Shown here piece by piece: positions 1 to 22,237 of a stretch of DNA of 22,237 bases. The number at the start of each line of letters is the position of its first letter. Position 1 is the first letter of the stretch. The notes below the pieces were generated by a model. It worked only from the letters and a program-made list of their open reading frames with translations. It was not told the origin of the DNA and did not search any database. This DNA comes from Candidatus Hermodarchaeota archaeon. Its GTDB lineage: Archaea > Asgardarchaeota > Lokiarchaeia > Sigyniarchaeales > SOKP01. The position numbers were made by a program, and so were the translations under genes. The stretch covers positions 1-22,237 of the forward strand of contig JBHLLO010000048.1 in NCBI GenBank assembly GCA_048885535.1, written 5' to 3'.

Positions 1-1004
1 TATACTTTTTTACCATTTGGAAAAGTTATTTCTTCGACATCCTTTCGAATAGGTTTTATCTCTCTAGCATATTCATAAATCTCCTTGGTTGGGATCTCTA
101 TATCGAAATGTCCAAGATTGCCGAGAATAATACCATCTTTCATTTTATCAAACATTTCTTTGGTTGGAGCGATAACATGTTTACATCCAGTAGCGGTTAA
201 TATTATGTCTGCGTAAGGTAAGGTCTTTTCAATTGGCATCACATTATATCCTGCGAATTTTGCTTGTAATGCTTTTATTGAATCTACTTCAGTTATGGTA
301 ACATTTGCTCCTAAACCTTTCGCTCTTAAAGCCATTCCTGAGGAACAGTGCCCAAAACCCGCAATAACTACATTTTTTCCAGCGAATAGGATATGCATTC
401 CATAAATTGCCGATATAATACCTTGACCTGTGCCTAACTCATTATCAAATTGATTTTTACATCTAGCGTCATTAACAGGGAATAAAGGTACTTTCAATAC
501 ACCTTGTTTGTCCATTGCCTTGAACCTCTTTACGCCAGTTGTAGTTTCTTCTTGGCATCCAATAATAATTCCTTTCTCAATTAATTCAGGAAACTCTTTA
601 TGTGCTGTGACAATCATATCTGCTCCATCATCTATTAAAATATTTGGTTTTGCGTTTAAGCACTGCCTTATACACCAATAAAATTCTTCATCTGTATTTC
701 CATGCCATGCAAATACATTAATCCCTTCTTGCACTAATGCTGCTGCTACATCATCTTGGGTTGATAATGGATTACTACCGCATAGGTATACTTCAGCTCC
801 GCCAGCTTTAAGTGTTCTAGCAAGATTACCCGTTTCCTTTGTCACATGCAAACAGCCGGCGATAATAATTCCTTCTAAAGGTTTTTCTCTTTGAAATCTT
901 TCACGAATTACTTTAGCAGTAACAGGCATTTTACTTTCTGCTATGTATAGGGCTTCCATTCCTTGAGCGGCTAAACTTTCATCTGCTACTTTATAATTTA
1001 CCAT
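1..1004 (-). CDS. ahcY: Adenosylhomocysteinase (SAH hydrolase), 3' end runs off the window
   Basis: Not in ORF track; manual translation from ATG at 1004: MVNYKVADESLAAQG...EKPLEGIIIAGCLHVTKETGNL...CGSNPLSTQDDVAAAL...IDDGADMI...GCQEETTTGVKR...PVNDARCKNQFDNELGTGQG...VAGFGHCSSG. These are diagnostic AdoHcyase motifs. Confidence 0.97.
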   Translation of the reverse strand, partial: MVNYKVADESLAAQGMEALYIAESKMPVTAKVIRERFQREKPLEGIIIAGCLHVTKETGNLARTLKAGGAEVYLCGSNPLSTQDDVAAALVQEGINVFAWHGNTDEEFYWCIRQCLNAKPNILIDDGADMIVTAHKEFPELIEKGIIIGCQEETTTGVKRFKAMDKQGVLKVPLFPVNDARCKNQFDNELGTGQGIISAIYGMHILFAGKNVVIAGFGHCSSGMALRAKGLGANVTITEVDSIKALQAKFAGYNVMPIEKTLPYADIILTATGCKHVIAPTKEMFDKMKDGIILGNLGHFDIEIPTKEIYEYAREIKPIRKDVEEITFPNGKKV

Positions 1005-1078
1005 TTTAGTCACTTTTTTTTGAGTATGAATATTAATTTTGATTAATTAATAAACCTTTTTTTGGTTAAATGCAAATA

Positions 1079-1133
1079 TTTATAAGAAGAATTTTACATT
1101 TGATTAATAATGATCACCAAATTTTGTAAAATT
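1079..1133. promoter_or_regulatory. Putative TATA box (TTTATAA 1079-1085) and inverted repeat (AATTTTACA 1090-1098 / TGTAAAATT 1125-1133) in the ahcY / regulator divergent promoter region
   Basis: Motifs read directly; function inferred from position only, and the background is very AT-rich. Confidence 0.3.
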
Positions 1134-1141
1134 GTAAAAAT

Positions 1142-2428
1142 ATGAACATTATTAAGGAAGAGAAAGAAGTCCAAAACTTCGTAAAAAATTTAAATGGAAA
1201 GACAAAGTTCATCGTGACACAAAATTCCCATGCGCTAGGACTTTCTAGACAAACATTTCAGAACAAACTTGATGGTTTGAGAGAACAAAAAATAATCACA
1301 AATTTCACAATAAACATTAATCCAAATATTCAACCCCACAACTTGAAATATGTAATGCTTGAAATTAAGACTAATCCAAAAGAACCTGAGCTGGTTAAGG
1401 AATTATTAAAAATACCCCAATTAAGAATGCTGGATGGAATAATTGGAGATTTTTCTTTATTCTCCCTATTTATCTTTAAATCCCCTGAGGAATATTTTCA
1501 GATATTAAATACTATAGATAATATAATGGCAAAATCATATTTTAAAAAATATCAAATAATTGAAACTATTAAAGTATATAAGACAAATGGAATTAGCCTA
1601 AGAAAATCTAAATTGTCTTATGAAGAAGATCTCATGGATAATTTAAAAGATATGTTTCATAAACATGAGATTGATGAAAGTGAGAAGATTATTGTTAACA
1701 TACCTGAAAAGATTGATTTAGATCAAATTGACCAACAGATTCAGGATATTGAGTATAATCCTAAGAGATTTCCAGGACTTATTATAAAAGTTGAAAATAG
1801 TAGCGTAAAAATTATGATTTTCTCAAATGGTAAAATAATTATTACTGGTTTGAAGAATATAGCAAATAAAAATCAAATAATCAATAAAATAATTGAAAGT
1901 ATAAAAAAAACTGGGATAAAATTAGATAAGGAAAATTTTGAAGAAAATTATGAAATTGATAATATTGATTATATGATTTTAATTATTTTGCGAGATAATC
2001 AAGGTCCTAAACCAATATCCACGTATGAAATAAGAAAAATACTTAAAGATCAATATAATAAAGAAATTTCTCAGTCAACTATTCATAATAGAATAAAAAA
2101 GCTTGAAAAAAATGGAGTCATTTTAAATTATGCGATCAATTTTTGTCCAAAAAAAATCGGTTTTAAAGGAAAATATCTACTCCGGATTAAACCCAAAGAT
2201 CCATCAAAATATAATGAACTCGCCCTTCAACTGGATATGAATAAAAATATTACACATTTATTTAGAATAGGTGAGCAATTTGGTTTATTTGCTATTGTAA
2301 GAGTAAAAAAAATTGAGGAATATGCTAATTTTATTAAGGGTTTATACACTTCAGAAGAAATTGAAGATACGTTTACAAATTTCGTATTAGACGAATTAAT
2401 TCCCTTTAATAATTTTGTATTGTATTGA
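1142..2428 (+). CDS. Tandem Lrp/AsnC-family regulator (HTH-RAM x2) with an inserted single TBP-fold repeat
   Basis: N-terminal HTH (SHALGLSRQTFQNKLDGLREQKIITNFTINI) plus RAM domain (GIIGDFSLF); central TBP repeat (IDLDQI...EYNPKRFPGLIIKV...IMIFSNGKIIITGLK); second HTH (ISQSTIHNRIKKLEKNGVILNYAI) plus RAM domain. Confidence 0.85.
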   Translation: MNIIKEEKEVQNFVKNLNGKTKFIVTQNSHALGLSRQTFQNKLDGLREQKIITNFTININPNIQPHNLKYVMLEIKTNPKEPELVKELLKIPQLRMLDGIIGDFSLFSLFIFKSPEEYFQILNTIDNIMAKSYFKKYQIIETIKVYKTNGISLRKSKLSYEEDLMDNLKDMFHKHEIDESEKIIVNIPEKIDLDQIDQQIQDIEYNPKRFPGLIIKVENSSVKIMIFSNGKIIITGLKNIANKNQIINKIIESIKKTGIKLDKENFEENYEIDNIDYMILIILRDNQGPKPISTYEIRKILKDQYNKEISQSTIHNRIKKLEKNGVILNYAINFCPKKIGFKGKYLLRIKPKDPSKYNELALQLDMNKNITHLFRIGEQFGLFAIVRVKKIEEYANFIKGLYTSEEIEDTFTNFVLDELIPFNNFVLY

Positions 2429-2526
2429 ATTTTCAAAAAGACAAATAAAATTACTTTATCCTTATCCTAATGATAGAAAAAAATATTAATTTAATTACTT
2501 TAGAATCATTTCTTTATTTGTACATT

Positions 2527-4605
2527 ATGAGTCATTTTTATGAGATACTAAATAAAAAGATAGGTTTCTCTAGAATAGGGAGAATCATTTTATCAAAGGA
2601 ATCTAAAAAGTATATCAAGACACCTAATATCATCATTCCCATGCAAAATTTTTTGATGAAGGATGTAAATTATTTAGATGAATTTGAGGATCATGAAATT
2701 TTTATAATATCAAAGGAAGTTTTTCTAAAAATAGGGTTCTTAAGAGATAAATTTAGAAATACAGCTTTTATTTTCACCCATACTGGTACCTTAGATGCAT
2801 TTATAGAAATTTTAGAGAATAACCTTAATGTTTTTTCAAAAGATAATATTATACTTCTCATTCCATTTAATATCCCCACAACTATTATCAATGAAGCTTT
2901 TGCGGGAGATGAGATTGAAAATTACCTTAAACAAGTCAATAATCTACTGAAAAAACATCAAGATTTCAATTTTGGGTTAACTATTAGGAATTTTGATTAT
3001 CCAAGATTATTTGATCTATATAAAAAGTTGATAAAAGAAAATGATAATATTAAATTATTAAATTTAACTGATTTTTTCGATGCTAATATTGATTTTAGGA
3101 AGATTTTGGAAATTATTTTTGATATCAAGCAAAATCTTGATAATAATTTAGTTTTAATGGCTTCAGGACGAATTATCCCTAAATATTTTCCTATTTTAAT
3201 TTATCTTGGTATTGATCTTATTGACAGTTCTTACTTATTATATTTATCTTCCGAAAATTTTTATGATACAATAGAATATTTATATCCTATTTATAAGGTA
3301 AAACATTTTCCATGCTCCTGCCTTGCCTGTAAAGAAAAGTTAAAAAACTTACAAATCATAAAGTATTCAAATGAAAAACTAGAGTATTTATGTTTACATA
3401 ATTTAATAACCGCAAAAAATTATATGAATAAAATAAAACAATACTTGAAAGCAGACGATTTTCGAGCATTTGTAGAAAAATCTTCATTTGATGACATTCT
3501 TGTTGTTTCTATTCTAAAAATATTAGATCGCCAATATTTTCATTTAATTAGGTTTGAAACCCCGATAGCGGATTCTTTTCCAATTATTAGATGTTTTGGA
3601 GCCTCCTCTTATTATAGACCAGACTTTCAACAATTTAGAGAAAGAGTAATCAGATATTTCTTACCTGAAGCATGGACAAAACTGATTATAATTTTTCCTT
3701 GCTCATCAAGAAAACCTTATTCTAAATCAAAATCTCATAAAAAATTCCATAGTATTTTAAGAAAATTTTCAGATTTTCCTGAGTTTCAAGAAATAATTCT
3801 AACTTCTCCCCTCGGTGCTATTCCAAGACAACTTGAAAATATATATCCTGTAAATTCATATGATATATCTGTGACTGGGTTTTGGGATAAAGAAGAGATT
3901 GATTTAGCATCTGAAATGTTAGTAGAAATTCTAAGTAAATATAATAAGGATATTCCAATTATTTGCCATGCAAAAGGTGAGGGATATAAAGAAATTATTT
4001 TAAAAGCTAAATCCCAATTGCCCCATGAATTTTATTTTACAAATACTAATAAAAGTCTTATAAGTTCTAGTTCATTAAAGTCTCTTGAAGACTGTGTTAG
4101 AAACCTTAAAAGCAAACTAAAATTAGAAAGTGAAGAAAAAATACTCTCTTTCTCAAAATCTTGGATCCGAAAACTAATTAAAATTGCGGATTATCAACTT
4201 GGAGCAGATGTGGGTACAAAATTCTTTTCTGAAAACATAAAAGTTAGAAGAAATAAACTTAGTGGAAATTTTCATATTATTGACGTTGAACAAAAAAAAA
4301 TAATTGGCAAATTTTTACTTCATACTGGTCAAATTGAATTTACATTATATGGTGCTCAATCATTATTGGAAATTAATAATAAATCTAATATTTTAGTGTT
4401 TAATGGAGAAACAATAAAAGGAAATACACTTTTTAGGCCAGGAATTATTGAATTTAGTCCCAATCTTATTCCTAATAATTATGTTTTTATATTAGACAAA
4501 ACTAAGAAAAAGGTTATTGGACTTGCAAAATTAATCGTAGGTTCAAATTATTTAAAAAACTCAAAAAGCGGTAGGATTGCTATAGTTTATGATAAAGTCA
4601 GGTAA
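2527..4605 (+). CDS. arcS: Archaeosine synthase subunit alpha (TGT-like barrel, Zn site, C-terminal PUA)
   Basis: TGT-like N-terminus (SRIGRI...KTPNII), CSCLAC...LHN Zn motif, PCSSRKPYSKSKSH and LTSPLGAIPRQLE...YD motifs, PUA-like C-terminus. Start placed at ATG 2527 (MSHFYEIL) rather than 2470. Overlaps raSEA. Confidence 0.9.
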   Translation: MSHFYEILNKKIGFSRIGRIILSKESKKYIKTPNIIIPMQNFLMKDVNYLDEFEDHEIFIISKEVFLKIGFLRDKFRNTAFIFTHTGTLDAFIEILENNLNVFSKDNIILLIPFNIPTTIINEAFAGDEIENYLKQVNNLLKKHQDFNFGLTIRNFDYPRLFDLYKKLIKENDNIKLLNLTDFFDANIDFRKILEIIFDIKQNLDNNLVLMASGRIIPKYFPILIYLGIDLIDSSYLLYLSSENFYDTIEYLYPIYKVKHFPCSCLACKEKLKNLQIIKYSNEKLEYLCLHNLITAKNYMNKIKQYLKADDFRAFVEKSSFDDILVVSILKILDRQYFHLIRFETPIADSFPIIRCFGASSYYRPDFQQFRERVIRYFLPEAWTKLIIIFPCSSRKPYSKSKSHKKFHSILRKFSDFPEFQEIILTSPLGAIPRQLENIYPVNSYDISVTGFWDKEEIDLASEMLVEILSKYNKDIPIICHAKGEGYKEIILKAKSQLPHEFYFTNTNKSLISSSSLKSLEDCVRNLKSKLKLESEEKILSFSKSWIRKLIKIADYQLGADVGTKFFSENIKVRRNKLSGNFHIIDVEQKKIIGKFLLHTGQIEFTLYGAQSLLEINNKSNILVFNGETIKGNTLFRPGIIEFSPNLIPNNYVFILDKTKKKVIGLAKLIVGSNYLKNSKSGRIAIVYDKVR

Positions 4606-5677
4606 AAATTGTTCATTAGTTACTAAATTAAAGGAGTTAAGAAATAAAGCCACTTCAAATAGAAAAAGTTTTACTGAAGAACAATTAAATAAGCCAATTA
4701 CTTTTTGGATAAAAAATGATCGCCTTTTAAATGACCGGGGGAAAGAATTTACGATCATCTTGAGGACGAAAGGTTGTAGCTGGGCTCTTAGTGATAGTGG
4801 AGGATGCTCAATGTGTGGATATATCAATGATTCTAGTTTGAATCAATTAACTGATGAAAATCTCATGAATCAAGTTGATTATGCATTTCAATCAAGTGAA
4901 ATTAGAGCTAAGAAAGATAATTATATACTTAAAATTTTTAATTCTGGAAGTTTCTTTGATGAGAGTGAAATTTCTGAGGAAGTGAGGAATTACATTTATC
5001 AAAAAGTGTTGGGCTGTGATAATATAAAGGAATTTGTCATAGAATCTCGGATTGAGCACATAACAAAGAAAAAAATAGCATCTTTAAAAGAACAATTAAA
5101 TAATAAGTATATTGAATTAGCATTTGGTCTTGAAACAGTTGATGATTATATTAGAAACGTATATATTAATAAAGGAATGCTATTTGAGGATTTTAAAAAA
5201 GTTATAGGAATTACTAAAAATAGTGGAATAGGCGTCAGGACATATTTACTATTTAAACCTCCTTTTTTAAATGAGCAAGGAGCAATAGATGATTGTGTAA
5301 AATCTATTATTACATTAAATAATTTGGGAATAGATACCATATCAATTAACCCATTAAATATTCAAAAAGGGACTCTTGTGGAATATTTATGGTATCAAAA
5401 CCGCTATAGGCCCCCTTGGTTCTATTCTCTATTTAAAAGCTTAAGAAAAGTATATAATTTAAGTAAAAATTTAAAAATTCCTCGAATAATTTCAGATCCT
5501 ACTGGCGCGGGTACTAAAAGAGGGATTCATAATTGTTTAAAAAGAGATTGTAATCAGAAAATGTTAGGTGTTCTCCGAGATTTTGTATTATCCCAAGATT
5601 TCGCGTATCTAAATAACATGGATCGTCAAAATTGTGAGTGCTTATTAAAATATCGCCTTCAAAAAAAATACCATTAA
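4589..5677 (+). CDS. raSEA: Archaeosine biosynthesis radical SAM enzyme RaSEA (TIGR01210-type)
   Basis: ILRTKGCSWALSDSGGCSMCGY extended Cys motif, KIFNSGSFFD, IESR, GLET, YLLFKPPFL, YRPPW; overlaps arcS. Confidence 0.92.
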   Translation: MIKSGKNCSLVTKLKELRNKATSNRKSFTEEQLNKPITFWIKNDRLLNDRGKEFTIILRTKGCSWALSDSGGCSMCGYINDSSLNQLTDENLMNQVDYAFQSSEIRAKKDNYILKIFNSGSFFDESEISEEVRNYIYQKVLGCDNIKEFVIESRIEHITKKKIASLKEQLNNKYIELAFGLETVDDYIRNVYINKGMLFEDFKKVIGITKNSGIGVRTYLLFKPPFLNEQGAIDDCVKSIITLNNLGIDTISINPLNIQKGTLVEYLWYQNRYRPPWFYSLFKSLRKVYNLSKNLKIPRIISDPTGAGTKRGIHNCLKRDCNQKMLGVLRDFVLSQDFAYLNNMDRQNCECLLKYRLQKKYH

Positions 5678-5859
5678 ATGATTTTGTTTTTCCTAAATTG
5701 CAAGTATTTAAAACTCATTTGTGCCTTTCAAAATAGCTTTCAAAAAGATTGTTTCAAATTTTCATACCATTTTTGTAAAATTTCACCCCAAAAAGATTAT
5801 ATTTAAATATTGCCTTTCAATTTTCTACTCTATATTTTATTAATTAATTAGGGTAAACC

Positions 5860-6108
5860 TTGAAAAACTGGATTAAGCTAAACCTACTCCATCTCGGAAA
5901 ATCTAAGAAGCATTATATTTTCAGAGCTAAAAAATGGAATAAAAATTTTGAAATAATATTTCATAAACCTATTTACAATGAAAGTTATGAAAAGATTGGT
6001 ATTATCAATGAAATTTTTGGTCCTATCAAATTACCATTTATCTCTATAACAGCTTCACCTAATCAACATTTTAGTTTAGAAAGTCAATTCTATATTAAAA
6101 TCCGTTAA
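5860..6108 (+). CDS. gar1: H/ACA RNP protein Gar1 (Gar1/Naf1 family)
   Basis: KIGIINEIFGPIKLPFISI matches the archaeal Gar1 signature (GxVxDxFGPVxxPY); directly upstream of tfb, a common archaeal synteny; TTG start. Confidence 0.8.
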   Translation: MKNWIKLNLLHLGKSKKHYIFRAKKWNKNFEIIFHKPIYNESYEKIGIINEIFGPIKLPFISITASPNQHFSLESQFYIKIR

Positions 6109-6188
6109 AAAGTTCTCGGAATTTTAAAAATTCAAAATTTCAAAGGGTGTAAAATATTTCGAGTTTAAATCAACTAAATAATAAGCAG

Positions 6189-7106
6189 ATGAACGATGAT
6201 GCGGAGATTTGTACCGAATGTGGGAAAAACATTGTAAAAAGTGCTGATTCTTTGTTGGTTTGTGAAGAATGTGGTTTGGTTCATTCAGAAAGTCATATTG
6301 ATCGTGGTCCTGAATGGAGAGCATTCGATGCTGATCAAAAGAAAAAAAGAACTCGAACTGGAGCACCTATGACTTACATGATCCATGATAAGGGCTTAAG
6401 TACGATGATTGATTGGAAGAATAGAGATATTTTTGGTAAGGAGATTCCTGCTAAATCGAGGGGCCAAATTTATAGATTACGCAAATGGCAGAGTAGAATA
6501 AGAGTATCAGATGCAACAGAAAGAAATTTAACTTTTGCTTTAAGTGAGTTAGATCGGATGGCTTCTAATTTAGATTTACCTAAAAATCTTCGTGAATGTT
6601 CTGCAAAAATATATCGAGATGCAGTCGATGCCCATCTTATAAGAGGAAGGAGTATTGAGGGTGTGGCTGCTGCTAGTTTATATGCAGCATGTAGAATGTA
6701 TAAAATTCCCAGAACCTTGAATGAGATTGCTGAAGTAGCGCGAGTAGATAAAAAAGAAATCGGTAGATCCTTCCGTTTTATATCAAATGAATTGCTCCTT
6801 AACTTAAATCCAACAAAGCCTCTTGATTTTCTCACAAGATTTATATCTGAACTAAAACTTAGTCAGGAATGCCAAAAAGTAGCGAAAAAAATCATAAAAA
6901 TGGCAGAAGCCTATGGATTAACTTCAGGTAGAGGGCCCACGGGAGTTTGTGCTGCAGCTATATATGCAGCAAGTATATTAACTAAGGAAAGGAGAACTCA
7001 AAGAAAAATAGCAAATATAAGTCAAGTTACCGAGGTTACAGTTAGGAATAGATTTTCAGAATTAATAGAAAATTTAGATTTAGGTATTTCAATGAAAAAG
7101 AAATAA
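6189..7106 (+). CDS. tfb: Transcription initiation factor IIB (TFB)
   Basis: Zn ribbon CTECG...CEECG, B-reader [16 protein letters not shown], two cyclin repeats ([24 protein letters not shown]). May start at the in-frame ATT at 6156. Confidence 0.98.
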
Positions 7107-7228
7107 ATTCGATTTTAATTCTCTTGTATGTGTTTTAATTAAGAATGTTATCTCAATATTACAACCATTAAAGTTTGCTTTTTTTCAATTTTAAAATATC
7201 GGTTGTATATTGTGGATAGGTTACGATT

Positions 7229-7580
7229 TATGAAAATGGAGAAGACTAGGTTGATTAACCAGGGTGAGGTTAATTATTTTCTTCATAGAGTAAGAAGACA
7301 TTTTCCTAATTTTGTAGCAGGAGTTATTACAGATCGGAATGGTTTTCCTATTGGTTCAAGTATCTCAAATAGATTATGGGTCCACGAAAATACTTTAGCT
7401 ATATGGGCAATATCAAAAAATAAGGAGAGAGTAATAAAAGATCCAAACCTAGTTCAATTAAAGTTTGATATTGATAAAAATAAGAGATATAAACTATTTA
7501 TATTATTAGAGAAATCAAAGACTTATAAAAATGGAATAAAACCGCTAAAAGAAATTATTAAAACACAAGAACTATTCTAA
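7229..7580 (+). CDS. Hypothetical protein, probable divergent roadblock/LC7-like fold
   Basis: Helix followed by FVAGVITDRNGFPIGSS resembles the roadblock beta-hairpin motif; adjacent to a clear roadblock gene; start uncertain (7203/7229/7235). Confidence 0.5.
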
Positions 7581-7801
7581 ACCATTTCAACTATTGTTTT
7601 TTATTAAACGAAGTTTATTTGTATCCTAAGACGGATTAAAAATAAAGGAATTAAATTTTTATAGAATTAGTTTTATTTTTATTCATAAGTAATAATAAAG
7701 AATGAATTTGGGTTATTTAAAAGAATTTTATGCAAATACGTGTTGAAATCAATTTGGCAAAATTATGATGTCAAATTTAAATAATACTGAGGTAAAAGCT
7801 A

Positions 7802-8272
7802 TTGAGTTATTCTCAAGATGAGATGGAGTTAAAGAAAATTATACGTGATATAATCAATAGCACACCTGGTTTAAAAAATGTTATTCTTATTGATGATACA
7901 GGCATCACAATAATGAATGAAGCTAAATTTACTTTTTTAAACGAGGATGATATTTCAGTTGAGAAGATTGGTGCAATTGGTGGAGCTGTTTTTACAGCAG
8001 GAGAAGAACAAGGGCATATATTAGGATATGGAGAAATTAAACTTCAAATAACAGAATATTTTAAGGGTATGATTTTTTCTGTAAAAGTTGGCAAAGGAAT
8101 TCTCTGTATTGCTTCAGATAAGAATGTACAAATAGGGTTTGTACGTGCAATCATGAAAAAATATGCTCCTAAAATTACCCAAATTTTGGATCGCTACTTA
8201 AAATCCGATCAAGGCGAAATCAGCAAAGAATTAAAGGAGTTATTTAATTCAGATACCATTAGTTTATTATAA
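7802..8272 (+). CDS. Roadblock/LC7 (MglB/LAMTOR2-like) domain protein
   Basis: PGLKNVILIDDTGITI...EKIGAIGGAVFTAGEEQGHILGYGEIKLQITEYFKGMIF...NVQIGFVR is a typical roadblock pattern; TTG start after GAGGT SD-like motif. Confidence 0.88.
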   Translation: MSYSQDEMELKKIIRDIINSTPGLKNVILIDDTGITIMNEAKFTFLNEDDISVEKIGAIGGAVFTAGEEQGHILGYGEIKLQITEYFKGMIFSVKVGKGILCIASDKNVQIGFVRAIMKKYAPKITQILDRYLKSDQGEISKELKELFNSDTISLL

Positions 8273-8276
8273 TTAA

Positions 8277-8455
8277 TAATGTTGCCTAAAACACTAACTC
8301 TTTTTTATCATTTCACGGATAAACCTAGAATCAAAAAAGCTCTCTCGTGTTAGGCAAATTTGGGAGCATAATCTGTATCCTGTAAGGGTTACTGCCTATA
8401 ACTTCATCGCGTTGAAATTCTTCTTCGCTTAGTTAAGAGCCCATTTATCCAGGAT
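8277..8455 (-). ncRNA. Candidate two-hairpin box H/ACA guide RNA
   Basis: Hairpin 1: ATCCTG(8455-8450)/CAGGAT(8382-8377) followed immediately by ACA (8376-8374), with internal loop, TAACT/AGTTA stem and K-turn-like CTAA/GATGA capped by GCG/CGC. Hairpin 2: TGCCTAA(8356-8350)/TTAGGCA(8289-8283) followed by ACA (8282-8280), with internal loop, CTTTTT/AAAAAG stem and TGA/ATGAT K-turn. Folded by eye. Confidence 0.55.
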
Positions 8456-8467
8456 GAGTAATGATTA

Positions 8468-8560
8468 TTAAATTCAGGATGTTTGCATTTTTTTGCTCAT
8501 ATAATCATCATATTCATATATGTCCTCGAATAATGCAACTATTCCATCATCATATTCCCA
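8468..8560 (-). ncRNA. Candidate box C/D guide RNA with long spacers
   Basis: Box C ATGATGA (8553-8547), D' ATGA (8517-8514), C' ATGATGA (8511-8505), D CTGA (8477-8474) in canonical order; short terminal complementarity GAAT/ATTT. Confidence 0.55.
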
Positions 8561-8591
8561 CTAATATAATAAGAAGATATGGTTAATAAGT

Positions 8592-9344
8592 TTACATGTT
8601 CTTTTTAATAAGATTCAATATTTCTTCATAAGAACCAAGAATTTGTCGAATCTTAATATCATTTAAACCCTTATCTGGTTTACCTTCGAAAATAGCTTTC
8701 CCTTCATTCAAAAATAAGACTTTTTCAGCCCAATTTTCAACAAAGAAAAGATTATGTGTTGTAAATAGGATCGTTAATTTTTCTCTTTTTCTCAAATTCT
8801 CTAATATACTTAAATGATTAAATATTGATTTAAAGTCAAGGTTTGCGAAAGGTTCATCCAGAATTAATAATTTAGGTTTCATTACCAAAATCCCTGCCAG
8901 TGCAGCTCTCTTCTTTTGGCCCCAAGATAACTCAAATGGAGAATAATCCTTATAAGATAATAATTCTACAGCATCTAAGGCCCAATTCACTCGTCTATTT
9001 ACCTCTTTTTCATCTAGTTTTAAATTTCTAGCTCCAAATCCAACATCTTCCCCCACGGTTGGTGCAAATAGTTGATCATCTGGATTTTGAAATAGAAAGC
9101 CGAGTGATTTTCTTATTTCCCAAAGTTGTTTCTTATTCCTTGTCAGTAGCTGATTGAAAATTTTTATAGTTCCTGACTTTGGTTTTAATAAACCAACTAA
9201 TAATCTCAAAAGAGTGGTTTTTCCTGAACCATTATTTCCAATCAAGGCATAAATGGATTTTTCCTCCACTTTTAAACATAAATCTTTTATTTCAAATCCG
9301 GAATTGTATCTAAAATTAAGATCATGAACTTCTAGCGCAAAAAT
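8592..9344 (-). CDS. cbiO: ECF transporter ATPase (CbiO/NikO)
   Basis: Walker A GNNGSGKT, LFQNPDDQLFAPTV, LSWGQKKR, ILDEP, TTH. The frame stays open upstream of the GTG at 9269 and encodes the typical first strand (FALEVHDLNFRY), back to an ATT at 9344. Confidence 0.93.
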   Translation of the reverse strand: MFALEVHDLNFRYNSGFEIKDLCLKVEEKSIYALIGNNGSGKTTLLRLLVGLLKPKSGTIKIFNQLLTRNKKQLWEIRKSLGFLFQNPDDQLFAPTVGEDVGFGARNLKLDEKEVNRRVNWALDAVELLSYKDYSPFELSWGQKKRAALAGILVMKPKLLILDEPFANLDFKSIFNHLSILENLRKREKLTILFTTHNLFFVENWAEKVLFLNEGKAIFEGKPDKGLNDIKIRQILGSYEEILNLIKKNM

Positions 9345-10138
9345 AAATTAATAACCTCCATAAAGATTTGTTCTAAATTTACAAAATAAACTAAAAAGAT
9401 GATAGTACTTATAGTTAAAAAGAGCACAATATAGTCATATATTTTTAATTTTCTTGGAGCAAATGTAAGTTTTCCCGTAAATCCTCTCATTTTTAAACTC
9501 TCGTATAATTTTTCACTACGCTCCATATTGTTTACAATATTTTTTCCCATTATAAAAGCATGTGCTTTAACTCTCCGCCAATATGTTGCTGTATTCTTGC
9601 CCCTTAATTCTTGTGCATCTAACACTTTTTTATTAGAAATTGCGAGGATTGGAATGTAATGAAGCATTATTACTATAGCCCCTATGATAAATGAAGGAAC
9701 AATTCTGATTGTAGTCAATGCTTCGATAAATTCAGAATATGTTAAAGAAGAAAAAAATGTAAGAAAAGTAAAAGTTGCACCAATAATCCTAAGGAATAGA
9801 AGTAATGCCATTTTTAATCCTTCATAATAAACTGTTAAAGTTATACCTATATTTGATTGGAATACAATAGTATGACCAAAATAGAATGGTATGAATGTGC
9901 AAATAAGCAATAGAAACGGAATTAGAATTTTTAGTCTTGAGATGATCTTTACTATATTCAATTGGAAAAAAACATTAATACAAATTACAATAAAAGTAAT
10001 TATTGTAACCAGATATAAATCATTGAATAACAAAAATGGTAATACTAGGATAAAAGGTATTAGAAATCTAATTATAGGGTGCAATTTATTAAAAATGTTT
10101 GTCTCATTTTCAGTTTTAAAAGGTAAATTTGTTTTCAT
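9332..10138 (-). CDS. cbiQ: ECF transporter transmembrane T component (CbiQ/NikQ)
   Basis: Hydrophobic; LHPIIR, AQELRG and ERSEKLYESLKMRGF coupling motifs; overlaps the ATPase gene. Confidence 0.92.
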   Translation of the reverse strand: MKTNLPFKTENETNIFNKLHPIIRFLIPFILVLPFLLFNDLYLVTIITFIVICINVFFQLNIVKIISRLKILIPFLLLICTFIPFYFGHTIVFQSNIGITLTVYYEGLKMALLLFLRIIGATFTFLTFFSSLTYSEFIEALTTIRIVPSFIIGAIVIMLHYIPILAISNKKVLDAQELRGKNTATYWRRVKAHAFIMGKNIVNNMERSEKLYESLKMRGFTGKLTFAPRKLKIYDYIVLFLTISTIIFLVYFVNLEQIFMEVINLFLR

Positions 10139-10270
10139 TTAGTTACTACCCAATCAAATAATACTTTTTTCCAAAATAATCATATTATTAAAAAATAATA
10201 CTAAATTATAAATTAATAATATTTCATAATAATAAAACTAAATGATTAAGAATTAAAAGGAAACTATAAA

Positions 10271-10942
10271 ATGCATATACCAGACGGTTTTTTAGATCTG
10301 ATGACTATCGTAGTTCTATGGTTAATAGTAGTTCTTGTTATGATCCTAGGTTACTTTAAGATGGGAAAGGTTTTTCAGAAAGAAGACTCTGAGAAACTAA
10401 TACCTTATATAGGCGTTTTAGCAGCAGTTATTTTTGCCTTTCAATTTGTAAACTACCCTATCCTCTGGGGCACCTCAGGTCATCTAGTAGGGGGAACTCT
10501 TGTTGCAGTTATTCTCGGACCTTGGGCCTCCTTAATAGTTCTTTTTTTAATTCTTGTTATACAAAGTTTCTTTGGAGATGGAGGTATTATAGCTTTAGGA
10601 GCAAATACTTTCAATATGGGTGTTATAGGAGGGATAGTTGGATTTTATATTGTAGTATTTTTCATGAAGCTATTGAATAGAACATCTCTGAAAAAAGAGG
10701 TAAAAGTGACTATTTCTACTGCTATTGGATCTTATCTATCTATCATTCTTGCCTCGTTTGTATGTGGAATTGAAATTGGTATTGCGGGGGCCGTACCACT
10801 TGATATTTCAGTGCCGACAATGGTTTTTTGGCACTTATTTATTGGTATCGGGGAGGGGATTATATCTGCTTTAATTATCTTCTTTATATATAAAACAAAA
10901 CCAAATTTCATATTGACTGAATCAATTTTGGGGGTAGAATAA
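10271..10942 (+). CDS. cbiM: ECF Ni/Co substrate-specific component CbiM/NikM
   Basis: N-terminal MHIPDGFL metal-binding motif, GTSGHLVGG, GDGGIIALGAN, HLFIGIGEGIIS. Confidence 0.95.
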   Translation: MHIPDGFLDLMTIVVLWLIVVLVMILGYFKMGKVFQKEDSEKLIPYIGVLAAVIFAFQFVNYPILWGTSGHLVGGTLVAVILGPWASLIVLFLILVIQSFFGDGGIIALGANTFNMGVIGGIVGFYIVVFFMKLLNRTSLKKEVKVTISTAIGSYLSIILASFVCGIEIGIAGAVPLDISVPTMVFWHLFIGIGEGIISALIIFFIYKTKPNFILTESILGVE

Positions 10943-10948
10943 AAATCT

Positions 10949-11260
10949 ATGGATTTTATTCAGTATAAGCGACCTATAATGATAATCGCTTTAGTTATAA
11001 TTGCATTAGTTCTAATGATCGCAATAGGTTTCCCTTTAGGAATTCTCTCTCAAAATCCAGATGGATTAGAGAGAGTTTTAATTGATTATAATGGAGAATC
11101 TTGGCTTGAGAATTTATTTTCACCGTGGACTCCATTTCTTGTTTGGATTGAGAATGAGTATCTCGCGGGGATTATCGGAATTATCCTTACTACAGTAGTA
11201 ATTGTTGTAGTTTTCTATTTTATTGCATTTTTAAAAAGAAGAAGAAGAGAAAAATCCTAA
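10949..11260 (+). CDS. PDGLE-domain accessory membrane protein (NikN-like)
   Basis: Two TM helices flanking SQNPDGLERV; LAGIIG; immediately downstream of cbiM/nikM. Confidence 0.88.
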   Translation: MDFIQYKRPIMIIALVIIALVLMIAIGFPLGILSQNPDGLERVLIDYNGESWLENLFSPWTPFLVWIENEYLAGIIGIILTTVVIVVVFYFIAFLKRRRREKS

Positions 11261-11285
11261 ATTTTAAAAAAGGTTTATTCTTTAA

Positions 11286-11885
11286 ATGAAAGTTTTTTTT
11301 TTCATCAAATCAGGAAGTGTAAATGTTTCAAACTATACAATTAAAGATATTCCAGGTTCTTCTGGAAGATTAGATGTAATATCAAGATGCATTTTAGCCG
11401 CTATCCTAAATGAAAATGGATTTGAAAAATACATACAAATTTGGGTATTTTTAGAAAAATATGGTACATTTATTTTTGAACCAAAATCATTAGATTACGA
11501 TTTATTTCCTAAAAATGAAATACTACTTACAGATTACTTTGTTGATATAATAAAAAATAGAGATGGAAGGTTAAAAGATACTAATAATCCCTTAAAAGAT
11601 GTTAAATATTTCAATACTGATATTTTTACAATGATAAATGATTTCATTAATAAGGACTACTCTATATATGTATTAAATGAAAGTGGAGCAGATTTCTTTG
11701 AATTTTTAGATGAGATATTATCAAAAAAGAATATTATTTTTATCATTGGTAGTCAGACTGGTGAGATAATAAAATCAAAAGAATTAATTGAGTTAAATCT
11801 ACCTAATTTAAGTTTAGGAACTCAATCATATTTAGCTTCTTCTGTAATTCGATTAATAAGGATAAATCTAAGCTTAGAGATATGA
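11286..11885 (+). CDS. trmY: tRNA (pseudouridine54-N1)-methyltransferase, SPOUT class
   Basis: DIPGSSGRLDVISRC motif; C-terminal FIIGS and LSLGTQSYLASSVI SPOUT knot; divergent central part. Confidence 0.8.
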   Translation: MKVFFFIKSGSVNVSNYTIKDIPGSSGRLDVISRCILAAILNENGFEKYIQIWVFLEKYGTFIFEPKSLDYDLFPKNEILLTDYFVDIIKNRDGRLKDTNNPLKDVKYFNTDIFTMINDFINKDYSIYVLNESGADFFEFLDEILSKKNIIFIIGSQTGEIIKSKELIELNLPNLSLGTQSYLASSVIRLIRINLSLEI

Positions 11886-11949
11886 AAAATTTTTTATTTC
11901 AATAAATGTTAAAATTATATTATCAAAAATGACACAATTGGAAATTTAA

Positions 11950-12633
11950 TTGAGAGAAGAAGAAAAAGCATTTACAAAAAGGCAAAACCAACGAAGATTA
12001 CTTGATAAATTTATTGACCGACCTGTAAAATTTCTAATCCGAAAAAAGATATCGCCTAATTTCCTTTCCTATATAGGGTTTCTATTTTCTATAAGCACTG
12101 CTGTTTTTATTTCAATAGGAGCACTCCACTTTGATATTTGGTTAGCATGGATTGTACCCTTTTTGATGTTTTGGGCCGGAGCGTTTGATGTTTTCGATGG
12201 AGAAGTAGCAAGACGATCTGGTCATAATTCAAGAGCAGGAGCATTCCTAGATTCAAATTTAGATCGTATATCCGACTCTGCAATCATCCTAAGTCTGATA
12301 TTTGGGAATTATATCGATTATTTAATTGGGTATATTCTTCTTTTTTTGATAATAATGATTTCTTATATAAGGGCCAGAGCTGAAAATGAAGGTGTCGATA
12401 TGAAAGGAGTAGGATTTATGGAAAGAGCCGAAAGGCTTATAATTATGTGGCTTGCTTTTATTGCTGAATTTTGGATTTTTTATTTGTCAACTCTTTTTTA
12501 TGGCTTTCCTTTTAGATGGTTTTTTCCGATTTTTGCGTTAGTATTTATAGGATTACTCTCATTAACAATTCTTCAAAGATTTTTATATTCATTAAAATCA
12601 TTGCGTAAAATTGATAAAAAAGAAACAAAATAA
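11950..12633 (+). CDS. CDP-alcohol phosphatidyltransferase (archaetidylinositol phosphate synthase-like)
   Basis: SPN...DVFDGEVARRSG...GAFLDSNLDRISD signature; SYIRARAE, GFMERAER; upstream of rps26e. Confidence 0.93.
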   Translation: MREEEKAFTKRQNQRRLLDKFIDRPVKFLIRKKISPNFLSYIGFLFSISTAVFISIGALHFDIWLAWIVPFLMFWAGAFDVFDGEVARRSGHNSRAGAFLDSNLDRISDSAIILSLIFGNYIDYLIGYILLFLIIMISYIRARAENEGVDMKGVGFMERAERLIIMWLAFIAEFWIFYLSTLFYGFPFRWFFPIFALVFIGLLSLTILQRFLYSLKSLRKIDKKETK

Positions 12634-12740
12634 CCGAAATCTTTTAAATATGTTGATTAATCGGAAGAAAGAATAAATTTTTTAAATTTTACCTTATTCA
12701 AATACATAGAAATAAAATTTCATCAAAAAGGCTGATTTTT

Positions 12741-13013
12741 ATTCCCAAAAAGAGAAGAAGTGGCGGTAAAAGTGGTTCAAGAAAAGGTCAATTCTCAAAG
12801 GTTCAATGTGCCAATTGTGGTCGTTTTGTTGCTCGAAGTAAAGCTAAAGCAGTTACTAGGAGAGTTTCATTAGTTGATGGAAGGATGTATACTGAATTAA
12901 AAAAGGCGGGAACGATCATACAAGCGCCTACTAAGACAAAATATTATTGTATTAGTTGCGCAATTCACCAACATACAATAAGCCAACGAGATAAGAGTTT
13001 AAGAAAAGGCTGA
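12741..13013 (+). CDS. rps26e: 30S ribosomal protein eS26 (S26e), apparent ATT start
   Basis: Not in ORF track; manual translation (I/M)PKKRRSGGKSGSRKGQFSKVQCANCGRFVARSKAK...ELKKAG...YYCISCAIH...QRDKSLRKG*, with both CxxC Zn motifs of eS26; 273 nt. Confidence 0.95.
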   Translation: MPKKRRSGGKSGSRKGQFSKVQCANCGRFVARSKAKAVTRRVSLVDGRMYTELKKAGTIIQAPTKTKYYCISCAIHQHTISQRDKSLRKG

Positions 13014-13014
13014 A

Positions 13015-15003
13015 TCATAGATTAAGTGCTTTAAAGAAAGAAGGTAATGAATAGACAATTTCGCAAGTTTCTTTGTTTGTGACTTCAATAATTGCTCGTA
13101 TTAAATATTGTTCCTTTAGTTCGGCTGTTGGATTATAAATCTTTACTTTTGCTGTAGGTTTCAGTTTTAAAGAATAATTTTCAGCAATTCCAGTGAGTTT
13201 TTCCTCAGTTTTTAGAATAACACCTAATAATCCTAACTCATAATGAGACACTACAAAAAGATATTTTATATGATTTTCAAGCTTTTCAAAATGGACAACC
13301 TCTAAATATTCTTCTTGTAGTTCCTTAGGTAATTTATTGAATAGAATTATTTTTTTCTTTCCAGAAATATATGGAAAGGGAGTATAAAATAAAATATTGA
13401 AACTTGAAATTTTTTTTATTTGTTCATTATATTTCTCAACATCCTTTACAGAATAAGCTTTTTCTAACAAAATATCTAATTTATCAACCATCATATCTTC
13501 TGCAGAATATCCGTTCAATACAGTTGCTATATAAGCTCTTTTTAACTTTTCTATTAAGATATCACTTCTTACACTCAATTTATAATCAATGCTAATTTCT
13601 AAAGCTTCGTTATAAAGATTTGCTGCTATTTGTGAATGCCCAAGTGCCAGGAAATAATCACCTAATTCGCTAAAGACAATTATAGCATCTAAAAAGTTTT
13701 TTTCAAAATCTAAATTTGAGACTTCATCCATTATTCCCATTGCGGTTGTTCTTTCTTTCCCTTGAATATAAAGCGCTATAGCTTTACCAATTAGACATTT
13801 TAATTTTAATTTGTCATCTTTATAAATATCTGCGAGTTCTTCTGTAAAGTTGTAAGCCATTAGTGCATTATCATACAATCCATGAAATAAAAGTATTAAA
13901 GCTTTAACATAATTTAATGTTAAGCAAGTTTGATAGTTATGAATAATTGTTGAAAAGAAGGCTGCTCTCTCAAGTGAATCTATTGCCGAATTTATTCTAC
14001 CTAAAGAGACTAAGATAAATGCACGTAAAAATTCCATTTTAGAAATCTCAGAACAAATGAGGGTTTCGATTATTTCATAATCTTTTAATTTAGATAGTTT
14101 TCCCGAGGCTAACTGTAGTAATGATATTAAAAATCCATTTCCTTTTTTCAAAAACTTAGCAGCATCATTTGATTCATTTCTTACGATCGCTTCACGAGTT
14201 CTTTTAAGATATTCTCTTGAAATTTTTAAATTTTCAAGAAAATTTTGAATACCTTGAATTTTTTCCACTTCAGTCGAGGGTAATTTTTGTTCTTCAATAT
14301 ATTTTTCTGCAATTATAATTTCTTTTTGGTGTTTACTTACACCTATTTCAAATCTCATTTGTTCTTCTTCTTTATCAATGAATTGAGCGTCTTGAGTTAT
14401 TATTGAGTCCTGAGTAACATTTATAGCTTTTTCTATTAACCATTGTATTTTCTGTTCAGCTGGGTAAACGTGAGCACGCTCAATCATATAATGGAGTGTA
14501 TAATTTAGACTCTTTCTCCACAAATCCTTGAAATAATTCCTCAGTTGTTTACTTGGTATTGTTCTGTTTATCTTTAGAAGAAAACTTGAAAGGGAAAGAA
14601 TATTAACCTTGTTTTTCATAATTGATGCTGCATTCTTTGCTAATTTAAAATCATCAGTAACTAAATGTATCACAATATCGTCATCTGATAGTCGTTCACT
14701 CAAGGCGATTAAGGATAAATCAGGATCTTGAGCAGGAAATTTTATATTTGATATTTCTAATTCATCCTTTATCATCTGAATTTCAGATTGCAGAACTTTC
14801 TCAACATTTATAAAATCTTTAAACCTATTCTTAAAAGTCTGAGGAGCTTTAACTTCGTTGAAGACTAGATTAGTTATATAATAATTTAAACCTAATTCTT
14901 TCCCTGCAATTTCTAAATTATTTAAAAAGTTTTTGGCTCGAATTGAAATAGCACATATAAAAAAGTTGGCGTCAAAAATTACTTTTTCCTTTGTTTCAAC
15001 CAT
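13015..15003 (-). CDS. PIN-domain putative ribonuclease fused to TPR-like repeats and an unknown C-terminal domain
   Basis: VIFDANFF...VFNEV...QDPDLSLIALS...LVTDDFKL (PIN acidic residues); TPR-like repeats (LGRINSAIDSLERA, GLYDNALMAYN, ELGDYFLALGHSQIAANLYNEALEIS). Confidence 0.75.
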   Translation of the reverse strand: MVETKEKVIFDANFFICAISIRAKNFLNNLEIAGKELGLNYYITNLVFNEVKAPQTFKNRFKDFINVEKVLQSEIQMIKDELEISNIKFPAQDPDLSLIALSERLSDDDIVIHLVTDDFKLAKNAASIMKNKVNILSLSSFLLKINRTIPSKQLRNYFKDLWRKSLNYTLHYMIERAHVYPAEQKIQWLIEKAINVTQDSIITQDAQFIDKEEEQMRFEIGVSKHQKEIIIAEKYIEEQKLPSTEVEKIQGIQNFLENLKISREYLKRTREAIVRNESNDAAKFLKKGNGFLISLLQLASGKLSKLKDYEIIETLICSEISKMEFLRAFILVSLGRINSAIDSLERAAFFSTIIHNYQTCLTLNYVKALILLFHGLYDNALMAYNFTEELADIYKDDKLKLKCLIGKAIALYIQGKERTTAMGIMDEVSNLDFEKNFLDAIIVFSELGDYFLALGHSQIAANLYNEALEISIDYKLSVRSDILIEKLKRAYIATVLNGYSAEDMMVDKLDILLEKAYSVKDVEKYNEQIKKISSFNILFYTPFPYISGKKKIILFNKLPKELQEEYLEVVHFEKLENHIKYLFVVSHYELGLLGVILKTEEKLTGIAENYSLKLKPTAKVKIYNPTAELKEQYLIRAIIEVTNKETCEIVYSLPSFFKALNL

Positions 15004-15203
15004 AATTCGAAATTTTCATCGCATAATTAGTAGTAAATCCATCAAAAAAATGGTGACAAATATATTATAGATTTATTGTTTATATTGTTTTATTTTAATT
15101 AATCCTAATATCTTTAGAGCCAATTTATATTATTAAAAAATTAAGAAAATTTGATATTATAATTTTGATTATTTTTGATATTTAATTAGTAAAAGAAATT
15201 TAT

Positions 15204-15707
15204 ATGAAAATTGTATCTGTAATTGGTTATTCTGGAAGTGGTAAAACCTTCTTAATTTCAAATGCCATTAAATTGTTAAAGCAACAACTTAATTTGAAGA
15301 GTTCAGTTATTAAAAATGTACATAAGCACGAGATAGATGTAGAGGGAAAAGATTCATATAGATTTGCTGATGTAGGGGCTCAATATTCTATTATTCGAAA
15401 TAATTTAAAGGAAAATGCGATTTTCATTAAAAAAGATATTGAAATTAAAAGCCTAATTGAATTGATTGAAGTTGGACCTCTTAAAACAGACATACTTTTT
15501 ATTGAGGGCTTTAGGAATTTAAATTTCCCAACAATTTTATGTGTAAAGAATTTTTCAGAAATTAAATCTCAACTAACAAAAAAAGTAAAAATGATCTCTG
15601 GTCTTGTTACCAAAAACCAAACTGATCTTCAAGCTGAAATAGATTTACCAATTATTGATATCATCAATAATTTTGAGAGATTTCTGAATATATTTAAAAT
15701 TCGCTAG
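15204..15707 (+). CDS. mobB: Molybdopterin-guanine dinucleotide biosynthesis protein B
   Basis: MKIVSVIGYSGSGKT, DVEGKDSYRFADVGA, DILFIEGFR. Confidence 0.92.
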   Translation: MKIVSVIGYSGSGKTFLISNAIKLLKQQLNLKSSVIKNVHKHEIDVEGKDSYRFADVGAQYSIIRNNLKENAIFIKKDIEIKSLIELIEVGPLKTDILFIEGFRNLNFPTILCVKNFSEIKSQLTKKVKMISGLVTKNQTDLQAEIDLPIIDIINNFERFLNIFKIR

Positions 15708-15725
15708 GATCATGGGATTTAATCT

Positions 15726-17666
15726 TTATGGTTTATACCAAAAACTTGTAAGTTGACGACAAATTCGTTTAAAATTTTCCTTGACTGTTTTATCTTCTTC
15801 AGAAATTTGATCTAACATATAACCATTTAATATTTCATAGATCTCATTCTTGTCTTTAGGATTTTTGATAAGAGATCTAATTTTAGAAAAAAAGTAATTA
15901 AATGGAGAAATTATCTCTTTTATTAGCCATTCTTCAAATGAGTTTTGGTCTGCAAAAGAAATGAAATTATAAGTTATAACAAATCTAGCAATATCTACAA
16001 AATCATAATAATTTTCACTAGAAAATAATTTTGGTGAGATATCTATCTTGTATGAATGCAAATCTTTAAAGAGATAATCTTTATTCATACTAATAATATA
16101 ATCGGGCCAGACATCATCTGAAACATTTAAATCTTGAAAAATAAATAACTCTAATACCCTTAATGCAATATTTTTTCCTATATATCTACTTCTTGGATCG
16201 ATAAAATTTTTTGAGGCTTGATTAGGATTACCTCTAATAAAAATCTTATCGATTAAAGTATATAGCATACGACATATATGGTCTACTATGATTGTAAAAG
16301 AAAGAGGTTTATTTTCTGGATTTTCTGTAATTACTCTATTCTCTTGTTCAATTAACTTTAAAATTCTTAGGTTTAGACTTCTCAGGAATGTTTTGAAAAA
16401 TTCATAGTTTATATGATTTATTTGTTTGTTAAAAATTTTAAGAAAAAATAAATCAAAGTTATCAAAGTTGGAAATTGTGGAGAAAAAATCAAGAAAACCT
16501 TGAATATCTTTAATAGTAGATGCATTAATGACATTTTTTATATCTTTATTATACTCATTTAAGTTCTTTTTAAATTCTTCTGGCAAAAATAATAAATCAC
16601 CAACCTCAAAAGCTTCTAAATTTCCACTTCCAAAATAATATTTCATATATAGTAGAAATAAATTAAATTGAGATTTTGGTGATGGTAAGTTATTTGCTTG
16701 AAAGGTGGAATATAAGGTGGATTTCTTATCAATAAAATCAAAGATTTTTATGAGTGAATTTTTCTTTTCTTCAGTATAATTAAAATTTGATAGAAAATCT
16801 CTTTTAATAATATCAATCTTCGAATAAACAGAATCCTCAACACGAGCACAAACGAAATTAAAGAAATCTAATAACGGAGAGAAATTTTGTAATAAATTAC
16901 ATTTCTTATAAAAATAATACAATAAATCTACTAATTTTTCTTTTGCAAAAGGGTATTCATCTAGTGCAATTTGATATAATCTCTCTCTTCCTATTAATAA
17001 TTTAGCATAGTATTCTTCTGGGATTCCCTTATAATGCTTGAGAAAGTAATAAAGAAACATGAAATAATAACTCTCAAACATCTCATCGTTACTATTTTTA
17101 ATCACAATTAGGAAATTAATAGTGCTATTTTTTCCACTTTCTTTTATCACAGCCCCATCTAGAATTATATGGAATTTTTCATTCAATAATTTTCTTAAGA
17201 CAGCACCTAATATTGAAACAATTAAATAGATATATCCAAAAGGAGATGTTACTCCATTAATGTGATTGTTTACTTTCCGTTTTAATTCATCAAAACATTG
17301 TAACTCTTCATTTGATAGATGATAATTATATTCCAAAAATACACTGTCTTCCGAGATTTTTTCTTTACTAATCAATTCTATAGAATTGATGTCGAGACCG
17401 CAAAAGCTTTTTAAAAAATAGATAAAATAATCATGAAATTTCTGATAAAGAAAAGTTCCATAGGTTTTGGTAATTACTCTTCTTTGATTCTTTATTCTGA
17501 ATTCTTCCCATTCAGATATTATCTTTAGTTTAAAATTATTAAATATAACTTTATTTTTCTTTAAGATATCAAAAAAGATATTCGAATTGATTTTAAGAGT
17601 AAATCTTTCTCCCTTAAAATTATCTCCAATTAATTCTAAAATGGTATTTAATTCAGGTTTTTCCAA
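15726..17666 (-). CDS. Hypothetical protein (646 aa, mostly helical, no recognised family)
   Basis: Long ORF with genome-typical composition; TTG start; no motif recognised. Confidence 0.8.
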   Translation of the reverse strand: MEKPELNTILELIGDNFKGERFTLKINSNIFFDILKKNKVIFNNFKLKIISEWEEFRIKNQRRVITKTYGTFLYQKFHDYFIYFLKSFCGLDINSIELISKEKISEDSVFLEYNYHLSNEELQCFDELKRKVNNHINGVTSPFGYIYLIVSILGAVLRKLLNEKFHIILDGAVIKESGKNSTINFLIVIKNSNDEMFESYYFMFLYYFLKHYKGIPEEYYAKLLIGRERLYQIALDEYPFAKEKLVDLLYYFYKKCNLLQNFSPLLDFFNFVCARVEDSVYSKIDIIKRDFLSNFNYTEEKKNSLIKIFDFIDKKSTLYSTFQANNLPSPKSQFNLFLLYMKYYFGSGNLEAFEVGDLLFLPEEFKKNLNEYNKDIKNVINASTIKDIQGFLDFFSTISNFDNFDLFFLKIFNKQINHINYEFFKTFLRSLNLRILKLIEQENRVITENPENKPLSFTIIVDHICRMLYTLIDKIFIRGNPNQASKNFIDPRSRYIGKNIALRVLELFIFQDLNVSDDVWPDYIISMNKDYLFKDLHSYKIDISPKLFSSENYYDFVDIARFVITYNFISFADQNSFEEWLIKEIISPFNYFFSKIRSLIKNPKDKNEIYEILNGYMLDQISEEDKTVKENFKRICRQLTSFWYKP

Positions 17667-17848
17667 AATTAACTCAAATTAAACTAATTTTATTATGCTA
17701 TTATCTAATAACCCTTAATAATATATCAAAAGTATATAAATAAAATGATATTCAAGAAATAAAAATGTTAACTAAAGTAAATCTGAAGTCATAAAAACAT
17801 CATAAATTTATTTAGACTTATTTTAATCACTAACAGATTAAACCTTCT

Positions 17849-18889
17849 CTAATTGAAAATTTTTATTATTTCATCAACTTCAGAATATTTAAGAGGTTTT
17901 TTAACATTATTTCTGTTGAGAATTACAGCTTTTTGATTTTTTGAGGTGAAAGTACCAATTTTACTAGCTTTAATATTATTTTTTTTAAAATAGTCAACTA
18001 AATCAGCTGCATCTTTGTTTTTTATAGAAATTAATAGAGATCCAGATGAAATTGTTCCCATTGGATTTAAATTGAAGATTTTACTTAACTCTAATGGCTC
18101 TGGCAGTATTTCTATTTCCTTTTCATCAATTAGGACACCGATATTAGAGGCAAGCACCATTTCAGCGATACCTGTTGCAAGTCCACCCTCAGTAGGGTCA
18201 TGCATTGCATTGATCTTAAAATTCTGATTGGCTAGGAGAGCATCATTATAGATACTAATACCGGGGTCAAAAAGGTAGTTTTTGCATAATTCAACAAAAT
18301 GTTTACTATATCCTTTCTGATAGAGAAAATTTTCTTTTTCTCTACCAATAATAGAAGTTCCCTCAATAAAAATGCCTTTAGTTAAAATAAGCGCATCATT
18401 TGCTAAAACTCCTGATGATTTTACTAACTTATCCTTTTCAACTTCACCTAACAAAGAGCCTATGACTATGGGTCTATTAATACCGACAGATACTTCAGTA
18501 TGGCCTCCTATTACTGTTATATTTAATGTATCGCAAGTATCATGGATGCTTTTGAAAATTTTCTCTATTAAATCTTCATCAGTTTTTCTTTCAGGTAAAA
18601 GTATAGTTGATTGAAACCATTTGGGAGTAGCTCCAGTGCATACTATATCATTTACATTAACTATTACAGCATAATAACCAATTTCATTTGTAGCAAAAGT
18701 AACAGGATCAGTTTTCGCAACAAGAAATCGATCTCCCATATCAATTACTGCAGCATCTTCACCAAGTTTGGACCCTAAGATGATTCTCTTATCTTTAATT
18801 TCCAAATCAGATACAAAATTCCTCAGAATTCTACTTAAAATTTCATGCTTTAACTTTCCTATGCCAAAAAATCTATTTTCCTTTTTCAT
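17849..18889 (-). CDS. AIR synthase (PurM/HypE/ThiL) superfamily protein
   Basis: GKL, GEDAAVID, KTDPVT, NVNDIVCTGA, IGGHTE, AMHDPTEGGL, ISSGSLL; lacks the HypE C-terminal PR(I/V)C. Confidence 0.88.
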   Translation of the reverse strand: MKKENRFFGIGKLKHEILSRILRNFVSDLEIKDKRIILGSKLGEDAAVIDMGDRFLVAKTDPVTFATNEIGYYAVIVNVNDIVCTGATPKWFQSTILLPERKTDEDLIEKIFKSIHDTCDTLNITVIGGHTEVSVGINRPIVIGSLLGEVEKDKLVKSSGVLANDALILTKGIFIEGTSIIGREKENFLYQKGYSKHFVELCKNYLFDPGISIYNDALLANQNFKINAMHDPTEGGLATGIAEMVLASNIGVLIDEKEIEILPEPLELSKIFNLNPMGTISSGSLLISIKNKDAADLVDYFKKNNIKASKIGTFTSKNQKAVILNRNNVKKPLKYSEVDEIIKIFN

Positions 18890-19081
18890 TTAGCAGCGAC
18901 TCTTATTAGAAGAGAAATCCTTTTTTTAGACATATCACTTAAAAATTATGATGCTAACCAATTGATTCGATATTGTTTAGATTTAAATAAAAACAATATT
19001 TGGTCTTAATTAAATTTAAATAGTTTTAAAATTGTATTTATACATAAAATCAATTTCATAGCCTTAGAGAGACTGAAAAAA

Positions 19082-19570
19082 ATGGGTTTTGGCAAAGCAT
19101 TTGGATTTAGTTTGCTTGCATATATAGGTCTTAATTTCCTTTTTGTAATAATCACGAATACTATAACAGGAGAACTAAATACAATATTCAGTAATATTGC
19201 AGCTAATCCGTTTATTCTGTTCATAATTTTACTTGGTCCCGTTATTGAAACCCCCACAGCAGTTTATCTTTCAATCATAACAGATATGGGATTAGGTCCT
19301 CTTACTATAGGATCAATAGTAGAGTATATTGGATACATTGCAGCTCCACTTGTAGCAGCAATAATCGCTGGGAAGGTAGGTGACAATAAAACAGGGAGTT
19401 TCTTAGGATGGTTTATAGCTACAATTGTTATGGCCATTATAATAATAATTCTAATTATTTTTGGTATATTGGTTGGAATAACTACGTTTGAAGTTTTAAT
19501 TTTAGCAGCAATAAATGGTATCTTTTATAGCGCTTTCGCTTTATTATTTACAAGTACGGAATATTATTAA
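19082..19570 (+). CDS. Hypothetical multi-pass membrane protein
   Basis: About 4-5 hydrophobic helices; AAPLVAAIIAG motif; T-rich tract downstream. Confidence 0.8.
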   Translation: MGFGKAFGFSLLAYIGLNFLFVIITNTITGELNTIFSNIAANPFILFIILLGPVIETPTAVYLSIITDMGLGPLTIGSIVEYIGYIAAPLVAAIIAGKVGDNKTGSFLGWFIATIVMAIIIIILIIFGILVGITTFEVLILAAINGIFYSAFALLFTSTEYY

Positions 19571-19580
19571 TTATTTTAAC

Positions 19581-19869
19581 TTCTACTTTTATTTTAATTT
19601 TTAAACAAAGAAGTATGCCAAATAGGAAAGTAAATATTCGAGACACAAAAGACTGAAGGAACAAATTTTCTTCAATAATTACGCTCTATTTTCAATTTTA
19701 ACGATATTAACCATTTAATATCTCTTTCACTTCGAAATTAATATAAGGTTAACAATAGTATATGTAAAATTCGACTATTATAAGTTGGTGATTTTTGATT
19801 TTGGGAACTCTTTTTGATATAAAGAGCGACACAATTTTGAAAATCATCCTATAGTGAATAAAAGTAGAA
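19581..19869. repeat. 13-bp perfect inverted repeat bounding a 289-bp non-coding segment
   Basis: TTCTACTTTTATT (19581-19593) and AATAAAAGTAGAA (19857-19869); no clear target-site duplication. Confidence 0.35.
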
Positions 19870-19913
19870 CATATATACTTTTTAGCATTGTAAAGGTAAA
19901 GGATTAAAAGAAT

Positions 19914-20186
19914 ATGAGTTCAGGGAAAATAATAGAAAATTTCCAAATTAAAATTAATAATGTTTTAGATTACAGTCCTATTGATATCAATGTTACTTCA
20001 AATCCATTAGTTTCAAAACCTAAGAGAGGTAAAATGGATCTCAAAAATGTACTTTTTAAAATTTATGAAATTCATTGGTTCTTAAAAACTAACTCAGATT
20101 TATCTAACAAGCAAAGATTGGATTATTGTAAGGTGGAAAGAAGCCTAATGATAGAGTATTTAAAGACAATTGTAAATAAAGTCTGA
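19914..20186 (+). CDS. Hypothetical protein (90 aa)
   Basis: ATG-initiated ORF filling the gap, ending 4 nt from the convergent acd-like gene; no motif. Confidence 0.55.
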   Translation: MSSGKIIENFQIKINNVLDYSPIDINVTSNPLVSKPKRGKMDLKNVLFKIYEIHWFLKTNSDLSNKQRLDYCKVERSLMIEYLKTIVNKV

Positions 20187-20190
20187 ATAT

Positions 20191-21618
20191 TTATTGATTT
20201 TTTAGATATTCAATATAATCACAAAATGATGAAATACTATTTGCAGCCTCTCTTAAAGTAAAGAAGTAGAGAACTCGTTCTTTGTGTAAAGTTTTTTTAA
20301 CAGATGAAAATCTTTTTGACACTTCTAAGGAATCTGCTATGCTGGGTAAACATATCGCAAAAGGTTTATCTGTTTCTTTTTGAATTTTTATCATTCGCTT
20401 AAATACATAATTGTAAATAAAATGTGGCCATAAAGGCATAATTAAAATATCAATTTTGGGATCTTCTTTCACAATATCAATACATTTCAAGAAAATATCA
20501 ACTACAAAACCTGAGGCTCCCAAATCTACTGGATTTTTTATATTAACATTTTCAAATGGGAGAATTTTGTTAAGTAGGTTTTGGGATCTCTGAGTTAATT
20601 CTGGTATTATCAAACTGTGAGAAGAAAATAAATCTGTTGAATTTACTGAATAACCTCCACCAGGAGTGATAATTCCTATATTTCTCCCTTTTGGAACATG
20701 TTTTGGGAACAATAACTCATAAGTTTTAATTATGTTCCAAAATTCTTCATTATCCCTTACTAAAGTAGCCCCAGTTTGTTTGGAAATCGTATTCCATAAT
20801 CTTGTATCACTCGCAATAGCACCTGTATGAGAAAATGCTGCGCGAGAACCAGCTTCGGTATAACCGCCTTTCCAAATTATTACAGGTTTGACTCTTGTTG
20901 TTTTTTTAAGTTCTAAGAAAAACTCATTCCCATGACCAGAGCCAAAAGATTCTAGATAAGCAGCAATAATTTGAGTTTTCTCATCTTCTCGGTAATGCCT
21001 TAAAAAATCAATGCAATTTAAATCTATTTGATTACCAAATGATATTCCATATCTAAGCCTTAAATCTCGTTTAGAACTGATTTCTACTAATTGGCTTAAA
21101 TGGCCACCCGACTGAGACATGAAAGAAATAGATCCAGGAGTTACGAAAGGTGAACTAAACGAAAATGCCATTCCAGTCTCTGCATTATAAGGACCTAAAC
21201 AATTGGGACCTATAATCCTTGTTTTAGAGCCTTTGATTATAGTTTTTAGATTCTGTTCTTGTTGTAAACCTTCATTATCACCAGTTTCTGAAAACCCAGA
21301 TGAAAAAATGATTACCCACGGAATTTCTTTTTTTACACACTCACTTAAAACATGAGGAATGATTTTTGTCTTTACAGAGATATAGGCGGTGTCGATAGGA
21401 ACAGGTATATCTAAAACAGATTTATAACATTTCCAACCGAGAATGTTTTCATGTTTTGGATTAACGGGATAAAAATTTGAAGACCATTTTGATTCTTTAA
21501 ACGAATTTAAATATAACATTGATCCAAATCTGGATTGCTCGGAAGCTCCAATAAAAGCTATTGATTTTGGATGGAAAAGAGAATCGAATTTTTCAAAAGC
21601 ATATTCTTCAGAAACCAT
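20191..21618 (-). CDS. ADP-forming acyl-CoA synthetase (acetate-CoA ligase) alpha subunit / CoA-binding protein
   Basis: LFHPKSIAFIGAS, YPVNPK, FSSGFSE, IIGPNCLG, SQSGG, SFGNQID, phospho-His motif AFSHTGAIA, NPVDLG; no ATP-grasp domain. Confidence 0.92.
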   Translation of the reverse strand: MVSEEYAFEKFDSLFHPKSIAFIGASEQSRFGSMLYLNSFKESKWSSNFYPVNPKHENILGWKCYKSVLDIPVPIDTAYISVKTKIIPHVLSECVKKEIPWVIIFSSGFSETGDNEGLQQEQNLKTIIKGSKTRIIGPNCLGPYNAETGMAFSFSSPFVTPGSISFMSQSGGHLSQLVEISSKRDLRLRYGISFGNQIDLNCIDFLRHYREDEKTQIIAAYLESFGSGHGNEFFLELKKTTRVKPVIIWKGGYTEAGSRAAFSHTGAIASDTRLWNTISKQTGATLVRDNEEFWNIIKTYELLFPKHVPKGRNIGIITPGGGYSVNSTDLFSSHSLIIPELTQRSQNLLNKILPFENVNIKNPVDLGASGFVVDIFLKCIDIVKEDPKIDILIMPLWPHFIYNYVFKRMIKIQKETDKPFAICLPSIADSLEVSKRFSSVKKTLHKERVLYFFTLREAANSISSFCDYIEYLKNQ

Positions 21619-21803
21619 TTAGGTAAGAAAAAATTTGAATAATTAAATTTTTTTGGAGTTTTTTAATACAGTTTCTCACTTGTATGAATTTTCATAATTA
21701 AGATTTTACATATTTATGTAAAAAACCAAATTTTTAATGTTAAATATAATTAGACTACACATAATCATTCAAAAAACAATTATTAACAATAGTGAAGAAA
21801 TGA

Positions 21804-22237
21804 ATGGCAAGACCAAGTCCTCTAGATGTTTATGCCCTTCTCGATAAATCAAACTGTAAGGATTGCGGATACGATACTTGTATGGCATTTGCAACTGATT
21901 TACTTGAAAGAAAGATAAGAGTAAAAGATTGTTCTCATTTAATGCAAGTTCCAAAACAAGCAAAAAATCGTGAAAAGTTGATAAAATTAGTTACTCCTCC
22001 TCAAAAATCGGTATCAATTGGAAAGGGGGAACGTGAATGTGTGATTGGGGGAGAAGAGGTATTAATGCGCCACCAACTTACCTTTTATAATCCTACTGCT
22101 CTTTTTATAGAAATTGCTGATGATGATCCTGATATCGAAGATATAACAAAATATTTAGCAGATTTAAGAATTGAAAGGATTGGTGATGTATTAACCCTTG
22201 ATGGAATTGCACTTAGGTGTGTATCTGGGGATGCAGA
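21804..22237 (+). CDS. cdhE: Corrinoid Fe-S protein large subunit (ACDS gamma subunit), 5' part, runs off the window
   Basis: Not in ORF track; manual translation MARPSPLDVYALLDKSNCKDCGYDTCMAFATDLLERKIRVKDCSHL...TPPQKSVSIG...IGGEEVLMRHQLTFYNPT matches the CdhE/AcsC 4Fe-4S N-terminus. Confidence 0.93.
   Translation, partial: MARPSPLDVYALLDKSNCKDCGYDTCMAFATDLLERKIRVKDCSHLMQVPKQAKNREKLIKLVTPPQKSVSIGKGERECVIGGEEVLMRHQLTFYNPTALFIEIADDDPDIEDITKYLADLRIERIGDVLTLDGIALRCVSGDA

Follow-up and report, generated by a model that had tools for sequence, protein, structure and literature searches.

[quoted passage not shown] The locus considered here raises the question of what it means when both partners occur in one chain, in relatives of the eukaryotic ancestor. 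A gene in a 22,237-nucleotide stretch of Lokiarchaeial DNA (hereafter the window) had been annotated as an Lrp/AsnC regulator with a built-in half TBP, a combination of specific and general transcription factor that is rare in nature. Is the fusion genuine, where does its TBP half come from, and what could it do?

A tandem Lrp/AsnC regulator with one TBP repeat

The gene is an intact open reading frame with an ATG start and is present as a single copy in its genome, as determined by genome search. It comprises the following parts:

1142..2428, + strand: whole gene, encoding a 428-aa tandem Lrp/AsnC regulator with a TBP-repeat insert; stop codon at 2426-2428
1142..1606, + strand: N module (aa 1-155), winged HTH and RAM, from profile matches in the PDB and homology to the C module
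1607..1681, + strand: pre-linker (aa 156-180), acidic and variable, mean pairwise identity 44%
1682..1927, + strand: TBP repeat (aa 181-262; second half of strand S1, H1, S2-S5 and H2, including F210 and F227), from PF00352
1928..1951, + strand: short post-linker (aa 263-270), mean pairwise identity 38%
1952..2425, + strand: C module (aa 271-428), winged HTH and RAM, from PF01037 and HTH_24

The architecture HTH-RAM / TBP repeat / HTH-RAM proposed in the initial annotation is correct according to Pfam, BLASTP and profile comparison with the PDB, and the reading frame and peptide quoted there are both present. For the flanks, a comparison with AsnC/Lrp profiles had been suggested, and both modules come through it. 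The C module exceeds its cut-offs (PF01037, 28.4 bits versus 25; HTH_24, 24.9 bits versus 21.9) and matches FL11 in the PDB at E 1e-10. The N module has no Pfam match when scanned alone; the full-length Pfam scan gives a second PF01037 stretch there, the module is homologous to the C module (BLASTP E 1e-6, 32% over 91 aa), and a profile of 20 N modules retrieves FL11 (E 3.3e-14), LrpA (5e-10) and AsnC (3.7e-8) from the PDB, the FL11 match (2cyy) covering positions 7-127 (FL11 residues 6-127), HTH included. Each module thus aligns over HTH and RAM with FL11/PH1519 (2cyy, 1ri7, 2e1c), LrpA (1i1g) and E. coli AsnC (2cg4). Whereas these proteins are dimerising monomers of ~15 kDa, the window protein unites two unlike modules and a foreign domain, so that the ~15-kDa, non-covalently dimerising subunit of the Lrp/AsnC family is replaced by one 428-aa chain holding two modules. 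A search of the ESM Atlas returned generic Lrp clusters only, at 0.78. Identity as a siroheme decarboxylase was also considered and rejected, with AhbA and AhbB scores of 21.5 and 20.5 bits against NCBIfam cut-offs of 125 and 140.

The fusion is not peculiar to this assembly. The search across Asgard genomes that had been proposed finds the same architecture in 16 other species genomes and in 92 of 119 database relatives (NCBI, JGI, ENA, Logan), and contigs from four DNA runs extend across both domain junctions with 0-3 mismatches, showing neither joints nor indels; all four come from a single study and may represent the source sample. An artefact of assembly or gene calling, in which part of a TBP gene would have been joined artificially to two Lrp genes, has practically no probability left: no evidence was found in its support, the source being a metagenome-type assembly of 112 contigs, and it is already refuted by the independent assemblies, next to an unbroken reading frame and a conserved gene position.

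Identity and conservation of the TBP repeat

The search against PF00352 that had been called for leaves little doubt about the insert, which scores 67.3 bits (E 1.1e-18; aa 185-256, nt 1694-1909) in the full-length protein and 70.0 bits when scanned alone, versus a cut-off of 22.9. Profile comparison with the TBPs of the PDB (2z8u, 1pcz, 1mp9, 1ais) gives E values of 5e-26 to 5e-24. As stated at the outset, the protein holds only one TBP repeat: the match is a single stretch over profile positions 11-84 of 85, in place of the two tandem repeats that build the saddle of TBP, and a six-frame scan of the genome finds the insert as the third TBP-repeat match, besides the two of canonical TBP. NCBIfam TBP equivalogs reach 42.6-65.7 bits versus cut-offs of 181-347, the 65.7 bits being set against a cut-off of 270. 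With canonical TBP (1pcz and 1ais from P. woesei; 2z8u; 1mp9), the insert shares PF00352 and most S2-S5 DNA-contact positions; it differs from the genome's own TBP (contig C106 of G000; 224 aa, two repeats) in having one repeat with a partial S1, and its pairwise identity is 51%, versus 92-95% for canonical TBP.

In the TBP topology, S1 is the central strand at the two-fold axis; it carries Asn/Val contacts to DNA, and its first half pairs both repeats at the dyad. In the insert this first half is gone, the Pfam match beginning at position 11 where the canonical repeats listed begin at 1-3. A complete S1 with its Asn/Val contacts is therefore lacking: S180 and K182 stand in place of N69 and V71, and these contact positions are unconserved (group conservation 0.46). 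In the alignment to TBP, the place of the first half of S1 and of part of the acidic N-terminal tail of TBP is occupied by the pre-linker. The median net charge over aa 156-187 is -3, and ~25 aa of the pre-linker are missing in one subclade (L020-L024).

The rest of the DNA-binding surface is better preserved. Both intercalating Phe were said to be retained, which holds for the window protein (F210 and F227, within the FPG and IFS-G motifs) and only in part for its relatives, since F210 is found in all 88 insert-bearing relatives and F227 in 75 of them, being replaced in 13. R98, R105 and K120 of yeast TBP are positions that we take to be DNA contacts. Group conservation is 0.91 for the equivalents of these three together with those of F99, P/A101, L114, F116, V122 and T124, which come from the yeast TBP contact list (PMC12529657; this article and those cited below were available in part). 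For comparison, the buried core reaches 0.95, exposed H2 0.54 and the stirrup loop 0.58; the S2-S5 contact positions are conserved like the buried core. Basic residues stand at positions 209, 216 and 231 in 86, 74 and 80 of the 88 relatives, respectively. Position 186 is Glu in 49 of 88 orthologues, T235 is Thr in only 31 of 88, and 52 of 88 have Glu at position 208, the N-lobe counterpart of yeast E188, where the window protein has Lys.

The insert also changes faster than its surroundings, with a mean pairwise identity of 51% versus 77-81% for the flanks, and a median dN/dS of 0.354 versus 0.091 (N module) and 0.125 (C module). As dN/dS is below 1 in 89 of 89 pairs, selection on the insert is purifying but relaxed, and the domain evolves 3-4 times faster than the flanks.

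Origin, gain and loss of the insert

Among the repeats of the genome's own TBP, the insert resembles the N-terminal one more (40%, E 2.7e-21) than the C-terminal one (30%, E 2.1e-6), and its mean identity to the family's N and C repeats is 48% and 28%, respectively. The inserts are monophyletic among the family's N repeats (support 0.978, and 0.908 with extra TBPs added), and constraining them to group with these repeats improves the tree by 4.2 lnL over the unconstrained one. Grouping the captured domains with the C repeats instead costs 26.4 lnL, a penalty that falls short of formal rejection in the AU test (p-AU 0.125). A TBP paralogue was considered as the source and rejected: when nine further TBPs (f1/f2, mostly paralogues) were added, the inserts stayed monophyletic among N repeats, their nearest neighbour then being one fast-evolving paralogue repeat with weak support (0.83).

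Gene trees were built from the flanks only (72 sequences, 316 columns; FastTree and IQ-TREE -fast). All 17 insert forms fall into one 20-tip clade (FastTree 0.995; IQ-TREE SH-aLRT 97.8), in which three insert-less tips are nested whose linkers are 1-3 aa shorter than the ancestral type. The inter-module linker received the insert a single time, the donor being the N-terminal repeat of the TBP of this lineage. At least two losses followed, and the insert is dispensable. Only 17 of the 64 family genomes retrieved have the insert form, and none of the genomes searched has both forms together. The point of entry is sharply defined, as the insert adds ~82-114 aa exactly at the inter-module linker, where the aligned segment of insert-less forms has a near-fixed length of 37-39 aa (44 f1 forms outside the insert clade). 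None of the 17 species genomes or 92 database forms has an interrupted reading frame. In the gene tree, the insert allele groups across two genera in conflict with the tree of the neighbouring arcS gene, which suggests spread or maintenance of the allele. Taken together, the identity of the fusion and its evolutionary history can be stated with high confidence.

The ahcY locus and its control region

The surroundings of the regulator gene bear on its likely targets and comprise the following features:

3..1004, - strand: ahcY (S-adenosyl-L-homocysteine hydrolase), 5' part, running off the window start; likely start ATG at 1004-1002
1005..1141, no strand: divergent control region of 137 bp between ahcY and the regulator gene, strongly conserved over 20 insert-clade loci
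1028..1047, + strand: copy 1 of a 20-nt direct repeat, ahcY-proximal, from a repeat search and within a conserved block; overlaps a TATA-like AT palindrome; candidate operator
1055..1077, + strand: central block CC-T7-GG followed by TTAAATGCAAAT, between the back-to-back promoters, conserved in insert-clade loci
1089..1108, + strand: copy 2 of the direct repeat, regulator-proximal, 85% identical to copy 1; overlaps a TATA-like element
2470..4605, + strand: archaeosine synthase ArcS-like gene (TGT and DUF5591 by Pfam), downstream and probably co-transcribed
4589..5677, + strand: RaSEA, archaeosine radical-SAM protein, overlapping the arcS end by 17 nt (TIGR01210, 333.9 bits; cut-off 212)

The ahcY assignment rests on AdoHcyase (166 bits) and AdoHcyase_NAD (124 bits), and the CAT that anchors its start is conserved. 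In 61 of 63 family loci, and in all eight loci of three more distant families, this gene adjoins the regulator gene divergently; the two exceptions are contig ends. The ArcS-like protein scores 148 bits for DUF5591 and 44 bits for TGT, its NCBIfam ArcS score of 303 bits lying below the cut-off of 440; 56 of the 63 family loci have an arcS homologue downstream, in the orientation of the regulator gene. A search for RNA data sets containing window positions 900-2600 listed none. The same setting is found for the insert-less tandem Lrp/AsnC proteins of the family (mostly 311-330 aa; e.g., P0086, P0107, P0108), which had been predicted to adjoin ahcY and do so in the locus comparison. These positional orthologues are likewise divergent from ahcY and upstream of arcS, and consist of the same two modules. 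Their flanks share 70-81% identity with the window protein, and the recognition helices do not vary between the two forms; unlike the window protein, they lack the ~110 aa of acidic linker and TBP repeat and have a linker of only a few residues. The locus further suggests that Lokiarchaeia have a regulator dedicated to the methyl cycle (ahcY).

Because the control region is ~76% A+T, TATA-like words are common in it and a promoter reading is no test. Some 8-mers are enriched over shuffles: TTAATTAA occurs in 39 of 59 family loci versus 9.5 expected, TTTTTGGT in 20 of 59 versus 0.3, and ACATTTAA or ACAATTAA in 20 and 18 of 59 versus ~1.7. The two direct-repeat copies are spaced 61 nt apart and flank the central block. 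The 19-mer of this block (1059-1077) has no second occurrence in the 3.09-Mb genome with two mismatches or fewer, in agreement with a local role of the regulator; a genome-wide search with the three conserved boxes found no convincing second site. Such a 61-nt-spaced direct repeat would suit a protein with two unlike HTHs; its copies are candidate operators.

A proposed mode of action and its alternatives

The window protein is a single-chain "covalent dimer" of the Lrp/AsnC family, with two HTH+RAM modules and a linker that normally spans only a few residues; in one Lokiarchaeial (Promethearchaeota) family it is conserved as the divergent partner of ahcY. Most likely it would respond to a small molecule and regulate locally, its targets being ahcY and its own arcS-raSEA operon, and it would bind the 137-bp control region with two recognition helices that differ from each other. 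The N-terminal repeat of the lineage's own TBP was copied into the inter-module linker in one sub-lineage, bringing with it a remnant of the TBP acidic tail and not the first half of S1. The tethered half-saddle could provide an extra minor-groove (TATA-type) contact in cis on one of the two back-to-back A/T-rich promoters, making occupancy sharper or stronger and competing with or obstructing the cell's TBP. The predicted outcome is a modulated autoregulation and ahcY control, rather than nucleation of a pre-initiation complex. As a whole, mechanism included, this is the best explanation that we can offer, at a confidence somewhat short of even; the cis minor-groove mechanism taken by itself is slightly more tentative still. 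DNA binding by the half-saddle, its target promoter, the ligand and the sign of regulation are all points that we infer.

Precedents exist for several of these steps. Among archaeal Lrp/FFRP regulators, Ptr2 and Ss-LrpB are the functional counterparts. Lrp sites have A/T-rich centres and Lrp regulators act beside TATA/BRE, so A/T-centred sites near these elements and a small-ligand response are to be expected of the window protein, as far as the available text on this family goes (PMC2995911). In RNase H3, a tethered monopartite TBP-like domain spans the minor groove with its exposed sheet (PMC4132731, in the part available). Several observations speak against the cis model. Acidic S1 residues and the acidic pre-linker could hinder DNA binding or be an autoinhibitory mimic, and the conserved hydrophobic underside would also fit a protein partner. 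In addition, F227 is replaced in 13 of 88 relatives, T235 is poorly kept and the insert is dispensable.

Contact with a protein is the first alternative to be weighed. The underside of the insert might bind TBP (as in TBP-TBP dimers), TFB or its own acidic pre-linker. In that case the role of the regulator at the ahcY promoters would be to recruit a basal factor, to sequester it or to pass it on. Archaeal Lrp activators touch TBP directly, a contact with which the idea of a Rosetta-stone fusion, put forward in the initial annotation, also agrees (PMC2995911, partial text), and TBP-fold platforms bind proteins in the appendages of adaptin and COPG (PMC3597702, PMC11188069; both in part). The underside is conserved, S1 and its surroundings often carry acidic residues, and a TFB gene lies 4.9 kb downstream, although it does so in insert-less loci too. 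However, what is conserved coincides exactly with the positions by which TBP contacts DNA, including the basic residues at 209, 216 and 231 that would be expected for contact with DNA phosphates, and no gene linkage specific to the insert form indicates a partner. We consider a protein-contact module unlikely.

A ligand-gated private TBP, in which protomers or oligomers pair two half-TBPs into a saddle that bends TATA and recruits TFB and RNA polymerase, is a more doubtful proposal again, and less likely than a cis minor-groove contact. It would draw on the assembly of Lrp RAM cores into tetramers to octamers (PMC2995911) and on the monopartite TBP-domain proteins known in some archaea (PMC3597702), in what is accessible of both articles, as well as on the conserved S2-S5 underside and on the Glu at position 208 of 52 of 88 orthologues. 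Against it, the first half of S1 is not retained and the S1 contacts are unconserved, which casts doubt on the earlier suggestion that dimerisation could rebuild a TBP-like saddle. The insert stems, moreover, from the N repeat. The acidic residues that contact TFIIB are E184 and E188 (PMC12529657, from the text available) and, being so numbered, lie in the C lobe beside F190; the window protein has Lys at position 208. Conservation of the stirrup loop is low (0.58), a highly conserved canonical TBP (92-95% identity) persists in every family genome checked, and the insert has been lost at least twice. A complex prediction with two copies of aa 172-270 and an 85-row alignment gave no answer (score 0.02 versus a mark of 0.42) and is evidence neither way.

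Equally doubtful is a broader version, in which the half-TBP would be a portable regulatory module of at least two unrelated hosts, namely the ahcY-linked regulator and a protein of ~225 aa. Two halves tethered to an oligomerising, ligand-sensing Lrp scaffold could pair on DNA as a ligand-gated, promoter-specific TATA binder. If true, this binder would be either a competitor or a true private TBP, and a natural intermediate between monopartite and bipartite TBP.

Finally, the insert could be a passenger of little or no function, a duplication-insertion accident in a tolerant linker that is slowly decaying. Its evolution at 3-4 times the rate of the flanks (51% identity versus 77-81%), its repeated loss and its already degraded S1 would fit this reading, which is nonetheless improbable given dN/dS below 1 in every one of the 89 pairs, a frame open in 17 species genomes and 92 database forms, solvent-exposed contact positions conserved like the core, and the grouping of the insert allele across two genera against the arcS tree, suggestive of spread or maintenance.

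Relation to known fusions and wider bearing

The initial annotation knew of no described Lrp-TBP fusion, and no account of one was found in the text of the articles searched. Rare related cases are listed by Brindefalk et al. 2013 (PMC3597702): Q8TJ64_METAC combines a winged helix with a TBP domain and is described as an isolated case with a divergent TBP domain and no full-length homologues, while halobacterial TbpA stands alone. The available text of that article mentions no Lrp/AsnC partner. The N domain of RNase HIII is also a single TBP-like domain tethered to a nucleic-acid-binding unit; it differs, in the part of the source available (PMC4132731), in being bacterial, distant in sequence and three-stranded in its sheet, in its specificity for RNA/DNA hybrids, and in having a nuclease as its partner where the window protein has a regulator.

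The fusion was also expected to bear on how specific and basal factors became coupled in relatives of eukaryotes. It does so little, as it is young: the insert derives from the lineage's own TBP N repeat, is found in 17 of 64 genomes, has been lost and evolves fast, and therefore reveals little about deep factor coupling. Being young and confined to one lineage, the fusion can serve as a model of how a domain is captured; it is no relic from the time when eukaryotic transcription arose. As such it comes with built-in controls, namely insert-less orthologues at the same locus, secondary losses and a second half-TBP family, which make the action of a single repeat on DNA, the competition of a half-saddle with TBP and the entry of a domain into a regulator directly testable.

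A second half-TBP family

A second protein family of the same lineage also carries a half-TBP, in a protein of ~225 aa; for its N domain, the ESM Atlas returned unnamed clusters only. In a census of TBP-repeat ORFs by length over 71 family genomes, this second fusion was found, among the matches listed, in 3 of the 71 genomes and in none of the 12 Lrp-insert genomes of that sample. A heterodimer of the two fusion families was considered and rejected, as they do not co-occur in the genomes sampled (0 of 12). As to whether one or two captures took place, FastTree separates both fusion families, whereas a quick IQ-TREE run joins them with an SH-aLRT of 81.9.

Domain architecture and authenticity of the fusion

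The peptide quoted in the initial annotation is present in the following open reading frame:

1142-2428, + strand: regulator ORF of 428 aa, ATG start

Full-length scanning against Pfam places a TBP repeat at aa 185-256 (67.3 bits, cut-off 22.9); the TBP profile matches this stretch only (positions 11-84 of 85), consistent with the single repeat, not two, already described, and the insert by itself scores 70.0 bits. The C-terminal 161 aa match the Lrp/AsnC RAM domain (28.4 bits, cut-off 25) and HTH_24 (24.9 bits, cut-off 21.9). No Pfam match was obtained with the N-terminal 157 aa scanned alone. BLASTP shows homology between the N and C modules (E 1e-6), and a profile built from 20 N modules matches the solved Lrp regulators FL11 (E 3.3e-14, covering both HTH and RAM), LrpA (5e-10) and AsnC (3.7e-8). 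Together, the Pfam, BLASTP and profile matches bear out the proposed HTH-RAM / TBP repeat / HTH-RAM architecture.

The fusion is no artefact. Contigs from four DNA runs cross both junctions, showing 0-3 mismatches and no joints; these runs belong to one study, which may be that of the source sample. The insert is present in 92 of 119 database relatives (121 proteins minus the duplicate P0002 and the fragment P0044) and absent from the other 27. These relatives are annotated at source as "Lrp/AsnC ligand binding domain-containing protein" or "hypothetical protein", and their MAGs are labelled Lokiarchaeota/Lokiarchaeia, Promethearchaeota, Thor-, Heimdall- or Hermodarchaeota.

That no described Lrp-TBP fusion was known agrees with the literature searched, in which we found no description of one, and none of the papers among the matches listed combined PF00352 with PF01037. 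Brindefalk et al. (2013; PMC3597702) report monopartite TBPs and a related case, an isolated protein combining a winged helix with a TBP domain. Both PF01037 and PF00352 already appear on the present proteins in the databases' precomputed Pfam lists, and the architecture has therefore been catalogued automatically, but it is not discussed in the literature searched.

Distribution and gene neighbourhood

A search of 301 genomes of the phylum (E <= 1e-20) gave strong matches to the regulator only in f1, the Lokiarchaeial family of the window's genome, where 65 of the 68 other genomes were matched (one via its TBP only, and one in which the gene is divided between two contig ends). Three other families contain relatives at 31-41% identity. 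Sixty-three f1 loci and eight outgroup loci were fetched; the insert form (410-440 aa) is found in the window and 16 loci, and the insert-less form (286-365 aa, mostly 311-330) in 47. The window's genome carries a single copy of the gene, and the two forms were not seen together in any of the genomes searched.

In 61 of the 63 f1 loci, ahcY lies divergently beside the regulator, the two misses being contig ends, and it adjoins the regulator in all eight outgroup loci too; the regulator is therefore tied to ahcY across a wide evolutionary span. An arcS-like gene follows downstream, on the same strand, in 56/63 f1 loci. As these neighbours are common to both forms, the insert-bearing and insert-less genes are positional orthologues, and insert-less orthologues do lie beside ahcY, as had been expected. 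Other genes of the window are:

2470-4605, + strand: ArcS-like protein, long (711 aa); NCBIfam ArcS 303 bits, below the cut-off of 440
4589-5677, + strand: RaSEA gene, its start overlapping the end of the ArcS-like gene by 17 nt
6189-7106, + strand: TFB gene, 4.9 kb downstream of the regulator start (NCBIfam 456.6 bits, cut-off 384)
13015-15003 and 15726-17666, - strand: large ORFs of 662 and 646 aa, without an NCBIfam hit at E <= 1e-8

A TFB homologue lies equally far downstream in at least 18 of the 63 f1 loci, insert-bearing and insert-less alike, a lower bound since the fetched flank ends before the TFB position in the other loci.

Gain, loss and source of the insert

Flank-only trees (72 sequences, 316 columns, rooted on the outgroup families) place all 17 insert forms inside one 20-tip clade (support 0.995 in FastTree, 97.8 SH-aLRT in IQ-TREE). 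The junction segment measures 35-36 aa in the three insert-less tips nested in this clade, against 37-39 aa in the 44 f1 forms outside it. These observations fit a history in which the insert was gained once and then lost, imprecisely, at least twice.

Neither arcS nor ahcY yields this clade in single-gene FastTree trees, where its members span 41/52 and 51/56 tips, respectively; the arcS tree agrees with genus labels, and species with and without the insert are intermingled in it. Unlike these adjacent genes, the regulator gene joins insert-bearing alleles of two genera (loci L009-L071). Such a conflict suggests an allele either exchanged between the two genera by homologous replacement or kept as an old cross-species polymorphism, which is a lead, not a result.

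Compared with the TBP of its own genome, the insert is 40% identical to the N repeat (E 2.7e-21) and 30% to the C repeat (E 2.1e-6). A tree combining the 17 inserts with 98 repeats from 49 TBPs of the phylum recovers the inserts as monophyletic (0.978) among f1 N repeats, a placement unchanged (0.908) by nine further f1/f2 TBP sequences, most of them paralogues. Constraining the captured domains with f1 N repeats gives a tree 4.2 lnL better than the free one (p-AU 0.58). Forcing them with C repeats costs 26.4 lnL but is not formally rejected (p-AU 0.125). By alignment to TBP, the captured piece starts inside strand S1, and the acidic linker before it occupies the place where TBP has its acidic tail and the opening half of S1.

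The canonical TBP of the window's genome (L001:1132-1806, contig C106 of G000) has 224 aa, with a very acidic N-terminal tail of ~35 residues, and f1 TBPs share 79-98% identity with it. A 147-aa ORF from another family of the phylum (L137, contig C6 of G041) has one TBP repeat and, after it, a broken second repeat; it may represent a TBP paralogue that has been truncated or frameshifted.

Selection and residue conservation

Divergence of the three parts of the regulator. Identities are among the 17 insert genes; dN/dS is from 89 of 136 pairs, the other 47 having failed the dS filter.
Part; mean pairwise identity; median dN/dS
N module; 81%; 0.091
TBP insert; 51%; 0.354 (range 0.129-0.857)
C module; 77%; 0.125

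The TBP repeats of f1 are 92-95% identical. This comparison of insert, flanks and TBP indicates that selection maintains the insert, more loosely than either parent.

Residues were mapped through an insert-to-PDB TBP alignment and the contact table in PMC12529657. As a check, both Phe of the insert fall on F99 and F116 of yeast TBP. The mapping also used the residue at which the 1ytb chain starts, and R98, R105 and K120 as yeast TBP contacts. Across 88 insert sequences, positions matching yeast TBP's DNA contacts in S2-S5 equal the buried core in group conservation (0.91 versus 0.95); it is far lower on the exposed helix surface (0.54) and in the stirrup loop (0.58), and the S1 contact equivalents are not conserved (0.46). 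F210 is found in 88/88 sequences and F227 in 75/88; residue 209 is basic in 86/88.

Control region and possible mode of action

1005-1141: control region, 137 bp between ahcY and the regulator gene

This A/T-rich region contains a 20-nt direct repeat, its copies spaced 61 nt, and a conserved central block unique in the genome; it can be read as a pair of promoters arranged back to back, whose TATA-like elements would be overlapped by the repeats. According to PMC2995911, Lrp dimers recognize 13-17-bp sites with A/T-rich centres and, next to TATA/BRE, act by TBP contact or polymerase block. The two modules of one chain have unlike recognition helices, each of which shows almost no variation within the family.

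For a tethered half-saddle whose underside is conserved, the most parsimonious role would be an extra minor-groove contact in cis. The N-domain of RNase H3, likewise a monopartite TBP-like domain tethered to another unit, gives its enzyme such a contact (PMC4132731). It is also possible that the conserved underside meets a protein partner instead of DNA. Three points disfavour a rebuilt saddle that recruits TFB: the insert no longer has the first half of S1, it derives from the N repeat, and it is dispensable.

Other half-TBPs and fused TBPs

Searching the insert against 1.84 billion cluster representatives returned mostly canonical TBPs, plus a second half-TBP family (P0247 and relatives) built on a Promethearchaeota protein of ~225 aa, a part for which no Pfam or PDB relative was found. 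PF00352 is present in 58 of its best 120 relatives and absent from 62; in the 55 full-length fused forms (316-324 aa), it is a single repeat forming the C-terminal tail. This TBP part, also without the start of S1, is 52% identical to the N repeat versus 27% to the C repeat, and the half-TBPs of the two families may derive from either one shared capture or two. The homologue in the window's genome (L140:1531-2238, - strand, contig C29 of G000) is of the TBP-less form. The second fusion was found in 3/71 family genomes, and these three lack the Lrp insert; the two were not seen in one genome among the family genomes sampled. The same search returned P0229 (503 aa), a single-chain TFB (Zn ribbon and two cyclin repeats) fused to a two-repeat TBP, and P0122 (376 aa), a TBP with four repeats.

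Follow-up and report, generated by a model that had tools for sequence, protein, structure and literature searches.

A probable composite RNA gene of Promethearchaeota with a C/D-type kink-turn domain fused to two H/ACA hairpins

The window is a stretch of 22,237 nucleotides from Candidatus Hermodarchaeota archaeon (assembly GCA_048885535.1, contig JBHLLO010000048.1, positions 1 to 22,237 of the forward strand). It contains two convergent genes, one cbiO-like and one roadblock-like, and the gap between them is occupied by an RNA gene that begins ~30 nt past the cbiO-like stop codon. Three co-oriented structured units were identified on the minus strand (window 8274-8563), and their coordinates were verified (Table 1). 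These are unit 1, a C/D-type rod, and two H/ACA-type hairpins, HP1 and HP2. A gene for Gar1 is present at 5860-6108, and the host genome also encodes a Cbf5-like TruB, fibrillarin, and Nop5. The original prediction, made from the letters of this DNA, had described in this gap a C-D′-C′-D unit and two similar hairpins, each with a K-turn followed by ACA, all in one orientation and 17-18 nt apart. All of these elements were found at that place on the minus strand. The gaps between the units are ~13-18 nt in the window copy, and HP1 and HP2 are conserved as a block with unit 1. Within the gap lies a conserved ~290-base non-coding RNA gene of Asgard archaea (Promethearchaeota) that carries a C/D-type kink-turn domain and two H/ACA hairpins.

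Table 1. Features of the RNA gene, in window coordinates.
Feature	Position	Strand	Remark
A/T-rich box	8582..8594	-	overlaps cbiO-like stop codon; candidate archaeal BRE/TATA promoter
Unit 1	8459..8563	-	rod-like hairpin, C/D-type K-turn at base, K-loop at tip; R1 match
Unit 1 stem I	8552-8556 (5′ strand), 8469-8473 (3′ strand)	-	
Unit 1 C box AUGAUGG	8544..8550	-	GA forms sheared pairs with D box
Unit 1 internal helix	UGCA 8534..8537 with UGCA 8484-8487	-	joins the two "spacers"
Unit 1 UUCGAGG motif	8524..8530	-	most conserved single-stranded motif of unit 1
Unit 1 apical hairpin	8497..8523	-	stem 8517-8523 with 8497-8503
Unit 1 K-loop cap	UGA 8514-8516, UGAU 8504-8507	-	
Unit 1 D box CUGA	8474..8477	-	
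Linker UAAUCA, unit 1 to HP1	8462..8467	-	identical in 35/40
HP1	8368..8457	-	H/ACA-type hairpin; R2 match
HP1 basal stem	8450-8455 with 8377-8382	-	then internal loop
HP1 middle stem	8437-8441 with 8394-8398	-	weakened in window genome
HP1 K-turn GAUGA	8404-8408	-	
HP1 conserved AACCC, 3′ loop strand	8386-8390	-	
HP1 ACA	8374-8376	-	
HP2	8274..8359	-	H/ACA-type hairpin; R3 match
HP2 basal stem	8350-8355 with 8284-8289	-	
HP2 5′ pocket strand	8340-8349	-	identical in 36/40
HP2 upper stem	8333-8339 with 8300-8306	-	
HP2 K-turn	GA 8331-8332, UGA 8308-8310	-	
HP2 3′ pocket strand GUUAGUG	8292-8298	-	identical in 39/40 apart from first letter
HP2 ACA	8280-8282	-	one base past basal stem

Within the genus, the gap DNA could be aligned to 20 of the 24 other genomes, with identities of 67-88%; the flanking proteins are 60-90% identical across the same loci. 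Covariance models were built for unit 1 (R1), HP1 (R2), and HP2 (R3). Each of these matches 20/20 loci of 12 other genera, with order, strand, and spacing unchanged. Together, the three units were found in identical order in 40/40 loci from 13 genera (R2 and R3 each match all 40). Of 131 genomes in the family, 119 have exactly one R1 match. Among the named Promethearchaeota loci that were found through the neighboring gene, R1 matches 61/66 and R3 matches 62/66. HP2-like hairpins with the same pocket letters and different basal stems are present in five further families (f2, f3, f4, f5, and f7), and in five of the eight loci with such out-of-family hairpins the hairpin is preceded on the same strand by a weak unit-1-like match. 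One genome has a solitary extra copy of HP2. R1 gave no match in 19 genomes of the order's other three families under strict filters, and R3 gave none in three single-contig genomes of the order (G032, G038, and G033). The whole window returned no Rfam match at the gathering score; in the gap, the only Rfam matches were to snoRNAs at chance level (E of at least 0.24). RNase P RNA and an SRP-like RNA were both found elsewhere in the genome. Thus, the gap is neither of these.

A location between convergent genes, just after the cbiO-like stop codon, is also what a cis-acting 3′ UTR or terminator of the cbiO-like and roadblock-like genes would have. In 20 of the 61 R1-positive Promethearchaeota loci, the unit as a whole has the opposite orientation; here the RNA lies on the strand of the roadblock-like gene, ~100-570 nt downstream of that gene, which would suit a 3′ UTR as well. 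However, inversion of the block itself argues against a cis-acting element of either gene. The RNA is also kept where no adjacent cbiO match was found (L004, L007, L012, L013, L014, and L016) and where no adjacent roadblock-like match was found (L005, L015, and L020; L015 is at a contig end). The identity of the gap DNA is deeper than an intergenic spacer should have, and box and K-turn motifs would be useless to a terminator. It is therefore highly improbable that the gap is only a 3′ UTR or terminator.

Transcription of the RNA gene may begin at its own promoter. The A/T-rich box is a candidate BRE/TATA promoter judged by its letters. It has the form AAA-T-rich-AA, is conserved in a 20-locus alignment, and, as read from the sequence, is centered ~27 nt before the conserved GGG with which unit 1 begins. 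Five loci lack a cbiO match on that side; of these, L007, L012, L013, and L014 retain the box, and L016 differs. The suggestion that the RNA is processed from the 3′ end of a cbiQO mRNA is thus unlikely, given this promoter-like box, the persistence of the RNA without a cbiO neighbor, and the inverted loci.

The non-chance structure of the gap is supported by conservation and not by thermodynamics. The whole gap folds no better than its shuffles (z -0.69), and the single units gave z values of -0.29 (unit 1), -1.81 (HP1), and -2.77 (HP2). Box conservation and compensatory changes had been named at the outset among the checks of the three units; the boxes are conserved, and every proposed helix has two-sided compensatory changes, both in MAFFT alignments and in 40-sequence alignments. 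When the 3′ partners were slid as controls, at most 50% pairing was obtained, as opposed to 91-96% in the real structures. In unit 1, 94.7% of 693 cells are paired over 18 pairs, 12 of which have two-sided changes, and none of 500 shuffles was as high on all five measures. The HP1 basal stem has two-sided changes at 6/6 pairs and is 97% paired in the 40 sequences (5/6 in the MAFFT alignment). HP2 has 19 pairs, 91% paired, seven of them with two-sided changes.

Unit 1 has the C/D K-turn with a terminal stem that is found in archaeal box C/D sRNAs. The GA of the C box is invariant (40/40); AUGAUGG itself occurs in 24/40, the others vary at positions 5 and 6 only, and the final base is G, not the A of RUGAUGA. 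The D box has GA in 37/40 and is CUGA in 20/40. Pairs in stem I and stem II covary; one of them, for example, is C-G, U-A, or U-G, and a second is G-C, G-U, or A-U. An internal C′/D′ motif is also present, with UGA (31/40) opposite GAU (28/40) across a loop of 7-9 nt. In five loci of other genera, this K-loop is replaced by a longer stem with an internal K-turn-like motif. The internal helix has two-sided changes at three of its four pairs (A-U, G-C, and U-A at the inner pair; also one change from G-C to A-U). The apical stem has seven pairs that are 93% paired, four with two-sided changes in the MAFFT alignment and 5/7 in the 40-sequence alignment.

In archaeal C/D sRNAs, the spacers are usually ~12 nt and single-stranded, and the antisense element is at least 9 nt directly 5′ of D or D′, with the target at the fifth base. 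The window copy of unit 1 has spacers of 28 and 24 nt, which the covarying 4-bp helix and the extended K-loop stem join to each other. Only ACAUC is conserved next to D, with the next two positions hypervariable; the bases beside D′ sit in a covarying stem. Unit 1 was therefore rejected as a canonical methylation guide: the spacers are interpaired and of the wrong length, and no usable antisense element is left beside D or D′. The C-D′-C′-D unit that was predicted is accordingly real in its C/D K-turn, but the free layout is absent, and the supposed internal boxes form the two sides of a K-loop on top of a covarying stem of 6-7 bp. A search of the own genome for the strict canonical C-D′-C′-D pattern gave no match, and since shuffles also gave none, this zero is uninformative.

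Possible rRNA targets were read from relatives because no assembled rRNA is present in the own genome, and the rRNAs were taken from the same-genus genomes G017 and G008. Duplex energies gave no rRNA partner for unit 1 better than shuffles. The D-side spacer was considered for the A-loop; the candidate was rejected since it fits only three copies (L011, L013, and L016), which have GU at the two hypervariable positions. A 12-bp match of a unit 1 spacer to the SSU near its 3′ end was discarded as chance or not conserved. The single-stranded motif of unit 1 is UCGAGG in 36/40, ACGAGG in three, and CCGAGG in one, and it is kept in the loci of other families as well. UUCGAGG is complementary to CCUCGA of the LSU peptidyl-transferase ring, a sequence with a single occurrence in the G017 LSU and none in its SSU; the match is not significant alone.

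Both hairpins are directly followed by ANA boxes in 40/40 loci, as is required of archaeal H/ACA RNAs. Their basal stems covary, whereas the conserved pocket letters keep a constant distance from the box. The HP2 box is ACA in 36/40 and AAA in 3/40, with one gapped. GUUAGUG begins 16 nt 5′ of ACA in 30/40 and 17 nt in 8/40; in the second register these distances are two fewer. The first paired guide base of HP2 is 14 or 16 nt from ACA in the two registers, within the distance expected of H/ACA guides (~15, 14-16). According to passages of two papers, the K-turn stands 5-6 (PMC7991803) or 9-10 (PMC7075261) layers above the pocket. In HP2, 7 bp, an extra U, and two G-A pairs make 9-10 layers, in agreement with the latter.

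All 1,069 uridines in the LSU and SSU rRNAs of one genome from the same genus were scanned as targets. The best Watson-Crick target of HP2 is helix 69, at the equivalents of E. coli U1915 and U1917. The pairing is 4 plus 5-6 bp, or 9-10 bp in total, with five target bases unpaired; a passage of PMC7991803 sets minima of 3 bp per side and 8 bp overall. In a distance-constrained scan with Watson-Crick pairs only, helix 69 is the sole top site for 39 of the 40 HP2 copies, which are not independent since the pocket is nearly invariant. When G-U pairs were allowed, other sites outscore helix 69. Between 11 and 39% of shuffled pockets reach the HP2-helix 69 score somewhere in the rRNAs, and the match is not significant on score alone. 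Bipartite H/ACA scans, anchored or free with G-U allowed, gave nothing better than shuffled or reversed controls, and the same was found for exact antisense words and duplex energies against the rRNA. The sequence of helix 69 is the same in seven LSU genes from six genera of two families. Since helix 69 is invariant and the pocket nearly so, there is no guide-target covariation. Helix 69 is among the few archaeal rRNA sites described as guide-dependent in a section of PMC7075261. A 10-bp one-sided match of HP2 to the LSU near 424 was dropped as chance or not conserved, and so was an LSU site near 841 that has C rather than U in one genome. The composite RNA is probably an rRNA modification guide of unusual fused build since HP2 fits the pseudouridine site of helix 69.

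HP1 has the same general build. Its box is ACA in 28/40, AUA in 11/40, and AAA in 1/40, and with the UGA that follows it forms an H-box-like ANANNA in 34/40, the window copy being an exception. The linker after the box is UGAUUAU in 29/40. CCC begins 12 nt 5′ of the box in 39/40, and the conserved A before it is 13 nt from the box (14 in copies with AACCC, such as the window), which is borderline for 14-16. The G of GAUGA is kept in 40/40, and the second sheared pair of the K-turn is A-A or A-U in most copies. From the internal loop up to this K-turn there are 11-12 layers, against the 5-6 or 9-10 of the two papers; with the middle stem taken as part of the pocket, there are 6. The 5′ pocket strand of HP1 has no partner beside any GGGU site. 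In a one-sided scan, the peptidyl-transferase UUU was best or tied-best for 18 of the 40 copies only, and for the window's copy another LSU site outscores it. A 12-nt match of the HP1 K-turn region to the SSU was set aside as chance or not conserved. As to guide function, only HP2 has supporting target complementarity, and this is statistically weak.

Results of this kind bring up a structural K-turn RNA with no guide catalysis. Such an RNA could be an L7Ae-rich scaffold or chaperone that helps to build ribosomes, for instance by keeping helix 69 or the peptidyl-transferase ring open, or it could serve as an L7Ae buffer. Four or five K-turn-type motifs lie within 290 nt. The target complementarities are short and score no better than shuffled controls, the HP1 pocket is without a two-sided target, and unit 1 is without a usable antisense element. 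The two "pocket" strands of HP2 are equal in length and, as read from the sequence, can largely zip into a rod with G-A mismatches. However, both hairpins have their ANA boxes in 40/40 loci where Cbf5 needs them, the pocket letters hold their distance from the box, and the top Watson-Crick site of HP2 falls exactly on one of the few sites that, in a section of PMC7075261, are known as guide-dependent in archaea. A purely structural RNA is rather improbable.

The RNA is represented in an RNA library. The contigs come from the metatranscriptome run X12; the 14 other runs are DNA or unknown, most of them with small shares. Contigs of X12 cover 8340-8538. A 199-nt contig with four differences spans unit 1 through HP1 into HP2, and the most abundant contig (145 nt, depth 121.7) crosses the border between unit 1 and HP1. 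These contigs show neither strand nor 5′ and 3′ ends, and RNA libraries can contain DNA. In X12, the flanking genes have next to no cover; uncovered parts prove nothing, so this was not used as evidence.

The three units could also be a polycistronic cluster, co-transcribed and then trimmed to one C/D-like and two single-hairpin H/ACA small RNPs. All three units are structurally closed and have a K-turn and box of their own, one HP2 copy stands alone, and a passage of PMC7991803 gives the single-hairpin form as the commonest among archaeal H/ACA sRNAs. The X12 depth is uneven along the locus, at 133 and 59 across unit 1 and the first part of HP1 but 12 beyond, although contig depth is a poor measure. 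The two contigs described above cross the borders between units, the linkers UAAUCA and UGAUUAU are conserved, and order and spacing are fixed in 40/40 loci, all of which argue against trimming. A cluster of separate small RNPs is considered unlikely. The C/D and H/ACA guide transcript that was originally proposed is supported in part: the conserved block and the border-crossing contigs fit it, but unit 1 is not a canonical methylation guide.

It is somewhat probable that the locus is a single-copy gene for one composite RNA of ~290 nt, in which a double-hairpin H/ACA guide is preceded by a 5′ C/D-type K-turn rod, with four K-turn-type motifs in total. The 3′ two-thirds, HP1 and HP2, would be a double-hairpin box H/ACA pseudouridylation guide, built like sR-h45 of Haloferax volcanii. 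Each hairpin would be bound by L7Ae at its K-turn, with Cbf5-Nop10-Gar1 on the basal stem and the ACA box. The role of HP2 would be to bring the two helix-69 uridines to the active site of Cbf5. HP1 may be a second guide, with the UUU of the peptidyl-transferase ring, which is modified by the 5′ hairpin of sR-h45, as its candidate target. The 5′ third, unit 1, most likely binds L7Ae and perhaps Nop5-fibrillarin, and may function in assembly, stability, or docking and not as a canonical guide of methylation.

The Haloferax RNA was reportedly first described by Blaby et al. in 2011. Like the RNA of the window, it has two K-turn-bearing hairpins, the first followed by ANA and the second by ACA, and an intervening spacer, which has extra structure in most relatives of the window locus. 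A section of PMC7075261 describes sR-h45 as a double-hairpin H/ACA RNA whose 3′ hairpin, SL2, guides two helix-69 uridines with UNUN unpaired and whose 5′ hairpin, SL1, modifies the third U of the peptidyl-transferase UUU. HP2, also the 3′ hairpin, fits two helix-69 uridines with several target bases unpaired, five in HP2 and four in sR-h45. The A(A)CCC of the HP1 3′ pocket strand is able to base-pair with GGGU(U) ahead of the uridine modified by SL1; in contrast to sR-h45, HP1 has no 5′-side pairing with the peptidyl-transferase target. The RNA of the window also has an additional 105-nt C/D-type K-turn domain at its 5′ end. Judged from architecture and target, the two RNAs may be orthologs.

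The added domain resembles archaeal box C/D sRNAs in its C/D K-turn closed by a short terminal stem and in its internal K-loop of D′-like and C′-like halves, and the host genome has fibrillarin and Nop5, genes for the partners of L7Ae. It differs in its long spacers, which are interpaired by a covarying helix, in a K-loop stem II extended by 6-7 bp, and in having only 5-6 conserved bases beside D and none beside D′. In eukaryotes, composite C/D-H/ACA scaRNAs such as U85 have a C/D domain wrapped around an H/ACA domain. The composite RNA is similar in that one molecule has a C/D-type K-turn domain and H/ACA hairpins. However, its C/D domain is a self-contained 5′ module of doubtful guide function, its hairpins have archaeal-type K-turns, the CAB box is not at issue, and its likely target is rRNA and not snRNA. 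The 3′ domain of the eukaryotic U3 snoRNA has a C′/D K-turn at its base and a B/C K-turn further up. Unit 1 is likewise a rod with a basal K-turn and a distal motif of L7Ae/Snu13 type, and neither domain guides methylation itself. In contrast to U3, a 5′ domain with pre-rRNA-pairing boxes is absent here, and the resemblance to U3 is architectural only. The composite RNA is a variant build within the known kinds of guide RNA, with the fused C/D-type domain as its unusual part.

Guide RNAs of Asgard archaea are essentially undescribed in the literature searched, and none like this one was found there. The locus is an alignable, single-copy RNA gene in over a hundred genomes, and the models R1-R3 can be used for the annotation of Asgard genomes. 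It supplies a testable target, the universally conserved pseudouridines of helix 69. The fused C/D-type domain is a trait that review literature, in a passage of PMC7991803, treats as eukaryotic (scaRNA), with the statement that scaRNAs do not exist in archaea. The locus therefore allows one to ask directly whether composite guide RNPs predate eukaryotes. One possibility, which we regard as doubtful, is that Promethearchaeia have a true composite C/D-H/ACA particle, L7Ae-Nop5-fibrillarin with two Cbf5 modules, that docks on the functional core of the nascent large subunit through pairing of the unit 1 loop UCGAGG with CCUCGA of the peptidyl-transferase ring, HP1 with GGGUUU next to it, and HP2 with helix 69. 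If so, the composite guide RNAs and assembly-chaperone snoRNAs of eukaryotes would have a prokaryotic forerunner in this particle.

The intergenic gap between the roadblock-like and cbiO genes has been confirmed to hold a real, conserved RNA gene, which is probably expressed. The original prediction, a C/D-type RNA followed by two H/ACA hairpins on the minus strand, was right in outline, and its C and D boxes, both basal stems and both ACA boxes were all recovered in place. These units are called unit 1, HP1 and HP2. No ORFs of at least 50 aa were found in the gap.

Features of the RNA locus and its neighbourhood
Feature	Positions	Strand	Remarks
gar1	5860-6108		upstream of gap
TFB	6189-7106		upstream of gap
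Roadblock/LAMTOR-like ORF	7802-8272	+	weak Pfam match, below cut-off
Intergenic gap holding the RNA	8273-8591		between roadblock/LAMTOR-like ORF and CbiO-type gene
HP2	8274-8359	-	H/ACA-type hairpin
HP1	8368-8457	-	H/ACA-type hairpin
Linker UGAUUAU	8368-8373		after first ANA box; 29/40 copies; window copy without first U
Unit 1	8459-8563	-	C/D-type rod
Linker UAAUCA	8462-8467		after unit 1; identical in 35/40 copies
A/T-rich box	8582-8594		conserved in relatives; ~27 nt upstream of conserved GGG
CbiO-type ABC ATPase	8592-9269	-	followed by CbiQ
Methyltrn_RNA_2 ORF	11286-11885	+	putative SAM-dependent RNA methyltransferase; E 8e-12

The genome carrying the window (3.09 Mb in 112 contigs) also encodes Gar1, a Cbf5-like TruB, fibrillarin and Nop5. 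The gene order gar1, TFB, small ORF, roadblock-like gene, RNA is common to most same-genus loci (window 5860-8272; L002-L020). Thus, gar1, an H/ACA protein gene, stays about 2.2 kb from the RNA in most of them, a linkage that could be functional or inherited. The Methyltrn_RNA_2 ORF lies 2.7 kb from the RNA, past cbiM/N-like genes. The A/T-rich box is a plausible candidate for an archaeal promoter.

Thermodynamics alone is insufficient to reveal this RNA. The folding check suggested with the original prediction failed for the whole gap, which has no excess stability over shuffled sequences (z -0.69). The units folded singly score z -2.77 (HP2), -1.81 (HP1) and -0.29 (unit 1). The comparative data are the decisive evidence. 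By BLAST, the gap DNA can be aligned over almost its full length in 20 of the 24 other same-genus genomes, with 67-88% identity. The flanking proteins at these loci have only 60-90% identity. There were no BLAST matches to the gap DNA in 16 genomes of other families.

Covariation was found in all three units. In MAFFT alignments of the 20 same-genus loci, built free of any structural model, seven pairs were counted in the apical stem of unit 1 (93% paired, four with two-sided changes). HP1 has 17 pairs (97.5% paired), nine with two-sided changes, including five of the six basal-stem pairs, and HP2 has 19 pairs (90.5% paired, five with two-sided changes). Each covariation score was reached by 0/500 shuffles, and pairing falls to 8-68% when partners are slid. 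A second set added 20 further loci from 12 other genera. These 40-copy alignments are fitted to covariance models and therefore biased toward structure; in them, unit 1 has 18 pairs (94.7% paired, 12 two-sided), and two-sided changes occur in 12/17 pairs of HP1 and 7/19 pairs of HP2. No shuffle in 500 reached unit 1 on any of the five measures. For HP2, 41/500 shuffles equalled the pair count and 0/500 reached the other measures.

Unit 1 is rod-shaped. At its base, a terminal stem of 4-5 bp leads to the C/D K-turn, stem II (3 bp) and an internal loop; above these come, in order, a 4-bp helix, a second internal loop with a near-invariant UCGAGG, a stem of 6-7 bp and, at the tip, a K-loop. The C-D'-C'-D layout originally proposed was wrong on the internal boxes, as the supposed spacers are paired with each other by the 4-bp helix and the tip is the K-loop. 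In five loci a longer stem, which contains an internal K-turn-like motif, takes the place of the K-loop. Exchange between a K-loop and a stem with a K-turn is usual for L7Ae sites.

Covariance models of unit 1, HP1 and HP2 (R1, R2 and R3) each match 20/20 loci from 12 other genera, where the three units keep a constant order, one strand and equal spacing. Large R1 searches were run under strict filters. Of the family's 131 genomes (13 genera), 119 have one full-length copy, and there was no match under these filters in 19 genomes of the order's three other families. Among 66 named loci reached through the roadblock-like protein, R1 matches 61 and R3 matches 62. The RNA is convergent with the roadblock-like gene, as in the window, in 41/61 loci, and the whole unit is inverted in the other 20. 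The unit is also retained at loci with no adjacent match to cbiO or to the roadblock-like gene. Processing from the cbiQO mRNA, as first suggested, is probably wrong given this inversion and the retention without cbiO. One genome has an extra, solitary HP2-like copy (L116:1471-1556) beside the roadblock-like gene, about 500 nt from the complete unit; two R3 matches were obtained in G053.

Archaeal H/ACA RNAs, according to PMC7991803 and PMC7075261, have an ANA box following the hairpin, a distance of about 15 ± 1 nt between the box and the final guide base that pairs 5' of the target U, and a pocket with at least 3 bp per side. An ANA box follows HP1 and HP2 in 40/40 copies each. The loop letters stand at a fixed distance from the box and the stems beneath them covary. 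In HP1, CCC begins 12 nt before the box in 39/40 copies; in HP2, GUUAGUG begins 16 nt before it in 30/40 copies and 17 nt in 8/40. The first ANA box and the UGAUUAU linker read as an H-box-like ANANNA in most relatives.

The closest described RNA to HP1 and HP2 is sR-h45 of Haloferax volcanii, which has two stem-loops (PMC7075261, Majumder et al. 2020). Its 5' stem-loop (SL1) has AUA after it, inside an H box, and is the guide for the third U in a UUU of 23S rRNA; the two U before that one pair with two A in the pocket's 3' strand. ACA comes after the 3' stem-loop (SL2), which is the guide for the two uridines of helix 69 and leaves UNUN unpaired. Most relatives (L005-L020 and most other-genera loci) have an extra hairpin of about 30 nt in the HP1-HP2 spacer, with a GA...GA K-turn-like motif, which recalls the structured spacer of sR-h45. 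It is absent from the window (8360-8373) and L002-L004, having been lost in this genome and its three closest relatives.

No rRNA was found in the window's genome, so targets were read from the LSU and SSU of two same-genus genomes. Unbiased scans with G-U pairs allowed gave nothing above shuffled controls. A restricted scan, with geometry from the published rule, counted only Watson-Crick pairs, required the first pair to lie 14-17 nt from the box, and left 2-5 target bases and at most two guide bases below the upper stem unpaired. Helix 69 was the sole best site among the 1,069 U of LSU and SSU for 39/40 HP2 copies (score 9-10). In one register GUUA pairs with the UAAC that precedes the first helix-69 uridine, in a second UAGU pairs with the ACUA that precedes the second, and on the other pocket side GAGAG pairs with the CUCUC strand. 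These uridines are taken to be E. coli U1915/U1917, by alignment to the E. coli sequence. The score is matched somewhere in the rRNAs by 11-39% of shuffled pockets, and the 40 copies count as one observation because the pocket is almost invariant. Guide-target covariation is absent, since helix 69 is identical in seven LSU genes from six genera and two families. The assignment draws its weight from its single best site being one of the very few guide-dependent archaeal rRNA positions known, from the right box distance and from the placement of HP2 like SL2. Chances are about even that HP2 would guide helix-69 pseudouridylation.

Changes near this site were seen in two LSU genes. In that of G075 (L086/L087), about 30 nt are inserted immediately 3' of helix 69, and that of G154 (L110) is interrupted in the helix-69 region; an intron or expansion segment could account for this. 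The LSU genes of G017 (L021) and G008 (L022), at 3,334 and 3,368 nt, have large expansions, being well above the 2,987-position archaeal LSU model. The 5' pocket strand of HP2 (8340-8349) matches most of the LSU sarcin-ricin loop motif in the sense orientation and is not antisense to it. This likeness, one base longer in the out-of-family locus L100:801-886, is possibly chance.

For HP1, A(A)CCC is complementary to the GGGU(U) preceding the peptidyl-transferase-ring UUU, the SL1 site of sR-h45. No 5'-side pairing was found there. In a one-sided scan this site was best or tied best for just 18/40 copies, and the window's own copy scored higher at another LSU site. It is rather doubtful that HP1 would target this UUU.

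Unit 1 has the C/D boxes and K-turn of its class and lacks the spacer and antisense features of a methylation guide. Its most conserved loop motif, UCGAGG (36/40 copies), is complementary to the only CCUCGA of the LSU, in the peptidyl-transferase ring, and ACAUC beside the D box has its complement in GAUGU next to that segment. A complement of 6-7 nt in 4.8 kb is expected by chance about once per three tries, which makes these matches a lead rather than a finding. Unit 1 is best read as a domain for assembly or docking that would bind L7Ae and possibly also Nop5-fibrillarin.

Fifteen public runs share words with window 7200-9600. One is an RNA library, the wetland metatranscriptome X12 (share 0.05), in which 17 contigs fit at 80% likeness. 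One of 199 nt with four differences spans 8340-8538, taking in part of unit 1, HP1 and part of HP2. Another, of 145 nt and depth 121.7, lies on 8462-8529 and extends 31 letters into what is the 5' side of HP1 in relatives. Its other end continues into letters that are presumably sequencing adapter, which suggests a short insert. The RNA sequence is present in an RNA sample and continuous across unit borders; as the contigs have neither strand nor ends and an RNA library can contain DNA, this is presence only and not a mapped transcript.

A composite guide is the somewhat favored explanation of this RNA. Its H/ACA part is a known type, the double-hairpin archaeal guide, here in Asgard archaea. 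No literature on Asgard guide RNAs was found in searches that covered subscription journals thinly. As far as these searches go, a self-contained C/D-type K-turn/K-loop rod joined to such a guide is undescribed for archaea; scaRNAs are stated in PMC7991803 to be absent from archaea. R3 matches 113 of 126 family genomes and eight genomes from five further families in the class. In these eight out-of-family loci the HP2 pocket letters are kept and the basal stems differ. HP1 is recognisable in two of them, and five have a weak, co-oriented unit-1-like match with UCGAGG (E 0.002-0.49) 100-135 nt upstream. Going by these weak matches, the composite may be older than the family.
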